Part shown: positions 1-64,000 of the stretch, one piece after another
How positions within the stretch are numbered: position 1 is the stretch's first letter
Layout of the letters: each line of letters starts with the position of its first letter
From: Escherichia phage vB_EcoM_NBG2
Sequence record: NC_054925.1
Reading direction: 5' to 3' (one strand)
Length of the DNA: 64,000 nt
The notes under the pieces: model-generated
What the model was told of the DNA's origin: nothing
Seen by the model: only the letters and a program-made list of their open reading frames with translations
Database searches by the model: none
Program-made: the position numbers and the translations under genes

Positions 1-1
1 G

Positions 2-514
2 GTTTCACATATCCAAAAAGAATCAACTTATACAGCAACGTTCTGTGTTGCTTCAGCTCGTGCTGCTGCGATTCTTGCTGCATCAGGTTGGTTAAAACAT
101 AAACCAGAAGATGATAAATATCTTTCACAAAATGCCTACGGGTTCTTAGCTAATGGTTTACCGCTTTATTGCGATACTAACAGCCCATTAGATTATGTAA
201 TCGTTGGTGTAGTAGAAAATATCGGTGAAAAAGAAATTGTTGGATCAATTTTCTATGCTCCATATACAGAAGGTCTCGACTTAGATGACCCTGAACATGT
301 AGGTGCATTTAAAGTTGTTGTTGACCCAGAAAGTTTGCAGCCATCTATCGGTTTATTAGTTAGATATGCTTTATCAGCAAATCCTTACACTGTAGCAAAA
401 GATGAAAAAGAAGCAAGAGTAATTGATGGTGGAGATATGGATAAAATGGCGGGTCGTTCAGATTTGTCTGTTTTATTAGGTGTTAAGCTACCAAAAATTA
501 TCATTGATGAATAA
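2..514 (+). CDS. 24: capsid vertex protein gp24, 3' portion (5' end lies outside window)
   Basis: Open frame from window edge to TAA at 512-514, ending ...KLPKIIIDE; position immediately upstream of rnlB as in T4. Confidence 0.7.
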   Translation, partial: VSHIQKESTYTATFCVASARAAAILAASGWLKHKPEDDKYLSQNAYGFLANGLPLYCDTNSPLDYVIVGVVENIGEKEIVGSIFYAPYTEGLDLDDPEHVGAFKVVVDPESLQPSIGLLVRYALSANPYTVAKDEKEARVIDGGDMDKMAGRSDLSVLLGVKLPKIIIDE

Positions 515-518
515 AACA

Positions 519-543
519 AAGGGACCGAAAGGTCCCTTTTTAT
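519..543. terminator. bidirectional GC hairpin terminator between gene 24 and rnlB
   Basis: gggacc-gaaa-ggtccc stem-loop flanked by A/T runs on both strands. Confidence 0.6.
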
Positions 544-1548
544 TTAACTTACCAATTCAATCCAAGCCGGACGAAGTACATCTTGTACCATTTTAACTAA
601 TTCCTTTTTAATCAAAGAAGGATTATCCGCTTGAGTTAGAGTAATACCTTCACGAGAAGTTTCTTCCAAAATATCTTGAACAGTTAGTCCCATCACCTTT
701 CCAAAATCTTTTGGACCAATTTCGCCAATTTTAGAAATAACGTTATTTACTCGGTTTAGTGTAACGTAACAAGCTAAAATCCCCACCAATTTGTTATCAG
801 CTTCTGACAGTTCAACTTTAGCTTTAATAGGCTTATCAGACTTTTTCTTTTCACTAAATTTAGAGTTCTTGCATTTGATAGCTACGCGATTGCCATTAGG
901 CATCCAAGAAGGATAACAAGGTTTCAATACATATCCTTCAGCGGTAAATACTTCGCCTTTTACTTCAGCATTCCAAACGCATTTATTTGCATCAACTAAT
1001 CCAGCATGGTCTACCGTAAAATTATAATCCTGGACGACAGAATCTAAATCATTTGGCAATTTAATAAGTTCTTCAAATTTACCGCGACCTAAAAGTGGAG
1101 CCATTTTAAATTTAAATGTATTACAAAATGATTCCATCATATAATCATCGACATAAGTCACATCACCACTTTCTGTAGTGACAATAATGTCAAATACATA
1201 AAAATCTTTATCGCCATAATCGACATTCTTCTGAATGCCAGGTCCAGCGAATTCGCCAAAAACTTGATAAGATACAACCGCTGAAGTTTCCATAATATCT
1301 TGTACTGCTTTAATGGAATCAGAGTAATTCTTCAAAATAATTTCATACCCAAAGAAATCTTCAGCAGGAAGAATAGGACCAGTGCGTTTAGCGCAAGTTA
1401 CTTTATCACGCTCAATAATCAATGAGAAATTTGTGCCGTGAATCTTTTCACGAGCTACCCACTTCCCACCAGTCAATCCCAAGCTATAAAGTTTTTCAAT
1501 AAATTTAGAATTGTAATGATTTTCAAGACTGCTATACTTTTTAAACAT
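544..1548 (-). CDS. rnlB: RNA ligase 2
   Basis: 334 aa, [25 protein letters not shown]...KIHGTNFS nucleotidyltransferase motif; matches T4 Rnl2 as I recall it. Confidence 0.95.
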
Positions 1549-1557
1549 AATTAATCC

Positions 1558-1836
1558 TCAAAATGTAATTTCTAACCAATCACCATCACGCTGATCACTA
1601 TTGACTTTAAAGCTGAATCCTTCTTTTCTCAGCCAATCACCAATTTCTTCAGTAATCAATTTATCACGAGCAGTACAATAATAACTAAAATGTGTTTTAC
1701 CTTGTTCAGCTGCTTTATTAGCAAGTTCCGAAAAATCTTTAATAAAACACTCTAGCTTAAACTGTTTACTTTTGAATGCTTTTTCGCGTAATTGATTAGC
1801 AAAAGATTCATTTTCATAAAGATCATACTGTTCCAT
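1558..1836 (-). CDS. hypothetical protein (T4 24.2 position)
   Basis: 92-aa ORF co-oriented with rnlB. Confidence 0.55.
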   Translation of the reverse strand: MEQYDLYENESFANQLREKAFKSKQFKLECFIKDFSELANKAAEQGKTHFSYYCTARDKLITEEIGDWLRKEGFSFKVNSDQRDGDWLEITF

Positions 1837-2038
1837 TTTTCACCTTTTTATTGATATGTCTTTTTCTATAGACAACTTTTTCTCGAGTTTCAAATTTATT
1901 CTTAGCAGTCATAGCTCGAGCCCATAATACAGCCACCTCTTTTGCCTGTAAGTTCAATTCACGAGCAATTTCAATGAATGACTTTCCAGACTCATGGAGA
2001 GTAAACACCACAACCTCAGTTCTCATAATCAATCTCAT
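1823..2038 (-). CDS. hypothetical small protein, HTH-like segment (T4 24.3 position)
   Basis: 71-aa ORF; SGKSFIEIARELNLQAKEV resembles a helix-turn-helix. Confidence 0.5.
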   Translation of the reverse strand: MRLIMRTEVVVFTLHESGKSFIEIARELNLQAKEVAVLWARAMTAKNKFETREKVVYRKRHINKKVKNGTV

Positions 2039-2095
2039 GTTATCGAGTTGGTGCCATTATATACATCATTTTCTGATTGTGTTTTGCGTGCTTTC

Positions 2096-2121
2096 AAAAT
2101 GAAGAAAGGGGCCGAAGCCCC
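2096..2121 (-). terminator. rho-independent terminator downstream of hoc
   Basis: ggggccgaagcccc hairpin followed by U-rich tract on the minus-strand transcript. Confidence 0.6.
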
Positions 2122-2127
2122 TTATGA

Positions 2128-3546
2128 TTATGGATAGGTATAGATGATACCAGTTTCTAAAGCAGTTTTATGAATGATGTATCCATTACGCGATTCTTGG
2201 ACATCAACTTCTGGATAGTCTTTAATCATCTTCTGAAGAGTGTAACGATGCAGGTAGTATTTACTATCTGGGTCGTCAGTTTTCCAATCTTTACCTTCTT
2301 CGGTCATTTTTTGGATTTCATCCATAACCCACCAACCGCACCAGATATAAGCTGAAGTACGATGTGGAAGAGGATGAACATAAGGTAGTTCACCTTCTGG
2401 TTCCGGAGCAACTTTATCAGTCACTTGAACTTGACCTGTGGCTTTAACTGTTTTACTATCATAGTCAGTTGCTGTAACGACAGCAGTAACTTCAATAGTT
2501 TGACTTCCAATAGATGAGGTATCAACAGTATATACGTTAGTTGACCCTTCCACAGGAGAAGAATCTTTCTTCCATGAGTAAGTAATTTGTGCTGCTTCAG
2601 GTGCGCCATTAACATTAGCAGTAAATGTAGCCGAAGCATCTTGCTGAACATTAATAGAAGGAGGAGTCAATGTAACCTGTGGATTCATTGTCTTCTTATT
2701 AACTGTCAATGATACTTCATTGGAAGTAACTTCCTTTTCATTATAATTTTCTGCAGTTACTTGGGCTACGCATTTAATTCTTTTTACTCCACTTGTAGTT
2801 GGAGTATAGTTAAATGTAGAGTTAGTTTCTCCACCAACTTGTGAATCATCTACATACCACTGATACGTAGCAGACGCTCCGTCAGGTTGAGAAGCTAATG
2901 CAGCAGTAAATTGAACCGGGGTTCCAATTACTCCAGCAGCAGGACTAGCAGGAGTTACTGCCAAGGTAGTTGTCTGTGTCTTTTTATTAACTGTCAATGA
3001 TACTTCATTGGAAGTAACGCTCAGTGCATCATAATCTGTCGCAGTTACTTGAGCTACACACTTAATTTTTTTAACTCCGCTTGTAGTAGGAGTATAATTG
3101 AATGTAGCAGAAGTTGCTTCGCTCACAGGAGAACCGTCAACGTACCATTGATACGTAGCAGATGCGCCCGATGGCTGTGAAGCTAAGGCAGCAGTAAATT
3201 CAACGGCTGTTCCGATTACTCCTTCTGGAGGACTATTAGGAGTTACAGCTAAAGTAGTTGTCTGTGTTTTATTTTGAACTGTAATAGTTGTACTAATTTC
3301 AGCTGTTTCAGCTTCAGAATCAGGAATAGTATTTGTTGCAACTACCTTAATAGTCTTTTGACCAGCAGGTCCTTTTAATACATAATTAAAAGTTGCTTCA
3401 GCTCCATCTTGTGGAACATCATCTACAGTCCAAGCATATGTAATAGGTCCATCTCCAGTTTGACCACTGGGTGTAGCAGTAAACTGCTTAGTTTCATCAA
3501 TAACCCCTGTCGGTGTTTTAGGAGTTATATCAACTGTAAAAGCCAT
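2128..3546 (-). CDS. hoc: highly immunogenic outer capsid protein Hoc, with an extra Ig-like module
   Basis: 472 aa; tandem Ig-like repeats (QTTTLAVTP...YQWYVD...VSLTVNKKT twice); C-terminal capsid-binding tail ...LHRYTLQKM. Confidence 0.9.
   Translation of the reverse strand: MAFTVDITPKTPTGVIDETKQFTATPSGQTGDGPITYAWTVDDVPQDGAEATFNYVLKGPAGQKTIKVVATNTIPDSEAETAEISTTITVQNKTQTTTLAVTPNSPPEGVIGTAVEFTAALASQPSGASATYQWYVDGSPVSEATSATFNYTPTTSGVKKIKCVAQVTATDYDALSVTSNEVSLTVNKKTQTTTLAVTPASPAAGVIGTPVQFTAALASQPDGASATYQWYVDDSQVGGETNSTFNYTPTTSGVKRIKCVAQVTAENYNEKEVTSNEVSLTVNKKTMNPQVTLTPPSINVQQDASATFTANVNGAPEAAQITYSWKKDSSPVEGSTNVYTVDTSSIGSQTIEVTAVVTATDYDSKTVKATGQVQVTDKVAPEPEGELPYVHPLPHRTSAYIWCGWWVMDEIQKMTEEGKDWKTDDPDSKYYLHRYTLQKMIKDYPEVDVQESRNGYIIHKTALETGIIYTYP
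2692..3267. repeat. tandem ~288-bp duplication inside hoc (one Ig-like domain per unit)
   Basis: ttattaactgtcaatgatacttcattggaagtaac recurs at ~2697 and ~2985; encoded 96-aa segments are near-identical. Confidence 0.75.
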
Positions 3547-3555
3547 AAGTTATCC

Positions 3556-4236
3556 TTATTTTAATGTTACGAAAGAAGAATTGCGTGTTTCACGAATTAA
3601 AACCGATCCATCGCGATTAATGTAATAAATTAAGCTAAATAAAGTTTGGTGTGCTGACGCATGCTCAAAACTTGTTGGGTGAGATTTCCAATCTGGAGTT
3701 TCAGCAATCCATTGATAAATCCACCAAGGAACAGTGCAGAATCCTGGATTTTTTCCAATCAGCTGAAGATTTGGGCTAAAGTTTTCTGGAAGAGTAAATA
3801 CAGACGGCTTTTCAGATTCAATAATCTCAGCTACAGCCTGTTCGAATTTTTCTTCAACAAAAGGAGTATCTTCAATTAAAACAGTGGTATTTTCAGGAAT
3901 TTTATCCGTTTCTACTACTTCAATTTTAATGTCAGATTTAACCGGAGAATCAATCAGAAGTGCTGCCTCTGGATTGACTTCTTCATCGTCATATTTTAAT
4001 CCGTCTGCGGCATCAGCAGCATCAATTAAGTCTTTAATAGATAACCCATCAGTCTCTGGCATAGGTTCACTAGCGAGCTTCTGGAGAGCTTCTTCAATAT
4101 CATTAACGATATTATCAAAAGATTTATTCTTTTTGACCTTTATACCAAACTGTTCAGCATATTCAGCTAATTTAGCTTTAGCTTCTTTATTATCATCAAG
4201 AGCCTTCAGCTCTGCAATATAATCTTTATCTATCAT
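3556..4236 (-). CDS. inh: inhibitor of prohead protease Inh (hoc.1)
   Basis: 226-aa ORF directly upstream of hoc, as in T4. Confidence 0.7.
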   Translation of the reverse strand: MIDKDYIAELKALDDNKEAKAKLAEYAEQFGIKVKKNKSFDNIVNDIEEALQKLASEPMPETDGLSIKDLIDAADAADGLKYDDEEVNPEAALLIDSPVKSDIKIEVVETDKIPENTTVLIEDTPFVEEKFEQAVAEIIESEKPSVFTLPENFSPNLQLIGKNPGFCTVPWWIYQWIAETPDWKSHPTSFEHASAHQTLFSLIYYINRDGSVLIRETRNSSFVTLK

Positions 4237-4245
4237 AATATTTCC

Positions 4246-4253
4246 TCAGTATA
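4246..4253 (+). promoter_or_regulatory. late promoter core TATAAATA upstream of seg ORF
   Basis: Exact TATAAATA about 33 nt upstream of the ATG at 4286. Confidence 0.4.
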
Positions 4254-4285
4254 AATATAGATATATTTATTACTCGGAAAATAGT

Positions 4286-4903
4286 ATGTACCACTTTGTA
4301 TATGAAACAACAAATCTAATAAATGGTAAAAAGTATATAGGAAAGCACTCTACTGATGACTTGAATGATGGTTACCTTGGTTCCGGTAAGGCAATTCAGC
4401 AGGCTATAAAGAAATATGGTGAAAACAATTTCTCTAGAACAATACTAAAAGAGTTTAAAACTTCCGAAGAAGCGTACATGTATGAAGAAGAAATTATAAC
4501 TCCTGAACTAATAAAAAGCAAAAATTATTATAATATGAAACCTGGTGGAATTGGTGGAATTGTTATGACTACAGATGTTATAGCAAAGATGAAAGAATCT
4601 TCCGCTAAAAGATTTGAAAACTCACCGGGCACGGTATTAGGTAAAACTTGTTATACTAATGGAACTAAAAATATTTTTATTAAACCTGGAGAACTTGTTC
4701 CAGAAGGATTTGTAAAAGGGATGGTTCATCCTAATAGAAAGTCCAGAAAAGGATGTAAAGTCAAACCGACTACCACAGGAACTTTTTGGGTCAATAATGG
4801 CACAATAAATAAATTAATACAACCAGACGGTATTATTCCCGACGGATTTATTAAAGGTCGTCTCATGAAAAGAGATTCTAAAGGCAAATTTAGTAAGGCA
4901 TAA
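4286..4903 (+). CDS. segE: GIY-YIG homing endonuclease (Seg family; T4 segE position between inh and uvsW)
   Basis: 205 aa; N-terminal GIY-YIG module (HFVYETTNLINGKKYIGKHS...GYLGSG); opposite strand to hoc/inh. Confidence 0.6.
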   Translation: MYHFVYETTNLINGKKYIGKHSTDDLNDGYLGSGKAIQQAIKKYGENNFSRTILKEFKTSEEAYMYEEEIITPELIKSKNYYNMKPGGIGGIVMTTDVIAKMKESSAKRFENSPGTVLGKTCYTNGTKNIFIKPGELVPEGFVKGMVHPNRKSRKGCKVKPTTTGTFWVNNGTINKLIQPDGIIPDGFIKGRLMKRDSKGKFSKA

Positions 4904-4905
4904 TT

Positions 4906-6414
4906 ATGGATATTAAAGTACATTTTCACGACTTCAGTCATGTACGCATCGATTGTGAAGAGAGCACGTTCCACGAATTAAGAGATTTCTTTTCGTTTGA
5001 GGCCGATGGATATAGATTTAATCCTCGCTTCAGATATGGCAACTGGGATGGACGAATCCGTCTTTTAGATTATAATCGCCTTCTTCCATTCGGTTTAGTC
5101 GGGCAAATTAAAAAGTTCTGTGATAACTTTGGCTATAAAGCCTGGATTGACCCGCAAATTAACGAAAAAGAAGAATTATCAAGAAAAGATTTTGATGAAT
5201 GGCTTTCTAAATTAGAAATCTATTCAGGAAATAAAAGAATTGAACCACACTGGTATCAAAAAGATGCAGTGTTCGAAGGATTAGTTAATCGTCGTAGAAT
5301 TCTTAATCTTCCAACATCCGCTGGTAAATCGTTAATTCAAGCTTTGCTTGCGCGATATTATTTGGAAAATTATGAAGGTAAAATTCTTATCATTGTTCCA
5401 ACAACTGCTCTGACAACTCAGATGGCTGATGACTTCGTCGACTATCGTTTATTCAGTCATGCAATGATAAAGAAAATTGGCGGCGGAGCATCAAAAGATG
5501 ATAAATATAAAAATGATGCACCAGTCGTTGTTGGTACATGGCAAACTGTAGTTAAACAACCGAAAGAATGGTTCTCACAGTTTGGAATGATGATGAATGA
5601 TGAATGCCATCTTGCTACAGGAAAAAGTATTTCATCTATCATATCAGGTTTAAATAACTGCATGTTCAAATTCGGTTTGTCTGGTTCATTACGTGATGGC
5701 AAAGCCAATATCATGCAGTATGTTGGAATGTTTGGTGAAATATTTAAGCCAGTAACGACTTCTAAATTAATGGAAGATGGACAAGTAACTGAGCTAAAAA
5801 TTAATAGTATTTTTCTTCGCTATCCCGATGAGTTCACTACTAAATTAAAGGGAAAAACTTATCAAGAAGAAATAAAAATTATTACTGGGCTTAGTAAAAG
5901 AAATAAATGGATCGCTAAATTAGCTATTAAGCTTGCGCAAAAAGATGAAAACGCTTTTGTCATGTTTAAACATGTATCGCATGGTAAAGCTATTTTCGAT
6001 TTAATTAAAAATGAATACGATAAAGTTTATTACGTATCAGGGGAAGTTGATACCGAAACCCGCAATATAATGAAAACCTTAGCTGAAAATGGTAAAGGAA
6101 TAATTATAGTAGCTAGTTATGGTGTATTTTCTACTGGTATTTCAGTTAAAAATCTGCATCACGTTGTTTTAGCGCACGGTGTTAAATCAAAAATCATTGT
6201 ATTACAAACAATCGGTCGTGTATTACGTAAGCATGGTTCTAAGACAATAGCAACCGTCTGGGACCTCATAGATGATTGTGGCGTTAAGCCAAAATCTGCT
6301 AATACGAAAAAGAAATACGTTCATTTGAACTATCTTTTAAAACACGGCATTGATCGTATTCAGCGCTACGCAGATGAAAAATTTAATTACGTAATGAAAA
6401 CAGTTAATTTATAA
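4906..6414 (+). CDS. uvsW: UvsW RNA-DNA/DNA helicase
   Basis: 502 aa; SF2 helicase motifs (LPTSAGKS Walker A, MMMNDECH DExH-like). Confidence 0.93.
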   Translation: MDIKVHFHDFSHVRIDCEESTFHELRDFFSFEADGYRFNPRFRYGNWDGRIRLLDYNRLLPFGLVGQIKKFCDNFGYKAWIDPQINEKEELSRKDFDEWLSKLEIYSGNKRIEPHWYQKDAVFEGLVNRRRILNLPTSAGKSLIQALLARYYLENYEGKILIIVPTTALTTQMADDFVDYRLFSHAMIKKIGGGASKDDKYKNDAPVVVGTWQTVVKQPKEWFSQFGMMMNDECHLATGKSISSIISGLNNCMFKFGLSGSLRDGKANIMQYVGMFGEIFKPVTTSKLMEDGQVTELKINSIFLRYPDEFTTKLKGKTYQEEIKIITGLSKRNKWIAKLAIKLAQKDENAFVMFKHVSHGKAIFDLIKNEYDKVYYVSGEVDTETRNIMKTLAENGKGIIIVASYGVFSTGISVKNLHHVVLAHGVKSKIIVLQTIGRVLRKHGSKTIATVWDLIDDCGVKPKSANTKKKYVHLNYLLKHGIDRIQRYADEKFNYVMKTVNL

Positions 6415-6427
6415 GGGCTTCGGCCCT

Positions 6428-6670
6428 TTGGAGAAAAAGATGTTACTAGAATTTAAACAATTTCTTTATGAAGCTTCTATTGATGAATTTATGGGTAAAA
6501 TTGCCTCTTGTCAAACATTAGAAGGTTTAGAAGAACTTGAAGCGTATTATAAGAAAAGAGTTAAAGAAACTGAATTAAAAGATACTGATGACATCTCTGT
6601 GAGAGATGCTTTGGCAGGAAAAAGAGCTGAATTAGAAGATTCAGACGATGAAGTAGAAGAAAGCTTTTAA
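6428..6670 (+). CDS. uvsW.1: UvsW.1 small acidic protein
   Basis: 80-aa ORF immediately after uvsW, separated by a gggcttcggccc hairpin. Confidence 0.65.
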   Translation: MEKKMLLEFKQFLYEASIDEFMGKIASCQTLEGLEELEAYYKKRVKETELKDTDDISVRDALAGKRAELEDSDDEVEESF

Positions 6671-6725
6671 ATTAAAAAAGGCCCAACCAAAAAGGAAGGG
6701 CCAAAACTATAGACTAAAGGTCACA

Positions 6726-6893
6726 CTATAGCAAAAGTTGTGTTTCATTTAATTGTTCTTCCGAACTTTCTGAAACTGGTAGTTCTTTGATGTAATTATA
6801 GCAAGGCCCAGGATGTACAGGACCTTTGTCTGTTTCAACAACCAATGCAGAATCGATTGGAGTTTTACAGACAACACAAATCTTATCTGACAT
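6726..6893 (-). CDS. hypothetical small Cys/His protein (T4 uvsY.-2 position)
   Basis: Hand-derived 55-aa ORF MSDKICVVCK...HPGPCYNY; below the ORF-track length cutoff. Confidence 0.45.
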   Translation of the reverse strand: MSDKICVVCKTPIDSALVVETDKGPVHPGPCYNYIKELPVSESSEEQLNETQLLL

Positions 6894-7016
6894 GATTGTC
6901 TCCTCTAAATTATATATCTATTTATAACGCCATCTTAAAACGCATTTCTTGTACACGCTTTAAACATGCTTCCATTTCTGCTAAAAGTCTAAATACTTCT
7001 TTATAATTTGTCATAT

Positions 7017-7244
7017 TTACCCCATATCTCTCATATGCATATCAATGCCCATATCTTTAGAATAAAAATATTCATCAAGATATCCGGCAAATTTTCCTTT
7101 AATATAAAGTACATCTTCACCACACGGGTGGTCGGCCAGGATACGAATATCCTGACGCTTAAGATTATGCTTTTTCATTAAGAATTGAATTTCCGTTTCA
7201 AATTCTTCTTCATAATTAAAAGCATCATCAATGCTATATTTCAT
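7017..7244 (-). CDS. hypothetical protein (T4 uvsY.-1 position)
   Basis: 75-aa ORF immediately downstream of uvsY. Confidence 0.55.
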   Translation of the reverse strand: MKYSIDDAFNYEEEFETEIQFLMKKHNLKRQDIRILADHPCGEDVLYIKGKFAGYLDEYFYSKDMGIDMHMRDMG

Positions 7245-7657
7245 TATTTTCCAGCCTCAAATGCTCGCATGTCTTGAATATGCTTAATAGCAAATCCACG
7301 TGATTTAATAGCATCAAGAGCTCCGCTACAGAAATCTAATAAAATTCCCCAATATTGTAATGAAGTATCAACTTTTAAAACGTCCTTATCAGCTGATAGA
7401 ACTGTCTTCATTTCTGATTTTTCATAACGATCCATACTAAATTCATCACCATCTCCTCGTCCCGAGTAGTAGTCTAATTTAGCTTTAAGAGCAACTTTTT
7501 TCTGTGCTTCAATTCTAAGCATTTCCTTTTTAATACTTGAATGCTTATTAAGCCATTTACTGTATAACATCACATTATTAGCTGCTTCATACTGTAATTT
7601 AGTCGAATCTATAAACACATCTTTCTTCAATTCTTCTTGAAGATCTTCTAATTTCAT
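7244..7657 (-). CDS. uvsY: recombination mediator UvsY
   Basis: 137 aa, MKLEDLQEELKKDVFIDSTKLQYEAANN...; matches T4 UvsY length. Confidence 0.93.
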   Translation of the reverse strand: MKLEDLQEELKKDVFIDSTKLQYEAANNVMLYSKWLNKHSSIKKEMLRIEAQKKVALKAKLDYYSGRGDGDEFSMDRYEKSEMKTVLSADKDVLKVDTSLQYWGILLDFCSGALDAIKSRGFAIKHIQDMRAFEAGK

Positions 7658-7689
7658 ATTGTTCTCTATTCAATTGTTATTGGATGGAC

Positions 7690-7726
7690 TTAGATTCATT
7701 ATACCACGTTTATACGTGAAGCATTA
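7690..7726 (-). promoter_or_regulatory. T4 middle promoter (MotA box plus -10) for uvsY
   Basis: Minus strand reads TGCTTCA-N13-TATAAT: MotA box about 30 nt upstream of the TATAAT -10. Confidence 0.55.
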
Positions 7727-8122
7727 TACTCTATTACTGGAAGCCAGTTGCAGTTTTATCTGCTCAATATCATCAGGGTTATCAATGACCGAAAAGCGTA
7801 TTTCTACTATCAAAGTATAATCATCATAAACTGGTATTACATTAACTGCTAATTTATCAATACGTGGCTCGTAGTTTCTTACTGCGCTTTCGATGTTACG
7901 CTCAACTGTATCAGCAGTAAGAGGAGTCATATTCTCAAAAAGCTGATCAGATAAATCGCATCCAAATTCTGGGTCAAACGGTCTCGACCCTTTCCTGGTT
8001 GTAATAATTCCCAAAAGGCTATTTTTAATTGACCTTAATCCAAGAGATCTAGAAACATCTTTGTCCCAATCCATTTTCATTTCTGGGTCAATGTCAGAAT
8101 AAAGCTTATTAATATTTGCCAT
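7724..8122 (-). CDS. 25: baseplate wedge protein gp25
   Basis: 132 aa, [23 protein letters not shown]... Confidence 0.93.
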   Translation of the reverse strand: MANINKLYSDIDPEMKMDWDKDVSRSLGLRSIKNSLLGIITTRKGSRPFDPEFGCDLSDQLFENMTPLTADTVERNIESAVRNYEPRIDKLAVNVIPVYDDYTLIVEIRFSVIDNPDDIEQIKLQLASSNRV

Positions 8123-8748
8123 TACAATAGCTCAAAGAATTCTTTGAGTCCTCTTATTACATGAGCGTGAGTTTTTCCACACTCTGGACACTTAATTGGA
8201 ACAGCCAAATAAACAGTAGGCTTTAAAAGTATATCTTTTATAGCTACAATATCTGACTCTGTGATGATAGAATATAAATCTTCCAACTCTTTTTCATTTA
8301 AGTCTTCAATTGGAATGCTTTCACCGTTAGCATGAATCGTTTCTATACATGATACTATCATGTGGGCTATATTTTTATCATCAAAAATTTTAGGGTAATG
8401 GAACTTAATTTTAATGTCACCCAGTGTATACCAGAGGTCTTCTGGTGCATCTATTTGTGTATGTAATAGATTTATATGGGTTGGTATTTCAGTTCCACAG
8501 GTGCACTTCCAGGAGTTTTCGTGATTAACTTCCCCAAGAGAATGTGCCCATAAATGAATCAACAAGAGTTCTGATTCTTGGCGGTTTAAATCTTTTGCGT
8601 TTGTACAGTCTTTAATTAGCTTTTTAACGATCTCTTCTACTGAACCGTTCTTTTTAGCAGTAATAAGTTCTAGATATTCTTTAAGAGTAAATGCGCGACA
8701 GTTGATTATTTTAGAACCAACTGTCACGTCAAATTTGTATTCATACAT
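8122..8748 (-). CDS. 26: baseplate hub protein gp26
   Basis: 208 aa; position and length as T4 gp26. Confidence 0.85.
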
Positions 8749-8769
8749 ATTTAGCTCCTTTATTTATCA

Positions 8770-8781
8770 TATTTATAAATA
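8770..8781. promoter_or_regulatory. back-to-back late promoters for divergent genes 26 and 51
   Basis: tatttataaata: TATAAATA reads on both strands between the divergent start codons. Confidence 0.55.
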
Positions 8782-8798
8782 GAATAAAAGGAGCATCT

Positions 8799-9548
8799 AT
8801 GGCAAACATTATTCGTTGTAAATTACCAGATGGTGTTCATCGTTTTAAACCATTTACGGTAGAAGATTATCGAGATTTTTTGTTAGTTCGAAACGATATA
8901 GAACATCGGTCACCACAAGAACAAAAAGAAATAATTGCTGATTTAATTGCCGATTATTTTGGAGACTATCCGAAGACTTGGCAACCATTTATATTTTTGC
9001 AGGTATTTGTAGGGTCAATAGGTAAAACTAAAGTACCGGTCACATTTGTATGTCCAAAATGTAAAAAAGAAAAGACAGTTCCATTTGAAATATATCAAAA
9101 AGAATTAAAGGAACCTGTTTTTGATGTAGCTAATGTTAAAATTAAATTAAAGTTTCCTTCTGAGTTTTATGAAAATAAAGCAAAGATGATTACTGAAAAT
9201 ATTCATTCTGTTCAAGTAGATGAAACATGGTATGATTGGAAGGAAATTAGTGAATCGAGTCAAATAGAACTTGTTGATGCAATCGAGATAGAAACATTAG
9301 AAAAAATTCTCGATGCAATGAATCCTATTAATTTAACATTGCATATGTCGTGTTGTAATAAGTATGTAAAAAAATACACTGATATAGTAGATGTGTTTAA
9401 GCTATTAGTTAACCCAGATGAGATATTTACTTTTTATCAAATTAATCACACACTCGTAAAAAGTAATTATAGCTTAAATTCAATAATGAAAATGATTCCT
9501 GCCGAGCGCGGATTCGTATTAAAACTGATTGAGAAGGATAAACAATAA
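8799..9548 (+). CDS. 51: baseplate hub assembly protein gp51
   Basis: 249 aa; T4 order 26-51-27. Confidence 0.85.
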
Positions 9549-10723
9549 TGAGTATGTTGCAACGCCCTGGATATCCAAATCTCAGCGTTAAATTATTTGA
9601 TAGCTACGACGCTTGGAGTAATAATAGATTTGTTGAATTAGCTGCTACTATTACCACATTAACTATGCGGGATTCTCTTTATGGCCGAAATGAAGGAATG
9701 CTGCAGTTTTATGATTCTAAAAACATTCATACAAAAATGGATGGAAATGAAATAATTCAGATTTCTGTAGCTAATGCAAACGATATTAATAATGTTAAAA
9801 CAAGAATTTATGGATGTAAGCATTTTTCTGTGTCAGTAGATTCAAAGGGTGATAACATCATTGCTATTGAATTGGGAACTATTCATTCTATAGAAAATCT
9901 TAAATTTGGCAGACCGTTTTTCCCTGATGCAGGTGAATCTATAAAGGAAATGCTTGGCGTCATTTATCAAGACCGCACATTATTAACTCCAGCAATAAAT
10001 GCTATAAATGCTTATGTTCCTGATATTCCGTGGACTAGTACATTTGAAAACTATTTGTCATATGTCAGAGAAGTTGCTCTAGCTGTAGGAAGTGACAAAT
10101 TTGTATTTGTATGGCAAGACATCATGGGAGTTAACATGATGGACTATGATATGATGATAAATCAAGAACCGTATCCAATGATTGTCGGTGAGCCATCTTT
10201 AATAGGTCAATTCATCCAAGAATTAAAATATCCATTGGCATATGATTTCGTTTGGTTGACTAAATCGAATCCTCACAAACGTGACCCAATGAAAAACGCT
10301 ACTATCTATGCTCATTCATTTTTAGATTCTTCATTGCCAATGATTACTACAGGAAAGGGCGAAAACTCTATTGTAGTGTCAAGGTCAGGTGCTTATTCTG
10401 AAATGACTTATAGGAATGGATATGAAGAAGCTATTCGTCTTCAAACTATGGCGCAATACGATGGCTATGCTAAATGTTCTACTGTCGGTAATTTTAACTT
10501 GACACCTGGCGTTAAAATTATTTTTAATGATAGTAAAAACCAATTTAAAACAGAATTTTACGTTGATGAAGTCATCCATGAATTATCCAATAATAATTCA
10601 GTAACTCATCTATATATGTTCACTAATGCAACGAAACTGGAAACAATAGACCCAGTTAAGGTTAAAAATGAATTTAAATCTGATACTACCACTGAAGAAA
10701 GTAGTTCTTCCAATAAGCAATAA
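9548..10723 (+). CDS. 27: baseplate hub protein gp27
   Basis: 391 aa; start overlaps gp51 stop (ATGA). Confidence 0.9.
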
Positions 10724-11201
10724 AGAAGTTTCTATTCCTAAAATGGGTCTTAAACATTATAACATTTTAAAAGATGTTAAAGGTCCTGATGAAAATTTAA
10801 AACTTCTTATTGATTCTATTTGTCCGAATTTATCACCGGCAGAAGTTGATTTCGTTTCTATTCATTTATTGGAATTTAATGGAAAGATTAAATCTCGTAA
10901 AGAAATAGATGGTTATACTTATGACATTAATGATGTTTATGTATGCCAAAGATTGGAATTTCAATACCAAGGAAATACATTTTATTTTAGACCGCCTGGA
11001 AAATTTGAACAATTTTTAACTGTGAGCGATATGTTATCCAAATGCTTGCTTAAGGTCAATGATGAAGTTAAAGAAATTAATTTTCTTGAGATGCCAGCAT
11101 TCGTTTTAAAATGGGCAAATGATATTTTTACAACTTTAGCAATTCCTGGCCCTAATGGTCCAATAACCGGAATTGGCAATATTATTGGATTATTTGAATG
11201 A
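10668..11201 (+). CDS. 28: baseplate hub distal subunit gp28
   Basis: 177 aa; 5' end overlaps gp27 3' end out of frame. Confidence 0.8.
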
Positions 11202-12970
11202 AAAAGCCACAAGAAATGCAAACGATGCGTAGAAAAGTTATTTCAGATAATAAACCAACACAGGAAGCGGCTAAATCCGCTTCTAACACTTTATCTGGAC
11301 TTAACGATATATCTACGAAATTGGATGATGCTCAAGCTGCTTCTGAATTAATTGCTCAAACGGTCGAAGAAAAATCAAATGAAATAATTGGAGCAATTGA
11401 TAATGTAGAAAGCGCAGTGAGTGATACTACTGCCGGTTCTGAGTTAATTGCTGAAACTGTCGAAATTGGCAACAATATTAATAAAGAAATTGGTGAATCG
11501 CTCGGGAGCAAATTAGATAAATTAACAAGTTTACTAGAGCAAAAAATTCAGACAGCTGGAATTCAACAGACGGGAACTAGTTTAGCCACGGTTGAAAGCG
11601 CTATTCCTGTTAAAGTTGTTGAGGATGATACAGCTGAATCTGTGGGTCCTTTATTACCGGCTCCTGAAGCAGTTAATAATGATCCTGATGCTGATTTTTT
11701 CCCTACCCCTCAGCCAGTTGAACCCAAACAAGAATCGCCAGAAGAAAAACAGAAAAAAGACGCATTTAACTTAAAATTATCTCAAGCTTTAGATAAATTA
11801 ACAAAGACTGTTGATTTTGGATTTAAGAAATCCATTTCAATTACTGATAAAATATCAAGCATGTTATTTAAGTACACCGTCAGTGCTGCTATTGAAGCTG
11901 CTAAAATGACTGCAATGATATTGGCTGTTGTTGTTGGAATAGACCTGTTGATGGTTCATTTTAAATATTGGTCAGATAAATTTTCACAGGCTTGGGATTT
12001 GTTTAGTACAGACTTTACTAAATTCTCTAGCGAAACCGGAACATGGGGTCCTTTATTACAGAGCATCTTTGGTTCTATCGATGAAATTAAAAAATTCTGG
12101 GAAGCGGGAGATTGGGGTGGTTTGACGGTAGCTATTGTAGAAGGGCTTGGAAAGGTTCTTTATAATTTAGGTGAACTTATTCAGCTTGGAATGGCTAAAT
12201 TATCTGCGGCAATTCTTCGAGTTATTCCTGGTATGAAGGATACCGCTGATGATGTAGAAGGAAGAGCACTAGAAAATTTCCAAAATACTACAAATGCTTC
12301 TCTTAGCAAAGAAGACCAAGAAAAAGTTGCAAATTATCAATATAAAAGAATGAATGGAGAACTTGGTCCGATAGCAAAAGGACTAGACAAAATTGCGAAC
12401 TGGAAAACTCGCGCATCTAACTGGATTCGTGGTGTTGATAATAAAGAAGCACTAACGACTGATGAAGAGAGAGAAGAGGAAGAAGAAAAATTAAAGCAAC
12501 TTTCTCCGGAGGAAGCTAAAATTGCTTTAATGAAAGCTAATGAAGCTCGTGCTGCTATGAATCGTTTTGATCAATATGCCGATTCAGCTGATATGAGTAA
12601 AGACTCAACAGTTAAATCAGTTGAAGCTGCCTATGAAGACCTTAAAAAACGGATGGATGACCCGGATTTAAATAATTCACCGGCAGTTAAAAAAGAACTT
12701 GCTGCTAGATTTTCTAAAATTGATGCTACTTATCAAGAACTAAAGAAAAATCAACCTAATGCCAAACCTGAAACTTCTGCTAAATCGCCAGAAGCAAAAC
12801 AAGTCCAGGTAATAGAAAAGAACAAAGCACAGCAAGCTCCTGTTCAACAAGCATCTCCTTCGATCAATAATACTAATAATGTTATTAAGAAAAATACTGT
12901 CGTTCATAATATGACACCTGTTACGAGTACAACTGCTCCCGGTGTATTTGACGCGACTGGAGTTAATTAA
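11198..12970 (+). CDS. 29: baseplate hub / tail length determinator gp29
   Basis: 590 aa; Ala/Glu-rich, central hydrophobic segment. Confidence 0.88.
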   Translation: MKKPQEMQTMRRKVISDNKPTQEAAKSASNTLSGLNDISTKLDDAQAASELIAQTVEEKSNEIIGAIDNVESAVSDTTAGSELIAETVEIGNNINKEIGESLGSKLDKLTSLLEQKIQTAGIQQTGTSLATVESAIPVKVVEDDTAESVGPLLPAPEAVNNDPDADFFPTPQPVEPKQESPEEKQKKDAFNLKLSQALDKLTKTVDFGFKKSISITDKISSMLFKYTVSAAIEAAKMTAMILAVVVGIDLLMVHFKYWSDKFSQAWDLFSTDFTKFSSETGTWGPLLQSIFGSIDEIKKFWEAGDWGGLTVAIVEGLGKVLYNLGELIQLGMAKLSAAILRVIPGMKDTADDVEGRALENFQNTTNASLSKEDQEKVANYQYKRMNGELGPIAKGLDKIANWKTRASNWIRGVDNKEALTTDEEREEEEEKLKQLSPEEAKIALMKANEARAAMNRFDQYADSADMSKDSTVKSVEAAYEDLKKRMDDPDLNNSPAVKKELAARFSKIDATYQELKKNQPNAKPETSAKSPEAKQVQVIEKNKAQQAPVQQASPSINNTNNVIKKNTVVHNMTPVTSTTAPGVFDATGVN

Positions 12971-12978
12971 GGAATAAT

Positions 12979-14073
12979 ATGGCAATTGTTAAAGAAATAA
13001 CTGCTGATTTAATTAAAAAGTCCGGTGAGAAAATTTCAGCCGGACAGAGTACTAAATCAGAAGTAGGAACTAAAACATACACTGCCCAGTTTCCAACTGG
13101 GCGTGCTAGTGGTAATGACACTACAGGGGACTTCCAGGTAACAGATCTATATAAGAATGGATTATTATTTACTGCATACAATATGTCATCTAGGGATTCT
13201 GGAAGTCTTAGATCGATGAGATCTAACTACTCTTCTTCATCTTCGAGTATTTTACGTACAGCCAGAAACACTATCAGTAATACAGTATCAAAACTGTCAA
13301 ATGGATTAATATCAGATAATAATTCAGGAACAATAAGTAAAGCTCCTGTGGCAAACATTCTTTTACCGAGATCTAAATCTGACGTTGATACATCATCACA
13401 TAGATTTAATGATGTTCAAGAAAGTCTTATCAGTAGAGGCGGAGGAACTGCTACTGGTGTGCTAAGTAATATTGCTTCAACTGCAGTATTTGGAGCACTG
13501 GAAAGTATAACACAAGGTATAATGGCTGATAATAATGAACAGATTTATACTACAGCCAGAAGTATGTATGGTGGTGCTGAGAATAGAACTAAAGTGTTTA
13601 CATGGGATTTGACTCCACGTTCAACAGAAGATTTAATGGCTATTATTAATATCTATCAATATTTTAACTATTTTTCTTATGGTGAAACGGGTAAATCTCA
13701 ATATGCTGCTGAAATAAAGGGGTATTTAGATGATTGGTATCGTTCTACGTTAATTGAACCTTTATCTCCGGAAGACGCAGCTAAAAATAAAACACTATTT
13801 GAGAAAATGACATCGAGTTTAACTAACGTCCTAGTAGTTTCAAACCCGACAATTTGGATGGTGAAAAACTTTGGTGCAACATCTAAGTTTGATGGAAAAA
13901 CTGAAATATTTGGTCCATGCCAAATACAAAGCATCAGATTTGATAAAACGCCTAATGGTAACTTTAACGGATTAGCTATTGCTCCAAACCTCCCTAGTAC
14001 ATTTACTCTTGAGATTACTATGAGAGAAATTATCACGTTAAACCGTGCTTCTTTATATGCGGGGACTTTTTAA
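12979..14073 (+). CDS. 48: baseplate tail tube junction protein gp48
   Basis: 364 aa; T4 order 29-48-54. Confidence 0.88.
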   Translation: MAIVKEITADLIKKSGEKISAGQSTKSEVGTKTYTAQFPTGRASGNDTTGDFQVTDLYKNGLLFTAYNMSSRDSGSLRSMRSNYSSSSSSILRTARNTISNTVSKLSNGLISDNNSGTISKAPVANILLPRSKSDVDTSSHRFNDVQESLISRGGGTATGVLSNIASTAVFGALESITQGIMADNNEQIYTTARSMYGGAENRTKVFTWDLTPRSTEDLMAIINIYQYFNYFSYGETGKSQYAAEIKGYLDDWYRSTLIEPLSPEDAAKNKTLFEKMTSSLTNVLVVSNPTIWMVKNFGATSKFDGKTEIFGPCQIQSIRFDKTPNGNFNGLAIAPNLPSTFTLEITMREIITLNRASLYAGTF

Positions 14074-15038
14074 TGTATTCTTTAGAGGAATTTAATAATC
14101 AAGCAATAAACGCAGATTTCCAACGTAATAATATGTTTAGCTGCGTTTTTGCGACAACTCCATCAACTAAAAGCTCTTCGTTGATAAGTTCAATTAGCAA
14201 CTTTTCTTATAATAACTTGGGCCTAAATTCAGATTGGTTAGGATTGACTCAAGGTGATATTAATCAGGGAATTACCACGCTAATTACAGCTGGCACACAA
14301 AAACTGATAAGAAAATCAGGGGTTAGTAAATATCTTATTGGTGCCATGAGTCAACGTACAGTTCAAAGTTTATTGGGCTCATTTACAGTTGGTACATATT
14401 TAATTGACTTCTTTAACATGGCATATAACTCATCTGGATTGATGATATATTCCGTAAAAATGCCAGAGAATAGATTATCCTATGAAACTGACTGGAACTA
14501 TAATTCTCCTAATATTCGTATAACTGGGAGAGAATTAGACCCTTTGGTTATTTCATTTAGAATGGATTCAGAAGCATGTAATTATCGTGCGATGCAAGAC
14601 TGGGTTAACGCTGTTCAAGACCCAGTAACTGGATTACGCGCTTTGCCACAAGATGTCGAGGCAGACATTCAGGTTAATCTTCATGCTCGCAATGGATTGC
14701 CTCATACTGCAGTGATGTTCACCGGATGCATTCCAGTGTCAGTGAGCGCTCCTGAGTTATCATATGATGGAGATAACCAAATAACTACATTTGATGTTAC
14801 TTTTGCGTATAGAGTCATGCAGGCTGGAGCAGTTGATAGACAAGCTGCGCTTGAATGGCTTGAATCTGCTGCTATAAACGGTATTCAAAGCGTTCTCGGA
14901 AATAGCGGAGGCGTTACTGGACTATCTAATTCGCTTTCACGACTTAGTAGATTAGGAGGAACTGCTGGAAGCATTTCAAACATTAATACTATGACGGGAA
15001 TTGTCAACTCGCAAAGTAAAATATTAGGAGCAATATAA
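14073..15038 (+). CDS. 54: baseplate tail tube initiator gp54
   Basis: 321 aa; start overlaps gp48 stop. Confidence 0.88.
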   Translation: MYSLEEFNNQAINADFQRNNMFSCVFATTPSTKSSSLISSISNFSYNNLGLNSDWLGLTQGDINQGITTLITAGTQKLIRKSGVSKYLIGAMSQRTVQSLLGSFTVGTYLIDFFNMAYNSSGLMIYSVKMPENRLSYETDWNYNSPNIRITGRELDPLVISFRMDSEACNYRAMQDWVNAVQDPVTGLRALPQDVEADIQVNLHARNGLPHTAVMFTGCIPVSVSAPELSYDGDNQITTFDVTFAYRVMQAGAVDRQAALEWLESAAINGIQSVLGNSGGVTGLSNSLSRLSRLGGTAGSISNINTMTGIVNSQSKILGAI

Positions 15039-15042
15039 CAAT

Positions 15043-15066
15043 GGGGACCTTTCGGTCCCCATGTTT
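15043..15066. terminator. bidirectional terminator hairpin between gene 54 and the alt cluster
   Basis: ggggacc-tttc-ggtcccc then T-run on plus strand; A-run precedes it. Confidence 0.6.
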
Positions 15067-15357
15067 TTATTTACGGAATGAAATAAAAGCAGCAACTGAA
15101 GCAACTAAACTGTCTTCAATATAAACTTCAATTTTTACCGGAGCTTCTGACTCAAATTTGCCTGTTACTACACCTTGGAAAATGCTTTCAGTCTGTTCTG
15201 GCTTTGAAAAATTTTCAGAAGGAAAAATTCCGAACTTTTTATCTGTTCCAAAAATTTTGATAAATTCATCATAAACTGCTTCATTAAAAGCGTTATCAGC
15301 AGGAATAACGCCTTCAACTACAAGTTCTTGACCTAAAAAGCGCAAAGAAGATTTCAT
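15067..15357 (-). CDS. hypothetical protein (T4 alt.-3 position)
   Basis: 96-aa ORF downstream of the alt genes, preceded by an early promoter. Confidence 0.55.
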   Translation of the reverse strand: MKSSLRFLGQELVVEGVIPADNAFNEAVYDEFIKIFGTDKKFGIFPSENFSKPEQTESIFQGVVTGKFESEAPVKIEVYIEDSLVASVAAFISFRK

Positions 15358-15373
15358 TTTGTGTTCCTCATGT

Positions 15374-15419
15374 TATGTCAGTAAGTTTACTATAACACAA
15401 CACGAGGGACTTGTAAACT
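15374..15419 (-). promoter_or_regulatory. T4 early-type promoter
   Basis: Minus strand GTTTACA-N17-TGtTATAGT; near-identical copy at 31328-31376. Confidence 0.5.
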
Positions 15420-17475
15420 ACATTTTGAACTTTTTAGACATTCCGTTAATATTAACCAAAGAAGCCAAGATTTGAGAAACTTCGTTTTCCTCTTCTTTTG
15501 ATTCTTCTACAAGGAATTGATTAAATCCAGTCATTGGACGAACTTCACCAGTTTCCATTAGATGGTCGCCATCATATACCGATTCTTCTAATTGTTCAGA
15601 AGGAGGAACGATTGTGCCTTCGATTAGATACTTGTTATAAGCAGTTTCTTTCATCATGTACGTACTCACTTTATTAATCTTCAGCAAAATTCCACGTGGT
15701 AAAATAACTTCAGCTTCTGATGGAAATCCTGATAAATGACCCGGAACGATAACTTTGATTCGCTCAGCTCCTTTAATTACCATACCTACGCTAGTTTCAG
15801 CATCTTCATTCGCATAAGCAGAGTGACTGCCCATATGCATCAAATCTTCTGCGTCAACTGAACCTTCTCCTTCACCAGAAAATACTGCACTGGAATCATC
15901 TAGGGCCATATAGTTTTTACCATACTCACCGAAGATATTTGGTTTAAGCGATGTGGATACGAAGTTCTTGAAATAGAACATTTTATTTTCAATATTATGA
16001 CGTAAAGTTTTAAAGGTAACTTCTTGGCCACGGTAAAGCGTAGTTCCTGGAGGAAGAACTGATCCTTTGGCAAAGGCAGAATCCATTGTCTCGATGTGTT
16101 TAATAGCTCGTTCCATATATTCTTCACGGGTAGAATCCGGTTTACCTAAAAGGAACGAGTTCATTTCAACATATGAATCTGCACAATAATCTTCAATTAC
16201 ATCAGACTCAGCTTGAGTTAATCCTTTTGGAGTTACTTCAGTACTTGCATATTCATACGCTTGAGAAGCAGACTCATTAATCAATTTATAAACGCCATTC
16301 ATGACAAATTGAACAATAGCTACCTTTTCATCTGGTGTGGCTTTAGAACCTTTAACTAAATCATTGACAATTTTCTTAATAACATCAAAGCTATTAGAAA
16401 TATTAATGTCAGCAAGATCGCTTAAAATTTTATCAGTTTTATAATCAAAAAATTCTTTATTCTTTAAATATTCTTGAGAACCTTGATATGTTATATCGCT
16501 CTGTAACTTGATAGATGGATCACGTAAACGCGCATGAGCCAATGCAATATGATTTCGGAAGCTTTCTAATTCATAATCACTAGATTTAAAACGGGAAGCA
16601 CTTCTCATACCACCGATAGCTCCTTTGCTGAAGTTTGAACCAACCTGAATAACGCCAGAGTTCATTGGTCCTTCTGCTTTATATACCGGAACTTTAGATT
16701 CAAACTCTTGATATTTCTTAGCAGCGAAGCTATCACCCTGAAGTGAAGCATCGACAGTAGAATATTGAGCTTGTGCTGCTAACCGACGACTAATTTTAGT
16801 TTTCTGAATAACAGCTTGATCCGTGCGCTTATCGTTTTCTAAAGCAATAGAAGCAGCAACAGCAACAGCTTTAGGAACAGCATTACCTGTTTTAACATCT
16901 ATATAAACATCACCAACCTTTGATTCAACTTTTGTGAATAACTCAGTTGAAATAGGAGGTACACCTGGAATGTCTTCTAAATTAGCATTTTTACGGTAAA
17001 CCATAATATATGCGTACTTTTTATCGTAATCCCAGATTTCCTTTAAAAGAACATATCGACCTGCTCCTTTAGTACGTACTAAACGGTCGGCAATAACTTG
17101 CATTTGACGAGCTGCACCATTTGTTTTACTCTTTAGTACGCGGAATAAGCATGCGTCAATTTTGTATTGTTTCATTGTCTGAAGAGCAGTATCAAAAACC
17201 GCATTAATGACACCAATTGGATTTCCACCCAAGTTTTTAAGTTTAACTAATGATAGTTTTTCATTGACCCCTATCATTACGATATGCATCATTTTATCGC
17301 CTGGCTTAACGTTTTTATTTGTATCACCGCCAGAGGTGTATGTACAAAATCTAAATCCAGGAAGCACGCTTTCTTCACCGGCTTGAATAGCAAAAATTTG
17401 AGGTATTTTATGCTTAGGATTTAAGTTAACAACCGGCGCCGAAGCGCCGTCAAATAATTCTGTAATAAGTTCCAT
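15418..17475 (-). CDS. Alt-like mono-ADP-ribosyltransferase, paralog A
   Basis: 685 aa; N-terminus MELITELFD... shared with paralog B; ART motifs LYRGQ, FVSTSL, SEAEVILPRG. Confidence 0.8.
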   Translation of the reverse strand: MELITELFDGASAPVVNLNPKHKIPQIFAIQAGEESVLPGFRFCTYTSGGDTNKNVKPGDKMMHIVMIGVNEKLSLVKLKNLGGNPIGVINAVFDTALQTMKQYKIDACLFRVLKSKTNGAARQMQVIADRLVRTKGAGRYVLLKEIWDYDKKYAYIMVYRKNANLEDIPGVPPISTELFTKVESKVGDVYIDVKTGNAVPKAVAVAASIALENDKRTDQAVIQKTKISRRLAAQAQYSTVDASLQGDSFAAKKYQEFESKVPVYKAEGPMNSGVIQVGSNFSKGAIGGMRSASRFKSSDYELESFRNHIALAHARLRDPSIKLQSDITYQGSQEYLKNKEFFDYKTDKILSDLADINISNSFDVIKKIVNDLVKGSKATPDEKVAIVQFVMNGVYKLINESASQAYEYASTEVTPKGLTQAESDVIEDYCADSYVEMNSFLLGKPDSTREEYMERAIKHIETMDSAFAKGSVLPPGTTLYRGQEVTFKTLRHNIENKMFYFKNFVSTSLKPNIFGEYGKNYMALDDSSAVFSGEGEGSVDAEDLMHMGSHSAYANEDAETSVGMVIKGAERIKVIVPGHLSGFPSEAEVILPRGILLKINKVSTYMMKETAYNKYLIEGTIVPPSEQLEESVYDGDHLMETGEVRPMTGFNQFLVEESKEEENEVSQILASLVNINGMSKKFKM

Positions 17476-17478
17476 GAT

Positions 17479-19575
17479 TTATCCTTGAACGAACTTGTAA
17501 GGCATGTTTGTAATATCTATGCAAGACGCAATAATTCCAAGAGATGATTCTACTTTCTGTTTAACATTTGATGAAACAAATGATGCAAAGTCAACTCTGT
17601 CTTCTATTTCAATATCATCTGTCATTGCAACTACTTCACCCGTTTCCATTAGACGGTCACCGTCATAAATTACTGATTCGGTGAGTTCTTCCGTAGTCAT
17701 AACTTCAGCTTGAATGAGTTTTGTATTATTAGATGTTGTTCCGTCATTATTAGAAGCATCAGTTATTTTATTAACTTTGACCATCAATCCGCGCGGTAGA
17801 ATAACTTCAGCTTCAGTTGCTATTCCGAGACTTCCTGGATATACAACATTAACTTTATGAGCTCCATCAATTGCCCATCCTATTTGAACTTTAACGTATT
17901 CAGGATTTTCTTTATACGCTCTTATTTCGTTTGGATTAATAGTTATTCCTTCTTCATTTTTATCAACTGTTAATTCATTACGAGCTTCTGGTTCTAAAAG
18001 ACCGATACCAGCATGTGTAATTCCAAAACGTCCAAAAATGATAGGAGTTAAAGAAGTAGATACAAAATTTCTGAAATAGAACACTTTATTTTTAACTAGC
18101 GCTTCGTATATAGGAGCAGTCATACTTTGAGCACGATAAACTGTAATGCCCTCTGGTATACGGTCACCATTTTCAAAAGCTGAATCTAAATTATTTATCG
18201 CAGATTCAATTTCTTTTTCACTCATTACATCATATCGTTCTGGATTGTAGCGGCCTAAAAGAAGATTATTGATGTCAGTATATCCTGATCCACAATACTC
18301 TCTAATGCCGCGCTTTTGCGATGGAGTATATTTAGAACCATCACGTGCAATGGTAATATCAATCATTGGACCTGCACCAATTCCAGAAAAGCTATAAATC
18401 ATTCGTTTGAGGAATTTAGTTTTTGCTGCGTTCCAGGAATTTTTAGTTATTTCTTCCCAGACTTCATCTGGCTGCCCTTTACGAGTTTTATTATGTTTAT
18501 CAAGCCAATTATCTTTATATTCTTCAAATAATTGATTAACAGCTGCTGCGTATTTCTCTAAACATTTTATTGAAGTAGTTGGTTCATTTTTAATCGCATT
18601 AAGAATTACATCTTTAATTTTTTCAGAAACTTCATTAACCTCACTTTTTGAAAAGAATTTATAGTCATAGTGAAGTTCATCTGCGGTTCCTTCGGCAATA
18701 ATTTTTGCTGCCTTAGTTTTAGAAGCTAATGAATTAATTCCAAGCTTCATTTCTTCTGCTTCGGGAATTAAAGGAGCTGTAGCAGGTTTATTGAAATTAG
18801 CTGCGGTAGATTCATATTTCTGGAATAATTCGCTTTCAAATCTAGAAGATTCTAATGACTGACTTTGTGCAATTGCTCTACGGGAAATTTTAACTTTAAC
18901 GATAACAGCTTGGTCAGAGCGTTTATCATTTTCTTGTGCAATAGATGCTGCAATTGCCTCATTTTTAGTTACTTGAGCTCCAGTATCTTTATTGATATAA
19001 ACATCGCCGACTTTCGATTCAACCTTAGTAAAGAGCTCGGTACTAATTTCAGGAACTCCTGGAATGTCTTCTAGTGATACATTTTTGCGATGTATAAGAA
19101 TATATGCGTACTTTTTATCATAATCCCAGAGTTCCTTAAGAAGGACGTATCTGCCACCTGAACGACTACGGATAAGTCTATCAGCAATAACTTGAATTTG
19201 TCGAGCTTGACCAGCAGTTTTAGACTTAAGAATACGAAGCATACAGGCATCAATTTTATACTGACGCATCGTCTGCATTGCAACAGTAAAAACTGAATTG
19301 ATGTAATTAATTGGGCTTGGACCGAGACCTTTTAATTTAGCAATTGAACCTTTAGCAGTTAATGTAAAAGGAACAATATGCATCATTTTATCGCCCATTT
19401 TTAAATCGCGATTAGTATCACCTCCAGATGTATAGGTACATAAACGAAAGCCTGGTTGTTCAATTGCATCATCAACATGAACTGAAAAAATTTGTGGTAT
19501 TTTCTTCTTTGGATTTAAGTTTGTAATCGGAAGAGTAGTATCTTCGTCAAATAATTCTGTAATGAGTTCCATCAT
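17479..19575 (-). CDS. alt: Alt ADP-ribosyltransferase, paralog B (late-promoter-proximal)
   Basis: 698 aa (697 from second Met); MELITELFDEDTTLPITNLNPKKK...; ART motifs VYRAQ, FVSTSL, TEAEVILPRG. Confidence 0.85.
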   Translation of the reverse strand: MMELITELFDEDTTLPITNLNPKKKIPQIFSVHVDDAIEQPGFRLCTYTSGGDTNRDLKMGDKMMHIVPFTLTAKGSIAKLKGLGPSPINYINSVFTVAMQTMRQYKIDACMLRILKSKTAGQARQIQVIADRLIRSRSGGRYVLLKELWDYDKKYAYILIHRKNVSLEDIPGVPEISTELFTKVESKVGDVYINKDTGAQVTKNEAIAASIAQENDKRSDQAVIVKVKISRRAIAQSQSLESSRFESELFQKYESTAANFNKPATAPLIPEAEEMKLGINSLASKTKAAKIIAEGTADELHYDYKFFSKSEVNEVSEKIKDVILNAIKNEPTTSIKCLEKYAAAVNQLFEEYKDNWLDKHNKTRKGQPDEVWEEITKNSWNAAKTKFLKRMIYSFSGIGAGPMIDITIARDGSKYTPSQKRGIREYCGSGYTDINNLLLGRYNPERYDVMSEKEIESAINNLDSAFENGDRIPEGITVYRAQSMTAPIYEALVKNKVFYFRNFVSTSLTPIIFGRFGITHAGIGLLEPEARNELTVDKNEEGITINPNEIRAYKENPEYVKVQIGWAIDGAHKVNVVYPGSLGIATEAEVILPRGLMVKVNKITDASNNDGTTSNNTKLIQAEVMTTEELTESVIYDGDRLMETGEVVAMTDDIEIEDRVDFASFVSSNVKQKVESSLGIIASCIDITNMPYKFVQG

Positions 19576-19595
19576 ATCCTCTCTAGTGTTTATTC

Positions 19596-19603
19596 TATTT
19601 ATA
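19596..19603 (-). promoter_or_regulatory. late promoter TATAAATA upstream of alt
   Basis: TATAAATA on minus strand about 20 nt upstream of the alt ATG. Confidence 0.55.
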
Positions 19604-19608
19604 AAATT

Positions 19609-19627
19609 AAAGGCCCGAAGGCCTTTA
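19609..19627 (-). terminator. terminator hairpin downstream of the gene 30 transcription unit
   Basis: aggcc-cgaa-ggcct stem-loop followed by T-rich tract on minus strand. Confidence 0.5.
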
Positions 19628-19813
19628 ATAATCTAGTGGTAAGAGAGTACGATATATTTCAAACTTTGGACCTTTTTCGTAGGCATCAAATGTTTCTGTA
19701 AATTTATTATAAGCATATGCATCTACAAATTCGAGAATGACTTGTGATACCGAAGTAGAAACATCTCCACCTTCTTTTTGAGCAACGACAATTGTTTCTA
19801 AGTAAGCTTTCAT
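19625..19813 (-). CDS. hypothetical small acidic protein
   Basis: 62-aa ORF whose start overlaps the ligase stop. Confidence 0.5.
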   Translation of the reverse strand: MKAYLETIVVAQKEGGDVSTSVSQVILEFVDAYAYNKFTETFDAYEKGPKFEIYRTLLPLDY

Positions 19814-21270
19814 AAACCAGTTACCTCATGAAAATCACCAAATACATCCTCGAATGTATTAGCTTTAGTTTTATCTTCACGTAAACGAATCGCAATTGGA
19901 AGAAATAATTTAACGTAATCAGTGCGACCATCAGATTTTAACCAACCATTGCATTCGCACTCTAGAATTTTTCCAATATAATAATTTTGGTTTTCCATAA
20001 TGCGAGTACGGTCAAGTTCATGTGATTTTACACCGGCTTTATCTTTTAAGCCTGAACCAGCATTTACTTTAATTTTTCCACACTCTGATTCAAGAATAAA
20101 TCCACCCGCTTTAGTAGGGTCTTTACGGTGAGGATAAATTCCTACAATTTTTAAATCAACATCAATTACTTCTTTAAATTTATAGAGATTTTTTGAACGA
20201 GCATTTTCCCACAATCCATCGGTATTTTTGAGAATAATACCTTCAAGACCTTGGTCAATATATTTTTTATAAATTACCTTAGCTTCATCTAGGTTATTTA
20301 CTACTTGGTTTTCAATTAAAATTACTTTATCATATCCTGATGTCATTTGTTCTAGTTTAGAAAAACGTACATCATATTTTAAACGAAACGCCGGAAGACC
20401 GTATATTTCTACCAACGGAACATAATCCCAGACCTGAAACTTCATACATTGGGCTTCTTTTTCTGAAATAGTTCCCTTTAAAGATTTATTAGCGATTCCA
20501 TTAGAAGCAGTACGAGATTCAGCTACTTCTGTGAAGTCTTTAGCTTTGCTAATTTCAGGAGTGTCAAAAAGAAAATCTAGGCCTTCTGGTTCCTTTTTAA
20601 CTTGCTCATGGTATACCAATTCGCCATCAATTAACACACCTTCTGGATGAATCTGGCGGGCTTCAGCGGTCATTTTGATTAACTCTTCCTTAAGAAGATC
20701 TAATCCTAGATATTCATTACCAGCTCGTGATAAAAGACGAACATCATCTAATTCATCTCCTCTGACTTCAGCAAAACACCGGGCTCCATCTGCTTTTAAC
20801 TGCGCAAAAGCTGGAAATTTGATATTCTTACTAATGCCTTTTTCATCATAAGAACTTGCAAGCATTTGAGGTTGTTCAGGAATTAAACCTGGCCAAACTT
20901 TGTTTGCAATAGATACTGAAGCACCGCATTCAAGGTCTCGCATCATAACTCGGCGCAAAACTTCAACATCATCCTTTTTACCATCGGTGATATATCCAGT
21001 TAATTCCTCAATTGCTGCATTTCCAGTCAATTTCCGAGTAGCTAACGTAAATTCAATAAAGTCAAGCATATCGGTAATGGTCAGCATTCCAAAACTCTGG
21101 GTAGCAATACCAGGCTTAGGCCATTTCTTGATATAATACTGTAACCCACGAGAATAAGTCAGACGATATACTCGTTTAAGCAATTCATTATCTTTATTCT
21201 TTTCAAGAATTGCTTGCTTCTGCTTAGTTGATCCAATAGATGCTATTTCATTCAGAATTTTAAGAATCAT
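19810..21270 (-). CDS. 30: ATP-dependent DNA ligase
   Basis: 486 aa, MILKILNEIASIGSTKQKQAILEKNKDNELLKRVYRL...; adenylation motif FAQLKADGARC (KxDG). Confidence 0.97.
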   Translation of the reverse strand: MILKILNEIASIGSTKQKQAILEKNKDNELLKRVYRLTYSRGLQYYIKKWPKPGIATQSFGMLTITDMLDFIEFTLATRKLTGNAAIEELTGYITDGKKDDVEVLRRVMMRDLECGASVSIANKVWPGLIPEQPQMLASSYDEKGISKNIKFPAFAQLKADGARCFAEVRGDELDDVRLLSRAGNEYLGLDLLKEELIKMTAEARQIHPEGVLIDGELVYHEQVKKEPEGLDFLFDTPEISKAKDFTEVAESRTASNGIANKSLKGTISEKEAQCMKFQVWDYVPLVEIYGLPAFRLKYDVRFSKLEQMTSGYDKVILIENQVVNNLDEAKVIYKKYIDQGLEGIILKNTDGLWENARSKNLYKFKEVIDVDLKIVGIYPHRKDPTKAGGFILESECGKIKVNAGSGLKDKAGVKSHELDRTRIMENQNYYIGKILECECNGWLKSDGRTDYVKLFLPIAIRLREDKTKANTFEDVFGDFHEVTGL

Positions 21271-21536
21271 TGTTCATCCTTCAGAGTTTGATTTACATCT
21301 CTATTATAAATCAATTCATCATTAAGCTCAGGCAAAGACTTATGATATGTAGTTCTAACTTTATTTCCTTGCATCCAGTGCTTGACGTAAATGAAACCTT
21401 GCTCTACACATTTTTTAAAAATTCGTTCGTCTTTTTGAGCACGGAATTCTGGATTGCATCTAAAAAATTGATTTACGTGACCGTAATCACGTGTAGTATT
21501 ACCTTCATTTTCATAAATAGTATGAACAACAAACAT
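21267..21536 (-). CDS. hypothetical protein (30.1 position)
   Basis: 89-aa ORF overlapping the gene 30 start. Confidence 0.6.
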   Translation of the reverse strand: MFVVHTIYENEGNTTRDYGHVNQFFRCNPEFRAQKDERIFKKCVEQGFIYVKHWMQGNKVRTTYHKSLPELNDELIYNRDVNQTLKDEQ

Positions 21537-22381
21537 TAGAATGCTCCTTGAAAAATATTATCACCACTAGTAGGTCTATTATACAAATACTCTATGCCAC
21601 CAGGTTTAATATAGTTCCATGTCTGAAACGGATATGTCTGATATGGATAATATGGATGATATAGATTATAAGGATTAAATCCAGGCGTTCTCCAGGTAGT
21701 GTTCCAAGGAAAAGAATCGTTTTTAACCATCTTCTCAATTACATCTTTTATAGCTTTTTCACTATCAAAATTTTCTTTATTTTCCTTCGGTGAAAAAAGC
21801 TTATTTTCTACATCATTCCATGTATAAACTCGCTGAGCAGTTTTTGGAATATTGTCACGTTCTCCTCGAGCCATCCAATAAACCGGAACATTTAATATTT
21901 CACTCGCGTGGTCGCAGTGGTGAGCGAGATCGTCAATATAACAAATTACGTTATATTTCTCTTTTGCCTTTTTAAACAACTCTTCTTTTGAAGAATCATG
22001 ACCACACATCATTACTTCTGAGAAGGCACCAGGAAAAAGAGCATTCAAATTAAATTGACGATTTAATAGAGCATCAATAGAATCACCCAATGCTGTAACA
22101 GCTACAAAATTATAATCTTCTTTTAATTTGTTAATTACACACAGGGCATCTTTATACGGAGACAAGTAACGAATAAAATCTGAACGATTGTATTTTTCAA
22201 TTAACTTGACGCCAAGTTCTTCGTCACAATTAAAGAGTTTACCTGGAGAAATAAATTTCTCATCTTGGATCATTTTTAAAATATGTTCTAATGGAAGATT
22301 ATATTTCTGAGCAAAATAAGGAAGGCCTGATTGCCAGCTTAAACATACTCCATCAATATCAGTCAAAATAGTTGGCTTCAT
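21536..22381 (-). CDS. HAD-superfamily-like hydrolase (30.2 position)
   Basis: 281 aa; N-terminal LTDIDGV resembles the HAD motif I DxDG. Confidence 0.6.
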   Translation of the reverse strand: MKPTILTDIDGVCLSWQSGLPYFAQKYNLPLEHILKMIQDEKFISPGKLFNCDEELGVKLIEKYNRSDFIRYLSPYKDALCVINKLKEDYNFVAVTALGDSIDALLNRQFNLNALFPGAFSEVMMCGHDSSKEELFKKAKEKYNVICYIDDLAHHCDHASEILNVPVYWMARGERDNIPKTAQRVYTWNDVENKLFSPKENKENFDSEKAIKDVIEKMVKNDSFPWNTTWRTPGFNPYNLYHPYYPYQTYPFQTWNYIKPGGIEYLYNRPTSGDNIFQGAF

Positions 22382-22842
22382 AGAGAGTCTCTTAATAGGT
22401 TTAACACATCAATAAATTCAGCTTCGGTTAGTATTGTATCATCTTTTGTTAGACCACTAGCCATGCTGTGCTTCAAAACTTTTCCTTTCGAGGCTTGTAA
22501 TGCATCACGAAAGCCCCTGTTTTGGATCGCTGCTTCAAAATATGCATTTGTGTATAATTCTTTCCATGCTTCGGAATATCTTGAAAACGGAGTTCCAAGC
22601 CAGAACAACGTGCCACGGTCCTGAGCTCTTGCATAAGCTCGTCCAGCTTTTTGCGCATCCAACCCGGACATCCCAAATATGCGTCTTTGCTGTTCAACAT
22701 TTTTCACCTTACACCCTTGGAGGAATCCTTCGAGACCTCCAAATTGGATACCATCCATAACGAAAGGCCATTGGGCGAAATTGCTTAATGCACATGATGG
22801 CCATCTAAAATTGCTTCTTATCTCTAGCTCAGACATTTTCAA
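22378..22842 (-). CDS. NADAR / YbiA-like (DUF1768) domain protein (30.3 position)
   Basis: 154 aa; LSNFAQWPFVMDGIQF matches the YbiA core FSNFAAWPIKVDGKTW. Confidence 0.65.
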   Translation of the reverse strand: MKMSELEIRSNFRWPSCALSNFAQWPFVMDGIQFGGLEGFLQGCKVKNVEQQRRIFGMSGLDAQKAGRAYARAQDRGTLFWLGTPFSRYSEAWKELYTNAYFEAAIQNRGFRDALQASKGKVLKHSMASGLTKDDTILTEAEFIDVLNLLRDSL

Positions 22843-23035
22843 TACTTATAATTTCAACATCAGCCCAATGACCATAGCAAGGAAGACGAAATTCAACTGG
22901 CCAGTTAGGGTCCTTTTCTAATATAATAGACTTAACTTGTGGTTCTTCATGTTCATCGGTATACGGACCTTTATACGTTACTTTATATGTGACCTTAATG
23001 TACTGAATTCCAAAAATCTTATTAATTATATTCAT
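22829..23035 (-). CDS. hypothetical protein
   Basis: 68-aa ORF in the co-oriented 30.x block. Confidence 0.5.
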   Translation of the reverse strand: MNIINKIFGIQYIKVTYKVTYKGPYTDEHEEPQVKSIILEKDPNWPVEFRLPCYGHWADVEIISIENV

Positions 23036-23229
23036 ACTAATTCCTTTAATCCATAGATAGGAGATAATTCATCACCCATACGAAGGTCTTCATTTCCATC
23101 TACCCAGGAAACAATATAAGCCTCTTTTATTTGAACGTCTCTCCATTTAAATGCAGGCAAAACCTTAGAAATTAATCCAGGTATACCGACTCCCTTTAAT
23201 TCAACAGTTTGACCCAAAAAGAATTTCAT
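23032..23229 (-). CDS. hypothetical protein
   Basis: 65-aa ORF in the co-oriented 30.x block. Confidence 0.5.
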   Translation of the reverse strand: MKFFLGQTVELKGVGIPGLISKVLPAFKWRDVQIKEAYIVSWVDGNEDLRMGDELSPIYGLKELV

Positions 23230-23516
23230 TAGAACCTCATCTGAAATCCGTGCGATTTAACATTACCACCACCAATGTCAGAAATATTAATTTCACTCGC
23301 AATTGAAGGGTCAATGTCAATTTCACGATTGAGTTTAATGATTGCTAGAGTATCACGTCCATTTACAGTACGGAACTCTAAAGGACATACTACATTAACG
23401 TAGTTTTTAATCGATTCACTGGTAGGCTGCAAATGAGCAGGAAGGTCTTTAGGCGCCTTAGAGAAAACCACTTCACAGAAATTTTTGCGGGTATCAAAAT
23501 AAGTAGTCATAAACAT
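23229..23516 (-). CDS. hypothetical protein (start moved to internal Met after a stem-loop)
   Basis: Track ORF runs to 23567, but a ggggccgaagcccc hairpin sits at 23534-23547 and GAGGAAAatactATG gives a better start. Confidence 0.5.
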   Translation of the reverse strand: MFMTTYFDTRKNFCEVVFSKAPKDLPAHLQPTSESIKNYVNVVCPLEFRTVNGRDTLAIIKLNREIDIDPSIASEINISDIGGGNVKSHGFQMRF

Positions 23517-23556
23517 AGTATTTTCCTCAGTAAGGGGCCGAAGCCCCTGTTTTATT

Positions 23557-23934
23557 TTAAATATCAAATTCGTTAAGAACTACATCAAAGATTGCTTCAA
23601 GATGCTCAGGTTTAGCTCTGTTACTCAGAATATGACGAATCCAAGTTTTAACCAGAAGCTTACGATTGACGCCATTCCAACAAGGATGAGTCCCTAAATC
23701 ACGTTGACGAAAATCATCATCCAGAGCGATTTTAAAAGAAGAACCTTCTTTCGTGATTGAAACCGTAATGCCATTTTCAAATCGCATATAAACGTAGTTA
23801 GGAGTCATATACTGTTCAATTTCGCATACTGATCCATTTTGATGTTTCCAAAGGCAAATAGTATCAATAGAACCTGCAATACCGTTAGAAACATATTTAC
23901 GTTCAAAGTTAATGTAGTTCATTTTATTCTCCAA
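23557..23934 (-). CDS. hypothetical protein (30.7 position)
   Basis: 125-aa ORF. Confidence 0.55.
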   Translation of the reverse strand: MENKMNYINFERKYVSNGIAGSIDTICLWKHQNGSVCEIEQYMTPNYVYMRFENGITVSITKEGSSFKIALDDDFRQRDLGTHPCWNGVNRKLLVKTWIRHILSNRAKPEHLEAIFDVVLNEFDI

Positions 23935-23944
23935 GATGTTTAAT

Positions 23945-23990
23945 TGCGGTACAGGTATATAATATCATATCCTGTACCAAAGTAAACAAT
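23945..23990 (-). promoter_or_regulatory. early-type promoter with embedded inverted repeat
   Basis: Minus strand GTTTAC-N17-TATTAT; inverted repeat GGTACAGG-N15-CCTGTACC spans the spacer and -10. Confidence 0.45.
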
Positions 23991-24322
23991 TATTTTACTA
24001 ATTTCCAATGCTTCATGTCAAGTTTGCCAACTTTTTTCATCTTCTCAATTAAGCGTTCGGCACGCTGGCGAGCTGTAACATAATACCATTCACCCAATTC
24101 ATTTTGTTCAATTTTTCCAACGATTACTGTATTCAATTCATAAATCCAACCAGTAAAGAAATTATGAACTTGAATTGTAAAGGTGAAATCTGTTCCCATA
24201 CCTTCTGTTGTTTCTACTTCAACAATATCACCTTCAACTGCCATTAAGAACCACATAGTTTCATCATATTTACCATTGAAGCATTTAGTTTTAACTGCAG
24301 CGTTCAGATTAATCGTTTTCAT
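23990..24322 (-). CDS. hypothetical protein (30.8 position)
   Basis: 110-aa ORF. Confidence 0.55.
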   Translation of the reverse strand: MKTINLNAAVKTKCFNGKYDETMWFLMAVEGDIVEVETTEGMGTDFTFTIQVHNFFTGWIYELNTVIVGKIEQNELGEWYYVTARQRAERLIEKMKKVGKLDMKHWKLVK

Positions 24323-24342
24323 TTTATTCTCCTTTGTTTGTG

Positions 24343-24385
24343 TAAGATAATACTATCACAAAGGAACCATACTGTAAACAACTTT
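24343..24385 (-). promoter_or_regulatory. early-type promoter
   Basis: Minus strand GTTTACA-N17-TGATAGTAT. Confidence 0.45.
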
Positions 24386-24399
24386 GTGCAATCTTTGGA

Positions 24400-24427
24400 A
24401 AATAAAAAAGGACTCCCGAAGGAGTCC
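24400..24427 (-). terminator. rho-independent terminator downstream of 30.9
   Basis: ggactcc-cgaa-ggagtcc hairpin followed by UUUUUU on the minus-strand transcript. Confidence 0.7.
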
Positions 24428-24432
24428 TCAAC

Positions 24433-24651
24433 TTATGCTTTCTGCTTACCAAAACGAGAAGCATCATCTCGAAGAACCGCACGTGCTCGGCGCATGATCT
24501 TCTCAACAGTTTGATTGATACGAGAGTTCGACCCACGCTTGTAACCAGCGCGTTTAGAATCACCAACTTTCTTTTCAACTGCTTTCTTTGCTTTAGCTTG
24601 TTTTGCCATTATAAATTCTCTTTTAAATGAAAATGCAGGACTTATTGGCAT
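24433..24651 (-). CDS. small basic protein (30.9 position); start may be the internal Met at 24609
   Basis: 72-aa ORF, or 58 aa from MAKQAKAKKAVEKK...; Lys/Arg-rich. Confidence 0.55.
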   Translation of the reverse strand: MPISPAFSFKREFIMAKQAKAKKAVEKKVGDSKRAGYKRGSNSRINQTVEKIMRRARAVLRDDASRFGKQKA

Positions 24652-25006
24652 TGCCTGCGCAAGCCCTCAAGGGGAACATAGGTTTTGTATATTTACCGAC
24701 AGGATAACCATAAACCTCGTCAACATACCTTATAGCTCTTATCTGTTGCACACCGTTAGCTTAAAGGTTCCGGGTTCGATTTCTCGAGGATAAGATATAT
24801 ACTGATGGATATATAGGCCTTGAGGCGTACTCCCGATTGGCCATCACCTCGGGGTAGCATGCACTTGCCGCTATAAGAATAACATTCAAGAGGTACACCA
24901 TAAAACTGCCGGGGTCTTAAAACTATAATGATTCGCAAATCATTAATCAGACAGTTCGATGGCTCCTCGATTTTAGCTCACACTAAGGCAGTGAATCTCC
25001 AATAAA
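24652..25006. other. unusually long GC-enriched non-coding gap between rIII and 30.9; candidate structured RNA
   Basis: About 355 nt with no convincing ORF; GC-rich blocks and several stem-loops including an 8-bp helix 24818-24825 with 24847-24854. Confidence 0.4.
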
Positions 25007-25255
25007 TTACTTCAGTGTTACCACAAAGTGACGAACTGCTTTTCGTGCGGCAGAAGCCAGAGGCTTAGCATATTTAAGTTCATCTTTTTCCTGGAGCTCA
25101 GCAGCTAATGCAGTTTGAGCAGGATTCAGATGTTTGAAATAACGCAGGATTTCAAGAGCTTCGGCTTCAACATCAATAGATGCGCCATAGTTTTCGTGAC
25201 CATTATTCCATGCGTTTCGTTGCAGTTCAAGAGCGTGTTGTAATTGTTTAATCAT
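25007..25255 (-). CDS. rIII: lysis inhibition accessory protein rIII
   Basis: 82 aa, MIKQLQHALELQRNAWNNGHENYG...; between 31 and 30.9 as in T4. Confidence 0.88.
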   Translation of the reverse strand: MIKQLQHALELQRNAWNNGHENYGASIDVEAEALEILRYFKHLNPAQTALAAELQEKDELKYAKPLASAARKAVRHFVVTLK

Positions 25256-25394
25256 TTAAAAATTCTCGTTAGAGATTAAAACTCGGTAGTCACGTTCTTC
25301 TGAATTTCATCTTCTTTCGACAGATCTCTCAGTTGTAGACTACCACGTAGAATTGTTCGGTTAACTTATTATTCCGACACCCAATTCATATTAT

Positions 25395-25402
25395 TATTTA
25401 TA
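25395..25402 (-). promoter_or_regulatory. late promoter core TATAAATA upstream of rIII
   Basis: TATAAATA on minus strand overlapping the gene 31 stop. Confidence 0.4.
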
Positions 25403-25738
25403 TCACTTATAAAGACACGGAATAGCTTTATAATGACATGTTACGAATTTTTGTTTAATTTCTTTTGGCTGCTTAAGACCCAGAGCTACAAAAGGATGCG
25501 GAACGTTTCGAATTTGACCAACTGGAAGAGAAGTCAAATCACCAACTTCGCAGAAACCTTCAGGAACATCAGGACCAACAGAGTGAACTACACACAGTTC
25601 AGGAACTTCACCTTGAACACGTTTACCGATAATAAGTCCTGATTCTGTAACTTCTTCATCACCGGCTTGCGCAGGTTCAGAAACTAAAATAACATATTCA
25701 CCGACAGCACGAATTGGTAGCTGTTGTACTTCAGACAT
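25403..25738 (-). CDS. 31: co-chaperonin gp31 (GroES analogue)
   Basis: 111 aa, [38 protein letters not shown]... Confidence 0.93.
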
Positions 25739-25794
25739 CGTTTTTCCTTTTTGTTAACAGATGAATTAATAATAACAAATAATTCTTAAAGCAT

Positions 25795-26103
25795 TTATTT
25801 ACCAATAAATTGAAGCAAATGCTCAACTTTCATACCATTAACGGAAATCAATTTGTCAATAGAAAAACCTCGCCATGCACCAAGCTCAACATCAAATACT
25901 GGAATCATATCAGTAGATTCTTTCCGAGTAGATTCAGTCAATTTACCAGTTTGCATGGTTGGCATAAAGTCAGCATCACGAGTACCTTTCATAGTACGAA
26001 TAGTACCGTCAGACTTTTCAAAAACCACGTTTGAAATACCCATAGACAATTTAGTTTTCAAAATTTCACGAATTGCTACTTTTTGTTCAGTCGTCAGTTT
26101 CAT
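25795..26103 (-). CDS. hypothetical protein (31.1 position)
   Basis: 102-aa ORF. Confidence 0.55.
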   Translation of the reverse strand: MKLTTEQKVAIREILKTKLSMGISNVVFEKSDGTIRTMKGTRDADFMPTMQTGKLTESTRKESTDMIPVFDVELGAWRGFSIDKLISVNGMKVEHLLQFIGK

Positions 26104-26340
26104 TTATTTACCTATCACAGTTTTAATATGAGTTGTTCCACGTTCTTTAAGAGTGGAAAGCAATTTTTGGCATTTTTCTAAATCAGATTTCCAACTATAC
26201 GGTCTATCAATACAAACCCAGTTTGACTTATAATACTGCTTCCATTTAGAGAAAAAATACTTCTTATACTCTACAGCAAATGAAATGTTCTCGTTGGAAT
26301 AAGAACTAATTGCTGTGAGTTGTACCAAACGAAATTTCAT
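26104..26340 (-). CDS. hypothetical protein (31.2 position)
   Basis: 78-aa ORF. Confidence 0.55.
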   Translation of the reverse strand: MKFRLVQLTAISSYSNENISFAVEYKKYFFSKWKQYYKSNWVCIDRPYSWKSDLEKCQKLLSTLKERGTTHIKTVIGK

Positions 26341-26921
26341 TATTCACCACAGAATTCGTTGATATTTTCCCAGTTTAACTTATTCAAGTTTTTCTTAGGA
26401 ACATTGAACACTTCAATACCCGCATTTCGCAGAATATCATCCCAACCAGGTTTATTTTTATCGTATGTTTCGCAATAAACCAGCTTTTTAATTCCAGATT
26501 GAGCTATCGCTTTTGCACAATCTGGACAAGGAGAAAGTGTTACATACATAGTAGCACCTTCAATTGAAGAACCATTTCGTGCAGCAAACAAAATTGCATT
26601 TAGTTCAGCATGAATTTCATTTTTAGACGACCATTCAGAATGAGCGCTGCGGTGTTCTTTCGCCAAAACAAAACGATCAGTTGAACCAAATGATACGCAT
26701 TCAGGCTTATGACCTTGAATGATAGTATGTTTAGGCTTATTCAGCAACCAACCTTGCTCAGCAGCATAATCACAACAGTTCACACCACCTGCCGGAGAAC
26801 CGTTATATCCAGTAGAAATAATACGTCCATTCTTTTCAATTACTGCTCCTACCTTCCAGGAGCAACATTTTGATTCTTGTGATACTAAATATGCAATTTG
26901 AAGTACTGTACTCGCTTTCAT
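26340..26921 (-). CDS. cd: dCMP deaminase
   Basis: 193 aa; zinc-binding deaminase motifs HAELNAI and SPCPDCAKAI. Confidence 0.95.
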   Translation of the reverse strand: MKASTVLQIAYLVSQESKCCSWKVGAVIEKNGRIISTGYNGSPAGGVNCCDYAAEQGWLLNKPKHTIIQGHKPECVSFGSTDRFVLAKEHRSAHSEWSSKNEIHAELNAILFAARNGSSIEGATMYVTLSPCPDCAKAIAQSGIKKLVYCETYDKNKPGWDDILRNAGIEVFNVPKKNLNKLNWENINEFCGE

Positions 26922-27256
26922 TTCATAATCACCAGATAAGCAGATTTAGCAGTTTCAACACGATAAATTTCGTGACGAAGTTTAGTTATACTTTTAATAA
27001 CAGAACTAATTATATTCTGCCCGTCTTTAAAGCGGTTTTTCTTATCAATAAAAATTGCACCAGCCATCTTTTTGTGAAGCTCAACTGGATACTTCGTCAC
27101 AATAATAGCATCATACACAGAAGGATGAATACTGTTCACCAGAGTATCATTCATTAAAGTTATTCTAATGAACTGTGCTGTTTCAGAATCAAGCGCTCTA
27201 TGATCGCCAGTATCATTTTCAAGACAATTATCAATTATATCAGTTAAATTCATCAT
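26918..27256 (-). CDS. hypothetical protein (cd.1 position)
   Basis: 112-aa ORF. Confidence 0.55.
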   Translation of the reverse strand: MMNLTDIIDNCLENDTGDHRALDSETAQFIRITLMNDTLVNSIHPSVYDAIIVTKYPVELHKKMAGAIFIDKKNRFKDGQNIISSVIKSITKLRHEIYRVETAKSAYLVIMK

Positions 27257-27489
27257 AGTACGCCATACACCCTTTGTGCTTCAACTAATCCATCAAAATC
27301 CAGTTTAAGATGCGTTATTTGGTCACCATCACCTGGATTCACAATTACTAATACTGAACGAGGAGTTTCGGTAATAACACGAACCGACGTTTCAGGAAAT
27401 CGTTCAGAAACCTTATTTACCAATTCTTGAGCAAATAGTTTAACTTTTTCTTGGAATTCTTTAACAGTAATTGGTTTTTCGCTTAGCAT
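27253..27489 (-). CDS. hypothetical protein (cd.2 position)
   Basis: 78-aa ORF. Confidence 0.55.
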   Translation of the reverse strand: MLSEKPITVKEFQEKVKLFAQELVNKVSERFPETSVRVITETPRSVLVIVNPGDGDQITHLKLDFDGLVEAQRVYGVL

Positions 27490-28010
27490 GTTGATCCCAG
27501 CTCCTTACTTTCAACGTTTTTAACTAATTTGACAGAAACTAATTCAGCATCTTGAGTAATCATTACCGGACCTTCTTCATACTCTTCAAGATATTCTAGA
27601 GCTTTCTTTTTAGCTTCTTCCTTCGTATCAGTTTGAGCATAGATATAAAACATACAACCAGTAATACCTACTACTTTCCACTTAATTTCTTTATCAGCTT
27701 TAATTTCAAATTTACTGACAGAATCATCTTTTTTAACTTCTTCGAAAAAAGAATATTCTAGCATATAAGCAATTGAAAATAACGGACTAACTTTATAGGA
27801 TTCACCCATTACATCAACAGCTTTATACCAGCAATCGTCAATTTCGCGTTTAATGCTAATAACATTTTTCGCAGGATCTATTTTTACTTTAAATGAATTT
27901 TCCCCAATAAACTGAGCAATTCGTTTATTAGCCCCACAAGTTTCATTAAAAATATCTTTATATCCAGCTTTAAAGCGATAAACCTTATCTTCTTCAAACC
28001 ATTCGCTCAT
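27483..28010 (-). CDS. hypothetical protein (cd.3 position)
   Basis: 175-aa ORF preceded by an early promoter. Confidence 0.55.
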   Translation of the reverse strand: MSEWFEEDKVYRFKAGYKDIFNETCGANKRIAQFIGENSFKVKIDPAKNVISIKREIDDCWYKAVDVMGESYKVSPLFSIAYMLEYSFFEEVKKDDSVSKFEIKADKEIKWKVVGITGCMFYIYAQTDTKEEAKKKALEYLEEYEEGPVMITQDAELVSVKLVKNVESKELGSTC

Positions 28011-28035
28011 TTCAATTTCCTCATTTGTTTTGGTA

Positions 28036-28075
28036 GAGCTATAATATCACAACTCTACCGTAAAGTAAACTATTA
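28036..28075 (-). promoter_or_regulatory. early-type promoter
   Basis: Minus strand GTTTAC-N17-TGATATTAT. Confidence 0.45.
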
Positions 28076-28348
28076 AATTGCTTTGAATTCTGATGTCTGT
28101 GATTCAAAGCGAATATCGCCTTTGATGACTAGCTCAGCATCAAGACCGAATACGACAATGATATGCGCGGAACCTGGATACAGCGTAATTGCAATAGAAT
28201 CCACTTGGTCTGGAAGCAAAGCGTTCAATACATGAGTCACTTGAGCGTGGATTCGAAGTTCAGCTGCATTATCAAGCTTTTCAAACATATTATTAGCGAT
28301 AATTTGGCTAAACACTACTTCTACGATTTTAGAATAAGTCGGAAACAT
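28073..28348 (-). CDS. hypothetical protein (cd.4 position)
   Basis: 91-aa ORF. Confidence 0.5.
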   Translation of the reverse strand: MFPTYSKIVEVVFSQIIANNMFEKLDNAAELRIHAQVTHVLNALLPDQVDSIAITLYPGSAHIIVVFGLDAELVIKGDIRFESQTSEFKAI

Positions 28349-28350
28349 AT

Positions 28351-28551
28351 TTACCTCACATAATTTTCTTCAAGCCAATCAATAACATCCAAAGCGTTAT
28401 CAAAAATTGAACCATCTACTTTGTCTTCTGTTTCATAATCAAGAACATCTAAGCCTACTCTTCCATCAACAATAGGCCATAAACAAAATAGATATTTCTT
28501 TTCTTTTTCAATTTCATCACAAAGTCGATAAATCTTTTCTATGTTATTCAT
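28351..28551 (-). CDS. hypothetical protein (cd.5 position)
   Basis: 66-aa acidic ORF. Confidence 0.5.
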   Translation of the reverse strand: MNNIEKIYRLCDEIEKEKKYLFCLWPIVDGRVGLDVLDYETEDKVDGSIFDNALDVIDWLEENYVR

Positions 28552-28740
28552 AAGTTTTCCATGGTAAAGGCAGTTTAGTTTTCTTTACTGTTAGTTCAAC
28601 ATCAGGATTCTTTTCTCTTAATTTAAGGCATTCCTCCCAAGCCCTAATTTCACTAGTGAATATACAAAATTGCCCATTACTAGTACCAACTAAACCACTG
28701 TTTACAATAACAATAGCCCAAGTTTCATGATGCCAAGCCA

Positions 28741-28741
<1 letters not shown>
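28544..28741 (-). CDS. hypothetical protein (possibly extra relative to T4)
   Basis: 65-aa ORF between the cd.x block and pseT. Confidence 0.45.
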
Positions 28742-29941
<1,200 letters not shown>

Positions 29942-29945
<4 letters not shown>

Positions 29946-30172
29946 TTATTTTTCTCAACCAATGATTGAATATAATCATGCAGGTCTTTAGATGCTTTGC
30001 CCCACTTATTTTGGTATTCATTTTTGAGATTAGCACGTGATTGAGCTAATAAAACATCATTAGTTGGAGGTAAAGATTCTAATCGTTGAATCTGGCGTCC
30101 ATAAATCATTGCAGCCATCTCGGATTCATAAATCAATCCTTTGAGATGTTCAAATTGATGCCATGAAATCAT
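29942..30172 (-). CDS. hypothetical protein
   Basis: 76-aa ORF between pseT and the spanin pair. Confidence 0.45.
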
Positions 30173-30468
30173 TTACACTTATCCTCTTTTAACTCTTGAC
30201 GATAATAACATATCATAGTTTTTTGGTCATGTACATATCGTTTTACATCATTAAGCCAAATACGAAATTCCTGGGAATCTTCAAATGGCATACCGACCCA
30301 AGCTTTACCATCAATAACTTTAACTTGCCAAGATAGTTTAGCTTCATCATATGACTTTATTTGTACAGGCCAATTAGGATGAACTGTTTCTTTCTTTACT
30401 TCTAGAGGCTTTGTCGAACAACCAACTAGAAGACCAATAGATAATATTACTGCTGATAGTTTAATCAT
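30169..30468 (-). CDS. pseT.2: outer-membrane spanin lipoprotein (Rz1-like; T4 pseT.2 equivalent)
   Basis: 99 aa; lipoprotein signal with lipobox LLVGCS. Confidence 0.75.
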   Translation of the reverse strand: MIKLSAVILSIGLLVGCSTKPLEVKKETVHPNWPVQIKSYDEAKLSWQVKVIDGKAWVGMPFEDSQEFRIWLNDVKRYVHDQKTMICYYRQELKEDKCK

Positions 30469-30818
30469 TTAGAAAGGTCCTGGATGTCTTCTGCGAACTT
30501 GTTGAAGGAGTTGTTGATTTGTTTTTCAACCAATCCTGGCTTATGAGCCACCACATCCGCCTTCTTTGCATCTTTGCGCAGTTTTTCATTTTCACGCTCA
30601 ATAGCAGCAATTGCCTCACGATTTTTATTATTCATCGCATCAATATAATTATACTGAATTCGCAAATTATCTAATGCTAAAGCGTTTTCATTGGCTGTTT
30701 TTGTAATTTCAGTAACCGATGTTTCTAATCTTTCTACCTTATTTTTTAAAATAATAGATGTTCCGCCAAATGCTATTACAAGTAATAGCAATCCAGCTGT
30801 AAAATTACTTACATGCAT
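30465..30818 (-). CDS. pseT.3: inner-membrane spanin (Rz-like; T4 pseT.3 equivalent)
   Basis: 117 aa; N-terminal transmembrane segment then coiled-coil-like region; immediately upstream of the lipoprotein. Confidence 0.75.
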   Translation of the reverse strand: MHVSNFTAGLLLLVIAFGGTSIILKNKVERLETSVTEITKTANENALALDNLRIQYNYIDAMNNKNREAIAAIERENEKLRKDAKKADVVAHKPGLVEKQINNSFNKFAEDIQDLSK

Positions 30819-31315
30819 AAAGTTTTAATAACCTCTACAATATCGTCTTGAGAAAGACCGTTAATTAAAATATGATGTTCAGCTGGAGATTTAGAAATTT
30901 TAAAGCATGCCTCAACATCTTCTGCCATATCCGATGCGCTACGATTTGGATTACTAATTCCAAGACGATGTTTTCCCGTCAAAGGATTAACGATGATGTA
31001 GCATTTACAGCTATTAATGTGAACATTAGGTTGAGTCTGATTAATGAACACATCACAATCGTATTTCGCAAGCTGATTTTCTAAAAAGACTTTCATCTCC
31101 TCAACCGCATCAGGAAGCATATCACGGGCTTGCTCAAGACGACGATTTCGATATTCTTTAATGGTCGTTTTCCGTTTGACTTGCTTAGCTAAATCTTTCT
31201 TAAGATCGGTGATATATCCAACTCGACGATTTCCTTTAAATACAGAAATCCCATCTGTAGTATCACCGTATGCTTCAACGACCATCTCAGTAGTAATAAG
31301 CTGCAAATCCATCAT
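30809..31315 (-). CDS. alc: Alc, host transcription-elongation unfolding protein
   Basis: 168 aa between rnlA and the spanins; length and position as T4 alc. Confidence 0.75.
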   Translation of the reverse strand: MMDLQLITTEMVVEAYGDTTDGISVFKGNRRVGYITDLKKDLAKQVKRKTTIKEYRNRRLEQARDMLPDAVEEMKVFLENQLAKYDCDVFINQTQPNVHINSCKCYIIVNPLTGKHRLGISNPNRSASDMAEDVEACFKISKSPAEHHILINGLSQDDIVEVIKTLCM

Positions 31316-31327
31316 AAAGTCCTCATG

Positions 31328-31376
31328 TTATGTCAGTAAGACTACTATAACACAACACGAGGGACTTGTAAACAGC
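31328..31376 (-). promoter_or_regulatory. early-type promoter, near-identical repeat of the 15374-15419 promoter
   Basis: Minus strand GTTTACAagtccctcgtgttgtgTTATAGT, about 50 nt near-identical to the copy at 15374. Confidence 0.5.
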
Positions 31377-32964
<1,588 letters not shown>

Positions 32965-32972
32965 AATAAAAT

Positions 32973-32986
32973 GGGCCTTGCGGCCC
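32973..32986 (-). other. intercistronic stem-loop between nrdB and denA
   Basis: gggcc-ttgc-ggccc hairpin. Confidence 0.45.
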
Positions 32987-32991
32987 ACTCC

Positions 32992-34170
32992 TTAAAAGTA
33001 TTTTTTAAAACTCATCATAACTTTATCATCAACATCATTATCAATCTGTGCTACAAGGTAAGATGACAGTTCTACTTCTTGCGGCGCGGATTGAACATTA
33101 TCAGAATTAAGGTATTCACGAATCCAAGGATATGGATGTTTAACCGGAGCATCGGTAATTGGGCATGGAAGACCACACTGTTTCATACGAGATACAGTTA
33201 AGTAATCAATAAAGCTCCACATGCTATTTGTATTTAATCCAGGAACATCGCCATCTTTAAATAAATGAACTGCCCAATCTTTTTCTTGGCGGTTAACTTC
33301 CATGAAAATATCAACTGCTTCTTGTTCACACTCTTGAGCAATTTTAACCCATTCATCGCCATCAGTGCCAAGTTGAAGTTGACGAATAATATATTGAGTG
33401 CCTTTAAGGTGAAGCTGCTCATCACGTGCAATAAACTTCATAATCTTGGCATTACCTTCCATGATTTCCATGTTCTTATGGAAGTTAAAGGTACATGCAA
33501 AAGATACATAAAAACGAATAGCTTCTAAGGCATTAATAACGTGTAAACAGAGGTAAAGAGACTTCATTAAAGCACGTTTAGCTTCGGCCTCTTGTTTAAT
33601 AGCTCGGTTTAAACGAAAGTCGGCATCAGGAGATTCTTTAGCTAGTTCTACAAATTCTTTAGCATTTTCCCATTCACGGGTTTTAATCAGAACATCATCA
33701 TAATAGCGACCGATAGATTCAGCACGTTTCATGATAGCTTCATCTAATACAATCTCATCAAATACCTTTGATGGGTCAGTATAAAGATTTCGCATGATAT
33801 GAGTATATGAACGGCTGTGAATAGTTTCACTAAAAGTCCATGTAGCAACCCATGTATCAAGGCTTGGGTCTGAAATTAATGACATAAGTACAGCAGACGG
33901 CGCACGACCCTGAATGCTATCCAAAAGTGATTGATACTTCAGGTTGTTAGTAAAAATATTTTGCTGATACTGAGGAAGCTTATTAAACTGCGCAGCATCC
34001 ATCATTAAGTTTACTTCTTCAGGACGCCAGAAAAATGACAACTGCTTTTCGGTTAAATCTTCAAAAACTTTATGACGTTGAATATCATAACGCGCAATAC
34101 CAAGACCTGAACCGAAGAACATAGGTTCTTTTAAAACATCAACTGGATTTGTATTAAAAACTGTGCTCAT
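32992..34170 (-). CDS. nrdB: ribonucleotide reductase small subunit, uninterrupted
   Basis: 392-aa continuous ORF; di-iron motifs present; no intron. Confidence 0.93.
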   Translation of the reverse strand: MSTVFNTNPVDVLKEPMFFGSGLGIARYDIQRHKVFEDLTEKQLSFFWRPEEVNLMMDAAQFNKLPQYQQNIFTNNLKYQSLLDSIQGRAPSAVLMSLISDPSLDTWVATWTFSETIHSRSYTHIMRNLYTDPSKVFDEIVLDEAIMKRAESIGRYYDDVLIKTREWENAKEFVELAKESPDADFRLNRAIKQEAEAKRALMKSLYLCLHVINALEAIRFYVSFACTFNFHKNMEIMEGNAKIMKFIARDEQLHLKGTQYIIRQLQLGTDGDEWVKIAQECEQEAVDIFMEVNRQEKDWAVHLFKDGDVPGLNTNSMWSFIDYLTVSRMKQCGLPCPITDAPVKHPYPWIREYLNSDNVQSAPQEVELSSYLVAQIDNDVDDKVMMSFKKYF

Positions 34171-34221
34171 AAATTTTCCGCTTAGTTAATAGATAGTGAC
34201 TCGTCCGTGAGTCAAATTATA

Positions 34222-36486
34222 TCATAATTTACAGGATGAACAATCTTCAGCTTTTGGAGTTTCTATTTCATAATCATCAGTACCGGAACCATCACGGGTA
34301 TTATGATAATAGAAATTTTTTCCGCCAAAATACCAAAAGTACAAAAGGTCATCAATCATTATTGACATTGGAACCTTTCCTTTTGGAAAAATCTGCGGGT
34401 CATAATATGTATTCGCTGAAGCTGATTGACACACCCATTTCAGCATAATAGCTACCTGCGTAAGATAAGGTTTATTACCTTTCTTAGCTAATTTCCACGT
34501 ATAATCATATAGGTCTATGTTATGCTCAATATTGGGCACGACTTGATTAAAGGAACCCTCTTTTGATTCTTTAACAGAGACTGGTCCACGTGGAGGCTCG
34601 ATACCGTTTGTACTGTTAGAAACTTGGGAAGATGACTCACATGGCATAAGTGCTGATAATGTGCTATTACGGATGCCAAAGAGCTTAAGGTCTTCCCGCA
34701 GCGCCGACCAGTCACAAACGTATTTTGGAGCTGCGATTTGGTCAATCTTTTTATTGTACCAGTCGATAGGTAATTCGCCTCGAGACCAACGAGTGTCTGA
34801 ATAATATTCGCAAGGTCCTTTTTCTTTGGCGAGCTTAATGGATGCTTTAATGAGTCCATACTGTAATCTCTCAAATAGTTCATGTGTTAAATCGTTAGCA
34901 TCTTCATAAGAAGCAAAGTTACTTGCCAGCCAAGCTGCATAGTTGGTAACACCTACGCCAAGATTACGACGCTTTTTAGCTTTTTCTGCTTCAGGAACTG
35001 GATATCCTTGGTAATCCAAAAGATTATCAAGAGCGCGAACTTGAACTTCTGCTAATTCATTAATTTTATCTTGGTCTTGCCAATCGAAGTTATCCAACAC
35101 AAATGCAGATAACGTACACAATCCAATTTCAGCATCAGGACTATTCACATCATTTGTTGGAATAGCAATTTCACAACACAAGTTACTCTGGCGAATAGGT
35201 GCCTTTTCACGAATAAACGGAGTATAGTTATTCGTATTATCAATGAACTGCACATAAATCCTTGCTGTTCCTGAGCGTTCAGTCATGAGCAATTCAAATA
35301 GTTCACGGGCTTTAATACGCTTTTTACGAATATTAGGATCTTTTTCTGCTGCTTCGTATAATTCACGGAAACGGTCTTGGTCTTTAAAATAAGAATAATA
35401 AAGTTCGCCACCCATTTCATGTGGACTAAACAAAGTAATGTAATCGTTCTTTCCAAAACGTTCCATCATCAAATCATTCAGCTGGACACCATAATCCATA
35501 TGACGGATACGGTTTTCTTCTACGCCTTTGTTATTTTTCAAAACGAGAAGATTTTCAACTTCCAAATGCCAAATAGGATAATAAGCAGTAGCAGCGCCGC
35601 CACGAATTCCGCCCTGTGAACATGATTTAACAGCAGTCTGAACATGTTTCCAAAAAGGAATAACACCAGTATGACGCACTTCACCTGTGCCAATCTTAGA
35701 ACCTTCGGCACGAATCATACCAACGTTAATGCCGATTCCAGCTCGCTTGGAGATATATTCAACAATTGAAGCAGAAGCTTTGTTGATAGACTTCAGCGAA
35801 TCACCTGCCTCAATAACAACGCATGAACTAAACTGTCGAGTTGGAGTACGACATCCAGCCATAATAGGAGTTGGCAGTGAAATCTGTCGAGTAGATACTG
35901 CTTCATAAAAACGAATAACATGTTTTAATCTGTCAACAGGTTCATCTTGATGCAATGCCATTCCAATAGTCATAAATGCAAACTGCGGAGTTTCATAAAT
36001 TTGACCAGTGGTTTTATCTTTAACGAGATATTTTTCTTTTAATTGCATCGCTCCGGAATAAGTAAATTCCATATCCCGCTCGTGCTTAATTTTTGATTCT
36101 AAAAATGTAATTTCTTCTGCAGAATATTTTGACAACAATTCAGGGTCGTATTTACCTTCATTTACACAGTAAGAAATATGGTCAATAAATGAACGTGGTT
36201 CATACTGCCCATAAACATGCTTACGAAGAGCAAACATTAAACAGCGTGCAGCTACATATTGATAATCAGGTTCTTCAACCGAAATAGAATTCGCAGCAGC
36301 CTTAATGACAATAGTCTGAATATCATCAGTTGTCATTCCATCACGGAGATAAGATTTAATATTTTCATATAATTCATAAGGATCTACTGATGTTCCCTCA
36401 GCTGCCCAAGATAAAACTTTAATAATTTTTTGTGGGTCAAAGCTCTGAGAAACACCACTACTTTTGATAACATTAATTAATTGCAT
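34222..36486 (-). CDS. nrdA: ribonucleotide reductase large subunit
   Basis: 754 aa; N-terminal ATP-cone then RNR barrel. Confidence 0.96.
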   Translation of the reverse strand: MQLINVIKSSGVSQSFDPQKIIKVLSWAAEGTSVDPYELYENIKSYLRDGMTTDDIQTIVIKAAANSISVEEPDYQYVAARCLMFALRKHVYGQYEPRSFIDHISYCVNEGKYDPELLSKYSAEEITFLESKIKHERDMEFTYSGAMQLKEKYLVKDKTTGQIYETPQFAFMTIGMALHQDEPVDRLKHVIRFYEAVSTRQISLPTPIMAGCRTPTRQFSSCVVIEAGDSLKSINKASASIVEYISKRAGIGINVGMIRAEGSKIGTGEVRHTGVIPFWKHVQTAVKSCSQGGIRGGAATAYYPIWHLEVENLLVLKNNKGVEENRIRHMDYGVQLNDLMMERFGKNDYITLFSPHEMGGELYYSYFKDQDRFRELYEAAEKDPNIRKKRIKARELFELLMTERSGTARIYVQFIDNTNNYTPFIREKAPIRQSNLCCEIAIPTNDVNSPDAEIGLCTLSAFVLDNFDWQDQDKINELAEVQVRALDNLLDYQGYPVPEAEKAKKRRNLGVGVTNYAAWLASNFASYEDANDLTHELFERLQYGLIKASIKLAKEKGPCEYYSDTRWSRGELPIDWYNKKIDQIAAPKYVCDWSALREDLKLFGIRNSTLSALMPCESSSQVSNSTNGIEPPRGPVSVKESKEGSFNQVVPNIEHNIDLYDYTWKLAKKGNKPYLTQVAIMLKWVCQSASANTYYDPQIFPKGKVPMSIMIDDLLYFWYFGGKNFYYHNTRDGSGTDDYEIETPKAEDCSSCKL

Positions 36487-36803
36487 AAGTCCTCAACTTG
36501 AAAATCGTCTTTAAACAATCGGTTAACTATATGAGCTATTATATCACCATGACACGGCTTTGGTTTACATGTGCATCCTAGCCTCATTCCACGTAAAGGC
36601 TCTAAATGTGCTTTAGTTATTTCTCCGGATTTAATTCGACGTATAAAATCTTTTTTGAATAATTCAATGGCAGCCTCCCGGCTGCCAGCATCTTTACCGA
36701 CGTAATTTCCCCAAAATGTACCACGGTGAATATTAACATCAAAGTCGGATTTGTATTTATTCACTACCCGGCATAGACGGCCCGCGCGGTTGTAGGTGTT
36801 CAT
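36477..36803 (-). CDS. hypothetical protein (nrdA.1 position)
   Basis: 108-aa Cys/His-containing ORF. Confidence 0.5.
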
Positions 36804-37032
36804 ATTGTTCTTCCGTTAAAACAGTAATATCGTAGTAACAGTCAGAAGAAGTTTTAACTGTAGAAATTTTATTATCAAAATACTCACGAGTCATTTTATG
36901 AGTATAATATTTTTTGCCATAAATGATAATAGGCTGATTTGGTCCTGGAACTTCTAACTCACTTGGATTAGGAAGTGTAAAAAGAACTACACCAGAAGTA
37001 TCTTTAAATCGTAAAATCATATATCCTCGCAA
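36757..37032 (-). CDS. hypothetical protein (nrdA.2 position)
   Basis: 91-aa ORF overlapping the next ORF by 47 nt. Confidence 0.45.
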
Positions 37033-37043
37033 TTAAATTAAAA

Positions 37044-37355
37044 TTACACCGCCATCTTTCCTTTAATAGGAGGGTGTGATTCATAGTTGTTAAGAACAAA
37101 ATTATGCGGCTTTGCGAATTGACTCAACCAAAATACCTGCGATTCTGTGTCCCATTCATCAAATTCATCTGGAAATTTTAATTGCAATTCGCATAAATCC
37201 ATAGGTTCACGACGCAAAATTTCTTTACATTGTTCTACGTGATTCATATAGATATGAGTATTACCACCGGAAAATATCAAATCTCCCGGAATAAGATTAC
37301 ACATCTTAGCTACAATATGAACTAACGTAGCATATGATGCAATGTTGAATGGAAG
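37044..37355 (-). CDS. td: thymidylate synthase, exon 2
   Basis: Encodes [19 protein letters not shown]...IKGKMAV; joins exon 1 after intron removal to give a 286-aa protein. Confidence 0.9.
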
Positions 37356-38371
37356 CATTATGTTCAGATAAGGTCGTTAATCTTACCCCGGAATTATATC
37401 CAGCTGCATGTCACCATGCAGATCAGACTATATCTCCAACTTGTTAAAGCAAGTTGTCTATCGTTTCGAGTCACTTGACCCTACTCCCCAAAGGGATAGT
37501 CGTTAGGCATTTATGTAGAACCAATTCCATTTATCAGATTTTACACGATAAGTAACTAATCCAGACGAAATTTTAAAATGTCTAGCTGCATCTGCTGCAC
37601 AATCAAAAATAACCCCATCACATGAAATCTTTTTAATATTACTAGGCTTTTTACCTTTCATCTTTTCTGATATTTTAGATTTAGTTATGTCTGAATGCTT
37701 ATGATTAAAGAATGAATTATTTTCACCTGAACGATTTCTGCATTTACTACAAGTATAAGCAGAAGTTTGTATGCGAACACCGCACTTACAAAACTTATGG
37801 GTTTCTGGATTCCAACGCCCGTTTTTACTTCCGGGTTTACTGTAAAGAGCTTTCCGACCATCAGGTCCAAGTTTAAGCATCTTAGCTTTAACAGTTTCAG
37901 AACGTTTCTTAATAATTTCTTCTTTTAATGGATGCGTAGAACATGTATCACCAAACGTTGCATCAGCAATATTGTATCCATTAATTTTAGAATTAAGCTC
38001 TTTAATCCAAAAATTTTCTCGTTCAATAATCAAATCTTTCTCATATGGAATTTCTTCCAAAATAGAACATTCAAACACATTACCATGTTTGTTAAAAGAC
38101 CTCTGAAGTTTTATAGAAGAATGGCATCCTTTTTCTAAATCTTTAAAATGCCTCTTCCATCTCTTTTCAAAATCTTTAGCACTTCCTACATATACTTTAT
38201 TGTTTAAAGTATTTTTAATCTGATAAATTCCGCTTTTCATAAATACCTCTTTAAATATAGAAGTATTTATTAAAGGGCAGTCCTACAATTTAGCACGGGA
38301 TTGTCTACTAGAGAGGTTCCCCGTTTAGATAGATTACAAGTATAAGTCACCTTATACTCAGGCCTCAATTA
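37356..38371 (-). mobile_element. group I self-splicing intron in td (1016 nt) carrying I-TevI
   Basis: Exon 1 ends ...TTGGGT; intron starts TAATTGAGGCCTGAGTATAAGGTGAC and ends ...CTGAACATAATG. Confidence 0.9.
37503..38240 (-). CDS. I-TevI: intron-encoded GIY-YIG homing endonuclease I-TevI
   Basis: 245 aa; N-terminal GIY-YIG (SGIYQIKNTLNNKVYVGSAKDFEKR), Cys-rich zinc finger, C-terminal DNA-binding region. Confidence 0.92.
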   Translation of the reverse strand: MKSGIYQIKNTLNNKVYVGSAKDFEKRWKRHFKDLEKGCHSSIKLQRSFNKHGNVFECSILEEIPYEKDLIIERENFWIKELNSKINGYNIADATFGDTCSTHPLKEEIIKKRSETVKAKMLKLGPDGRKALYSKPGSKNGRWNPETHKFCKCGVRIQTSAYTCSKCRNRSGENNSFFNHKHSDITKSKISEKMKGKKPSNIKKISCDGVIFDCAADAARHFKISSGLVTYRVKSDKWNWFYINA

Positions 38372-38920
38372 ACCCAAGAAAACATCTACTGATCGTTGAT
38401 ACCACTGCAAATCCAAATAGCCATTACGCACATTAAATTGATAGAACATATGACAAGGCGGTAATGCCATATATTTAAGTTCAGCTGGATTCCATGCAGA
38501 AACAATTTGACGCCTATCATTTGGCAGTTTTTTAATACGATCAATAACTTCTATAATTTGGTCTACACCGCCAAAATCACGCCACTGTTTTCCATAAATT
38601 GGACCAAGTTCACCGCTATGGTATCCTAAATCTTTTGCTTGATTTTCGTAATTTTCATCCCAGACTGTTTTGCCTTGAATTAATGAATCATGCTGAATTA
38701 ATCGTAAATCATTTACGTTAGTGCTTCCTGATAAAAACCAAAGCAGCTCAGCAATGCAAGCTTTCCAGGCGAGCTTCTTAGTTGTTACTGCAGGAAAACC
38801 TTTAGTTAAATCCCAGCGTAATTTAGTACCGAACAAAGCAATTGTTCCTGTGCCTGTTCGGTCATCGGTTTCGTAGCCATTTTCAAAAATGTCTTTAATT
38901 AAATCTTGGTATTGTTTCAT
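38372..38920 (-). CDS. td: thymidylate synthase, exon 1
   Basis: 183 aa, MKQYQDLIKDIFENGYETDDRTGTGT...; ends ...QRSVDVFLG at the 5' splice site. Confidence 0.92.
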
Positions 38921-38965
38921 TTAGTACCTTATATAAATTATAATACATTTTATGAAGCTAAATAA

Positions 38966-39325
38966 TCAATACGGTTTAGCATCAAATTTTCTCTCAATTT
39001 CAGGTGTGAAATATAATTCTTTACCACGTTTGGAAAAGCGACCAATAATATGATAATTATTCTCATCAAACGTGATATTACCAATATCCATAGCTTTCAA
39101 CCAAATATCGATATTTCTATCCAGCTTTATGTCAAAATTCCAATACGGAGAACTATTACCAAAAATACTACAAGCGGATTCAGTGAAACAACTGCTATAA
39201 ATCTTGTCTTTAGGAACTACTAATTGATAGACACCTTTAATAAACTGAGGACCTTGCCACTTTGGCTGTTTCGCGTCTTCTTCTAATAGAATAGGGTAAT
39301 AATTAAAATTCATATTTTCCGCCAC
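38966..39325 (-). CDS. hypothetical protein inserted between frd and td
   Basis: 119-aa ORF with a GTG start (internal ATG at codon 5); no recognisable motif. Confidence 0.5.
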   Translation of the reverse strand: MAENMNFNYYPILLEEDAKQPKWQGPQFIKGVYQLVVPKDKIYSSCFTESACSIFGNSSPYWNFDIKLDRNIDIWLKAMDIGNITFDENNYHIIGRFSKRGKELYFTPEIERKFDAKPY

Positions 39326-39333
39326 GCGTTATT

Positions 39334-40160
<827 letters not shown>

Positions 40161-40170
40161 ATTATTTTCC

Positions 40171-40413
40171 TTAAACAGACTTTTTCACAATTTTCCAATC
40201 AGCTTTAAACTGCTCGACGTCAGAATGGTAAATCCAGAATCCTGCGCTTTCTCCGTCTTCATAAAGAGGACATCCATCGCATTCATCTTCCCATCCCATG
40301 TCACGTAAAAGATGTTCAGCTTTTTCAACAAGTTCAGAATCTTTACCGATGATATTAAAATACCATTTACCTCTAACTTCTGAATCTTTGATGCTCTGGC
40401 GTTGTAATCTCAT
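40171..40413 (-). CDS. hypothetical protein (frd.2 position)
   Basis: 80-aa ORF preceded by an early promoter. Confidence 0.5.
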   Translation of the reverse strand: MRLQRQSIKDSEVRGKWYFNIIGKDSELVEKAEHLLRDMGWEDECDGCPLYEDGESAGFWIYHSDVEQFKADWKIVKKSV

Positions 40414-40435
40414 TTTATTCTCCTTAGTTGATAGG

Positions 40436-40490
40436 GTAATAGTATCACACTACTACCCTGTTGTAAACTACTTTTTGAAAGTTTTTCGCA
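40436..40490 (-). promoter_or_regulatory. early-type promoter with A/T-rich UP element
   Basis: Minus strand aaaaactttcaaaaagta-GTTTACA-N16-TGATACTAT. Confidence 0.45.
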
Positions 40491-40854
40491 AAAGTTCAAT
40501 GATTTCATCTACATTATTTTCGTCAACAATGCAGTGAATTTTTGTTACGCCATAAACCTTGTCTTTGACTTCATCTTCTTCAAAAGTTGGTTCTTTATAC
40601 TCGCGAAAACAATAAAACTCTTCTTCACTAAGTTCAAAATAATCATCACCCATACCATCATCATTATAGATTTCACCATTGGCGCAAATGATTTCGGTTA
40701 CATAATCAAATCCATCTAAACTTGATATTGATTTAACTTCAAACCAACCGCCATTTTCTTGAATGATGCCGACCATACTAGCATTTGATGAACTAATATC
40801 AATGAAAGATTTAATACGGTGTGGATTTAACTCATATTTTTTGCCGATTTCCAT
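40468..40854 (-). CDS. hypothetical protein (frd.3 region)
   Basis: 128-aa acidic ORF. Confidence 0.5.
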   Translation of the reverse strand: MEIGKKYELNPHRIKSFIDISSSNASMVGIIQENGGWFEVKSISSLDGFDYVTEIICANGEIYNDDGMGDDYFELSEEEFYCFREYKEPTFEEDEVKDKVYGVTKIHCIVDENNVDEIIELLRKTFKK

Positions 40855-40900
40855 TTTTGATTTTCCTCATTTTAATAGGGGCTTGATAGCCCCTTGATAA

Positions 40901-41128
40901 TTATTGTTCAATCAATCCCATGTAAAATTCTGCGTCTTCAGAATCCATGCCATCACAATATTCATTAGCCATAAAGAGGGTGAGGTCTTCAAGAGGACCT
41001 TTAATAACGATTTGAATACTCCAAAACTTAGAATCTTGCACGCTTGTGATACTAAGTTCAGGATAACGATTACGAATAGTCTCTTCAATATATTCAAAAT
41101 CAACGATGTCAATATCAACTTTAGCCAT
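40901..41128 (-). CDS. hypothetical protein (start moved to internal Met)
   Basis: Track ORF starts at 41191, upstream of the predicted promoter; AAAGAGGA precedes the Met of MAKVDIDIV... Confidence 0.45.
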
Positions 41129-41167
41129 ATTATTTTCCTCTTTAATCATCAGCAGTATTGCCGATAG

Positions 41168-41225
41168 TTGTATAGTACCATGGAAGGACAAGGATGTAAA
41201 CGGCTTTGTGAAAAAATTTTTGAAA
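41168..41225 (-). promoter_or_regulatory. early-type promoter
   Basis: Minus strand GTTTACA-N14-TGGTACTATACAAC; same extended motif as at 58282 and 61926. Confidence 0.45.
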
Positions 41226-41251
41226 TAAAAAAGGGGACCTCTAGGGTCCCC
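41225..41251 (-). terminator. rho-independent terminator of gene 32
   Basis: ggggacc-ctaga-ggtcccc hairpin followed by UUUUUU, 20 nt downstream of the gene 32 stop. Confidence 0.7.
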
Positions 41252-41273
41252 AATTAATTAGTAATATAATCTG

Positions 41274-42182
41274 TTAAAGGTCATTCAAAAGGTCATCCAG
41301 GTCCGTGTCATCAGCACTAGATGAACTGCCAGAGCTTGAGCTCATAAAATCATCTTCAGTTTTTGTTTTGAAGTCATCAACATTGAATGCATCCAAATCA
41401 TCAGCAACTTTATCAGCTTTCTTAGCGGCAGTTGCTGCGGCACCACCCATAGCAGCAGTTCCCATAACTTGACTGAACTTAGTGCTCAGTTCTTCAAACG
41501 ATTTGAATTTATCTTTAGAAGTCATTTCAGAAAGGTCAACCATTTGTTCGAACAGTTCTTTCTGGAAAGATTCATCGTCAATGTTTGGAATCGCAGATTG
41601 ATTCAGGAATTTAGATTCATCGTAGTTACTAAAACCAGAAACTTGTTTAACTTTCAGTACAAAGTTAGCACCTTCCCACGGACAAGTTACATCAACCGGA
41701 GTTTCACCCATTTCAACATCAACCGCAATCATTGCATTGATTTTATCCCAGATTTTCTTACCGAAACGGTATTTAAATACTTTACCTTCGTTTTCTGGAG
41801 CAGCTGGGTCTTTTACAACAAGAATGTTAGCCCAGTAAGAAGTTTTACGTTTAACAAGACTGTACTCTTTATTGTCAGTGTTGTACAGATCATTTTTACT
41901 GATGTACTGACATACTGGGCAAGAATCGTAATCACCGTGGGTAGATGAACAGTTTTCAATATACCATTTACCATTTTTCTTGAAACCGTGATTTACAAGA
42001 ATTGCGAATGGTGCCTGTTCATCATTTTTAGACGGAAGAAAACGAATTACTGCTTGACCGTTACCCGCATTGTCGAGTTTCAGTTTCCACTCGCCTTTAT
42101 CTTCAGAAGAAAAACCACCTTTATTTCCAGCCAGTTTAGCCATTTGTGCAGCGAGTTCAGCAGTAGATTTACGTTTAAACAT
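41274..42182 (-). CDS. 32: single-stranded DNA-binding protein gp32
   Basis: 302 aa, [48 protein letters not shown]...; acidic Ser/Asp-rich C-terminus. Confidence 0.97.
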
Positions 42183-42211
42183 TTTTATTTCCTTTTTAAT
42201 TTAATTAACAG

Positions 42212-42248
42212 TTGGTGCTATGACGATGTATGACCTCATAGCTGGTCA
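42212..42248 (-). promoter_or_regulatory. gene 32 translational operator (5'-leader pseudoknot)
   Basis: Minus strand reads CACTGACCAGCTATGAGGTCATACATCGTCATAGCACC, matching the T4 gene 32 autoregulatory pseudoknot as I recall it. Confidence 0.7.
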
Positions 42249-42263
42249 GTGAGATAATTATAA

Positions 42264-42271
42264 TCTATTTA
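42264..42271 (-). promoter_or_regulatory. late promoter TATAAATA upstream of gene 32
   Basis: TATAAATA on minus strand about 85 nt upstream of the gene 32 ATG. Confidence 0.5.
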
Positions 42272-42281
42272 TAATAAGCAA

Positions 42282-42935
42282 TTAATACTTACAAGATTTC
42301 ACAGTTTCAATGAAAACATTTTTAGCTTTCTGTGAATCAATATTTAAAATTTTTCTATAAGCCTTTAACTTTATAGAATAATTATTCCAGACTAAATTAT
42401 CAGTCTGTTCATCATGTTTATCAATTATATTTAAAAACGAATCAAGCAAGATAAACGTCTCAAACGAAATTATATTCGATTGAAGTAGTTTAAAAATATA
42501 ACTTGATTGAACTTTTGGATTATATTCAAAAATTTCTTTAAAAGCAGAAACTTCAACTTTTTTACTAAAATAATAAATGTTGCGAATATCTTCTTCAAAC
42601 TTAAACTTAATTTGCTTTAAGCGTCCGATATATTCACGATAAAACACAAGTGCATCAGCGTCAGAGATGTCACCAATCCAAGCATCTTGGTTAGCAACCA
42701 GATTGCTTATAAAAATTAAAGCAAGTTCCTTTAATTTATATTTTTCTGATAGCTTTTGGAAAAAATACTTATCCCTTCGCTTTTGATAAGCGGCATCAGA
42801 CACCCGCATGCACCAATTATACTTAATAACATCATACTTTCCATTCATATGTTGTTTTATCATTAAGTATAATTTATAAACTGATTTACCATCAATGTAT
42901 CTTTCACCACCAGCAGGCATGCGGAGTTTAATCAT
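42282..42935 (-). CDS. 59: helicase loader gp59
   Basis: 217 aa, MIKLRMPAGGERYIDGKSVYKLYLMIKQH... Confidence 0.93.
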   Translation of the reverse strand: MIKLRMPAGGERYIDGKSVYKLYLMIKQHMNGKYDVIKYNWCMRVSDAAYQKRRDKYFFQKLSEKYKLKELALIFISNLVANQDAWIGDISDADALVFYREYIGRLKQIKFKFEEDIRNIYYFSKKVEVSAFKEIFEYNPKVQSSYIFKLLQSNIISFETFILLDSFLNIIDKHDEQTDNLVWNNYSIKLKAYRKILNIDSQKAKNVFIETVKSCKY

Positions 42936-43270
42936 AGTAGAAAATCTAATGTATTAGTTTTTTCACAACGAACAACAGAAGGACGTAAAAGATTTTCGTC
43001 GATAGCTTCTGATTGAATTTTTTCAATTATACCAGAAGGAATAAATTTAGCAAATTGAGTTTCAGGAATAGAGTTTTCTTCCAAGAATGCTGTCGTAGCT
43101 TCAAGATAACTCATTCCAAACTCTTCTACCATTTTTTCAATAATAAATCCATTTTCTTGACGATCAAGAAGCTTTGCTATTTCATCCTTTTCTTTCTTGA
43201 TTGAAAGTTCTTTTTCTGAAAGACCGGTCTCATCGACCGGACGAATATCATTTAGAGAAAACTGTGTCAT
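42932..43270 (-). CDS. 33: late transcription co-activator gp33
   Basis: 112 aa from MTQFSLNDIRPVD...; track ORF has a 3-aa upstream extension. Confidence 0.85.
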   Translation of the reverse strand: MTQFSLNDIRPVDETGLSEKELSIKKEKDEIAKLLDRQENGFIIEKMVEEFGMSYLEATTAFLEENSIPETQFAKFIPSGIIEKIQSEAIDENLLRPSVVRCEKTNTLDFLL

Positions 43271-43517
43271 AAAGTTCAACTACCTCTTCAGTTTCAGCTT
43301 CAAACACATCACGATTATCTTTATGATACAAAGCTAATAGACGATTAAACATCTTACCATCAACGCCAAGTTCATCTTTGGCACGAATTCGAATATCTTT
43401 AATCAGTTCATTATAACCGGAAATTTTCAGTTTATGATCAGATGCTTCTTTAATAAATTTAGCCAAGTCTTCGCCATGGATAGCTTCATCAAATTCAACC
43501 ATTTCTTTTTTAGCCAT
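43248..43517 (-). CDS. dsbA: dsDNA-binding protein DsbA
   Basis: 89 aa, MAKKEMVEFDEAIHGEDLAKFIKEASD... Confidence 0.85.
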   Translation of the reverse strand: MAKKEMVEFDEAIHGEDLAKFIKEASDHKLKISGYNELIKDIRIRAKDELGVDGKMFNRLLALYHKDNRDVFEAETEEVVELYDTVFSK

Positions 43518-43525
43518 TATTCACC

Positions 43526-44443
43526 TCAAAATTCATTAATGCTATTAGTTAATTTAGAAAGACCCGCTTTTACAAAATATGAATAAATTTTGCCACGCGG
43601 TGGTAATTTGTATGAATTATAGTAATTCACAATGTTTGAAGCAATATTATCAGGAATATAATCAAAATCAATTAGAACTAAATTTTCTTTATAACGATTA
43701 TATTCAGATTCTGTGAGAAGCACCTTAGCTTGCTCACGGTCATTAGCAATAGCTTCAACGATTGAAGTTTTCATTGAAGGAGTTCGTTCACCTTCAACTC
43801 TGGTAAACCAAAAGTCAGATCGTACTTTAACTGAAGCAACGTTATCCTTTTTGTCGCCTTTAAGGATTTTAGTCATACAGTCAATTTCAGCAGAACCGCT
43901 TTTAATTTTAACCCATTTCTTATGCATCGGTGACCATTGCTTAACATTTGGATATTTGTGAAGTTGAGTAAAGTCACCATCCGATGAAATGATCAAAATC
44001 TTATGTCCTTCTAAAGAGAACTTTTTAACAAGAACAGCAATATGGTCATCTGCTTCATACTTATCAATATCCATAACGATGTATGGCATATAAGCTTTTA
44101 ATTCATCTATAACTTTATGACTGGATTCAAAATAACCTTCCCAGTCCCAAGTAGATTCTTCTCGTGCTTTTCCACGGTTTTTCTTGTAATAATACGCGAA
44201 ATCACGACGCCAATATCCAGATTTCGCGTTATCAATACACAGTACAATTTTAGTGTATCCGAGCGTTTTTGCTTTTTTGACATTAAACTTAATTGAGTTC
44301 AATATCAAATGACGAACCATTGATAAATTAATTTTTTCTTTATCTGGGAAGTTTACCAAAGCAGTTGAAAGCGCAATTTGACTAAAGTCAATTAAGCAGA
44401 TTCCTTCTTTGTAATCTTCATCCAGCATCATTTCTAAATCCAT
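43526..44443 (-). CDS. rnh: RNase H (5'-3' exonuclease, FEN-like)
   Basis: 305 aa from MDLEMMLDEDYKEGICLIDFSQIALS... Confidence 0.92.
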   Translation of the reverse strand: MDLEMMLDEDYKEGICLIDFSQIALSTALVNFPDKEKINLSMVRHLILNSIKFNVKKAKTLGYTKIVLCIDNAKSGYWRRDFAYYYKKNRGKAREESTWDWEGYFESSHKVIDELKAYMPYIVMDIDKYEADDHIAVLVKKFSLEGHKILIISSDGDFTQLHKYPNVKQWSPMHKKWVKIKSGSAEIDCMTKILKGDKKDNVASVKVRSDFWFTRVEGERTPSMKTSIVEAIANDREQAKVLLTESEYNRYKENLVLIDFDYIPDNIASNIVNYYNSYKLPPRGKIYSYFVKAGLSKLTNSINEF

Positions 44444-44505
44444 ATGAACCTCGTTCAATTAGTGAGATTTCTATTATATACCATCCAAATCTTAAAGTAA
44501 ACAAG

Positions 44506-44513
44506 TATAAATA
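44506..44513 (+). promoter_or_regulatory. late promoter TATAAATA for gene 34
   Basis: TATAAATA 35 nt upstream of the gene 34 ATG. Confidence 0.6.
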
Positions 44514-44547
44514 CTTATTATTGAAAACACAATAGGAGCCCGGGAGA

Positions 44548-47500
44548 ATGGCCGAGATTAAAAGAAAGTTCAGAGCAGAAGATGGTCTGGACGCAGGTGG
44601 TGATAAAATAATCAACGTAGCTTTAGCTGATCGTACCGTAGGAACTGACGGTGTTAACGTTGATTACTTAATTCAAGAAAACACAGTTCAACAATATGAT
44701 CCAACTCGTGGATATTTAAAAGATTTTGTAATCATTTATGATAACCGCTTTTGGGCTGCTATAAATGATATTCCAAAACCAGCAGGAGCTTTTAATAGCG
44801 TACGCTGGAGAGCATTACGTACTGATGCAAACTGGACAACTGTTTCATCAGGACCTTATCAATTAAAATCGGGCGAATCAATTTCAGTTGATACTGCAGC
44901 TGGTAATGACATTACATTTACTTTACCATCTTCTCCAATTGACGGTGATACTATCGTTCTCCAAGATATTGGAGGAAAACCTGGAGTTAATCAAGTTTTA
45001 ATTACAGCTCCGGTACAAAGCATTGTAAATTTTAGAGGTCAGCAAGTACGTTCAGTACTAATGACTCATCCAAAATCACAGATAGTTTTAATTTTTAGTA
45101 ATCGTCTGTGGCAAATGTATGTTGCTGATTATAGCAGAGAAGCTGCAATTGTAACACCGGCAAGTCTTTATCAGGCGCAATCTAACGATTTTATCGTGCG
45201 TAGATTTACTTCCGCTGCGCCGATTAATATTAAACTTCCAAGATTTGCTAATCATGGCGATATTATTAATTTCGTTGATTTAGATAAATTAAATCCTCTT
45301 TATCACACAATTGTTACTACATATGATGAAACAACTTCAGTACAAGAAGTTGGAACTCATTCCATTGAAGGTCGTACATCGATTGACGGTTTCTTGATGT
45401 TTGATGATAATGAGAAATTGTGGAGATTGTTTGACGGGGATAGTAAAGCACGTTTACGCATTATAACGACTAATTCTAATATTCGTCCAAATGAAGAAGT
45501 TATGGTATTTGGTGCGAATAATGGAACAACCCAAACAATTGAACTTCAGCTTCCGACTGATATTTCTGTTGGTGATACTGTCAAAATTTCCATGAATTAC
45601 ATGAGAAAAGGACAAACAGTTAAAATCAAAGCTGCCGGTGAAGATAAAATTGCTTCTTCAGTTCAATTGCTGCAATTCCCAAAACGCTCAGAATATCCGC
45701 CTGAAGCTGAATGGGTTACAGTCCAAGAATTAGTTTTTAATGGTGAAACTAATTATGTTCCGGTTTTACAACTTGCTTATATAGAAGATTCTGACGGAAA
45801 ATACTGGGTAGTACAGCAAAACGTTCCAACTGTAGAAAGAGTAGATTCTTTAAATGATTCTACTAGAGCAAGATTAGGCGTAATTGCTTTAGCTACACAA
45901 GCTCAAGCTAACGTCGATTTAGAAAATTCTCCACAAAAAGAATTAGCAATTACTCCAGAAACGTTAGCTAATCGTACTGCTACAGAAACTCGTAGAGGTA
46001 TCGCAAGAATAGCAACTACTGCTCAAGTTAACCAGGATACTACATTCTCTTTTGCTGATGATATTATCATCACTCCTAAAAAGCTGAATGAAAGAACAGC
46101 TACTGAAACTCGCAGAGGTGTTGCTGAAATTGCTACACAGCAAGAAACTAATGCAGGAACCGATGATACTACAATCATCACTCCTAAAAAGCTTCAAGCT
46201 CGCCAAGGTTCTGAATCATTATCTGGTATTGTAACTTTTGTATCTACTGCAGGAGCTACTCCAGCTTCTAGCCGTGAATTAAATGGTACGAATGTTTATA
46301 ATAAAAACACTAATAATTTAGTTGTTTCACCTAAAGCTTTGGATCAGTATAAAGCTACTCCAACACAACAAGGTGCGGTAATTTTAGCAGTTGAAAGTGA
46401 AGTAATTGCTGGACAAAGTCAGGAAGGATGGGCAAATGCGGTTGTAACGCCAGAAACGTTACATAAAAAGACATCAACTGATGGAAGAATTGGTTTAATT
46501 GAAATTGCTACGCAAAGTGAAGTTAATACAGGAACTGATTATACTCGTGCAGTCACTCCTAAAACTTTAAATGACCGTAGAGCAACTGAAAGTTTAAGCG
46601 GTATAGCTGAAATTGCTACGCAGGTTGAATTCGACGCAGGCGTCGACGATACTCGTATCTCTACACCATTAAAAATTAAAACCAGATTTAATAGTACTGA
46701 TCGTACTTCTGTTGTTGCTCTATCTGGATTAGTTGAATCAGGAACTCTCTGGGACCATTATACCCTTAATATTCTTGAAGCAAATGAGACACAGCGTGGT
46801 ACACTTCGTGTAGCTACACAAGTCGAAGCTGCTGCAGGAACATTAGATAATGTTTTAATAACTCCTAAAAAGCTTTTAGGTACTAAATCTACTGAAGCAC
46901 AAGAAGGTGTTATTAAAGTTGCAACTCAGTCTGAAACTGTGACTGGAACATCAGCAAATACTGCTGTATCTCCAAAAAATTTAAAATGGATTGTGCAGAG
47001 TGAACCTACCTGGGCAGCTACTACTGCGATAAGGGGATTTGTTAAAACTTCATCTGGTTCAATTACGTTCGTTGGTAATGATACAGTTGGTTCAACACAG
47101 TCATTAGAATTGTACGAGAAAAATAGTTATGCAGTATCGCCATACGAATTAAACCGTGTATTAGCAAATTATTTGCCGTTAAAAGCAAAAGCTGTAGATA
47201 GTAATTTACTGGATGGTCTAGATTCATCTCAGTTCATTCGTAGGGATATTGCACAAACGGTTAATGGTTCACTAACCTTAACCCAACAAACGAATCTGAG
47301 TGCCCCTCTTGTATCATCTAGTACTGCTACGTTCGGTGGATCAGTTTCAGCAAATAGTACACTAACCATTTCTAATACTGGAACAGCAACTCGTCTGATT
47401 TTTGAGAAAGGACCTCAAACTGGAACGAACCCGGCTCAAACGATGACAGTCAAAGTGTGGGGAAATCAATTTAGTGGTGAATCAGACACAACGCGTTCTA

Positions 47501-48417
47501 CTGTATTTGAAGTTAGTGATGAAACGTCTAGTCACTTTTATTCTCAGCGCAATAAAGCTGGTAATATAACATTTAATATCAATGGTACAGTAACACCGAT
47601 AAATGTGAATGCTTCAGGAACATTGAATGCGAATGGCGTTGCAACATTCGGTAGTTCAGTTACTGCTAATGGCGAATTTATCAGTAAATCGTCGAATGCT
47701 TTTAGAGCAATAAATGGTGATTACGGATTCTTTATTCGTAATGATGGTGCTAACACCTATTTTATGCTTACTGCATCTGGTGATCAGACTGGTGGGTTTA
47801 ATGGATTACGTCCATTATCAATTAATAATCAATCTGGTCAGGTTACAATTGGTGAAAGCTTAATCATTGCCAAAGGTGCTACTATAACTTCAGGTGGTTT
47901 AACTGTTAACTCGAGAATTCGTTCTCAGGGTACTAAAACCTCTGATTTATATACCCGTGCGCCAACATCTGATACTGTAGGATTCTGGTCAATCGATATT
48001 AATGATTCAGCCACTTATAACCAGTTCCCGGGTTATTTTAAAATGGTTGAAAAAACTAATGAAGTGACTGGGCTTCCATACTTAGAACGCGGTGAAGAGG
48101 TTAAATCTCCTGGTACGCTGACTCAATTTGGTAACACACTCGATTCGCTTTACCAAGATTGGATTACTTATCCAACGACCCCAGAAGCGCGCACCACTCG
48201 CTGGACGCGTACATGGCAGAAAACCAAAAATTCTTGGTCAAGCTTTGTTCAGGTATTTGATGGAGGTAACCCTCCTCAGCCATCTGATATCGGTGCTTTA
48301 CCATCTGATAATGCTATAATGGGGAATCTTACTATTCGTGATTTCTTACGAATTGGTAATGTTCGCATTATTCCTGACCCAGTGAATAAAACGGTTAAAT
48401 TTGAATGGGTTGAATAA
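44548..48417 (+). CDS. 34: long tail fibre proximal subunit gp34
   Basis: 1289 aa with internal repeats (TPKKL..., ATETRRG...). Confidence 0.95.
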   Translation: MAEIKRKFRAEDGLDAGGDKIINVALADRTVGTDGVNVDYLIQENTVQQYDPTRGYLKDFVIIYDNRFWAAINDIPKPAGAFNSVRWRALRTDANWTTVSSGPYQLKSGESISVDTAAGNDITFTLPSSPIDGDTIVLQDIGGKPGVNQVLITAPVQSIVNFRGQQVRSVLMTHPKSQIVLIFSNRLWQMYVADYSREAAIVTPASLYQAQSNDFIVRRFTSAAPINIKLPRFANHGDIINFVDLDKLNPLYHTIVTTYDETTSVQEVGTHSIEGRTSIDGFLMFDDNEKLWRLFDGDSKARLRIITTNSNIRPNEEVMVFGANNGTTQTIELQLPTDISVGDTVKISMNYMRKGQTVKIKAAGEDKIASSVQLLQFPKRSEYPPEAEWVTVQELVFNGETNYVPVLQLAYIEDSDGKYWVVQQNVPTVERVDSLNDSTRARLGVIALATQAQANVDLENSPQKELAITPETLANRTATETRRGIARIATTAQVNQDTTFSFADDIIITPKKLNERTATETRRGVAEIATQQETNAGTDDTTIITPKKLQARQGSESLSGIVTFVSTAGATPASSRELNGTNVYNKNTNNLVVSPKALDQYKATPTQQGAVILAVESEVIAGQSQEGWANAVVTPETLHKKTSTDGRIGLIEIATQSEVNTGTDYTRAVTPKTLNDRRATESLSGIAEIATQVEFDAGVDDTRISTPLKIKTRFNSTDRTSVVALSGLVESGTLWDHYTLNILEANETQRGTLRVATQVEAAAGTLDNVLITPKKLLGTKSTEAQEGVIKVATQSETVTGTSANTAVSPKNLKWIVQSEPTWAATTAIRGFVKTSSGSITFVGNDTVGSTQSLELYEKNSYAVSPYELNRVLANYLPLKAKAVDSNLLDGLDSSQFIRRDIAQTVNGSLTLTQQTNLSAPLVSSSTATFGGSVSANSTLTISNTGTATRLIFEKGPQTGTNPAQTMTVKVWGNQFSGESDTTRSTVFEVSDETSSHFYSQRNKAGNITFNINGTVTPINVNASGTLNANGVATFGSSVTANGEFISKSSNAFRAINGDYGFFIRNDGANTYFMLTASGDQTGGFNGLRPLSINNQSGQVTIGESLIIAKGATITSGGLTVNSRIRSQGTKTSDLYTRAPTSDTVGFWSIDINDSATYNQFPGYFKMVEKTNEVTGLPYLERGEEVKSPGTLTQFGNTLDSLYQDWITYPTTPEARTTRWTRTWQKTKNSWSSFVQVFDGGNPPQPSDIGALPSDNAIMGNLTIRDFLRIGNVRIIPDPVNKTVKFEWVE

Positions 48418-48425
48418 GAGGTATT

Positions 48426-49544
48426 ATGGAAAAATTTATGGCAGAGTTTGGACAAGGATATGTCCAAACGCCATTTTTATCGGAAAGCAATTCAGTAAGA
48501 TATAAAATAAGTATAGCGGGTTCTTGCCCGCTTTCTACTGCAGAAGGACCATACGTTAAATTTCAGGATAATCCTGTTGGAAGTCAAACATTTAGCGCAG
48601 GACTTCATTTAAGAGTTTTTGACCCTTCTACAGGAGCATTAGTTGATAGTAAGTCATATGCTTTTTCGGCTTCAAATGATACTACATCAGCTGCTTTTGT
48701 TGGTTTCATGAACTCTTTGACGAATAATAGACTTGTTGCTATATTAACTAACGGAAAAGTTAATTTTCCTCCTGAGGTAGTATCTTGGATAAGAACCGCA
48801 GGAACGTCTGCTTTTCCATCTGATTCTGTATTGTCAAGATTTGACGTATCATATGCTGCCTTTTATACTTCTTCTAAAAGAGCTATTGCATTGGAACATG
48901 TTAAACTAAGTAATAGAAAAAGCACAGATGACTATCAAACTATTTTAGATGTTGTATTTGATAGTTTAGAAGACGTCGGAGCTACAGGATTTCCTAAAAG
49001 AACATATGAAAGTGTCGAGCAATTCATGTCAGCAGTTGGTGGAACTAATAACGAAATTGCGCGATTACCAACTTCAGCTGCTATAAGTAAACTATCTGAT
49101 TATAATTTAATTCCTGGTGATGTTCTTTATCTTAAAGCACAGTTATATGCTGATGCTGATTTACTTGATCTTGGAACTACAAATATATCCATTCGTTTTT
49201 ATGATGCATCAAATGGATATATTTCTTCAACACATGCTGAGTTTACTGGACAAGCTGGGTCATGGGAATTAAAGGAAGATTATGTAGTTATTCCAGAAAA
49301 TGCAGTAGGATTTACGATATATGCACAAAGAACTGCTCAAGCTGGTCAAGGTGGCATGAGGAATTTAAGCTTTTCGGAAGTGTCAAGAAATGGAAGTATT
49401 TCGAAACCTGCTGAATTTGGTATCAACGGCATTCGTGTTAATTATATCTGTGAATCTGCTTCACCTCCGGATATAATGGTACTTCCTACGCAAGCATCGT
49501 CTAAAGCTGGTAAAGTATTTGGGCAAGAATTTAGAGAAGTATAA
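48426..49544 (+). CDS. 35: long tail fibre hinge connector gp35
   Basis: 372 aa. Confidence 0.9.
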   Translation: MEKFMAEFGQGYVQTPFLSESNSVRYKISIAGSCPLSTAEGPYVKFQDNPVGSQTFSAGLHLRVFDPSTGALVDSKSYAFSASNDTTSAAFVGFMNSLTNNRLVAILTNGKVNFPPEVVSWIRTAGTSAFPSDSVLSRFDVSYAAFYTSSKRAIALEHVKLSNRKSTDDYQTILDVVFDSLEDVGATGFPKRTYESVEQFMSAVGGTNNEIARLPTSAAISKLSDYNLIPGDVLYLKAQLYADADLLDLGTTNISIRFYDASNGYISSTHAEFTGQAGSWELKEDYVVIPENAVGFTIYAQRTAQAGQGGMRNLSFSEVSRNGSISKPAEFGINGIRVNYICESASPPDIMVLPTQASSKAGKVFGQEFREV

Positions 49545-49550
49545 ATTGAG

Positions 49551-49575
49551 GGAGCCTTCGGGTTCCCTTTTTCTT
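49551..49575 (+). terminator. hairpin terminator after gene 35
   Basis: gggagcc-ttcg-ggttccc then TTTTTCTTT. Confidence 0.5.
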
Positions 49576-49583
49576 TATAAATA
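49576..49583 (+). promoter_or_regulatory. late promoter TATAAATA for gene 36
   Basis: TATAAATA about 24 nt upstream of the gene 36 ATG. Confidence 0.6.
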
Positions 49584-49606
49584 CTATTAAAATAAAGGGG
49601 CATACA

Positions 49607-50263
49607 ATGGCTGATTTAAAAGTAGGTTCAACAACTGGAGGCTCTGTCATTTGGCATCAAGGAAATTTTCCATTGAATCCAGCCGGTGACGATGTACTCT
49701 ATAAATCATTTAAAATATATTCAGAATATAATAAGCCACAAGCTGCTGATAACGATTTCGTTTCTAAAGCTAACGGTGGTACGTATTTAAATAAAGTAAT
49801 TTTTAATAAAGGAATGACTGTTCCTGGTGCAGGGTCAGGTGACAACGGTATTTTTGCTGGTCCTGGTGATAATGCCACATATGATACTACAAATATGGAT
49901 ATTGTTTCGTGGTATGGTATTGGTTTTAAATCATCACAGGGTTCAGCGGGTAGAACTGTAGTAATTAACACGCGAAATGGAGATATTAGCTCAAAGGGTG
50001 TAATTGAAGCATCACAAATACGCGCAACTTCATTATCTCCAGTAAATAATTATGACCTTACACGGAAAGATTATGTTGATGGAGCAATAAATATTGTTAC
50101 AGCAAACGCAAACTCTAGGGTATTACGCTCTGGAGATACTATGACAGGAAATTTAACTGCGCCAAACCTTTTTTCGCAGAATCCTGCATCTCAACCTTCA
50201 CATGTTCCACGATTTGATCAAATTGTTATTAAGGATTCTGTTCAAGATTTCGGCTATTATTAA
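49607..50263 (+). CDS. 36: long tail fibre distal connector gp36
   Basis: 218 aa. Confidence 0.88.
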   Translation: MADLKVGSTTGGSVIWHQGNFPLNPAGDDVLYKSFKIYSEYNKPQAADNDFVSKANGGTYLNKVIFNKGMTVPGAGSGDNGIFAGPGDNATYDTTNMDIVSWYGIGFKSSQGSAGRTVVINTRNGDISSKGVIEASQIRATSLSPVNNYDLTRKDYVDGAINIVTANANSRVLRSGDTMTGNLTAPNLFSQNPASQPSHVPRFDQIVIKDSVQDFGYY

Positions 50264-50271
50264 GAGGACTT

Positions 50272-53200
50272 ATGGCTACTTTAAAACAAATACAATTTAA
50301 AAGAAGCAAAACTGCAGGAGCACGTCCTGCCGCTTCAGTATTAGCCGAAGGTGAATTGGCTATAAACTTAAAAGACCGCGTACTTTTTACTAAAGACGAC
50401 CAAGGAAATATCATTGATCTTGGTTTTGCTAAGGGCGGTAGCATTGACGGGAATGTTATTCATATAGGAAACTATAATCAAACTGGTGATTATACTTTAA
50501 ATGGCGCTTTCACTCAGACAGGTAATTTTAATTTAACTGGTATTGCTCGAGTAACTCGCGATATTATTGCCGCCGGGCAGATTATGACTGAGGGCGGAGA
50601 ACTTATTACAAAAAGTTCAGGTACAGCGCATGTTCGTTTTTTCGATGGCAATAACCGCGAACGCGGAATAATTTATGCCCCGGCTAATGATGGATTAACT
50701 ACACAAGTACTTAATATCAGGGTTCAAGACTACGCCGCTGGTGATGAAAGCACCTATGCATTTTCAGGCAGTGGCCTATTTACTTCACCTGAAGTATCAG
50801 CATGGAAATCTATTTCGTCTCCACAAATTCTGACCGATAAAGTTATTACAGATGGGAAGAAGACGGGCGATTATGATATATCTTCATTAGCAAATAATAA
50901 TTCTGACACAGATAAAAACTATTTGCGCATTGTACGTACCGACCCAGCGGCCGCAATGCTCCATGAAATTTGTGAAAATAACGGCATCAGTTGGTATTCT
51001 GGTTCAACCCCTACTGATTACATGTTGTCATTTTCTTATTCCGGTGGGCTTCAAGCAGGCCATTCAATTGCAGTAGGTATGGAATCAAGTCCTATGACAT
51101 ATTCAGCCTTAGGTAAAGGTTCTATTGCTATTGGCGATAATGATACCGGATTTAAATGGCATCAGGACGGATATTTTCATGCAGTAAACAACGGAACAAG
51201 AACTTTCATTTACGGTCCTGCGGAAACACAAAGCCTTAGAAAAATGGTTATGGGTTATTCTCCGGATGGGATTCTTATGACAACGCCACCGACAGAAAAC
51301 TATGCATTAGCCACTGTTGTTACTTACCATGATAATAACGCGTATGGTGACGGTCAAACTCTTTTAGGATATTATCAAGGCGGTAACTATCATCACTATT
51401 TCCGCGGTAAGGGTACCACAAACATTAATACTCATGGCGGTTTGTTAGTTACTCCAGGCAATATTGACGTTATTGGTGGTTCGGTTAATATTGATGGTAG
51501 AAATAATAATTCAATTTTAATGTTTAAAGGCTATACCATGGGTCAAAGCTCCGTTGATAACATGTATATAGCTGTTTGGGGAAATACTTTTACTAATCCA
51601 AGTGAAGGCACCCGTAAAAATGTCATGGAAATTTCTGATGATATTGGATGGATGCATTATATTCAACGAACAACTGCGGGTAAAATCGAATCGGTTATAA
51701 ATGGCACCCAGATTGTTAATGAAAACTTTACAGTAGTAAAAAATGCTACATTTGACGGTACAATCAGCGCAGCCGGTGAAATCGCGACAAATGCTGTAAA
51801 TGGTCTTCGCATTTGGAACGCAGATTATGGAGCTATTTTTAGACGTTCAGAAGGCAGTCTTCATATTATTCCAACTGCTTATGGTGAAGGTAAACATGGC
51901 GATATCGGTCCACTTCGCCCGTTTAGTATGGCTTTAGATACCGGTAAAGTTACTATTCCAGATTTACAATCAAGTTACAATACGTTCGCTGCGAACGGCT
52001 ATATTAAATTTGTTGGTCATGGCGCTGGCGCTGGTGGTTATGATATTCAATATGTTCAAGCGGCTCCTATTTTCCAGGAAATCGATGATGATGCTGTAAA
52101 CAAATATTATCCGATTGTTAAGCAAAAATACCTTCAAGGTAAAGCAGTTTGGTCTTTAGGTACTGAAATTAATTCAGGTACATTCGTGATACACCATATC
52201 AAAGAAGATGGAACACAGGGCCATACATCAAGATTTAATGCTGATGGTACAGTTAACTTCCCGGATAACGTTCTGGTCGGCGGTGATATTAACATGAAAG
52301 GCTTGATGACTTTTGACGCCGGACGTTTAGGATCACGAGATTATTTTAAATTTAACCATTGGGGTGATAGCAATAACGCTCGTGATAACATCATCCAGTT
52401 AGAAGATAGTCAAGGCGCCCATTTTTCCACTGAACGTACTTTAGCGACAGGTGCAATTAAAACTCGTTTCTTTGGCGAAACATTCACTGATGGTACATTA
52501 TACTTAAATCAGATGAATAATAGCTCTGAACGATTCTCTATCAACAATTGGGGAAATTCAGAAGTTGGTCGCGCGGCAGTATTGGAAGTCGGCGATTCAA
52601 AAGGTTATCACTTCTATGCTGAACGCAGGACAGATAACAGTTTGATGTTTGATGTTGCTGGTTCTTTGACCGTGCATGGACCTAGCGGAATAACCATCAA
52701 AAACTCAACTGGTGCTCGCCATATCTGGTTTAGAGATGATAGCGATGCAGAAAAGGCTGTTATCTGGGCTACAGATGAGGGTATTTTACATATACGAAAT
52801 AATCATGGGGGTTCATTTAGTCATCACTTCCAGGGTGCAATGATTAAAGCGGGAGAGCAAGTTCCTTATAATAGTGAATACGCTCTTATCCGTGGTGATG
52901 TTTTTGGTGGTGCTTGGGATGACTGGCGCAACCGTCCTGCTGGTATTCTCTTAGATTGTCAGGATTCACATACCCGAGCATATTCAATTTGGAAAGCAAC
53001 TCATTGGGGTGTTGATCATCTTGCGGCAATGGGTGTTCATGCTGTCGGTGGTCAAGCTACCGTAATGATGCATATGAACAAAGGCGGCTGGTATTCATGG
53101 ACTGCAAATGGTGATTTCATATCTAGTGCGTCGGTTTACTGTAACGATGTTTATATTCGTTCCGACCGTCGTCTGAAAATTAACGTTGAAGACTACGAAG

Positions 53201-53514
53201 AAAATGCGGTAGATAAGGTAAATAAACTAAAAGTTAAAACCTACGATAAAGTTAAGTCTCTTTCTGACCGAGAAGTCATCGCACATGAGATTGGTATTAT
53301 CGCGCAGGATTTACAAGAAATTTTACCGGAAGCTGTTAGCACTTCTAATGTCGGATCTCTTGATAACCCAGAAGAGATTTTAACAATTTCTAACTCTACA
53401 GTGAATGCTCTTTTAATTAAGGCTATTCAGGAAATGAGTGAAGAAATTAAAGAATTGAAAACGCCTCTCTTTACTAAAATTGCTCGCAAAATTAGTAAAT
53501 ATTTTAAATTCTAA
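50272..53514 (+). CDS. 37: long tail fibre distal subunit gp37
   Basis: 1080 aa; MATLKQIQFKRSKTAGARPAASVLAEGELAINL... Confidence 0.92.
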   Translation: MATLKQIQFKRSKTAGARPAASVLAEGELAINLKDRVLFTKDDQGNIIDLGFAKGGSIDGNVIHIGNYNQTGDYTLNGAFTQTGNFNLTGIARVTRDIIAAGQIMTEGGELITKSSGTAHVRFFDGNNRERGIIYAPANDGLTTQVLNIRVQDYAAGDESTYAFSGSGLFTSPEVSAWKSISSPQILTDKVITDGKKTGDYDISSLANNNSDTDKNYLRIVRTDPAAAMLHEICENNGISWYSGSTPTDYMLSFSYSGGLQAGHSIAVGMESSPMTYSALGKGSIAIGDNDTGFKWHQDGYFHAVNNGTRTFIYGPAETQSLRKMVMGYSPDGILMTTPPTENYALATVVTYHDNNAYGDGQTLLGYYQGGNYHHYFRGKGTTNINTHGGLLVTPGNIDVIGGSVNIDGRNNNSILMFKGYTMGQSSVDNMYIAVWGNTFTNPSEGTRKNVMEISDDIGWMHYIQRTTAGKIESVINGTQIVNENFTVVKNATFDGTISAAGEIATNAVNGLRIWNADYGAIFRRSEGSLHIIPTAYGEGKHGDIGPLRPFSMALDTGKVTIPDLQSSYNTFAANGYIKFVGHGAGAGGYDIQYVQAAPIFQEIDDDAVNKYYPIVKQKYLQGKAVWSLGTEINSGTFVIHHIKEDGTQGHTSRFNADGTVNFPDNVLVGGDINMKGLMTFDAGRLGSRDYFKFNHWGDSNNARDNIIQLEDSQGAHFSTERTLATGAIKTRFFGETFTDGTLYLNQMNNSSERFSINNWGNSEVGRAAVLEVGDSKGYHFYAERRTDNSLMFDVAGSLTVHGPSGITIKNSTGARHIWFRDDSDAEKAVIWATDEGILHIRNNHGGSFSHHFQGAMIKAGEQVPYNSEYALIRGDVFGGAWDDWRNRPAGILLDCQDSHTRAYSIWKATHWGVDHLAAMGVHAVGGQATVMMHMNKGGWYSWTANGDFISSASVYCNDVYIRSDRRLKINVEDYEENAVDKVNKLKVKTYDKVKSLSDREVIAHEIGIIAQDLQEILPEAVSTSNVGSLDNPEEILTISNSTVNALLIKAIQEMSEEIKELKTPLFTKIARKISKYFKF

Positions 53515-53550
53515 CAACAAGGGGGAAATGCCCCCTTTGGAGTATAAATT

Positions 53551-54330
53551 ATGGCAGTAGTTGGAGTTCCTGGCTGGATTGGAAGTTCAGCCGTAAATGA
53601 AACGGGTCAGCGCTGGATGAGTCAAGCAGCTGGTCAATTAAGATTGGGTGTTCCTTGCTGGATGAGTCAATTTGCAGGTCGCTCAAGAGAAATTATTCAT
53701 ACACTTGGAGCAGACCATAACTTCAATGGTCAATGGTTCCGAGATAGATGTTTTGAGGCAGGTAGTACACCTATAGTGTTTAATATCACTGGAGATTTAG
53801 TATCATATTCTAAAGATGTTCCTTTATTCTTCATGTACGGAGATACACCGAATGAATATGTTCAGTTGAATATACACGGCGTAACGATGTATGGACGTGG
53901 CGGTAATGGCGGTAGCAATAGTCCTGGTTCAGCTGGAGGTCATTGTATTCAAAACGATATTGGTGGGAGACTAAGAATTAATAATGGCGGAGCTATTGCT
54001 GGAGGCGGCGGTGGCGGCGGCGGCGGCAACAGGGGTAGACTATCCTTTGGCGGCGGAGGCGGTCGTCCATTTGGCGCTGGTGGGTCTTCCTCTCATATGA
54101 GTGCTGGTGCAACCAGCGGCACTATTTACGCTCCGGGTGCAGGATCTGTCGGTGAGGGGTCTCTTAGTGCATATACAGGCGGGAATGGCGGTGAAGTTGG
54201 CTCCGCAGGAGGTAGATGTAATACTCACGGTACCGGTACAGAATATGACGGCGGTGCTGCTGGTTATGCCGTCATAGGGTCTACACCGACATGGCAAAAT
54301 GTTGGAGCAATATATGGTCCAAGAGTATAA
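53551..54330 (+). CDS. 38: gp38 receptor-recognising adhesin, T2-type with glycine-rich motifs
   Basis: 259 aa; several Gly-rich blocks ([36 protein letters not shown]). Confidence 0.85.
54001..54063 (+). repeat. GGC/GGT trinucleotide tract encoding poly-Gly in gp38
   Basis: ggaggcggcggtggcggcggcggcggc ... cggcggaggcggt. Confidence 0.8.
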
Positions 54331-54360
54331 TTTGAATAAATATCCTTAAAAGGAGGGTCT

Positions 54361-55017
54361 ATGGCAGCACCTAGAATATCATTTTCGCCCTCTGATATTC
54401 TATTTGGTGTTCTAGATCGCTTGTTCAAAGATAATGCTACCGGGAAAGTTCTTGCTTCCCGGGTAGCTGTCGTAATTCTTTTGTTTATAATGGCGATTGT
54501 TTGGTATAGGGGAGATAGTTTCTTTGAGTACTATAAGCAATCAAAGTATGAAACATACAGTGAAATTATTGAAAAGGAAAGAACTGCACGCTTTGAATCT
54601 GTCGCCCTGGAACAACTCCAGATAGTTCATATATCATCTGAGGCAGACTTTAGTGCGGTGTATTCTTTCCGCCCTAAAAACTTAAACTATTTTGTTGATA
54701 TTATAGCATATGAAGGAAAATTACCTTCAACAATAAGTGAAAAATCACTTGGAGGATATCCTGTTGATAAAACTATGGATGAATATACAGTTCATTTAAA
54801 TGGACGTCATTATTATTCCAACTCAAAATTTGCTTTTTTACCAACTAAAAAGCCTACTCCCGAAATAAACTACATGTACAGTTGTCCATATTTTAATTTG
54901 GATAATATCTATGCTGGAACGATAACCATGTACTGGTATAGAAATGATCATATAAGTAATGACCGCCTTGAATCAATATGTGCTCAGGCGGCCAGAATAT
55001 TAGGAAGGGCTAAATAA
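54361..55017 (+). CDS. t: holin / lysis-inhibition sensor T
   Basis: 218 aa; single N-terminal transmembrane segment (VAVVILLFIMAIVWY) and large periplasmic domain. Confidence 0.93.
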   Translation: MAAPRISFSPSDILFGVLDRLFKDNATGKVLASRVAVVILLFIMAIVWYRGDSFFEYYKQSKYETYSEIIEKERTARFESVALEQLQIVHISSEADFSAVYSFRPKNLNYFVDIIAYEGKLPSTISEKSLGGYPVDKTMDEYTVHLNGRHYYSNSKFAFLPTKKPTPEINYMYSCPYFNLDNIYAGTITMYWYRNDHISNDRLESICAQAARILGRAK

Positions 55018-55290
55018 TTATTTGTTCGTATACATCTCTAGATATCGATATACACTCTCAAAACCCTCGTTGAATTCGTCGATGAGGGTTTTCTTATCTT
55101 CTTGAGTTAATTCAGAAACAATTTTACGGAATGAATTCTGATTTAACTTTCTACCTTCATGCGTTACTCCAATCTCATTCAGAAATGCAATAAAATTAGC
55201 ACGATTTTCAACAATATCTTCTCTGGAAAATTTAATCAAAATAGACGCAACAGTAATAATTTCACGAACTGTATCAATGTTTTTATTCAT
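55018..55290 (-). CDS. asiA: anti-sigma70 factor AsiA
   Basis: 90 aa, MNKNIDTVREIITVASILIKFSREDIVENRANFIAFLNEIG... Confidence 0.95.
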   Translation of the reverse strand: MNKNIDTVREIITVASILIKFSREDIVENRANFIAFLNEIGVTHEGRKLNQNSFRKIVSELTQEDKKTLIDEFNEGFESVYRYLEMYTNK

Positions 55291-55302
55291 TAACTATACC
55301 AC

Positions 55303-55455
55303 TCAATTAGTTGACTTTGTTATAATATCATCAGACACTTGATTTGTAAACTGGTCTGTGTTATTTTCTTCAAAAATTTTTTCTACGAATTCCTTGAACG
55401 ACTCGCGTTCCTGAGCTACATTATGCTCGATTACCTTTTCAAGATTATGACTCAT
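55303..55455 (-). CDS. hypothetical small protein
   Basis: Hand-derived 50-aa ORF MSHNLEKVIEHN...; start overlaps the arn stop (ATGA). Confidence 0.4.
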   Translation of the reverse strand: MSHNLEKVIEHNVAQERESFKEFVEKIFEENNTDQFTNQVSDDIITKSTN

Positions 55456-55730
55456 TCGAAATAATCTTCAATTTCGTAATCATGGACATAAATCATTATA
55501 GTTTTTAATACATCATCAATACTTTTTCCTGGAGCTGGAATTACGTAAAAATATCCTGCTTTTGAGAGGTCTTTATAAGTTCCAATCAAGAAATCATTAT
55601 TCTCAAGATGTAACTCTTCAACTAATTCATTGACAATTGAATGGTATAGGTTTGGTAGAAACTTATATAGCTTTTCTAGAATATCAATTTTGATTGTGTA
55701 TTGAACCACGGACTGAGAATCAATAATCAT
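55452..55730 (-). CDS. arn: Arn, anti-restriction (McrBC inhibitor) candidate
   Basis: 92-aa acidic protein at the T4 arn position next to asiA. Confidence 0.7.
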   Translation of the reverse strand: MIIDSQSVVQYTIKIDILEKLYKFLPNLYHSIVNELVEELHLENNDFLIGTYKDLSKAGYFYVIPAPGKSIDDVLKTIMIYVHDYEIEDYFE

Positions 55731-55813
55731 AGACCTTCCCCTTATGTTTCTGTTTGCGATTAGATTCTTTAAACGCTTTCTTCTTATCCTTATGAACAGA
55801 AGCTTTATTAAAA

Positions 55814-56032
55814 TTATGCTTTGCGACTAAATTGTTCATAGTGCTGAATTACCTCTCTTAAACATTTGCATGTGAATGAAAACTTTTTAGCTACACCACA
55901 TTCAAATATATGTTCTCTTAAATCGTGTGTATCGGTATATCCCATCTCAACAATAAAATGTCGTATTAGATTTTTATCTTTATCATTGAGAGAATTAAAA
56001 TAATCAGATTTTGAATTAATTTCCCTGGCCAA
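55814..56032 (-). CDS. hypothetical protein (arn.x block)
   Basis: 72-aa ORF. Confidence 0.5.
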   Translation of the reverse strand: MAREINSKSDYFNSLNDKDKNLIRHFIVEMGYTDTHDLREHIFECGVAKKFSFTCKCLREVIQHYEQFSRKA

Positions 56033-56312
56033 ATTGAATCACCTTCAGTTGACGTTTTAACTCTTTTATCATCTCTTCGTTCATTGCAATATAAAGATCG
56101 CGTAGAGCAGGTTTTAGCATTCCATTTACCGGAGAACTAAATGGACATACATAATCTTTTCCTACGAGCTTTTTGGCGAATTCCATATCGCAGAACTTAA
56201 ATCCCGGCTCATTGGTATAAATTCCCCAATTAGTTGACATCATTTTATTGGCATATTCCAATGCCTGGATTTGATTAGTAATTCCATCAATTTGAAACTT
56301 TTTAATATTCAT
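56016..56312 (-). CDS. hypothetical protein (arn.x block)
   Basis: 98-aa ORF. Confidence 0.5.
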   Translation of the reverse strand: MNIKKFQIDGITNQIQALEYANKMMSTNWGIYTNEPGFKFCDMEFAKKLVGKDYVCPFSSPVNGMLKPALRDLYIAMNEEMIKELKRQLKVIQFGQGN

Positions 56313-56779
56313 TAGTAAAGGTCCTCAGAGTAAAGTTCTTTTTCACTACCACCACGTTCAATACGCACTTGTCCAGCGTAAGTTGCAATAATCATTGCTT
56401 CTTCACGTGTCCAATAATTACTATATTGGTCAATAAATCCTTGGTCTTCACCACAAACATGGTCTGATACAAGTTTATCACTTACCTGGTCAAGAACTTC
56501 AGCCATATCTTTAGAATAATGACGAGCACCAGGAATAACCAGAGTCCCACCATCTTTTAACTTAAAGCGGTTGGCTGCACACACAATTCGACGTTGATAT
56601 TTTTCATTATTGTTCCAATGAGCTACTTGCCAACAGATTTCAGGAACCTCTTCTAAAACATCCTCTTCCGTATATTCGGTGTAGTCGCCATAGGCCTGTA
56701 ATTTAGCTGCTAGACTTTCTGGAGTTTCACGTAATAAAGCCAGGTCTAATAATTCAAGACGCTCTTTGAAGGTTTTCAT
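56312..56779 (-). CDS. hypothetical protein (arn.x block)
   Basis: 155-aa ORF. Confidence 0.5.
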
Positions 56780-56927
56780 TTGGTTTCCTCAACACTTTTA
56801 ATTTTTATAGCTTGTTTAGAACTTTCAAAGCATTGACAATATACTCTTACCGCATCAAACTGGTTGGCCGCTTTAAGATGGACTACACCTTCGCCGTTAT
56901 AAAATTCTACAACAATTTTAAATGTTT

Positions 56928-57257
56928 TCATTTAAACCATCCTTTAATACGTTGCCATAAAGTTTTCTGTTGAGCTTTGTTAACACCAATTGAGCGAATA
57001 ACTGGTTGAGATTCATGGAATTCTTTATAATCAGCAAGGTAAATTTCGTAAGCTGAATCCATAAAGGAACTTATAGCTGCCATGAAATTATTGCGAATAC
57101 CTACTGGAGCATCTTTACTTTCACGAATAATCATGTATTTACCAGTCTTAATCTTTACAATAGTTCCAAGATAAGCCCCATGGTACCAGATGTCCCATCC
57201 CTCTTGAGTGGGTTCTGCACAACGACGAAGTTCATTGATAATTTCTAACTTGTTCAT
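56928..57257 (-). CDS. hypothetical protein
   Basis: 109-aa ORF upstream of a further ~51-aa ORF in the 56780-56930 gap. Confidence 0.5.
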   Translation of the reverse strand: MNKLEIINELRRCAEPTQEGWDIWYHGAYLGTIVKIKTGKYMIIRESKDAPVGIRNNFMAAISSFMDSAYEIYLADYKEFHESQPVIRSIGVNKAQQKTLWQRIKGWFK

Positions 57258-57267
57258 TATTTATTCC

Positions 57268-57903
57268 TCACAGTTCAGATGCTACGGTGATTACTGCTTC
57301 AATGTTTTCTGCCGAGCGTTTAATGTCAAGATACACATTACCGTTTTTAGCGATTTTACATGACATTCCGATATCAGTAAATTTCTGAATATGATGTTCC
57401 ATCATTTTGTATCCAAAAATTCGCATATTTCCATTGTTATTAATTTCAAAATTACGAATTCCGTGAGTGCGTTTTTCTAAAATAGCAAGATAGTTACTGC
57501 GGTAAGTTTCAACCTTTTTAAGAACAAATCCATTTTCATCTAAAAGTTTTAACATGAAGTCTTTATCTTCTTCCATATCAGAAGTAATCTCACGAGCTTT
57601 ACGAGTTGCTCGTTTTTTCAACAGTTCAGGAGCATTTTCCTGTGCGTATAAAGTTGCTGCATTTGAAATAATATCCTGAGCTTCGCCTGTAATGATTAAT
57701 CCATCACCAGATTTCTCCACCAGGCCTTTTTTAATCAATACCCCAATATTACTATTAACTACTGCGTTACCTAAATCTGGATGCACCTCACGAACTTCTG
57801 CAGCTGTAATGAAATCTTTCTTAGCAACAGTAATTAAAATCGCAGCAGTTTTTTCATTCAGAACATCGTTAGAAGCTTTGATGATGTAAGTTACTTTAGA
57901 CAT
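57268..57903 (-). CDS. motA: middle-transcription activator MotA
   Basis: 211 aa, MSKVTYIIKASNDVLNEKTAAILITVAKKDFITAAEVREVHPDLGNAVV... Confidence 0.95.
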   Translation of the reverse strand: MSKVTYIIKASNDVLNEKTAAILITVAKKDFITAAEVREVHPDLGNAVVNSNIGVLIKKGLVEKSGDGLIITGEAQDIISNAATLYAQENAPELLKKRATRKAREITSDMEEDKDFMLKLLDENGFVLKKVETYRSNYLAILEKRTHGIRNFEINNNGNMRIFGYKMMEHHIQKFTDIGMSCKIAKNGNVYLDIKRSAENIEAVITVASEL

Positions 57904-57937
57904 TTTAATCTCCGTTTCAGTTCATTTATTTGATAGG

Positions 57938-57985
57938 TCTATAGTATCATGTTTAAAGCAGAAGTAAACACTTTTTTGCACTCTT
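57938..57985 (-). promoter_or_regulatory. early-type promoter for motA
   Basis: Minus strand GTTTAC-N14-TGATACTAT upstream of the motA ATG. Confidence 0.5.
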
Positions 57986-58008
57986 TTTCAAGAGCTCTAA
58001 TAAAGTAC

Positions 58009-58236
58009 TTACTTAATGTTCAGATTACGAACTTCGATTTCGTCTTCATGGGCAAAATCAAACTGTTTGAATTCTGTGTCACCTTTAAATTTAAAAATCA
58101 TTGTGAAGAAAGTCAGAACACCAGGTTTTTCTTCACGAACTCCACAGATATCATATTCAATACCATCTACAACCAGTTTGTTAGCAGTCAGAGCATTTTT
58201 AGCTTTAACGATTTCGTTTTCGATTTTAAATTTCAT
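58009..58236 (-). CDS. hypothetical protein
   Basis: 75-aa ORF between gene 52 and motA, preceded by an early promoter. Confidence 0.5.
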   Translation of the reverse strand: MKFKIENEIVKAKNALTANKLVVDGIEYDICGVREEKPGVLTFFTMIFKFKGDTEFKQFDFAHEDEIEVRNLNIK

Positions 58237-58281
58237 TTTTTGTATCTCCGGGTTGTTTGTTTCAGTTCATTTATTTGATAG

Positions 58282-58340
58282 TTGTATAGTACCACAGTAT
58301 GCTTTGGTTGTAAACCGTTTTGTGAAAAAATTTTTGAAAT
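58282..58340 (-). promoter_or_regulatory. early-type promoter
   Basis: Minus strand aaaaattttttcacaaaac-GGTTTACA-N15-TGGTACTATACAAC. Confidence 0.5.
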
Positions 58341-58367
58341 AAAAAAGGGAGAGCCTCGGCTCTCCCT
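58341..58367 (-). terminator. rho-independent terminator
   Basis: gggagagcc-ga-ggctctccc hairpin followed by UUUUUU on minus strand. Confidence 0.65.
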
Positions 58368-58371
58368 AAAA

Positions 58372-58521
58372 TTACTGCATGACTGTGATAACTGTCATGA
58401 TAACACGTTGAATTCCGAACGCAAGAAGACCTCCTGCTACGGCAGGAACAACACCTAAACCCGCCAGTAAAATGCCACCAGATACTAATGCAGCGCTTGT
58501 GATACCAATGAATGGACTCAT
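58372..58521 (-). CDS. small hydrophobic glycine-zipper peptide
   Basis: Hand-derived 49-aa ORF MSPFIGITSAALVSGGILLAGLGVVPAVAGGLLAFGIQRVIMTVITVMQ; start overlaps gene 52 stop (ATGA). Confidence 0.5.
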   Translation of the reverse strand: MSPFIGITSAALVSGGILLAGLGVVPAVAGGLLAFGIQRVIMTVITVMQ

Positions 58522-59846
58522 TTGATTTCCTCTAAATCTTTAGTGTATTCGGTAACTACATCAGTAGTTTTCCAATATTCGTTTTCTTCTTTCTTAGCTT
58601 TAGCTTCTTCAGCAAGTTTCTTTGCTTCGTCGGAAGTCATATGAAAAATATTCATTCCGACTAGTTTATCAACATAAGAAGAATACATATCAATTTTAGA
58701 AAGTTCTTCGGTCAGTTCTTTGCGAGTTTTACCCTGCACAACAATTTCACCTGAAATTACTTTCTTAATGAAATGTGCCTTGGCAAAGGCTAAACGAAAT
58801 GCTGATTCAGTTTCTTTGATTTTGTTATCAATTCGTTTTTGGACATAAGTTTTACGAACTTCAACAAAGTCTTTAATTAAATCAACTACGTTATCGTAAA
58901 CTTGCAGCTTTCCTTTCTCATTAATGACTGTAATATTCTGAGAACGACGCTCAATCAGTCCGAAGTCTTTCATAATTTTTGCATGGCGTTCTTCTTCATT
59001 ATCGCTCAAAGAGTATTCTTTGCGGAATTTAATTTTAAAGCCAAAACCATGCTCACCGCAAGCATCATCCCATGTAATGAAGCCTTTATCTTCAAGCGGG
59101 TCTAAGATTTTACTCACGTAAGTTTCACGATCATACTTATACGGAATCTCAGTGATATGCATTTGAGTTCGTGAAGTAAACTTATATGTTCCACGAATTT
59201 CATATTGCCCATCAATTTCAACGACTTCACCACGAAATTCTGGGAATTCTACCTTCGGTTTAGTTACTTTCTTTCCTTGAAGAGCTTGCAGTACAGCTTT
59301 CTTGACAGAAGAAACACTATGAGGAAGAATGTAAGTTGCATAACCAGTTGCAATACCGGAAACGCCATTAAGAAGAACAGTAGGAATAATAGGCAAATAG
59401 AAAGCAGGCGGAATGTGTTCTTTATCTTGATGTACCGGAGCATATTCAGTATCTTTATATACGTTATAGAAATTTTTACTTACACGAGCAAAAATATAAC
59501 GACTTGCCGCTGCTTTTTGAACGGTACGAGAACCAAAGTTTCCTTGACCATCTAACAAAGGAAAGTTATTATTCCAAGTATTAGCCATCAAAGCTCCTGC
59601 ATCTTGTGCAGAGTTTTCGCCATGATGATATCCAAGGTCCGCTACACCACCTGCGATAGAAGCGAGTTTGTGAAACTTATCTTTATTTCCTCGTGCCAAA
59701 TCAAGAGCTCGAGCAATAACAAATCGTTGAACTGGCTTAAATCCATCAATCATATTTGGAATGGCACGATTTTCAACCGTGTACATAGCATAAGCCAATG
59801 CTTCATTATCAATGATACTTTTTAAATCGCGATTATTCAGTTGCAT
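58518..59846 (-). CDS. 52: DNA topoisomerase II medium subunit gp52
   Basis: 442 aa, MQLNNRDLKSIIDNEALAYAMYTVENRAIPNMIDGFKPVQRFV... (GyrA-like, catalytic Tyr region). Confidence 0.95.
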   Translation of the reverse strand: MQLNNRDLKSIIDNEALAYAMYTVENRAIPNMIDGFKPVQRFVIARALDLARGNKDKFHKLASIAGGVADLGYHHGENSAQDAGALMANTWNNNFPLLDGQGNFGSRTVQKAAASRYIFARVSKNFYNVYKDTEYAPVHQDKEHIPPAFYLPIIPTVLLNGVSGIATGYATYILPHSVSSVKKAVLQALQGKKVTKPKVEFPEFRGEVVEIDGQYEIRGTYKFTSRTQMHITEIPYKYDRETYVSKILDPLEDKGFITWDDACGEHGFGFKIKFRKEYSLSDNEEERHAKIMKDFGLIERRSQNITVINEKGKLQVYDNVVDLIKDFVEVRKTYVQKRIDNKIKETESAFRLAFAKAHFIKKVISGEIVVQGKTRKELTEELSKIDMYSSYVDKLVGMNIFHMTSDEAKKLAEEAKAKKEENEYWKTTDVVTEYTKDLEEIK

Positions 59847-59850
59847 AAAT

Positions 59851-59991
59851 TTACCATACTAGTGAATGTAGTGCCATAATAACATCAGAAATGAAAAGCA
59901 CGACTTGAATTAATCCGAACATTATTCCGTAATATAATGCTATCAATAAAATAGCAAGGGCTAATGAATAGCCCAAGATTTTCTTAATCAT
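59851..59991 (-). CDS. small membrane protein (52.1 position)
   Basis: Hand-derived 46-aa hydrophobic ORF MIKKILGYSLALAILLIALYYG... Confidence 0.45.
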   Translation of the reverse strand: MIKKILGYSLALAILLIALYYGIMFGLIQVVLFISDVIMALHSLVW

Positions 59992-60140
59992 TAGTAGATA
60001 ACAACACAAATGTTAAATATGCACACATACCCTGGGCTAAAGCTTGTGAAAACACACTGCTGGCATCAATACAGATAGTTAAAACACATGCTACTATCCA
60101 ACAAATAAATGAAATAATTCCTAATAATTTTGCGATATTC
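59982..60140 (-). CDS. small membrane protein (T4 ac position)
   Basis: Hand-derived 52-aa hydrophobic ORF MNIAKLLGIISFICWIVACVL... Confidence 0.45.
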
Positions 60141-60149
60141 ATATTTTCC

Positions 60150-60230
60150 TCACTGGCGTCCGAAGACGCCTTTAGTTTTAAGATTATTACGATAGAACTG
60201 CATCACATGTTCGTTATGGAAATTACTCAT
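60150..60230 (-). CDS. stp: Stp peptide (suppressor of three-prime phosphatase)
   Basis: Hand-derived 26-aa [29 protein letters not shown] overlapping the ndd stop; coordinates +/-2 nt. Confidence 0.7.
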
Positions 60231-60688
60231 TAATATGCCTGTAAAACAAATTTAAAGTTATCAGCCAACATACGGTTCATTTCTTCAAGTGTTTGATACT
60301 CAGAATGATGATTACGAGTAAACGCTAAAGCTAACTGTCCTTTTCCAAATCCCGTCGTCAGAGGTTTCATCTTAGAAGCAGGCAGATAAAATACTGTGTA
60401 TGGAACATTGTTATTTGCAATAGTACGCGCAAGCTGAGACCGGCGTTGACGAATATGACTTAGAACTGCGCTGAATCCTTGCTTAGAACGCTGATTACCT
60501 ACATAAAATCGTGCTGACACACATGGATTACTAAATGGACGACCATCTAATTTACTTACTAAAAAGTAAAATCCAGGTTTAGATAAAATATCTTTATGCG
60601 GAGTTCCTAAAAACCACTCACCACCCTTGATTGTACCAATAACAGTAGCGCCTGCGTTGTTCAGATCAGTAACAGTCATGTATTTCAT
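60230..60688 (-). CDS. ndd: nucleoid disruption protein Ndd
   Basis: 152 aa from [28 protein letters not shown]...; track ORF has an 18-aa upstream extension. Confidence 0.85.
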
Positions 60689-60746
60689 ATTAATTTCCTC
60701 TAAATTATTTTCTACTCCAAGGCCGCATGAATACGCGGCCATTAAA

Positions 60747-60962
60747 TTAATCGTCGCAGTCGACGCTCAATTCCCAAAACTCTTCTACGGTATAAGTTTC
60801 AGTATCATTTTCAATACAGAAACGTTCATTACTGTTATTTGCTAAAGTAGCATTAACTGTCATTTTCTCGCTAGTGCTCTTAAGAGGTGAAATACGAATT
60901 AACTGATCACCGTTATCTAAACAAAAAATTTCACCGACTTTTACATCTTTAAAACTTTTCAT
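60747..60962 (-). CDS. hypothetical protein (ndd.1 position)
   Basis: 71-aa acidic ORF. Confidence 0.5.
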
Positions 60963-61077
60963 AATTCACCTCAAGGAGTATAAAATCCGAATGCAGTTGT
61001 TGACCATCCCATCCAATATGGGAAATTTGCACCAATGTAAAACATAAGAATATAAAACCAACCACTCAGCAAATTCA

Positions 61078-61296
61078 TCATTTTACACCATTCCAAATTG
61101 TTTCAACCACGGATTTTAAACCATTTTGATGAATGTCCATTCCGACTACTGCCATCAAATAGATTCCAACTACAACTGAACCTAAGGCAAAAATCAGCAT
61201 GAAAATGAATAAAGCCGGAAAAATATTATCGAAAAACCATTCAATAAATGTAAAAGCAGTGCTTTTACGCTTCATATTTTCCTCACATAAATCCAA
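61078..61296 (-). CDS. small membrane protein
   Basis: 72 aa with a hydrophobic core (FPALFIFMLIFALGSVVVGIYLMAVVG). Confidence 0.5.
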   Translation of the reverse strand: MDLCEENMKRKSTAFTFIEWFFDNIFPALFIFMLIFALGSVVVGIYLMAVVGMDIHQNGLKSVVETIWNGVK

Positions 61297-61396
61297 AGTA
61301 AGCGTTTAATACATCAATCATTAAAACGATTGGGAATATACTCAAAACTATTAGTATTATAACTACATTCCATATAGCTTTAACAATCTTTTTCAT
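61283..61396 (-). CDS. small membrane peptide (start moved downstream of promoter)
   Basis: MKKIVKAIWNVVIILIVLSIFPIVLMIDVLNAYFGFM, 37 aa; track ORF begins upstream of the predicted promoter. Confidence 0.4.
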   Translation of the reverse strand: MKKIVKAIWNVVIILIVLSIFPIVLMIDVLNAYFGFM

Positions 61397-61422
61397 TTTC
61401 TGTTCCTCCGTAGTTGATAGAG

Positions 61423-61475
61423 TAATAATACCACAGAGGAACAGTCTTGTAAACAACTTTTTAAAAATATTCGTA
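61423..61475 (-). promoter_or_regulatory. early-type promoter
   Basis: Minus strand GTTTACA-N14-TGGTATTAT. Confidence 0.45.
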
Positions 61476-61638
61476 ATAAATGTGAATACCAACTACTACC
61501 GCTGAAACCTGTGCAACCCACCACGCACAAGCAATAAGTACAGAATTCAAAATTTTCATAATAACCTCATCACAAAAGTAAATGTTAAACAAATTACTGG
61601 AATACTAATTAACCAAACAAAACACCACCACAGTGAAC

Positions 61639-61902
61639 TCATAGCTCAATCTCAACGATTTCCAAGTGTTTTTGTTTTATTGCCTTTTTAACACAATCAT
61701 GGACTAAATATGACCATGAATCATTATATTCTCCATTAACTAATCGTTGGAGATCTTCACGTGATGATAAGTAAGGTTGATCTGATTCCCATTTTGATAA
61801 AAATACTGCAGTAAAAATATCTCCTTCATCTGTAGTTGAAGTCGTAAATGCAATAAATTCACCGGTAATTTTATGTTTAGCGTAATAAAATTTAAATTTC
61901 AT
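61639..61902 (-). CDS. hypothetical protein (start moved downstream of promoter)
   Basis: 87 aa from MKFKFYYAKHKITGEF...; track ORF begins inside the promoter. Confidence 0.45.
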   Translation of the reverse strand: MKFKFYYAKHKITGEFIAFTTSTTDEGDIFTAVFLSKWESDQPYLSSREDLQRLVNGEYNDSWSYLVHDCVKKAIKQKHLEIVEIEL

Positions 61903-61925
61903 TTTTACTCCTCCGTAGCTGATAG

Positions 61926-61985
61926 TTGTATAGTACCACGGTCCTTGTAGTATGTAAACGGTTTTGTGAAAATTTTTTAAATGGA
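61926..61985 (-). promoter_or_regulatory. early-type promoter
   Basis: Minus strand aaaaattttcacaaaac-CGTTTACA-N15-TGGTACTATACAAC. Confidence 0.5.
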
Positions 61986-62534
61986 AAGATACCATCCATT
62001 GTAGTTGCTTTTTCTTACAACCTTACGAAGGTCTTCTCTGTCACCGATGAACTTCGGAGTGTACTGGATAACACCTGGATGAATTTCTTTAGTGTTGAAT
62101 ATAATTATACAGTCAGCGACTTGATGATTTAGAATGGGCCCTAGATTTATTCCAGAACCGTATGGATACTCTCCGCTGCATCCTGTTGTTACAGAAATCC
62201 AACGTGAGCCAGTTTGATGTGTCTTAACTTCTACACGAAGCCCACAGTATTTTGGATGTGCTAAAACATCCCACGCGTATGTATATGGATCATCGACATC
62301 TTCTTGACCTTTATTAACATACCCGCTTAGCCAATCTGCTACAAAAAACTCTGCGTATACAGCAATACGACATCTTTCAATAACTTCTGCTTTATCCTGG
62401 TTCGGGTTTTGTTTTAAAGAGTATCTTGCAGTATCAGCAATTTTGACCTTCATTTCACTAGTCAAGTCACTGTTCGATAGGGTAAATGTCGGAATCTGAA
62501 ATAGTCTCTGTAAACCCGGATTCGTTTTCTGCAT
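61977..62534 (-). CDS. denB: endonuclease IV
   Basis: 185 aa at the T4 denB position between ndd and rIIB. Confidence 0.8.
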   Translation of the reverse strand: MQKTNPGLQRLFQIPTFTLSNSDLTSEMKVKIADTARYSLKQNPNQDKAEVIERCRIAVYAEFFVADWLSGYVNKGQEDVDDPYTYAWDVLAHPKYCGLRVEVKTHQTGSRWISVTTGCSGEYPYGSGINLGPILNHQVADCIIIFNTKEIHPGVIQYTPKFIGDREDLRKVVRKSNYNGWYLSI

Positions 62535-62796
62535 TTAGACTTTCCTTTTTACCACTGAGATAAGCGTTATATACTTTAAGAGTGCCGTAATAAATTCGGT
62601 CATTTTCATCTAAAGACTCGCGGTCAAGTTCATCGAGCTCCTTTTTATCCATGACTATAACATCATTACAGTAAAGAAACCCAAGTTTTTCGTGACCAAA
62701 CTCAAATTTATTACAGTACACAATATTAGCGTGATGATTTCCGTGCAGTTTAATCTCTTTTATGTCGGAATCACCGATATTCATACAATAAATCAT
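62467..62796 (-). CDS. hypothetical protein (denB.1 position)
   Basis: 109-aa ORF overlapping the denB 5' end by 68 nt. Confidence 0.45.
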   Translation of the reverse strand: MIYCMNIGDSDIKEIKLHGNHHANIVYCNKFEFGHEKLGFLYCNDVIVMDKKELDELDRESLDENDRIYYGTLKVYNAYLSGKKESLNAENESGFTETISDSDIYPIEQ

Positions 62797-62810
62797 AATT
62801 TTTCCTTAAA

Positions 62811-62830
62811 ACAAAAGGGCCGAAGCCCCT
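62811..62830 (-). terminator. terminator hairpin
   Basis: gggccgaagccc stem-loop with flanking U-run on minus strand. Confidence 0.55.
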
Positions 62831-62834
62831 TATT

Positions 62835-63029
62835 TTATTTGAATTGCGCAATTCTTTTTTCTAAACAATCTGCATAAGATTTCATTGAGATGAACTGTGA
62901 AAGCAGTAATTCTTGCTCAACTTCATTAATCGTTAGAAACTTTGTACTTTCTAAAAATTTGCTCAGTGCATTAATTTTGAGCATTAATTGATCGTATTCT
63001 TCTTTTACTCGTGCTTGATAACCTAACAT
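62835..63029 (-). CDS. hypothetical protein
   Basis: 64-aa ORF immediately downstream of rIIB. Confidence 0.5.
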   Translation of the reverse strand: MLGYQARVKEEYDQLMLKINALSKFLESTKFLTINEVEQELLLSQFISMKSYADCLEKRIAQFK

Positions 63030-63045
63030 AATTTTCCTTAATATG

Positions 63046-63064
63046 ATAAGGGCCGAAGCCCTTA
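63046..63064 (-). terminator. terminator / intercistronic hairpin after rIIB
   Basis: gggccgaagccc stem-loop overlapping the rIIB stop region. Confidence 0.5.
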
Positions 63065-64000
63065 TTTAAATTGTTCAGTAACGTCTTCAACTACTTCGTA
63101 TTGGCAGGTACGCATTTTAGCGTCGTTGTAATCAATCGGAATTGATACCACATCGCGAGGATGCACTTTAACTTTTACGACTCGGCTGGTTGAACTGCCA
63201 AAGTGACGAATATAAGATTTAGAACACACATGCAGACCACGAGAACAAGTTTGTGTATCATCGTCATTCACGCGAGTACGTGGCATTTTAACTACTTTAC
63301 CCGGACTGTTATCAAAGGTGTTTGAGTGACAGTCAAAGTAGTTGTCACGAACTACTTTCCAAGCATAGAAGTAACCATCTTCTGTAATTTCAATATCATT
63401 TGCTACCAAGAAATCAAAGAGTCGAGATACCGCTTTTTGGCTTGGGTTTTCCAGCAGATTTTCCAAGAACGGAAAATAAAATTCAAAGTTTTCGCCTTTT
63501 TCCATCGAGTCAAGAATACGATCAACCAAACCAGACCGCAATTCAATATTTTGATAGAACAAGCTTCCACCTTCAATTCGAACATCGCCGGAAATATATT
63601 TTTCAACAGCGCGACGAACATTAATTTTTTGTGCCGCTTCTTCCAACTTATCCGCTACAAGCAGATTAAGAATTTCCTGGAAGTTTGAATGAGTATTAGG
63701 AGTTGCGTTATAAGTTACACCGTCAACAGTAATTGAAATGAATTTTTTAGAAGCATTCCAAATAATATCAGATTTAGCAACTGGAGCAATAACTGCATCG
63801 CTATTAACTTTAACTGTAATATCACCGCTAATAGTAACTTTAGGGCGTTTAGCTTCTTCAGCATTTTTCAAAACACGACGGATTGTGTCAACCGATACAC
63901 CTTGCCAATCAGCCAATTCCTGTTGGGTGTAATTACCACTTGAATATAGTTTAACAATTTCAGCTTGTTCGTTTTTGGTCAGGCATTTAATATTGTACAT
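63062..64000 (-). CDS. rIIB: rIIB protein (rapid-lysis locus)
   Basis: 312 aa, MYNIKCLTKNEQAEIVKLYSSGNYTQQELADWQG...; ATG is the last three bases of the window. Confidence 0.93.
   Translation of the reverse strand: MYNIKCLTKNEQAEIVKLYSSGNYTQQELADWQGVSVDTIRRVLKNAEEAKRPKVTISGDITVKVNSDAVIAPVAKSDIIWNASKKFISITVDGVTYNATPNTHSNFQEILNLLVADKLEEAAQKINVRRAVEKYISGDVRIEGGSLFYQNIELRSGLVDRILDSMEKGENFEFYFPFLENLLENPSQKAVSRLFDFLVANDIEITEDGYFYAWKVVRDNYFDCHSNTFDNSPGKVVKMPRTRVNDDDTQTCSRGLHVCSKSYIRHFGSSTSRVVKVKVHPRDVVSIPIDYNDAKMRTCQYEVVEDVTEQFK

Follow-up and report, generated by a model that had tools for sequence, protein, structure and literature searches.

The hoc gene of Escherichia phage vB_EcoM_NBG2, which we analysed within a 64,000-nt stretch of record NC_054925.1 (the window), is in our view an ordinary Tequatrovirus allele that carries two old, diverged copies of T4 Hoc domain 2, remodelled by recombination across the genus; we give this reading a probability of about 85%. 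On this account, the module that corresponds to T4 "domain 2" would have been doubled in tandem long ago, producing an alpha unit followed by a beta unit, and the predicted protein would consist of four Ig-like domains, one more than T4 Hoc, strung on a conserved capsid-binding domain. Across the genus the module forms a small array of one to three 288-nt units, in which unequal crossover between units would delete exactly one unit, and patchwise exchange would generate mosaic units, most of all in one hypervariable loop. The extra domain would be likely to make the fibre longer by roughly the length of one Ig domain and may add another domain-2-type surface for binding or antigenicity, distinct from the first and with its own loop, and the diversity may be kept by selection on surface interactions. 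Hoc is a surface protein of T4-like phages with roles in mucus adhesion and immune recognition, and is the main T4 display scaffold for vaccines and vectors.

The gene is hoc and encodes one Ig-like domain more than in T4

Both homology to T4 Hoc and T4 synteny identify the gene as hoc, as the original prediction had proposed. In phmmer, the window protein matched the T4 Hoc PDB chains (5vf3_Z and others) with an E value of 2e-217, residues 189-472 aligning to positions 93-376 of chain 5vf3_Z, and the Pfam families matched were PKD (43.1 bits; cutoff 23.5), Ig_3 and I-set. The gene order, uvsW-segE-inh-hoc-24.3-24.2-rnlB, is that annotated for T4 in NC_000866, with rnlB, 24.2 and 24.3 downstream of hoc and inh, a GIY-YIG endonuclease gene and uvsW upstream. 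Over positions 1-24000 the window shares about 97% identity with several Tequatrovirus genomes, phage P922 being the best overall match for these first 24 kb. The T4 gene (1131 bp) has one unit and encodes 376 aa; the proposal that the window protein, with 472 aa, carries one Ig-like domain more than its T4 counterpart was thus correct. The features of the gene are listed in Table 1.

Table 1. Features of hoc and its 3' boundary, in window coordinates
Feature	Position	Strand	Codons	Description	Basis
hoc	2128-3546	-		1419-nt ORF, 472 aa	ORF list, phmmer, Pfam, synteny
Ig-like domain 1	3265-3546	-	1-94	Orthologous to T4 Hoc domain 1, collinear	
Unit A	2977-3264	-	95-190	"Alpha" Ig-like domain, first copy	Repeat finding, TRF
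Patch of unit A	3016-3048	-		VTATDYDALSV; predicted loop that links the last long strand to the following one	Segment-wise comparison
A/B junction	2950-3015	-		Last 39 nt of A plus first 27 nt of B; parts near-identical between the copies	
Unit B	2689-2976	-	191-286	"Beta" Ig-like domain, second copy	Repeat finding, TRF
Patch of unit B	2728-2760	-		VTAENYNEKEV	Segment-wise comparison
Last Ig-like domain	2401-2688	-	287-382	Orthologous to T4 Hoc domain 3	
C-terminal capsid-binding domain and stop	2128-2400	-	383-472	Homologous to T4 Hoc ~281-376	
Terminator-like hairpin	2106-2123	-		GC-rich hairpin plus T-run just past the hoc stop	Consensus scan

An AlphaFold model of the window Hoc, for which 29 homologues were used as input, contains four confident beta-sandwiches (pLDDT mostly >88) followed by a low-confidence C-terminal domain. 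Domain 1 is a beta-sandwich with a pLDDT of about 82-92, and its divergence from T4 amounts to a dS of 0.23 and a dN of 0.09. Units A and B, both modelled with pLDDT >90, display the same seven-strand pattern (E99-187 and E194-283) offset by 96 residues, and each unit is therefore predicted to be one whole Ig-like domain. The last Ig-like domain, matched by Pfam Ig_3 and I-set at residues 289-374, is collinear with T4 residues 191-286 (dS 0.36). Foldseek matches of the model were multi-Ig ectodomains (Dscam, Sidekick and ICAM, with E values of about 1e-13). The capsid-binding domain has low pLDDT in this model, which was built without the capsid; its dN relative to T4 is 0.009, and it is invariant in an alignment of 29 Hocs. 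Because this domain is near-identical to that of T4, one Hoc copy would be expected to sit centrally on every gp23 hexamer of the mature head.

At the 3' end of the gene, the position corresponding to the terminator-like hairpin is annotated as a terminator in phage vB_EcoM_G2540-3. The plus-strand ORFs within hoc (61-112 aa) were dismissed as mechanical or chance, and so were the promoter-like matches within the gene, of which 9 were found against 7.8 expected by chance. The neighbouring 24.3 homologue (DUF2774; window 1823-2038, minus strand) has 71 aa, and several relatives have 61-71 aa; the T4 annotation of 24.3 gives 56 aa (L001 2733-2903), so that the start site or the length varies among relatives.

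The two units are diverged copies of one module

Two repeat finders, TRF included, returned one array of two in-frame 288-nt units of 96 codons each at positions 2689-3264. The original prediction of two consecutive in-frame units was therefore right, its boundaries (2692-3267) being one codon off. According to TRF, the hoc array is the sole tandem repeat scoring at least 80 in the 64-kb window. In blastn the off-diagonal match between A and B covers 288 nt at 79% identity (E 9e-71), far past chance, and searches of the window with hoc by blastn and tblastn found no copies of the unit beyond A and B. The two-place matches reported in some GenBank records are probably this same A/B self-match.

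The modules had been described as near-identical, and their high nucleotide identity had been taken as a sign of recent duplication. Self-alignment of hoc, chosen beforehand as a check that could overturn this claim, did so: the segments are diverged, with 227 of 288 nt (78.8%) and 76 of 96 aa (79.2%) identical. The overall dS between A and B is 0.71 and omega is 0.2, which indicates purifying selection on both copies. When the unit is divided into parts, no amino-acid changes are seen in the first 27 nt (24/27 nt identical, dS 0.52) or in the last 39 nt (38/39, dS 0.12); the core, nt 27-216, has 143/189 identical nt with a dS of 1.17 and a dN of 0.14, and the intervening patch, nt 216-249, has 22/33 identical nt with a dS of 0.17 and a dN of 0.54, a dN/dS with only about 11 substitutions behind it.

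These values can be set against the divergence between the window phage and T4. The window-T4 dS is 0.25 for the last Ig-like domain and the C-terminal domain taken together and, with domain 1 (0.23), about 0.24 for hoc outside the two units; the dS between A and B (0.71, and in the core 1.17) exceeds this by a factor of three to five. Since the dS between the units lies so far above that between the phages, A and B must have split well before the window phage and T4 did. T4's single unit is 91% identical to B and 81% to A at the nucleotide level, and over its first 216 nt unit B resembles T4's single domain 2 most closely; the two copies in the window are thus not closer to each other (78.8%) than B is to its T4 counterpart (91%).

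The exact 288-nt period, the in-frame unit boundaries and the 38/39 identity of the unit ends are what one would look for if a tandem duplication had occurred recently in the lineage of the window phage, leaving copies that are still nearly identical. We consider this origin very improbable, given the 78.8% identity of the units, a dS about three times the window-T4 divergence and, as described below, the fact that many other phages carry A-type and B-type units in the corresponding places. Even less credit can be given to an assembly artefact, in which a mis-assembled repeat would have created a spurious extra unit. Tandem repeats are a known source of error and some GenBank hoc records are frameshifted, but the 61 differences between A and B make read placement unambiguous, the ORF is intact, and the same structure is present in hundreds of independent genomes and metagenomic contigs.

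Copy number and unit types among relatives

By megablast, 677 of 50,697 phage records matched the window hoc, the best match being vB_EcoM_G2540-3 (98.2%), whose units are identical to those of the window. Frequencies were estimated from an evenly spaced 60-row sample of the 677 ranked GenBank matches, in which 49 rows cover the whole query. The two-unit form, seen as a single-piece match of 1416-1425 bp, accounted for 21 of these 49 full-length records (~43%), and the one-unit T4-like form, seen as a two-piece match spanning 1117-1131 bp, for the other 28. The comparison of Hoc lengths across relatives thus also went against a recent duplication, the same domain count being common.

Some of the matching records are irregular. 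In UPWr_E2 (H28), vB_EcoM-PM107 (H75) and the UFV phages (H51-H55) the two-unit hoc is a 1418-bp match divided among at least two CDS, probably as a result of frameshift sequencing errors or because these are genuine hoc pseudogenes. MG010123.1 (H68), a 32-kb record named "Staphylococcus phage SAJK-IND", contains a 1419-bp hoc that is 91.8% identical to the window's, and looks like a mislabelled fragment of a T4-like coliphage.

An IMG/VR scan returned 21 loci, mostly from other genera and too few for a census of units, and the census was therefore made on 120 listed cluster representatives from a large protein search. Hoc lengths among these were 376 aa (79 proteins), 472 aa (29) and 567-570 aa (9), reflecting one, two or three consecutive 96-aa units at a spacing of always exactly 96 residues, with two exceptions that have a diverged extra domain. 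All 165 units, clustered on their first 72 residues, fell into three types: alpha (like window A), beta (like window B and T4) and gamma (not in the window). Alpha takes first place in 30 of the 32 two-unit proteins and in all 7 with three units; second place is mostly held by beta or gamma, and third place mostly by gamma. Unit A of the window clusters with the position-1 units of the other two- and three-unit Hocs.

The single-unit proteins comprise all three types (beta 47, alpha 24 and gamma 8). Together with the very frequent recombination of T4-like phages on co-infection (PMC9271167), this raises the alternative that the two-unit gene is a fusion of single-unit alpha and beta alleles, brought together from co-infecting phages by unequal recombination, maybe repeatedly; the sequence just upstream of A, which resembles a unit end (the TRF repeat reaches 3282), would offer the short homology for misalignment. 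However, the highly conserved order of the units, with alpha first, better fits an inherited old array, the demonstrable recent event (see below) goes from two units to one, and alpha, beta and gamma share one ancestral unit in any case. We regard a fusion of this kind as unlikely, and retain the old tandem doubling of domain 2 as the better account.

Two sets of more distant sequences were also seen in these searches. In P0045 (567 aa) and P0044 (472 aa) a single canonical alpha unit is accompanied by strongly diverged Ig domains (for example "AVAVTPASPAPVEIGTATTFTANVSNQP..."), which suggests that the array took up domains of another Hoc lineage. Five of the IMG/VR loci (L009, L010, L015, L018 and L019) encode Hoc relatives 35-58% identical to the window protein in other T4-like genomes, with matches of 831-1641 bp; this spread of match lengths indicates that Ig-domain number differs between genera too, there through unrelated or strongly diverged domains.

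A hypervariable loop patch on every unit type

The patches of A and B (Table 1) differ at 11 of 33 nt. In the AlphaFold model the patch loop of unit A sits between strands E157-168 and E175-178. In the window Hoc and the 120 listed cluster representatives, the patch takes at least 18 distinct forms, which are spread over every unit type and position. T4 itself carries an A-type patch on a B-type unit: painting with the window units assigns nt 0-212 to the B type and all 11 informative sites in nt 224-245 to the A type, and none of 200,000 permutations reached a run of A sites of the same length. The order of the segments in this unit fits that of the middle extra unit of an expansion, and patch exchange explains it equally well; with the loop patch polymorphic on every unit type, the T4 unit was rejected as proof of a past triplication.

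Relation to known Hoc proteins

T4 Hoc (NP_049793; PDB 5VF3 and 8T1X) is encoded at the same locus, and its domain 1, last Ig-like domain and capsid-binding domain are collinear with those of the window protein. T4 domain 2 is the same module as window A and B, but T4 has one unit, with a B-type body and an A-type loop patch, where the window has two. Phages G2540-3, PP01, AR1, ime09, G28 and ESh33 have the same 1419-1425-bp two-unit hoc, alpha then beta, those of PP01, AR1, ime09 and G28 being recovered as single-piece matches of this length; these and other two-unit Tequatrovirus Hocs show allelic differences only (in the loop patches, and with a gamma second unit in some). The three-unit Hocs (568-570 aa), found in Escherichia phages UGKSEcP1 and UGKSEcP2 and in metagenomic relatives, share the flanking domains of the window protein, its 96-aa unit and the alpha unit in first place; in contrast to the window, which is without gamma, they have one unit more, usually a gamma third unit. 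Farther away, the Hoc of RB49, the three-domain Hoc of PhiPNJ-9 and the Hoc of Serratia phage Muldoon (10 Ig domains) have kept the C-terminal anchor with a variable number of Ig domains (PMC10385173, PMC11853027). The fibres compared across genera are made of unrelated or strongly diverged domains, whereas the window hoc and its close relatives use copies of one 288-nt unit.

That the number of Ig domains in Hoc is variable is already published: Hoc homologues are strings of 1 to 10 Ig-like domains, these domains vary greatly even among close relatives of T4, and the four-domain T4 Hoc fibre measures 180 Å (PMC10385173). Two-unit hoc genes, moreover, are annotated in hundreds of GenBank records. 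For array polymorphism, the literature that we searched gave only the general statement on variable Ig-domain number among Hoc homologues, and we found in it no description of the 288-nt array, the three unit types, the one-, two- and three-unit polymorphism or the exact contractions. The population-level picture of the array may be undescribed, although a tandem repeat in so recombinogenic a phage would be expected to behave in this way.

A three-domain Hoc variant has been characterised, and its binding to MUC2 was mapped to S183, L184 and T185 in domain 2 (PMC11853027). To judge by their position, these residues may belong to the conserved "VSLTV" strand that is present in both window units; if so, a two-unit Hoc would bear the motif twice.

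Recombination between and within units

One exact contraction involves Shigella phage ESh33, whose hoc has two units that are 76% identical. The single unit of a contig from SRR22802616 matches unit A of ESh33 as far as nt 72-86 and unit B of ESh33 from there on, with 0 mismatches; the crossover falls inside a 14-nt identical block, and the flanks of the gene are identical at 842 of 843 positions. Since the ESh33 units are so diverged, the direction of the change must be from two units to one. Judged from this alignment, the SRR22802616 unit is the product of an unequal homologous recombination that removed exactly 288 nt. In the case of the window allele, the chimeras seen were only related ones, in P922 and T4_ev240. 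The single units of these phages paint as A (5') and then B (3') against the window units, with different breakpoints, and this is the order that would be expected from unequal crossover in a window-like gene.

Consistent with a labile array, unit number varies on identical flanks. In the set of 113 canonically flanked representatives, which includes the window Hoc, the flanks (280 aa) are 100% identical in P0006, with three units, P0036 and P0037, with two, and P0107, with one, and several further pairs with unequal unit number have flanks that are 99.6% identical. Mapped onto a UPGMA tree built from the flanks of these 113 cluster representatives, the unit numbers require 25 or more copy-number changes (Fitch, recombination ignored). 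Part of the copy-number differences on identical flanks could reflect allele replacement between co-infecting phages and not de novo intragenic events.

The repeat had also been proposed as a substrate for recombinational expansion and contraction. Contraction is borne out by the one to three units of the relatives and by the exact crossover product, but for expansion no recent case was seen: none of the 53 within-protein unit pairs exceeds 85% aa identity.

An effect of the extra domain on adhesion or antigenicity, as first suggested, is plausible. We can also envisage, tentatively and with less conviction than the old doubling itself, that the domain-2 array works as a diversity-generating cassette, in which crossover would set the length (1-3 units) and gene conversion would shuffle the hypervariable loop. 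Were this so, phage populations could continually vary the adhesion of their capsids to mucus or cells and escape anti-Hoc antibodies. The window allele itself is common and old and adds nothing new; what modest interest remains concerns domain 2 of hoc, an adhesin module that is naturally mosaic and variable in length. In practice, comparisons of Hoc-dependent phenotypes between therapeutic T4-like phages have to reckon with more than one "Hoc" architecture (the one-, two- and three-unit forms), typing and serology based on Hoc need to take this variation into account, and repeats engineered into hoc may be of doubtful stability.

The presence or absence of segE, at a site some 0.7 kb away from hoc, could affect recombination nearby, and SegE might raise its local rate. 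The window homologue of SegE (4286-4903, plus strand, between inh and uvsW) is a GIY-YIG homing endonuclease identical to T4 SegE at 204 of 205 aa. The gene is present in T4, G2540-3 and P922, and it is absent, with uvsW abutting inh, from T4_ev240, UGKSEcP1, ESh33 and the SRR22802616 contig.

Follow-up and report, generated by a model that had tools for sequence, protein, structure and literature searches.

Tandem alt paralogs of Escherichia phage vB_EcoM_NBG2 form a predicted late operon and probably encode ADP-ribosyltransferases with different targets

In phage T4, a single 682-aa alt gene is followed by the small open reading frames alt.-1 and alt.-2 (NP_049810 and NP_049809), as an earlier note on this DNA had stated and as agrees with the T4 record. 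The window analyzed here (the whole stretch of 64,000 nt) carries two large alt-like genes at the position of T4 alt, with gene 54/alt.-3 on one side and alt.1/gene 30 on the other, which raises the question whether the phage injects two ADP-ribosyltransferases (ARTs) with distinct substrates. T4 Alt (gpAlt, NP_049811) is a head-packaged NAD+:arginine mono-ADP-ribosyltransferase whose biochemistry covers RNA polymerase alpha, MazF and the evasion of Mokosh. The reading favored here, and considered reasonably likely, is that the locus is a late operon for two head-packaged, injected arginine ARTs with diverged target ranges.

Both genes lie on the minus strand and are separated by 3 nt (17476-17478). 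The upstream gene, copy 1, begins with ATGATG, and its Shine-Dalgarno sequence GAGAGGA (19577-19583, minus strand) lies at a more suitable distance from the second ATG at 19572, which is therefore preferred to the first ATG at 19575. From this start copy 1 (17479..19572) encodes 697 aa with a MELITE N-terminus, which is the annotated start in T4 Alt, PP01, T2 and T6; from the first ATG it would encode 698 aa. The downstream paralog, copy 2 (15418..17475), is intact and encodes 685 aa. Apart from the better-spaced start, these coordinates agree with the two co-oriented frames of 685 and 698 aa described in the earlier note.

A T4-type late promoter octamer (TATAAATA, 19596-19603, minus strand), an exact match to the consensus, is located 21 nt 5' of the first ATG of copy 1. 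Between 15000 and 19900 the minus strand has no other perfect late-promoter match, so that, as claimed before, such a promoter precedes only the first gene. At the junction of the two genes neither a terminator scan nor a search for perfect late promoters gave a hit; copy 2, which lacks a late promoter of its own, relies on read-through from copy 1. Its Shine-Dalgarno sequence AAGGA (17482..17486, minus strand; context ...caAGGAtaaatcATG) is embedded in the 3' end of the copy 1 reading frame and precedes the copy 2 ATG at 17475 by 6 nt. This arrangement is most simply read as co-transcription from the single late promoter; one transcript would carry both genes and copy 2 would be translated from its own Shine-Dalgarno sequence.

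Further upstream, a probable terminator hairpin (AAAGGCC-TTCG-GGCCTTT followed by a T-rich tract, 19609..19626, minus strand) could be read from the sequence, and a consensus terminator scan made no call at this site. The hairpin starts straight after the alt.1 stop codon. It probably insulates the alt operon against early or middle transcription from upstream, and a terminator upstream of alt is kept in five of six T4-like genomes (Nolan et al., 2006; PMC1524935). On the other side, the best early-type sigma-70 promoter of the region (TTTACA-17-TATAGT with TG, 10/12 matches; 15389..15417, minus strand) directly adjoins the copy 2 stop and is predicted to drive alt.-3 independently of the late alt transcript. 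This neighboring gene (15067..15357, minus strand) encodes a 96-aa DUF5498 protein (PF17602, E = 1.4e-64) and no ART. The late alt transcript probably also reaches alt.-3 by read-through, and the first terminator-like site 3' of both alt genes is a bidirectional hairpin (15041..15062, both strands; 9-bp stem with 6 GC pairs) between alt.-3 on the minus strand and gene 54 on the plus strand.

The proposal that both genes are intact Alt-like paralogs was confirmed by profile searches. Copy 1 matches phrog_802, the family of T4 Alt, over residues 1-696 of 697 (E = 3.9e-272) and copy 2 over residues 1-685 of 685 (E = 2.8e-255), and Pfam PF03496 (ADPrib_exo_Tox; curated cut-off 23.4 bits) was identified in copy 1 with 129.2 bits (E = 1.6e-37) and in copy 2 with a lower 73.3 bits. 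Both share the four-part layout of T4 Alt and would consist of an Alt-specific alpha/beta N domain of ~230 aa (minus strand, 18859-19572 in copy 1 and 16762-17475 in copy 2), an all-helical middle (18343-18858 and 16231-16761), an R-S-ExE ART core (17677-18342 and 15583-16230) and a tail of ~55-65 aa, the predicted C-propeptide (17482-17676 and 15421-15582). An ART fold was found for both proteins. The R/S/E triad said to be kept in both could be located at YRAQ (479-482), FVSTSL (503-508) and EAEVILPRG (587-595) in copy 1 and at YRGQ (481-484), FVSTSL (505-510) and EAEVILPRG (587-595) in copy 2, and no catalytic residue has been lost. In a family alignment of 59 sequences (copy 2 numbering) R482, S507 and E589 are each conserved in 58 and S509 and E587 in 57, and both window proteins bear the consensus residue at the catalytic R, S-T-S and E-x-E columns, as in T4 Alt.

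Other classes of ART were considered. The R-S-E clade includes the toxins Vis, Certhrax, C3, iota/CdtA/C2-I/VIP2, SpvB and ExoS. Enzymatic components of binary toxins (VIP2, iota Ia, C2-I, CdtA) have two tandem ART-fold domains; unlike these, the window proteins lack an additional, ART-like adaptor domain, and this assignment was rejected. Compared with the R-S-E toxins, delivery of the window proteins would occur by ejection from the phage head and not through a pore-forming B component or a secretion system. A MuF-fused or polyvalent head-packaged ART was also rejected, as no Pfam family besides PF03496 was found in the window proteins or the 59 members. The Mod enzymes are single-domain proteins of ~200 aa that appear early after infection and are not known to be packaged. 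T4 ModA and ModB are phage ARTs of the same clade which, according to the literature, act on host transcription and translation proteins. By description, the window proteins are set apart from this short early type by their length (685 and 697 aa), their several domains, their late promoter and their prohead-protease motifs.

When the two copies were compared with each other, BLASTP aligned them over their full length with 41% identity (E = 2e-158), a similarity far above chance, and the proteins appear homologous end to end with a divergence that is uneven along their length. This revises the picture of a near-identical N-terminus fused to unrelated regions. Over the first 238 aa the identity is 68% (162/237 residues); the centre (aa 239-410), with 21% identity and many gaps, is not unrelated, since the central 174 aa of copy 2 alone match phrog_802 positions 248-410 with E = 3.9e-20; and the C-terminal ~60 aa, likewise thought to be unrelated, are 42% identical and have SxxYDGDxLMETGE and a terminal M..KF in common. 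The ART cores are 34% identical.

The same values bear on the possibility that copy 2 is a packaged, active enzyme with essentially the targets of copy 1 (RNA polymerase alpha and the broad Alt set), which would simply provide more enzyme or a buffer. Such redundant dosage would fit the architecture, catalytic residues and processing motifs common to both copies, the promiscuity of T4 Alt, for which many targets are reported (Depping 2005, as cited in PMC9503650), and the loss of copy 2 in T4 without a known phenotype. Against it speak the low identities of the centre and the ART core and the saturation of synonymous sites between the copies (dS about 1.3-1.5). Moreover, each ART core is closer to an Alt of another genus than to its neighbor: the identity is 49% between copy 2 and a Merlin/KM16-like Alt and 55% between copy 1 and an S16-like Alt. 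Each copy is also tightly constrained across T2, T6 and PP01 (dN/dS about 0.03-0.05), which is unexpected for a pure dosage duplicate. Dosage is therefore thought unlikely. The all-helical middle and the surface loops of the ART core can no longer be aligned easily (21% and 34% identity), and because of this divergence the two proteins probably modify different sets of host proteins. Functional differences between Alt variants have a precedent in T4 and phage Bas37, whose Alt proteins behave differently toward Mokosh type I.

Comparison with T4 Alt showed that copy 1 is its positional orthologue and yet a mosaic allele, as judged from the alignment. Residues 1-238 are ~100% identical to T4 Alt (237/238) and residues 631-697 (about the last 65) 92%, but only 32% identity was found for aa 239-410 and 66% for aa 411-630, so that copy 1 differs from T4 Alt by another allele of the effector part and modification of RNA polymerase alpha and further host proteins may not be assumed even for copy 1. 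For copy 2 the four segments are, in order, 68%, 17%, 36% and 44% identical to T4 Alt.

The assumption that both proteins are injected comes from motifs of the gp21 prohead protease. T4 Alt, present in ~40 copies per head (PMC9026906), is cleaved at ITE-6 and LTE-619 as determined by virion mass spectrometry (PMC5694885). At the motif level, both sites are found in copy 1 (ITE-6 and LTE-632) and in copy 2 (ITE-6 and LEE-631), and of the 59 family members 56 retain E6 and 56 retain E631, the P1 glutamates of the two sites. Both proteins would be cut after residue 6 and at the L-x-E ahead of SxxYDGD. Since both sites are kept in both copies, the proteins most likely enter the prohead core, are shortened at either end to ~69-70 kDa and are ejected with the DNA. 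In the host, they would mono-ADP-ribosylate arginines of host proteins in an NAD+-dependent reaction during the first moments of infection; arginine specificity of both is likewise most likely.

Alternatively, copy 2 might not be an injected enzyme at all and might, although made late, act in the producing cell, or it might assist Alt in the prohead core in a structural or regulatory capacity, for example as a scaffold-bound adaptor; its ART activity would then be weak or irrelevant. This would agree with a Pfam ART score below that of copy 1 (73 versus 129 bits), with the large insertion (aa 518-553) that separates the STS motif from the ExE strand and is disordered in the structure model, and with an N domain that is more conserved between the copies than the enzyme part; packaging of copy 2 is, in addition, deduced from sequence motifs. 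The catalytic residues of copy 2 are, however, all intact and family-invariant, its ART segment has a dN/dS of 0.035, and both gp21 glutamates are kept, which is sensible only in a prohead-resident protein. A role outside injection is thus held to be quite improbable.

The N domain itself was thought to be one injection and packaging module fused to two different regions. Among 1.84 billion representative proteins it was found in just 69 clusters, invariably at the N-terminus (start residues 1-27) of proteins of ~600-710 aa. PF03496 was present in 57 of 59 scanned N-domain proteins and a second Pfam family in none, and the idea of a portable module on unrelated regions was consequently rejected. 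A Pfam search with both N domains gave no match up to E = 10, and a weak resemblance to GNAT-fold acyltransferases was observed. Possibly, the N domain common to both copies adopts a GNAT-like acyltransferase fold and does not serve in packaging alone.

The relation of copy 2 to T4 became apparent when the DNA of T4 alt.-1 and alt.-2 was aligned to the window. It corresponds almost base for base to the first ~360 nt of copy 2 plus the DNA past its stop, and the PHROG families of alt.-1 and alt.-2 match copy 2 (2e-40 and 3e-38) better than copy 1 (1e-21 and 2e-19). T4 is missing one A of an A-run, a 1-nt frameshift that splits the frame into alt.-1 and alt.-2, and 1,699 bp of copy 2 between two copies of an imperfect 9-bp direct repeat, CTAAAGAGT (left copy, 17128..17136, minus strand) and CTAAAAAGT (right copy, 15429..15437, minus strand, 4 codons ahead of the copy 2 stop). 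The right copy, CTAAAAAGT, is retained at the deletion junction in T4, and the C-terminus of alt.-2, SLQVPRVVL, is encoded by the DNA just 3' of the copy 2 stop. The T4 record explains alt.-1 and alt.-2 by an old duplication involving the first part of alt, whereas this alignment identifies them as the remnant of a complete gene, of which copy 2 is the full-length form.

The alt locus of T-even phages occurs in a one-gene and a two-gene form, and the window carries the latter, which greatly predominates among deposited records: the arrangement was found at ≥95% identity in about 385-395 phage records, including T2, T6 and PP01 (copy 2 in 395), and the one-gene state in 91 (T4 and 90 others). 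The second alt of T2 (BBC14817), T6 (AXN58232) and PP01 (YP_010073571) is the same gene (2,058 nt, 97% DNA identity) at the same position, 3 nt past a 2,094-nt alt, without structural difference. It is labeled 'hypothetical protein' in T2, 'apparent insertion in alt.-2; also similar to alt' in T6 and 'Alt-like RNA polymerase ADP-ribosyltransferase' in PP01 RefSeq, and many records name both genes Alt-like. The arrangement is thus not new. Of the two refuting conditions named in the earlier note, the loss of catalytic residues does not apply; the two-gene arrangement is absent from the reference phage T4, but database records of T2, T6, PP01 and hundreds of other Tequatrovirus genomes already contain it with annotation. 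A literature search found no experimental work on the second alt of T2, T6 and PP01, and no proteomic, transcript, enzymatic or functional study of copy 2. Full-length tandem paralogs beside alt have been reported for 44RR (ORF187c/188c), and RB49 has ORF183c, all described as paralogous duplications (Nolan et al., 2006; PMC1524935); these phages of Aeromonas and E. coli, respectively, belong to other genera and are likened by arrangement.

Because T4 and 90 other records lack copy 2, it is dispensable, at least on laboratory hosts. That copy 2 is a decaying duplicate, recently disabled or neutral and heading to the T4 state, might be suggested by these records, which hold merely the frameshifted and deleted remnant, and by a few shortened database clusters of 624, 528 and 415 aa. 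Its 685 codons are, however, uninterrupted in T2, T6 and PP01, and all 20 sampled records (≥96% identity) gave one tblastn piece each, covering 1-685. Between the window and T2, copy 2 shows 97 synonymous and 20 non-synonymous differences (dN/dS 0.048), which makes decay extremely improbable. Across the window, PP01, T2 and T6, dN/dS was 0.024-0.052 for copy 1 and 0.027-0.054 for copy 2 (dS 0.08-0.26), and both copies are under strong purifying selection.

Combining these results, it is tentatively suggested, with somewhat less than even confidence, that the second paralog is a distinct injected effector lost by T4, with a target set different from that of Alt, and that the N domain is fixed while the effector cassette is swapped. 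If so, the deletion in T4 would explain why this paralog was never studied. Its target may then be a component of host defense or of a toxin-antitoxin system, in parallel to T4 Alt: this protein acts on MazF, and it restores plating against Mokosh type I, where the Bas37 Alt variant fails (preprint, 10.1101/2025.11.20.689424). The alt locus would be an arms-race locus in which alleles exchange the cassette of ~aa 245-600, while the N domain does not change and neither do the two propeptides required for incorporation into the head.

The two large co-oriented reading frames described in the earlier note could be identified on the minus strand, 3 nt apart and with the sizes claimed: the upstream alt gene (copy 1) at 17479..19575 in its longest form (698 aa) and the downstream alt paralog (copy 2) at 15418..17475 (685 aa). 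Copy 1 opens with ATGATG, and the Shine-Dalgarno sequence GAGAGGA leaves a gap of 2 nt to the first ATG and of 5 nt to the second. Because of this spacing, and because MELITE is the annotated protein start of the copy 1 counterpart in T4, PP01, T2 and T6, the real product is most likely a protein of 697 aa starting at 19572. The layout of the locus is standard for T-even phages, with genes 48 and 54 on the plus strand and alt.-3 (DUF5498), the two large alt genes, alt.1 and the DNA ligase gene 30 on the minus strand.

After the stop of alt.1, a GC-rich hairpin with a T tract can be read from the minus strand, followed by a perfect late promoter (TATAAATA, 19596-19603, minus strand), the Shine-Dalgarno sequence and the start codon of copy 1. 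As claimed, a late promoter precedes the upstream copy only; this is the sole perfect match on the minus strand between 15000 and 19900, with no second one found there. A separate promoter for copy 2 was considered and rejected, since no perfect late promoter serves it and octamers with one mismatch are present only 440-1,520 nt upstream of its start. The single MotA-box-like match is located inside copy 2 rather than upstream of it. The Shine-Dalgarno sequence of copy 2 (AAGGA, minus strand) lies within the end of copy 1, and a terminator scan identified no terminator-like sites between the alt genes or directly after them. Directly after the copy 2 stop, a strong early-type promoter for alt.-3 is found (TTTACA-17-TATAGT with TG, 15389-15417, minus strand), and the first terminator downstream of the alt genes is a bidirectional hairpin at 15041-15062. 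The simplest reading of these signals is that one late transcript would cover both alt genes and run on into alt.-3.

Several observations were made on the neighbouring genes and the rest of the window. In T4, mutants with C-terminal extensions of Alt.-3 escape the CmdTAC defence by stabilising CmdA (10.1101/2024.02.24.581662); alt.-3 is found here at 15067-15357 (minus strand), and such extensions are produced by read-through into the DNA ahead of the bidirectional terminator. The 62-aa alt.1 (19625-19813, minus strand) matched the Pfam family 'Phage blade protein' (PF24647, E = 2.2e-29). On the plus strand, a reading frame of 1,080 aa (50272-53514) is followed by one of 259 aa (53551-54330). 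From position and size, these may be gp37 and a T2/T6-type gp38 adhesin and not the shorter T4-type gp38, which would fit a T2/T6-like alt locus. ARAGORN identified no tRNA genes within the 64-kb window, so the T-even tRNA cluster lies outside it.

Both proteins passed the Pfam ADPrib_exo_Tox model and contained the motifs quoted in the earlier note; each also matched, along its entire length, phrog_802 ('Alt-like RNA polymerase ADP-ribosyltransferase'). The catalytic Arg, the Ser residues of S-T-S and the Glu residues of E-x-E are present in each paralog, as had been claimed, and in the family alignment the Arg, both Ser and both Glu are each conserved in at least 57 of the 59 members. BLASTP aligned the two copies end to end with 41% identity (E = 2e-158). 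In copy 1 numbering, identity is 68% over the N domain (aa 1-238), 21% with many gaps over the helical centre (aa 239-410), 34% over the ADP-ribosyltransferase (ART) core (aa 411-630) and 42% over the C-terminal tail (aa 631-697). The description of the N-termini as near-identical and of the C-termini as unrelated was therefore overstated; the centres, also called unrelated, are not, since the central 174 residues of copy 2 align with the Alt family profile (positions 248-410, E = 3.9e-20). The two copies are thus homologous throughout, with very uneven divergence. For the N domain, copy 1 and copy 2 are each other's closest relatives (69%). Their ART cores are less alike (33%) than each is to another Alt: copy 2 shares 49% with a Merlin/KM16-like Alt, copy 1 55% with an S16-like Alt. 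This pattern fits an old duplication followed by differential loss or, alternatively, exchange of effector halves among lineages.

Between the paralogs, synonymous sites are saturated (dS about 1.3-1.5). The duplication is therefore old, and constraint accounts for the likeness of the N domains. Recent gene conversion as its source was rejected, as the N domains alone have a dS of about 1.5 (saturated) at 68% nucleotide identity. When the window, PP01, T2 and T6 were compared, copy 2 showed 48-97 synonymous versus 5-20 non-synonymous differences, and dN/dS was 0.027-0.054 for copy 2 and 0.024-0.052 for copy 1. In both copies the central segment is under somewhat looser constraint, though still under purifying selection (dN/dS ~0.11-0.12). 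Decay of copy 2 to a pseudogene was rejected on the basis of dN/dS values of 0.03-0.05 and the intact reading frames in T2, T6 and PP01.

By megablast, 385 phage records covered at least 80% of 15000-19900 at 90-98% identity, many of them annotated with 'Alt-like RNA polymerase ADP-ribosyltransferase (x2)'. Copy 2 was at least 95% identical in 395 records (tblastn), and 20 of 20 sampled records with at least 96% identity aligned to its residues 1-685 in one piece. With a 401-nt probe that has the T4 deletion junction at its centre, only 91 records gave a contiguous match. Among deposited T4-like records with an alt locus, about four in five have the two-copy form, including T2 and T6, which each carry a pair of 2,094-nt and 2,058-nt genes; the T6 annotation notes an 'apparent insertion in alt.-2; also similar to alt'. 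Nolan and co-workers had already described tandem duplications of alt in further T4-like phages in 2006 (PMC1524935). The earlier note had named loss of catalytic residues, or prior characterization of this arrangement in the reference phage, as findings that would speak against it; no such loss was found, but the arrangement is already deposited and annotated, T4 excepted. It is concluded that most T-even alt loci have two genes, a state already annotated and not new, and that T4 is the exception. In some copy 2 clusters of the database the N-terminus is short (P0005, P0008 and P0010; 624, 528 and 415 aa; 36, 7 and 12 members; 97-99% identity), and these may represent alternative start calls or independent disruptions in some genomes.

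In T4, the small reading frames alt.-1 and alt.-2 beside alt are the counterpart of copy 2. The T4 DNA tracks copy 2 almost base for base for ~360 nt and then skips to its final four codons and the DNA beyond. Two lesions set T4 apart from the intact gene: a run of A has lost one base, by which the frame is split into alt.-1 and alt.-2, and 1,699 bp have been deleted between imperfect 9-bp repeats, CTAAAGAGT on the left (17128-17136, minus strand) and CTAAAAAGT on the right (15429-15437, minus strand). These lesions explain the odd C-terminus of T4 alt.-2, SLQVPRVVL, which is encoded by DNA downstream of the copy 2 stop. The PHROG families of alt.-1 and alt.-2 matched copy 2 far better than copy 1. 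The T4 record explains both by an old duplication that affected the first part of alt; on the alignment, they are better described as the deletion remnant of a complete second gene, not as a partial duplication.

By position, copy 1 is the orthologue of T4 alt, but its sequence is a mosaic relative to it. It is identical to T4 Alt at 237 of the 238 N-terminal residues and 92% identical over the last 65 aa, whereas aa 239-410 are only 32% and the ART core 66% identical. Thus an internal cassette (17677-18858, aa ~245-600; 32-66% identity to T4), comprising the helical centre and the greater part of the ART core, lies between flanks with 92-100% protein identity. Across Tequatrovirus, the window type of this internal part reached ≥90% identity in 317 phage records; 34 more were at 80-90%, and the remaining records, including T4, were below ~50%. 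These classes show that the effector half circulates as discrete alleles between conserved flanks. In HP3.1, copy 2 is intact and the alt allele beside it is T4-like (684 aa); alt and copy 2 have therefore been reassorted by recombination.

AlphaFold2 models copy 2 (pLDDT 80.9) as an alpha/beta N domain (to ~aa 200), a long all-helical region (~aa 200-470) and, at aa 480-625, the ART beta core. Among 1.84 billion representative proteins searched, the N domain occurred in only 69 clusters, always at the extreme N-terminus of proteins of ~600-710 aa, and 57 of 59 scanned carriers contained an ART domain and nothing else. The idea of a shared N-terminal module joined to different regions did not hold in the sense of a portable unit, and a generic delivery module for varied effectors was rejected on the same counts. 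Domain and fold searches of the window proteins found no MuF or binary-toxin adaptor architecture, and NCBIfam and PADLOC scans gave no matches. A GNAT-like hint for the N domain had no support at sequence level: neither Pfam nor a profile built from 22 N domains and run against PDB sequences gave a match at E up to 10. A sequence search of the PDB found no solved Alt structure.

Each T4 head contains ~40 copies of Alt, a core-associated internal protein that is ejected together with the DNA (PMC9026906). Mass spectrometry of virions showed the prohead protease gp21 to trim T4 Alt by six residues at ITE-6 and by 63 at LTE-619 (PMC5694885). Both window proteins start with MELITE, and S-x-x-YDGD is directly preceded by LTE-632 in copy 1 and LEE-631 in copy 2. 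The P1 glutamates of both sites are conserved in 56 of 59 family sequences each, and P3 is Leu, Ile, Val or Met in nearly all members. Predicted mature sizes are ~70 and ~69 kDa. In the copy 2 model, residues 630-636 at the C-terminal site are disordered, as would be expected for a protease-accessible linker. This is good indirect support, though not proof, for the view that copy 2, too, resides in the prohead and is processed. A literature search on the second paralog or its virion proteomics gave nothing relevant beyond Nolan 2006, 'ALT' having many unrelated uses, and found no paper addressing the packaging, activity or targets of copy 2.

The best-supported reading of the locus is a late operon that would encode two head-packaged, gp21-processed and injected arginine-specific mono-ADP-ribosyltransferases. 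As the helical centres and ART surfaces are so diverged, different host targets for the two copies are suggested. In a 2025 preprint, T4 Alt partly restored plating against the Mokosh type I defence, whereas the Alt variant of phage Bas37 had no restoring effect (10.1101/2025.11.20.689424); there is thus a precedent for Alt variants that diverge in function. The second paralog is not mentioned in that preprint.

The finding of the earlier note is real and its core reading sound. The origin of alt.-1 and alt.-2, the census (~395 versus 91 records), the selection analysis, the conserved protease sites of copy 2 and the mosaicism of copy 1 are useful additions, which leave the picture of the kind of system unchanged. 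For annotation, the reading of T4 alt.-1/alt.-2 is corrected, and naming the 'hypothetical protein' of T2 and T6 as an Alt paralog is supported. The locus is a lead, of modest interest, for work on injected effectors and anti-defence in T2/T6-type phages. Knowledge on Alt comes nearly all from T4, the carrier of a minority, deleted form of the locus, while about four in five records have a further Alt gene, full-length and under strong purifying selection, and many also carry an alt allele with an effector half strongly unlike that of T4. If both proteins are injected, these phages would enter the cell with two ADP-ribosyltransferases, which bears on host takeover and defence evasion.

What the first reader, a model, noticed from the sequence alone, without database searches (positions are those of the whole stretch)
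22378..22842. NADAR/YbiA-like protein beside a HAD-like hydrolase in the 30.x block
The 154-aa ORF contains LSNFAQWPFVMDGIQF, matching the conserved core of YbiA/NADAR (DUF1768) proteins. NADAR-family proteins are reported to remove ADP-ribose from modified guanine bases, which would make this a candidate counter-defence against DarT-like toxins. The upstream 281-aa ORF (21536-22381) has a HAD-type DxDG motif (LTDIDGV). Notable in a phage that itself encodes ADP-ribosyltransferases.
Basis: partly seen in the sequence, partly recalled or inferred. Interest (0 to 1): 0.45.

Follow-up and report, generated by a model that had tools for sequence, protein, structure and literature searches.

The report
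Known phage anti-DarT enzyme AdfN (gp30.3)

Summary
The ORF is real. The window comes from a Tequatrovirus (T4-like phage). The protein is 95% identical to T4 gp30.3 and matches Pfam PF08010 (Phage_30_3) at E=2.7e-68.

T4 gp30.3 is already published as AdfN, a guanine-specific DNA ADP-ribosylglycohydrolase:
- It is active in vitro (Cihlova 2024, Johannesman 2025).
- It is needed for T4 to grow on DarTG1 hosts (Johannesman 2025; HIDEN-SEQ preprint 2025).

The neighbouring gp30.2 (21536..22381) is a HAD-fold hydrolase with all four HAD motifs. It travels with DNA ligase, not with the NADAR gene, so nothing here suggests the two act as a module. Interest is low.

The parts
22378..22836 (-). adfN / gene 30.3 CDS: 152 aa plus stop, a NADAR-fold DNA ADP-ribosylglycohydrolase
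22729..22731 (-). Codon GAA for E36, the catalytic glutamate (PnNADAR E43, E. coli C7 NADAR E88)
   Evidence: The codon was read. E36 is invariant in 80/80 homologs. It aligns with the Glu of YbiA in 'SEHYFQAQKF'. T4 AdfN E36A is impaired (PMC11825919).
22708..22710 (-). Codon AAG for K43, the phosphate-binding lysine (PnNADAR K50, C7 K95)
   Evidence: The codon was read. K43 is invariant in 80/80 homologs. The Glu-to-Lys spacing of 7 is the same as in the characterised NADARs. The K43A mutant is impaired.
22468..22470 (-). Codon CAC for H123, the last-strand residue that marks the phage (gp30.3) NADAR subgroup; it replaces Glu (YbiA family) or Asp (DarT1-linked NADARs)
   Evidence: The codon was read. 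H123 ends the last beta-strand (residues 120-123) of the model. It is conserved in 79/80 homologs. The subgroup definition is in PMC11125620 and PMC11543638.
22381..22425 (-). C-terminal helix (residues 138-152), intact here; the inactive RB69 allele loses it through a frameshift
   Evidence: The model has a helix at 138-151. The C-terminus is identical to T4. The RB69 truncation of 15 residues reduces activity.
21536..22381 (-). Gene 30.2: a HAD-superfamily hydrolase (core residues 1-~195) with a disordered Tyr/Pro/Asn-rich tail; its start overlaps the adfN stop (ATGA)
   Evidence: It is 96% identical to T4 gp30.2. D8, D10, K132, D150 and D151 are invariant and T96 nearly so. In the AF2 model the core has pLDDT >90 and residues 224-281 are <50. 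All listed Foldseek PDB hits but one (a designed enzyme, SNAr1.3) are named HAD-superfamily or HAD-type enzymes, including 5'(3')-deoxyribonucleotidases.
22829..23035 (-). Gene 30.4 (68 aa, function unknown), the gene just before adfN in the direction of transcription; its stop overlaps the adfN ATG
   Evidence: The ORF is. It matches phrog_2042 at E=5e-34. T4 has the same gene order.
22473..22700 (-). 30.3' internal out-of-frame ORF (75 aa), annotated in T4; probably not a conserved protein-coding gene
   Evidence: It is only 71% identical to T4, against 95% for the overlapping 30.3 frame. Its ATG is lost in 8 of 13 T-even loci and one further locus has an internal stop.

Best explanation
The gene is the ortholog of T4 30.3 (adfN) in a T4-like phage. 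Its product is a small stand-alone NADAR-fold enzyme.

Proposed mechanism: during infection, the host DarT1 toxin of a DarTG1 system attaches ADP-ribose to the N2 amino group of guanines in single-stranded phage DNA, which blocks replication. AdfN binds the ADP-ribose (K43 to the phosphates; E36 and H123 around the distal ribose), hydrolyses the N-glycosidic bond and restores unmodified guanine, so replication continues. It does not bind or inhibit DarT1, and it does not act on thymine-linked ADP-ribose (DarT2).

Shown here: orthology, fold, catalytic residues and an intact C-terminal helix.
Shown in the literature for the T4 protein: in vitro guanine de-ADP-ribosylation, loss of DarTG1 resistance on deletion or transposon insertion, and rescue of RB69 when the gene is supplied in trans.
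Inferred: that this 95%-identical allele behaves the same way.
For: - Identity: 95% to T4 gp30.3 with no gaps. The gene order 30.5-30.4-30.3-30.2-30.1-ligase is the same as in T4.
- Family: PF08010 at E=2.7e-68.
- Residues: E36, K43 and H123 are conserved in 80, 80 and 79 of 80 viral homologs. All eight differences from T4 fall at variable positions.
- Literature: PMC11825919, PMC11125620, PMC11543638 and the HIDEN-SEQ preprint, in which adfN insertions are lost on a DarTG1 host.
Against: - Nothing was measured for this particular allele.
- The window protein does not itself reach Pfam NADAR PF08719 at E<=0.1. The sequence link to NADAR is transitive, through the family profile and 15 of 67 relatives.
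- T4 AdfN fails to neutralise DarT1 in uninfected cells and barely rescues T5 or Bas25. So part of how it works in vivo is still unexplained.
Confidence: 0.93

Rival explanations
1. The enzyme is a NADAR, but its main physiological substrate is not DarT1-modified DNA. Candidates are products of the phage's own ADP-ribosyltransferases (Alt, ModA, ModB), of other guanine-targeting host ARTs such as YarT-like toxins, or a small-molecule N-glycoside as for E. coli YbiA in riboflavin metabolism.
For: Two Alt-like ARTs lie 3-7 kb away in the same window. T4 AdfN does not protect uninfected cells from DarT1, which Cihlova et al. read as context-dependent specificity. YbiA-type N-glycosidase activity exists within the superfamily.
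Against: T4 lacking adfN becomes sensitive to DarTG1 and is complemented in trans. Transposon insertions in adfN are lost specifically on DarTG1 hosts, and the gene is dispensable on plain K-12. The last-strand residue is His, not the Glu of the YbiA family. This reading could be an extra role but not a replacement.
Confidence: 0.05
2. gp30.3 and the downstream HAD hydrolase gp30.2 form a two-enzyme module. For example, gp30.2 could process the released ADP-ribose or a phosphorylated intermediate, or could be the T-even-specific factor that AdfN needs in vivo.
For: The ATGA stop/start overlap suggests translational coupling. The two genes are adjacent in T4 and its close relatives. gp30.2 has an intact HAD active site. 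Johannesman et al. infer that an unidentified T-even factor is needed.
Against: Of 80 viral loci with a gp30.3 homolog, only 20 have a gp30.2 homolog downstream within about 4 kb. All 20 are T4-like; 19 are followed by DNA ligase and the twentieth (L008) ends inside 30.2. In five of them other DNA (0.7-1.2 kb) separates the two genes. A distant NADAR locus has no HAD neighbour. The DarTG1-resistance determinant mapped to the 3' part of 30.3 alone. The HIDEN-SEQ text names only 30.3/adfN for DarTG1 and never mentions 30.2.
Confidence: 0.04
3. This allele is an inactive remnant, like the frameshifted RB69 copy.
For: RB69 shows that inactive alleles circulate among T-even phages. Shorter gp30.3-like fragments are also common in the protein database (e.g. 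P0008, P0013).
Against: The reading frame is full length (152 aa). The last 27 residues, which include the whole C-terminal helix, are identical to T4. All catalytic and invariant residues are retained.
Confidence: 0.02

Closest known systems
T4 gp30.3 = AdfN (anti-DarT factor NADAR; Johannesman et al., Nat Commun 2025, PMC11825919)
   Same: Same length (152 aa), 95% identity and the same genomic position between 30.4 and 30.2. E36, K43, H123 and the C-terminal helix are the same.
   Different: There are eight substitutions (positions 56, 60, 63, 67, 82, 89, 107, 125), all at positions that vary within the family. No functional difference is expected.
DarG1, the NADAR antitoxin of DarTG1 (E. 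coli C7; Geobacter lovleyi 8bat; Schuller et al. 2023, PMC11543638)
   Different: DarG1 has Asp in the last strand where the phage protein has His. It is longer (219 aa for 8bat against 152) and is encoded next to darT1. It neutralises DarT1 in uninfected cells, which T4 AdfN does not.
E. coli YbiA (2b3w) and Phytophthora NADAR (8bau), YbiA-family NADARs
   Different: Only about 20% identity. They have Glu rather than His in the last strand. YbiA is linked to riboflavin-intermediate N-glycosidase activity and to a LexA-controlled operon, not to phage counter-defence.
AdfN(Bas32) and AdfN(Bas60), NADARs of T5-like and Vequintavirinae phages
   Same: They are stand-alone phage NADARs that counter DarTG1 and are specific for guanine-ADPr.
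   Different: They belong to different NADAR branches and were acquired independently. They work without a T-even infection context. They were not compared by sequence here.
5'(3')-deoxyribonucleotidases (cdN/mdN; 2jao, 2i7d, 4yih) and other C1-capped HAD phosphatases, for the neighbour gp30.2
   Same: Same HAD Rossmann-like core with the DxD nucleophile motif. The Foldseek E-values are 1e-7 to 2e-6. The profile hits 2jao at E=0.038 across motif I and the cap.
   Different: Identity is below 20% and no Pfam or NCBIfam model reaches E<=0.1. gp30.2 has an extra disordered aromatic-rich tail of about 60 residues. Its substrate is unknown.

Membership tests
NADAR superfamily (YbiA fold) | [quoted passage not shown] | tested here: met
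NADAR superfamily (YbiA fold) | Conserved catalytic Glu and, seven residues later, Lys (PnNADAR E43/K50; E. coli C7 E88/K95) | tested here: met
   E36 and K43 are present and are invariant in 80/80 homologs. They align with the YbiA motif.
NADAR superfamily (YbiA fold) | Significant match to the Pfam NADAR model PF08719 | tested here: inconclusive
   The window protein hits only PF08010 at E<=0.1. However, 15 of 67 family members hit PF08719 (best 1.5e-7), and the family profile hits YbiA at E=0.002.
Phage NADAR subgroup (gp30.3 / PF08010) | Histidine in the last beta-strand in place of Glu (YbiA family) or Asp (BC4488/DarT1-linked) | tested here: met
   H123 ends strand 120-123 and is conserved in 79/80 homologs.
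Phage NADAR subgroup (gp30.3 / PF08010) | Match to PF08010 above the gathering score | tested here: met
   228.5 bits against a cut-off of 36, covering the full model 1-138.
AdfN (anti-DarTG1 factor) | Orthology with T4 30.3, including synteny | tested here: met
   95% identity. The gene order is the same as in T4.
AdfN (anti-DarTG1 factor) | Intact C-terminal helix (absent in the inactive RB69 allele) | tested here: met
   The protein is the full 152 aa and residues 126-152 are identical to T4. The model has a helix at 138-151.
AdfN (anti-DarTG1 factor) | Removes guanine-linked ADP-ribose from DNA and confers resistance to DarTG1 | not testable with these tools
   This is shown only for the T4 protein and is inferred here from 95% identity.
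HAD superfamily (for neighbour gp30.2) | Four catalytic motifs: DxD nucleophile, Thr/Ser, Lys, and acidic DD | tested here: met
   D8, D10, K132, D150 and D151 are invariant and T96 is conserved in at least 90% of 59 homologs.
HAD superfamily (for neighbour gp30.2) | Rossmann-like HAD core fold with cap | tested here: met
   In the AF2 model the core has pLDDT >90. There are 105 Foldseek PDB hits at E<=0.001; all but one of those listed (a designed enzyme, SNAr1.3) are named HAD-superfamily or HAD-type enzymes.
HAD superfamily (for neighbour gp30.2) | Match to a curated HAD sequence model | tested here: not met
   There is no Pfam or NCBIfam hit at E<=0.1. The only matches are weak: PHROG hits to the PNK phosphatase (E=0.002) and a profile hit to cdN (E=0.038).

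The most novel reading that the evidence does not exclude
gp30.2, the HAD hydrolase translationally coupled to adfN, is the unidentified T-even-specific factor that AdfN(T4) needs for full activity in vivo. It might act by clearing a phosphorylated by-product or by recruiting AdfN to replicating DNA through its aromatic-rich tail. The evidence here leans against this: the linkage is not conserved beyond T4-like phages, and no screen has reported 30.2 as a hit. It is not excluded, because every system in which AdfN(T4) worked also contained a 30.2 gene.
Probability: 0.04. Interest if true: 0.5.

Novelty: already known. Interest (0 to 1): 0.1.

Why it matters
It matters little as a discovery. 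The gene, its fold, its enzymatic activity and its role against DarTG1 were published in 2023-2025 for the T4 ortholog.

The practical value is for annotation. In all 23 top-scoring records listed from the two searches, out of roughly 690-730 matching phage records, this gene is still labelled 'hypothetical protein' or the record is unannotated. It can be renamed adfN / NADAR DNA ADP-ribosylglycohydrolase, and an intact allele predicts resistance to DarTG1.

One open question remains: why AdfN(T4) works fully only during a T-even infection.

Tried and rejected
- A single-sequence search of the PDB found nothing meaningful. The profile was needed to reach YbiA.
- A direct Pfam scan did not place the protein in PF08719. 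NCBIfam gave no hit for either protein.
It was repeated without that sequence.
- I tested whether 30.2 and 30.3 are a conserved pair, using 80 viral loci and one distant metagenomic phage contig. They are not.
- I considered the RB69-type inactive allele and rejected it.
- I considered whether the T4-annotated internal ORF 30.3' is a real overlapping gene. Its sequence is not conserved and its start codon is often lost.
- Promoter and terminator scans in 21000-25500 gave counts no higher than in shuffled sequence, so no regulatory claim is made.
- Two paper-search calls failed on the minimum term length.

Full report
**Observation.** One search lists a minus-strand ORF at 22378..22842 (154 aa from a TTG) containing LSNFAQWPFVMDGIQF. 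It also lists a 281-aa minus-strand ORF at 21536..22381 that begins MKPTILTDIDGV.

The more likely start of the first ORF is the ATG at 22836, giving 152 aa. Three things point to this. T4 gene 30.3 is annotated as 459 bp. All close homologs begin MSELEIRS. The ATG overlaps the stop codon of the preceding ORF, 30.4, as ATGTCTGA. The stop of this ORF in turn overlaps the start of the 281-aa ORF as ATGA at 22378-22381. In the direction of transcription the HAD-like gene is therefore downstream, not upstream.

**Where the window comes from.** The 3-kb region around the finding is 97% identical to many Escherichia T4-like phages, with 733 phage records matching. The gene order is ligase, 30.1, 30.2, 30.3, 30.4, 30.5, as in phage T4. 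The protein is 95% identical to T4 gp30.3 over all 152 residues without gaps. The neighbour is 96% identical to T4 gp30.2.

**Is it a NADAR?** Pfam places the protein in PF08010 (Phage_30_3) at E=2.7e-68, not directly in PF08719 (NADAR). I tested the link in three independent ways.
- A profile of 68 family members hits E. coli YbiA (2b3w) as its only PDB match at E=0.002. The alignment runs across the SNF...E..FQ..K core.
- 15 of 67 family members themselves hit PF08719, the best at 1.5e-7. Several are named 'YbiA (DUF1768 family)' by JGI.

These are the same three structures reported for T4 AdfN in the literature.

**Catalytic residues.** Schuller et al. (PMC11543638) define three positions:
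- a Glu (PnNADAR E43, E. coli C7 E88);
- a Lys seven residues later (K50, K95);

The window protein has E36 and K43, with the same spacing of seven, and H123 at the end of the last predicted strand. Across 80 viral loci that encode a homolog, E36 and K43 are conserved in 80 of 80. H123 is conserved in 79 of 80; the remaining sequence has a gap at this and the neighbouring C-terminal columns. The eight differences from T4 (positions 56, 60, 63, 67, 82, 89, 107, 125) all lie at positions that vary within the family. The C-terminal helix, which a frameshift removes in the inactive RB69 allele, is intact and identical to T4.

**What is already known.**
- Cihlova et al. 2024 (PMC11125620) report that the T4 phage NADAR (gp30.3) hydrolyses guanine-linked but not thymine-linked ADP-ribose on DNA in vitro. 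It does not rescue uninfected cells from DarT1.
- Johannesman et al. 2025 (PMC11825919) mapped DarTG1 resistance of T-even phages to 30.3 and renamed it adfN. Their main findings:
  - AdfN does not bind DarT1.
  - The purified protein, but not E36A, removes ADP-ribose from DarT1-modified DNA.
  - The E36A, K43A and RB69-like truncated variants rescue RB69 only partly.
  - Deletion of adfN sensitises T4 to DarTG1.
  - AdfN does not counter DarTG2.
  - It works fully only during T-even infection, for an unknown reason.
- A 2025 transposon-screen preprint (10.1101/2025.11.20.689424) independently finds 30.3/adfN insertions lost on a DarTG1 host. It assigns DarTG2 resistance to a different gene, tk.4/adfM.

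**Mechanism.** DarT1 transfers ADP-ribose from NAD+ to the N2 of guanine in single-stranded DNA. AdfN hydrolyses that bond and restores guanine, so phage replication proceeds. The reaction and the phenotype are shown for T4. For this allele they are inferred from orthology, fold and residue conservation.

**The neighbour gp30.2.** No Pfam or NCBIfam model matches it. Even so, the evidence for a HAD hydrolase is clear.
- Among 59 homologs, D8, D10, K132, D150 and D151 are invariant and T96 is nearly so. This is the classical four-motif HAD signature.
- The AlphaFold model has a confident alpha/beta core (residues 1-~195, pLDDT >90) and a disordered Tyr/Pro/Asn/Trp-rich tail (residues 224-281, pLDDT <50).
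- All but one of the listed Foldseek PDB hits are named HAD-superfamily or HAD-type enzymes; the exception is a designed enzyme (SNAr1.3) whose fold I did not check. The 5'(3')-deoxyribonucleotidases are among those with the lowest rmsd and highest target TM-scores.
- The family profile weakly hits mouse cdN (E=0.038).

So the HAD call is confirmed. The substrate is unknown.

**Are 30.2 and 30.3 a module?** I fetched 80 viral loci that encode a gp30.3 homolog and searched about 4 kb on each side with profiles.
- Only 20 carry a gp30.2 homolog downstream. All 20 are T4-like.
- In 19 of them DNA ligase follows 30.2. The twentieth locus (L008) ends inside 30.2.
- In five of them, 0.7-1.2 kb of other DNA separates 30.3 from 30.2.
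- One further locus (L041) has a much weaker 30.2-profile match (E=7e-20) upstream of the NADAR gene.
- The roughly 60 more distant NADAR loci have no 30.2 homolog nearby.
- A distant metagenomic phage contig likewise has none.

Many gp30.2 homologs also come from T4-like phages of hosts (Acinetobacter, Serratia, Shewanella) that none of the named gp30.3 hits come from. So gp30.2 travels with ligase, and the adjacency to adfN looks like local synteny.

The published mapping of DarTG1 resistance to the 3' part of 30.3 alone points the same way, as does the absence of 30.2 from the transposon-screen text. A cofactor role for gp30.2 is not strictly excluded, because every setting in which AdfN(T4) worked also had a 30.2 gene. 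I give it about 4%.

**Verdict.** The feature is already known, as adfN/30.3, a phage NADAR that counters DarTG1. In all 23 top-scoring records listed from the two searches the gene is still labelled 'hypothetical protein' or the record is unannotated, so the useful outcome is a better annotation rather than a discovery.

Noticed in passing
window 15418..17475 (-) and 17479..19575 (-): Two tandem Alt-like ADP-ribosyltransferase genes (685 and 698 aa) both hit PF03496 and are 41% identical to each other. The copy nearer the ligase is almost identical to T4 Alt (one substitution, at residue 20) over the first ~245 residues and then diverges sharply (71% overall across the 501 residues compared), which suggests a mosaic gene. 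The second copy is present in about 500 phage records, so it is common among T4-like phages.
   Followed up: partly
window 22473..22700 (-): The internal out-of-frame ORF 30.3', annotated in T4 as an internal translation product, is still open here (75 aa). It is only 71% identical to T4, while the overlapping 30.3 frame is 95% identical. Its ATG is replaced in 8 of 13 T-even loci and one further locus has an internal stop. It does not look like a conserved protein-coding gene.
   Followed up: yes
window 21536..21710 (-), residues ~224-281 of gp30.2: The HAD hydrolase carries a C-terminal tail rich in Tyr, Pro, Asn and Trp (…FPWNTTWRTPGFNPYNLYHPYYPYQTYPFQTWNYIKPGG…). It is predicted to be disordered, differs from T4 by a 3-residue indel, and varies greatly in length among homologs (196-347 aa in total). 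Its function is unknown.
   Followed up: partly
loci L005-L084 (viral contigs): gp30.2 homologs sit just before DNA ligase in 19 of the 20 loci where 30.2 lies downstream of 30.3; the remaining locus ends inside 30.2. This link with ligase is tighter than the one with adfN, and it may hint at a role in nucleotide or DNA-end metabolism.
   Followed up: partly
literature, PMC11125620 Methods: The Cihlova et al. Methods list the 'E. coli T4 phage NADAR (gp30.3; residues: 1-208)', but T4 gp30.3 is annotated as 152 aa. The construct may include a tag or come from a different accession. I did not resolve this.
   Followed up: no
window 24021..23992 (-) and 24429..24408 (-): There is a near-consensus sigma-70-like site (TTGACA-18-TAAAAT, 11 of 12) and a strong hairpin followed by a T-run on the coding strand, ahead of the 30.x gene block. 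Site counts in the region are no higher than in shuffled sequence, so I make no claim about them.
   Followed up: no
locus L002 1819..2316 (+): A distant phage-like metagenomic contig that carries a gp30.3-type NADAR also encodes a small GGDEF-domain protein (165 aa) about 1.7 kb upstream.
   Followed up: no

Follow-up and report, generated by a model that had tools for sequence, protein, structure and literature searches.

Folds as complex as the one described here usually bind a specific partner or catalyse a reaction. The SAM-I, lysine, cobalamin and purine riboswitches are multi-way junction aptamers with a loop-loop contact, the Varkud satellite ribozyme (about 150 nt) contains a kissing loop, and the hairpin ribozyme has a four-way-junction form; phage intergenic regions often contain small ribozymes. 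T4 itself has two stable RNAs, rnaC and rnaD (species 1 and 2), of 139 and 119 nt. PeSL units, which consist of a sigma-70-like early promoter and one stem-loop (PMC4122927), have been described as mobile regulatory cassettes of T4-type phages (PMC2839356, PMC4122927). T4-like phages are among the best-studied genomes, yet approximately 400 relatives of T4 carry a complex and strongly constrained RNA that is annotated nowhere. This RNA, 152 nt long in Escherichia phage vB_EcoM_NBG2 (NC_054925.1), lies between the genes rIII and 30.9.

The gap between rIII and 30.9

The stretch of DNA analysed here (the window, 64,000 nucleotides) is a segment of a Tequatrovirus (T4-like) genome. All genes around the gap are carried by the minus strand:

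26340..26921, minus strand: cd
25403..25738, minus strand: gp31
25007..25255, minus strand: rIII, the upstream gene (ORF list and comparison)
24433..24609, minus strand: gene 30.9, the downstream gene, coding for a 58-aa basic protein that starts MAKQ (phrog_1427)

The protein gp30.9 has no Pfam match. The original prediction had singled out the gap as GC-enriched and as the largest non-coding one in the window. Its position was borne out, bounded by rIII and 30.9 at 24610-25006 (397 nt), and so was its composition, with a GC content of 41.9% that rises to 46.7% within the 152-nt core, vs 35.8% in the window. The claim of size could not be upheld by a mechanical count: when ORFs of 80 aa or more are considered, two ORF-free stretches exceed the gap in length, 60743-61638 and 6671-7243. 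A predicted 7-bp hairpin at 24927-24944 was found both in the sequence and in the MFE fold, where it is part of a larger stem-loop; its flank folds no better than shuffled sequence (z -0.35), and the same applies to the flank on the other side of the core (z -0.40). The following features were located in these flanks:

24970..25000, minus strand: degenerate copy of a small hairpin motif, H1 (GGAGAUUCACUGCCUUAGUGUGAGCUAAAAU), just past the rIII stop and outside the core
24900..24955, minus strand: stem-loop ACUGUC...GGCAGU followed by UUUUAU, from the MFE fold of the flank and containing the 7-bp hairpin; the sequence is common to T4
24677-24658, minus strand: 30.9 leader hairpin A, CCCCUUGAGGG-CUUGCG, conserved in all genera
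24658-24625, minus strand: 30.9 leader hairpin B, GCAGG...CCUGC followed by AUUUUCAUUU, with a covarying closing stem

Many unrelated phage contigs contain the H1 consensus, GGTGATWYGCTACCWWAAGTGC, often with tRNA genes close by. Hairpin B has a closing stem that varies in sequence across genera while its pairing is always kept, and a U-rich tail follows. T4 retains the whole 30.9 leader without the element, i.e. hairpins A and B and a possible hairpin over the ribosome-binding site. Neither sigma-70 nor MotA-box nor late promoters were found in the gap (24610-25006), and because the element has no promoter of its own there, it is presumably part of the rIII-30.9 transcript. A strong terminator is located after 30.9, at 24429-24408. 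The only Rfam hit of note, to the family Atu_C8 at 24394-24477, is just this terminator and falls below the family threshold.

Covariation, fold and strand of the 152-nt core

Homologues were collected by pattern scans of IMG/VR and metagenomes, by blastn, and from rIII-anchored loci, resulting in 32 distinct versions from at least eight phage genera after two chance pattern matches (L006 and L039) had been dropped. Folding with covariation across relatives had been proposed as a check of the original prediction, and its outcome was clear. Standard pairs occupy 95.7% of the alignment cells, a count that overstates independent events given the shared ancestry of the sequences, and 28 of the 51 pairs have changed on both sides. 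Not one of 500 shuffles reached the observed value on any of five measures, and pairing fell to 27-41% in a control in which the partner columns were slid by 1-3 positions. RNAalifold gives the same helices independently of the hand-refined model, and the single-sequence centroid fold agrees with the comparative model as well. The most divergent version, from Yersinia phage fHe-Yen9-01 (L043, 64% identity), has whole stems swapped and the architecture kept. The covariance model built for the element (R1) has a single match in the 64-kb window, 24727..24878, with 183.8 bits. The existence, strand and fold of this 152-nt RNA domain are nearly certain.

Stem P1 closes the element and continues into a four-way junction that is perfect, every base being paired; the Pa-P4-P4b arm, the P3 hairpin and the P2 arm emerge from it. 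P2 opens in turn into a three-way junction with P5 and P6, and among the unpaired bases those of this junction are the most conserved. The individual parts are as follows:

24727..24878, minus strand, read from 24878 to 24727: whole structured RNA element, 152 nt (covariance model and covariation)
24870..24877, minus strand: P1 closing stem, 5' strand CUUAUAGC, pairing with 24729-24736
24729..24736, minus strand: P1 closing stem, 3' strand GCUAUAAG (covariation)
24867..24869 with 24816-24818, minus strand: Pa, GGC with GCC, 100% paired
24859..24866, minus strand: conserved internal loop, 5' side AAGUGCAU, opposite CUCAAG at 24819-24824
24849..24858, minus strand: P4, 5' strand GCUACCCCGA, pairing with 24825-24836
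24825..24836, minus strand: P4, 3' strand UCGGGAGUACGC, with a bulged A and a bulged C (covariation)
24839..24848, minus strand: P4b hairpin GGU-GAUG-GCC, whose loop GAUG(G) at 24845-24841 kisses 24804-24808
24796..24815, minus strand: P3 hairpin of 7 bp with the loop CCAUCA, in which 24808-24804 (CCAUC) pairs with the P4b loop
24789..24795 with 24737-24743, minus strand: P2, UCUUAUC with GAUAAGA, 100% paired, four pairs changed on both sides
24776..24787, minus strand: P5 hairpin UCGA-GAAA-UCGA, 100% paired, three of four pairs changed on both sides
24744..24775, minus strand: P6 (24775-24750; ACCCG / CGG-U-GU) with a 15-nt loop, followed by the joining strand GCAACA

In P1, both partners have changed in seven of the eight pairs; pairing is ragged at the outer end, with 78% of cells paired. 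The window has CUUAUAGC/GCUAUAAG as its P1 strands, L042 has CAAACAGC/GCUGUUUG, and Klebsiella phages have UAAAC/GUUUA. Pa has become GGU/ACC in L043, a compensatory change, and GGU/GCC with a G.U pair in L058. P4 comprises 10 bp (98% paired, five pairs changed on both sides) with the core CCCGA/UCGGG plus extensions, and in L043 the whole stem is CAUCAAU/AUUGAUG. The P4b stem is mostly GGY/GCY, with GAA/UUC in L043 and GGA/UUC in L037, and its G.U pairs exist only on the minus strand. P3 is paired in 99.6% of cells, with four pairs changed on both sides. The kissing loop between P4b and P3 covaries too, being GAUGG:CCAUC in most versions, UAUGG:CCAUA in a Serratia clade, and CAAUGA:UCAUUG in L043 and L037. 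The P5 loop, read on the minus strand, is mostly of the GNRA type (GAAA, GUAA), and seven sequences have U.G as the outer P5 pair, where a plus-strand RNA would have A.C. P6 has one compensatory change (G-C to A-U, in L043), its remaining pairs being invariant.

Some of the unpaired positions are strongly conserved. The internal loop between Pa and P4 has the consensus AAGNGCAU facing CUYAWG, in columns that are unpaired and nearly invariant, although this invariance may stem partly from pattern-based retrieval. Likewise, the most conserved part of the element, the P6 region (GCUAAYGGUGUGCAACAGAU), was partly used as a search pattern, which makes its invariance partly circular. Such circularity affects part of the loop invariance in general because the homologues were gathered in part with exact patterns; the pattern strings are nevertheless retained in L043 and L041, two versions that were found by BLAST. 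Additional pseudoknots tried by eye (GGCC/GGCC, GGYG/CGCC, GCAU/GUGC) are either broken in L043 and L037 or involve invariant bases. A kink-turn in the Pa/P4 internal loop was also considered by eye and rejected, as the sequence does not fit the kink-turn consensus.

Outside the ragged P1 ends, there are 68 G.U cells vs 3 A.C cells, with the G.U cells spread over 15 pairs. Because of this excess, the RNA strand is the minus strand, in the same sense as rIII and 30.9. The GNRA loops come out right on this strand only, and the minus-strand fold is better than its shuffles (z -2.10), unlike that of the plus strand (z -0.96). The original prediction had favoured the opposite, a plus-strand RNA antisense to the rIII/30.x transcripts and built on an 8-bp helix of CCTTGAGG (24818-24825) with CCTCGGGG (24847-24854). 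These 8-mers are indeed present and can pair on the plus strand, two of the pairs being G.U; across homologues they are 94% paired, mostly through conservation. Real pairing is contradicted by the variable positions, where roughly every second cell fails to pair, and by covarying P4 (24849-24858 with 24825-24836), with which the helix competes and is mutually exclusive. A plus-strand molecule would moreover turn the 68 G.U cells of a covariation-supported structure into A.C mismatches, its fold is no better than shuffles, and a plus-strand promoter was not found, leaving the antisense reading with next to no probability. A T-loop-like motif noted in the same prediction, the string GGTTCGAT, also exists on the plus strand, but GGTTCGA does not form a T-loop with a 5-bp stem; on the other strand, these bases are parts of stems P5 and P6. 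ARAGORN found 0 tRNA or tmRNA genes in the whole window.

It is also very improbable that the element is not an RNA at all, but an ORF, either degraded or very small, or else a site acting at the level of DNA (origin, recombination or homing). Such readings might be suggested by the 'hypothetical protein' annotated across the element in some GenBank records, and by the clean gain and loss of the unit, as for a mobile DNA element. The ORF 24756-24938 (minus strand) in the window is real as an open frame but is not conserved, with stops in every frame of all 32 homologues, and the element as such holds no open frame in any version (at least one stop in all six frames, 32 of 32). Lengths among the 32 versions differ by 1-3 nt, and substitutions are compensatory in stems and lack codon spacing. 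The 'inverted repeat' formed by P1 stays complementary although its sequence changes, the reverse of what holds for a terminal repeat that is recognised by a protein, and the strand-asymmetric G.U pattern speaks for a single-stranded molecule. The strong covariation together with the missing open frame supports the earlier proposal of a structured non-coding RNA instead of a degraded ORF.

Rfam 15, whose scan the original prediction had named as a further check, yielded nothing within the element in any of four phages (the window, L041, L042 and L043), even with E values up to 10 allowed. With filters off, R1 had no match overlapping T4 rnaC/rnaD (L059). A bacterial origin was sought with a pattern scan of 185,579 genomes and with blastn of E. 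coli genomes and plasmids, both of which returned nothing. Four sequence strings of the element were not found in the papers searched, and a large catalogue of 10,000 candidate viral RNAs may list it without a name. As judged from these searches, the element is an RNA family outside Rfam that has no detectable relative, where "new" covers the family and not its mechanism.

Gain and loss of the element

The element is carried by 399 records of the phage collection and is nearly complete in 394 of them; the gap as a whole is matched by about 1,000 phage records and is covered to at least 80% in only 178. The carriers belong to Tequatrovirus, Jiaodavirus, Karamvirus, Moonvirus, Muldoonvirus and Tegunavirus, and further include JS98-like phages and unclassified contigs; LZ9, JS98, slur03, slur08, slur14 and pSs-1 are individual carriers. 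The rIII/30.9 locus holds the element in at least eight genera of T4-like phages. All T4-like copies are located between rIII and 30.9, co-oriented with both genes, and in every T4-like phage the element is situated 76-165 nt upstream of the 30.9 start. Over approximately 135-150 nt of the core, identity is ~95% in Klebsiella Jiaodavirus, 84-85% in Serratia PS2 and 94% in Citrobacter Moon. Compared to the flanking genes at the DNA level, the core is more similar in Moon (92.9% vs 67-73%) and in Klebsiella phage Kp311F (89.5% vs 67-85%). It is clearly above the flanking genes in these two of five phages, while the other three are within or below the range of the genes, and the high similarity between genera could be due in part to recent exchange and not to selection.

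Whether T4 has a gap of equal size had been posed as a check, and it does not: the T4 gap measures 244 nt and lacks exactly the structured core, corresponding to about 24727-24884 in the alignment. T2 and T6 are also devoid of the P1-bounded unit. R1 detected no diverged copies in the gaps of T2, T4 and T6 or in element-free rIII loci of other T4-like phages. T2, T4 and T6 have lost the element cleanly.

A second genomic context was found in PKM.Lu.22.1, an unrelated Grimontviridae phage with a 76-kb genome that has one copy of the element. Its sister PKM.Hi.22.6, 97.7% identical over the flanking region, is without those ~150 nt, and so are the remaining 7-11-like phages. The insert is a P1-bounded unit starting 7 nt past the stop codon of the upstream gene and ending ~55 nt before a pre-existing intrinsic terminator (CCCCUCUUCGGAGGGGUUUU), with an ECF sigma-factor gene downstream of the terminator. 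No gp30.9 or rIII homologue was found in the PKM.Lu.22.1 genome. The PKM.Lu.22.1 copy (L042) is ~15% different from all T4-like copies, and every helix is kept by compensatory changes. Both the T4 deletion and the Grimontviridae insertion end within a few nucleotides of P1. The element has been copied into PKM.Lu.22.1 as a P1-bounded unit, a single event that could be a neutral accident.

Possible roles and comparison with known systems

The element is probably a self-contained, autonomous module and not a regulator tied to gene 30.9, because T4, T2 and T6 are without the unit, PKM.Lu.22.1 has gained it, and the T4 leader is intact in the absence of the core. Both contexts have the same layout of stop codon, RNA and terminator-like hairpin. 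The element might survive from the 3' UTR of the upstream message as a compact and stable RNA, or be processed into one. This stable RNA would then bind a protein or small molecule that Enterobacterales hosts have in common, and such binding could serve accessory host manipulation or counter-defence that is dispensable to the phage. This putative factor-binding or decoy mechanism is the one we favour, if only tentatively, as it is somewhat less likely than not, while for the best explanation overall, as a compromise across existence and fold, autonomy, and mechanism, the chances seem evenly balanced. The protein gp30.9 was considered as partner of the RNA and rejected, as each occurs in the absence of the other, gp30.9 in T4 and the RNA in PKM.Lu.22.1.

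Among the other roles, a self-cleaving or catalytic RNA of a new class, whose fold would place the conserved junction bases so as to cut rIII from the 30.9 message or trim the 3' UTR, is unlikely but deserves the most attention. The compact multi-junction fold with its loop-loop tertiary contact and strongly conserved unpaired bases would suit a putative ribozyme, and so would its sporadic occurrence and its transfer to an unrelated phage as a unit indifferent to its neighbours. Contrary to this, the ribozyme families of Rfam 15 gave no match at E up to 10, 152 nt exceeds most small self-cleavers, and a cleavage site could not be deduced from the sequence. A cis role is conceivable because the element is upstream of 30.9 in all T4-like phages; as a riboswitch or protein-binding leader it would act on 30.9 through hairpin B or a hairpin hiding the ribosome-binding site. 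Its P1-closed multi-way junction, kissing loop and conserved junction bases are aptamer-like, and the short distance to the 30.9 start with a covarying hairpin and a U-rich tract in between would fit such a leader. T4, though, keeps its 30.9 leader hairpins unaltered while having no element, and by inspection no segment complementary to the variable 3' strand of P1 was seen downstream. In PKM.Lu.22.1, the unit precedes a pre-existing terminator and an unrelated sigma-factor gene in a genome that lacks gp30.9, and known riboswitch classes gave no match, so that we regard cis regulation of 30.9 as improbable. No better are the prospects of a passive cis element in the mRNA, i.e. an exonuclease block or RNase processing site stabilising the rIII message or 3' UTR. 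Its position between stop codon and terminator-like hairpin in both contexts, co-oriented with transcription in every case, agrees with such a role, but a simple barrier needs neither ~40 conserved unpaired bases nor a kissing loop and two junctions, and the element is already flanked by ordinary hairpins.

Beyond the autonomous module as such, it is a serious possibility, if still short of an even one, that a new class of phage RNA is represented here, a transferable 152-nt module acting as a putative ribozyme or as a decoy (sponge). If it is a new class, the loss of the element from T2, T4 and T6 would explain how it escaped notice for decades. A decoy would bind a host protein or signalling molecule and aid virulent phages, e.g. 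against host defence. Its occurrence in a second, unrelated family of phages suggests that the function is portable; it could be that of a ribozyme or an aptamer of a new class, or RNA-based counter-defence. Natural pairs with and without the element are available in T4 vs LZ9 or JS98 and in PKM.Hi.22.6 vs PKM.Lu.22.1. At minimum, spurious gene calls in many GenBank records can be corrected.

The element shares single traits with several known systems. Like PeSL, it is a short non-coding unit in variable regions of T4-like genomes whose sequence is gained and lost, but it is a 152-nt multi-junction fold with no promoter-like site in 24610-25006. It resembles rnaC and rnaD as a small structured non-coding RNA of T-even phages that is of similar size and presumably co-transcribed with its neighbours on the early strand. 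Those two RNAs are not homologous to it, however, and they are located in the tRNA cluster and present in T4, which is without the element. A four-way junction and the GGTTCGA string on the plus strand recall a tRNA, whereas its arms greatly exceed those of a tRNA in size and the loop-loop contact is between arms 2 and 3 instead of the D and T loops. The likeness to riboswitch aptamers goes further, as P1, a multi-helix junction, a covarying loop-loop pairing, conserved junction bases and a size of 100-170 nt are common to both, and P1, the junctions and the kissing loop all covary as in a conserved aptamer closed by P1. In contrast to riboswitches, it has no Rfam match, neither a competing expression platform linked to P1 nor a consistent class of downstream genes was seen, and the downstream genes differ between the two contexts. 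To the hairpin and Varkud satellite ribozymes there is no similarity by sequence or model, and the likeness is architectural only: as in larger ribozymes, a four-way junction with an arm-arm interaction and a kissing loop is combined with comparable size and independence of the flanks.

The leader of gene 30.9

Two hairpins lie upstream of gene 30.9 on the minus strand and were compared across rIII/30.9 loci of several genera; an insert in the second occurs in other phages, and the gene is followed by a terminator:

24677..24658, minus strand: hairpin A of the 30.9 leader
24658..24610, minus strand: hairpin B, at the end of the 30.9 leader
2386-2475 of locus L002 (equivalents in loci L003, L005, L011 and L012): insert of about 60 nt within hairpin B
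within 24394-24477 (Rfam match region), minus strand: strong intrinsic terminator 3' of gene 30.9, GAGGACUCCUUCGGGAGUCCUUUUUUAU

Hairpin A, which is also present in T4, has the form GUWCCC(C)-loop-GGGGCUUG(C/A)G and shows almost no variation between genera. It is located 3' of the structured RNA in most phages and 5' of it in loci L036/L041 and L037. The closing stem of hairpin B has a wholly different sequence in each genus (GCAGG/CCUGC, GGGAGC/GCUCCC, GGUGGAG/CUCCAC, GAGAG/CUCUC), with pairing kept every time, and a U-rich tract follows 3'. Beyond this hairpin and its U-rich tract, pairing of the type UCUCC...GGAAGA could mask the ribosome-binding site in many phages. This arrangement looks like a device that controls gene 30.9 by attenuation or at the level of translation, independently of the structured RNA. 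The insert within hairpin B (sequence GGGAGCUACAACCGAAAGAACUGUCGAAAGAAGUUGAACCUCGGAAGAACGUGCUCCC, absent from the window) is near-identical among Jiaodavirus, Muldoonvirus and Karamvirus phages and contains several GAAA-type loops; it may constitute a second conserved RNA module. An Rfam match at 24394-24477 to Atu_C8, an sRNA of Rhizobiales, reached 31.4 bits vs a threshold of 50 and was rejected as a homologue, the match being simply the strong intrinsic terminator 3' of gene 30.9.

Gap variants and annotation of the locus

The gap between rIII and gene 30.9 measures 397 nt in the window vs 244 nt in T4 and 288 nt in T2 (4355-4642 of its locus, L082), and the covariance model of the structured RNA found no match within this T2 gap. 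Further deletion variants occur, with RB69-type records covering 53% of the gap and PP01-type records 43%. The rIII/30.9 locus is a hotspot of small rearrangements.

Annotation of the locus also varies. An in-frame upstream ATG at 24651 would extend gene 30.9 to 72 aa (24433..24651); the T6 record has this long form, which would span hairpin B, while T4 and most records have the 58-aa form starting at 24609. In many GenBank records "hypothetical protein" calls overlie the structured RNA, and in some the rIII/30.9 region is annotated as "1,4-alpha-glucan branching enzyme GH-13-type"; both are almost certainly annotation artefacts.

The H1 motif

A further small motif, H1, has the sequence GGTGATWYGCTACCWWAAGTGC followed by T(A/T)GAAAAT:

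25000..24970, minus strand: degenerate copy of H1

H1 occurs in the window, in loci L015, L025, L032 and L060-L077, in Grimontviridae phage PKM.Lu.22.1 (L042) and in Yersinia phage fHe-Yen9-01 (L043), and its sequence may allow a hairpin, YGC[UACCUUAAGU]GCR. It is carried by 18 IMG/VR contigs of 5-342 kb, comprising L015 and 17 further loci. Same-strand tRNA genes lie within about 700 nt of H1 in six of these 17 further loci, and a near-consensus sigma-70 promoter directly precedes it in one locus (L061). H1 has no Rfam entry. In T4-like phages it is positioned right after the rIII stop or just 5' of the structured RNA, and in Grimontviridae it adjoins the insertion site of that RNA. H1 may serve as a processing or antitermination signal of untranslated RNA regions.

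Follow-up and report, generated by a model that had tools for sequence, protein, structure and literature searches.

A conserved small gene between frd and td of T4-like phages and its probable loss from the T4 lineage

In bacteriophage T4, the coding sequences of frd and td overlap by 4 nt (NC_000866), the stop codon of the first and the start codon of the second being merged in ATGA. This overlap was correctly stated in an earlier note on the DNA studied here, which took the T4 junction as the reference state and proposed that an extra open reading frame (ORF) had been inserted into it. The closest described counterparts of that ORF are T-even proteins of PHROG 1928 (T6 YP_010067382.1, RB32ORF229c, Shfl2p237 and phiD1 g240), which occupy the same slot, are of equal length and are 93 to 100% identical to its product; the protein of phage vB_Eco_ZCEC15 is 100% identical. 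There is no substantial difference between the product of the present ORF and these proteins, and it represents one more allele. No mention of the gene was found in the literature on the frd/td junction, on the locus names or on PHROG 1928, and the only experimental data for the family concern a homologue of a second type, g236 of phage phiR1-RT (PMC6893735). That gene stayed in the screened set after a filter that removed hypothetical proteins of the particle proteome, gave a relative colony count of 0.401, at the 0.4 cut-off, in an E. coli toxicity screen and was outside the four confirmed toxic proteins (PMC6893735).

The window, by which we mean the whole 64-kb stretch of Escherichia phage vB_EcoM_NBG2 that was analyzed, carries all of the genes concerned on the minus strand. 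The frd gene (dihydrofolate reductase, 193 amino acids; positions 39334 to 39915, with its TGA stop at 39336-39334) is approximately 96% identical at the DNA level to T4 frd, and this upstream neighbor also bears the name frd in the annotation of relatives. Exon 1 of td (thymidylate synthase; 38369 to 38920), assigned from the ORF list and the T4 annotation, begins with the ATG at 38920-38918 and is followed by the td intron with I-TevI (37503-38240) and by td exon 2 (37044-37358). Both the ORF list and the sequence place a gap of 413 bp (38921-39333) between frd and td, and this gap holds a single ORF at 38966-39325, with 119 codons if counted from a GTG and with an ATG as codon 5, so that the interval of about 410 bp and the same-strand 119-codon ORF reported in the earlier note were both borne out. 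Through td and its intron the window is collinear with T4 (95.5% DNA identity), and the wider region is approximately 95 to 96% identical and collinear apart from the missing segment; in a pairwise alignment T4 lacked exactly positions 38921-39333. The nearest phages found in the database searched over the 12 kb from 34000 to 46000, at approximately 96.5% identity, were SCS4, ECML-134, F25 and T6. A second ORF that is absent from T4 lies between frd.1 and frd (39915-40160, minus strand, 81 amino acids), its stop overlapping the frd start; it matches PHROG 3183 (unknown function; E value of 2.7e-41), and at this place T4 has approximately 21 bp and T6 two ORFs. A search of positions 36500-40500 against Rfam returned no RNA family at an E value of 0.1 or less, the td group I intron included, a silence likely due to the 738-bp I-TevI ORF, which interrupts the intron model.

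The ORF, hereafter gene A, is flanked by two short spacers. The spacer between frd and the ATG of gene A (20 nt, 39314-39333) includes the in-frame GTG (39325-39323) and, 4 nt upstream of the ATG, a GGCGGA that weakly resembles a Shine-Dalgarno sequence, while the spacer before td (45 nt, 38921-38965) has an AAGG Shine-Dalgarno sequence 6 nt before the td ATG; td of the window thus differs from T4 td in having a Shine-Dalgarno sequence and a 45-nt leader of its own. By consensus matching, a sigma-70-like sequence (TTGATT-18-TATTAT, 38969 to 38940) was found at the latter spacer, and the record of phage Lutter has a predicted promoter annotated at the corresponding place. A loose MotA-box-like match (GCTTCA-N12-TAATTT, 38958 to 38935), likewise a consensus match, was also present; the window contains 20 matches to this pattern versus 13.7 ± 3.8 expected, which is no enrichment, and a MotA-type middle promoter was set aside on that account. 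A signal scan detected no terminator-like site in 38921-39333.

Judged by substitution pattern and codon usage, gene A is a real protein-coding gene and not a chance ORF. Pairwise comparisons with T2, Lutter, F2, PTK and Shf125875 gave dN/dS values of 0.01 to 0.09 at dS values of up to approximately 1.0. A codon-usage log-odds score trained on 32 long ORFs of the window was +0.27 bits/codon for gene A (frd, 0.31; td, 0.36) and ranged from -0.5 to -1.5 in the other five frames; the GC content of gene A was 32.8%, against 35.8% for the whole window. The earlier note had pointed out that poor codon adaptation would indicate a noncoding spacer, and since gene A resembles frd and td in this respect, it does not look like one. 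The notion of a noncoding spacer or chance ORF draws on the weak Shine-Dalgarno sequence of gene A and on one T2 record (LC348380) in which the gene is left unannotated; its probability is close to negligible, as it is already refuted by the substitution pattern and is further opposed by the frame-specific codon usage, by syntenic orthologues conserved as protein down to 26% identity and by a confident fold prediction. In one record of the Pu-Krd-SF1/SF2 pair (PQ249395), the tblastn match to gene A is split in two pieces, and neither PQ249395 nor PQ249396 has a coding sequence annotated between frd and td, a pattern that suggests a frameshifted copy of gene A or a sequencing error.

Translation of gene A almost certainly starts at the ATG at 39313-39311, giving a coding sequence of 115 codons plus the stop (38966 to 39313), and the upstream GTG is an improbable start. 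Although the codon layout described in the earlier note, with a GTG followed by an ATG at codon 5, is indeed present, a 1-nt deletion between GTG and ATG in phage Lutter causes the GTG frame to run into a stop, and Mosigvirus relatives lack a GTG at the corresponding position; the stretch between GTG and ATG therefore appears to be noncoding. The 348-bp coding sequence starting from the ATG is the one annotated in T6, Lutter, F2 and Shf125875.

The predicted protein matched PHROG 1928 with an E value of 9.3e-36, residues 8 to 115 aligning with positions 2 to 125 of the 126-position profile, and a tblastn search of 50,697 phage records located gene A in 579 of them. At least 90% identity was found in 361 of these records, including T2, RB10, RB18, RB68, AR1 and phiD1, and these approximately 361 records belong to Tequatrovirus or Mosigvirus; the other 218, from other genera, were below 60% identity. 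Gene A directly follows frd in T2, T6 and RB6/10/14/18/68, and diverged orthologues of 26 to 43% identity occupy the same slot in eight further genera of the Tevenvirinae, so that syntenic orthologues of 26 to 95% identity span ten genera of the subfamily. It lies immediately downstream of frd in Kanagawavirus CIP9, Jiaodavirus JD18, Moonvirus Moon, Gelderlandvirus STML-198, Winklervirus CHI14, Kagamiyamavirus EcS1, Marfavirus R3_1 and Mosigvirus Shf125875, and in the genomes inspected the stop codon of frd and the start codon of gene A often overlap. The position between frd and td was observed in the window, in nine annotated genomes from other genera and in all 18 of the IMG/VR loci recovered. 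One of these 18 loci (L027, 2560-3001; UViG_2974736276) is the sole case with approximately 440 bp between frd and gene A, where there appears to be a further insertion. Gene A already has an annotation in hundreds of T4-like phage genomes and is an ordinary, known conserved hypothetical gene.

A HMMER search of 1.8 billion representative proteins yielded 23 clusters at an E value of 0.001 or less, 21 of them short proteins of 95 to 116 amino acids; the remaining two, the long matches P0021 and P0023, were rejected as repetitive false positives. As far as these searches reach, the family appears to be confined to T4-like phages, and HMM and hhalign searches revealed no second member within the window. 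In an alignment of 46 sequences, W23, G31, G95, K99 and G101 were invariant and L13, Q20, Y33, R96, F97 and F106 were at least 90% conserved; the protein of the window carries the conserved W23, G31, Y33 and G95-R96-F97-x-K99-x-G101.

The interval between frd and td holds other small genes in related phages. In many genera gene A is followed by a second ORF, gene B, of 113 to 124 amino acids, whose product is approximately 20 to 27% identical to that of gene A. The two are paralogues (hhalign probability, 99.4%; E value, 7e-22), and both match PHROG 1928. Like the product of gene A, the B-type proteins (phiR1-RT Gp236, CIP9 gp060 and Moon gp253) belong to this PHROG, share the predicted fold and the GRFxKxG motif of the C-terminal hairpin and are encoded in the frd-td interval; unlike it, they contain a conserved insertion of 19 to 21 residues, xPTIxxYKRNPxxY, after the invariant tryptophan. 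The third ORF, gene C, is unrelated to genes A and B and encodes a basic protein of 68 amino acids (PHROG 9550; pI of approximately 10). It was located at 749-955 in L009 (fHoEco02), at 3188-3394 in L002 and at 3148-3354 in L008, and in Kanagawavirus and Marfavirus the same ORF directly precedes td. Outside the T4-like phages, Phapecoctavirus has homologues of gene C with approximately 43% identity.

The order frd-A-(B)-(C)-td was kept in all 18 IMG/VR loci, and the full order frd-A-B-C-td was found in one metagenomic contig, in CIP9 and in R3_1. Gene A alone is present in the window, T2, T6, most RB phages, Mosigvirus and Jiaodavirus; gene B alone is present in Tegunavirus (phiR1-RT); and several other genera have A and B or all three. 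Within Tequatrovirus, where gene B is absent, three types of junction exist, namely, one with gene A only (approximately 361 records, some of them Mosigvirus), one with gene C only (approximately 135 records at 90% identity or more, e.g., fHoEco02 and ACG-C40, and some Dhakavirus) and the T4 type. These arrangements are consistent with an old set of small genes, frd, A, (B), (C) and td, of which different lineages would have retained different subsets.

The T4-type junction, which lacks genes A, B and C, was found only in T4 strains, T4T, RB55, RB59, vB_EcoM_112, HY03 and G28, an estimated 17 to 25 of 513 records. Because gene A occupies one slot across ten genera and the T4-type junction is confined to close kin, loss in the T4 lineage is the parsimonious reading; gene A would be ancestral in the Tevenvirinae, and its absence from T4 would be secondary. 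The ends of the missing segment are marked by a direct repeat of 12 nt, revealed by a repeat search, with copies that are identical at 11 of 12 positions and 417 bp apart. The first copy (39329 to 39340; plus strand, TTATTTCATTTA; coding strand, TAAATGAAATAA) spans the frd stop codon and the second (38912 to 38923; plus strand, TTGTTTCATTTA; coding strand, TAAATGAAACAA) the td start codon, while T4, in which the flanking frd and td are approximately 95 to 96% identical to those of the window, has a single copy and lacks the 417 bp between the copies, its stop and start overlapping at that very place. An 80-bp query of the T4 junction matched A-type phages in both halves with overlapping pieces, and the T4 flanks were 95 to 97% identical to those of A-type phages versus 92.6 to 94.6% for C-type phages. 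We infer that a 417-bp deletion between the repeats, TAAATGAAA(T/C)AA, took place in an A-type ancestor of T4 and brought the stop codon of frd and the start codon of td together, thereby producing the overlap. The repeat by itself does not prove deletion over insertion, because this DNA abounds in short AT-rich repeats: besides the 12-nt pair, three others of at least 9 nt lie within the same 551 bp.

The opposite direction of change had been proposed in the earlier note, in which gene A was a candidate recently acquired cargo gene next to the mobile td intron. If this proposal is followed through, the segment would have been inserted into an ancestral overlapping junction, possibly aided by the td intron or I-TevI, with the repeat as an insertion duplication. 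The segment is indeed missing in T4, gene A has no known domain, and the repeat TAAATGAAA(T/C)AA resembles a duplicated td start that would have left an ATG AAA TAA mini-ORF at the frd stop. Nevertheless, recent insertion is very improbable: it is largely refuted by the distribution of the gene, with ten Tevenvirinae genera sharing the slot at 26 to 95% identity; neither composition nor codon usage departs from that of the phage; Mosigvirus-type junctions, too, have the AAATGAAATA motif after frd; and T4-type junctions are rare and occur only in the close kin of T4. Nor did the supposed link to the mobile intron hold, since gene A and the intron vary independently: T2 and F2 carry gene A together with a td of 861 bp that lacks the intron, in T4 and fHoEco02 the intron is present and gene A absent, and the window and T6 have both. 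The features that would define a cargo or moron gene, i.e., patchy spread in close relatives, atypical composition and foreign origin, were not found in gene A. Comparison with T2, T6 and the RB phages showed gene A to be present in them and T4 to be the exception, and, the overlapping junction of T4 being rare and probably derived, the change would run opposite to that originally suggested. In our judgment, there is a probability of roughly 80% that gene A is an ordinary accessory gene that T4-like phages inherit vertically and that the T4 lineage has lost.

Two peculiarities of the frd end deserve mention. The mini-ORF ATG AAA TAA (39329-39337, minus strand) overlaps the frd stop and repeats the opening two codons of td (ATG AAA CAA), perhaps as a relic or as a signal for translational reinitiation. 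In the Mosigvirus-type junction (F2, PTK and Shf125875; loci L010 at 750-800, L013 and L014), the frd gene ends in TATAAAAATGAAATA versus TATAAATGAAATA in the window. Two additional A residues abolish the stop there, so that Frd gains 12 residues (205 amino acids in all) and frd overlaps the start of gene A by 11 nt.

Between the window and Mosigvirus, the identity was 95% for gene A, compared with 86% for frd and 89% for td, and some lateral exchange of gene A between genera is therefore indicated. An alternative history would extend such exchange to whole cassettes: the Tequatrovirus ancestor had other content between frd and td (for example, C only or A, B and C), and the A-only type then spread through both Tequatrovirus and Mosigvirus, carried by homologous recombination within the conserved flanking sequences of frd and td, gene A being old in the subfamily and shuffled laterally inside it. 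In keeping with this, the excess identity of gene A just described is joined by the presence of either gene A or gene C at one site in Tequatrovirus phages, with approximately 135 records having gene C, and by a contig (L011) on which the A product is 63% identical to the protein of the window and Frd 48%. We consider this history unlikely; moreover, it is compatible with vertical inheritance and loss in T4 as the main explanation and does not make gene A a recent foreign acquisition.

Structure prediction, which had been suggested for the protein, gave a confident AlphaFold2 model of the A product from the 46-sequence alignment (pLDDT of 90.6; pTM of 0.83), with strands at residues 10-16, 31-38 and 66-68, a helix at 72-80 and strands at 90-100 and 103-108. 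The model of a B product (P0028, 119 amino acids; pLDDT of 91.5) has the same order of elements, plus a short helix (residues 25-30) within the insertion that follows the invariant tryptophan. Foldseek returned nothing significant for the A product in the PDB (best E value of 0.19, with a TM score of 0.28), and matches in BFVD were found only among uncharacterized proteins of T4-like phages. The weak structural matches were mostly OB folds (HIN, Teb1, Cdc13, RPA14/32 and Stn1-Ten1), with some SH3/CheW-like barrels. In both confident models the order of strands and helix fits an OB fold, and the A product agrees with small OB-fold domains (RPA14/RPA32D, Stn1/Ten1, Teb1 and HIN) in the place of its predicted helix, which separates the third main strand from the final pair; no significant structural similarity of the A product to solved OB folds was detected. 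By sequence position, W23 falls in the loop after strand 1, G31 and Y33 in strand 2 and G95-R96-F97-x-K99-x-G101 in the hairpin of the last two strands. In OB folds, such loop, strand and hairpin regions usually form the binding face.

With respect to function, the A product had no match in Pfam, NCBIfam, PADLOC or PDB sequences, the last searched with the single sequence and with the 46-member profile, in agreement with the earlier remark that the ORF has no recognizable motif. Pfam and NCBIfam gave nothing for the protein of the window at an E value of 10 or less, and over the 46 family members each Pfam match at an E value of 1 or less was limited to a single member. Whether close T-even relatives carry the same ORF with a known function had also been raised: the ORF is present in them, but the PHROG 1928 proteins carry no assigned function and the stray labels on its members are unsupported (MZ501052, MZ501067, MZ501046, OR271596 and OR125554). 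One such label, "putative glucose-1-phosphate adenylyltransferase" in BW-1, is supported by none of the searches. Another, "putative homing endonuclease," appears in the BASEL phages AugustSocin, FriedrichZschokke and AdolfPortmann and in ValerieMcCarty04, and free-standing endonuclease genes are frequent between conserved T4 genes. That gene A encodes such an enzyme is nonetheless scarcely credible, given that no GIY-YIG, HNH, LAGLIDADG or other nuclease domain was found at an E value of 10 or less, that no nuclease family was common to the 46 members and that the significant matches of the fold searches included no nuclease. Furthermore, a protein of 115 amino acids is far below the length of full-length homing endonucleases annotated in T4 (245 amino acids for I-TevI), and the position of gene A is fixed and not mobile, with no second copy in the window.

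Since no catalytic domain or motif was detected, the A product may act by binding, and because T4 lives without it, gene A is dispensable. A possible scheme, held at low confidence, is that gene A belongs to the pre-replicative genes and shares a transcript with frd, td and nrdA and that its product would be a 115-amino-acid soluble protein, folded as a compact small beta-barrel with one helix and an OB-like order of elements, that binds a protein, a nucleic acid or a nucleotide and thereby modulates a process which benefits growth without being essential for it. Across PHROG 1928, isoelectric points extend from 5.2 to 9.6, a spread that speaks against a uniform nucleic acid binder. As a class, a noncatalytic binding protein made with the frd-td-nrd genes is a tentative assignment, less probable than not.

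A competing idea is that the A product is a counterdefense or host takeover factor that inhibits a host protein, such as a sensor or depleter of nucleotide pools, in which case the location in a nucleotide operon would reflect shared early timing only. The gene is small, phage restricted and dispensable and varies in copy number (A, B, A and B, or none), as is typical of accessory genes; it has no enzymatic motif; and the paralogues differ mainly by the insertion of 19 to 21 residues, which would fit different binding specificities. However, the tools used here detected no similarity to characterized antidefense proteins, the B-type homologue phiR1-RT g236 was not among the proteins confirmed as toxic to E. 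coli (PMC6893735), and the dN/dS values of 0.01 to 0.09 together with strict synteny suggest a housekeeping helper rather than an arms race gene; such a role is a minority possibility. More specifically, and more speculatively still, PHROG 1928 might be an undescribed small-barrel family that binds a component of nucleotide precursor synthesis or replication (dihydrofolate reductase, thymidylate synthase or gp32) or a host factor that targets nucleotide pools, a prediction that is improbable in this particular form. If it were true, the polymorphism of A, B or neither, including the loss in T4, would underlie host-dependent differences of T2, T4 and T6 in fitness or in sensitivity to defense.

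The practical value of these results is a correction. The overlapping frd/td junction of T4 is atypical for the subfamily, and a difference from T4 should therefore not be taken for an insertion. PHROG 1928 emerges as a strongly constrained family that appears to be limited to T4-like phages, is always located between frd and td and is without a significant match in the PDB, and T2 and T6, which have gene A, together with T4, which lacks it, constitute ready natural strain pairs for knockout and knock-in experiments.
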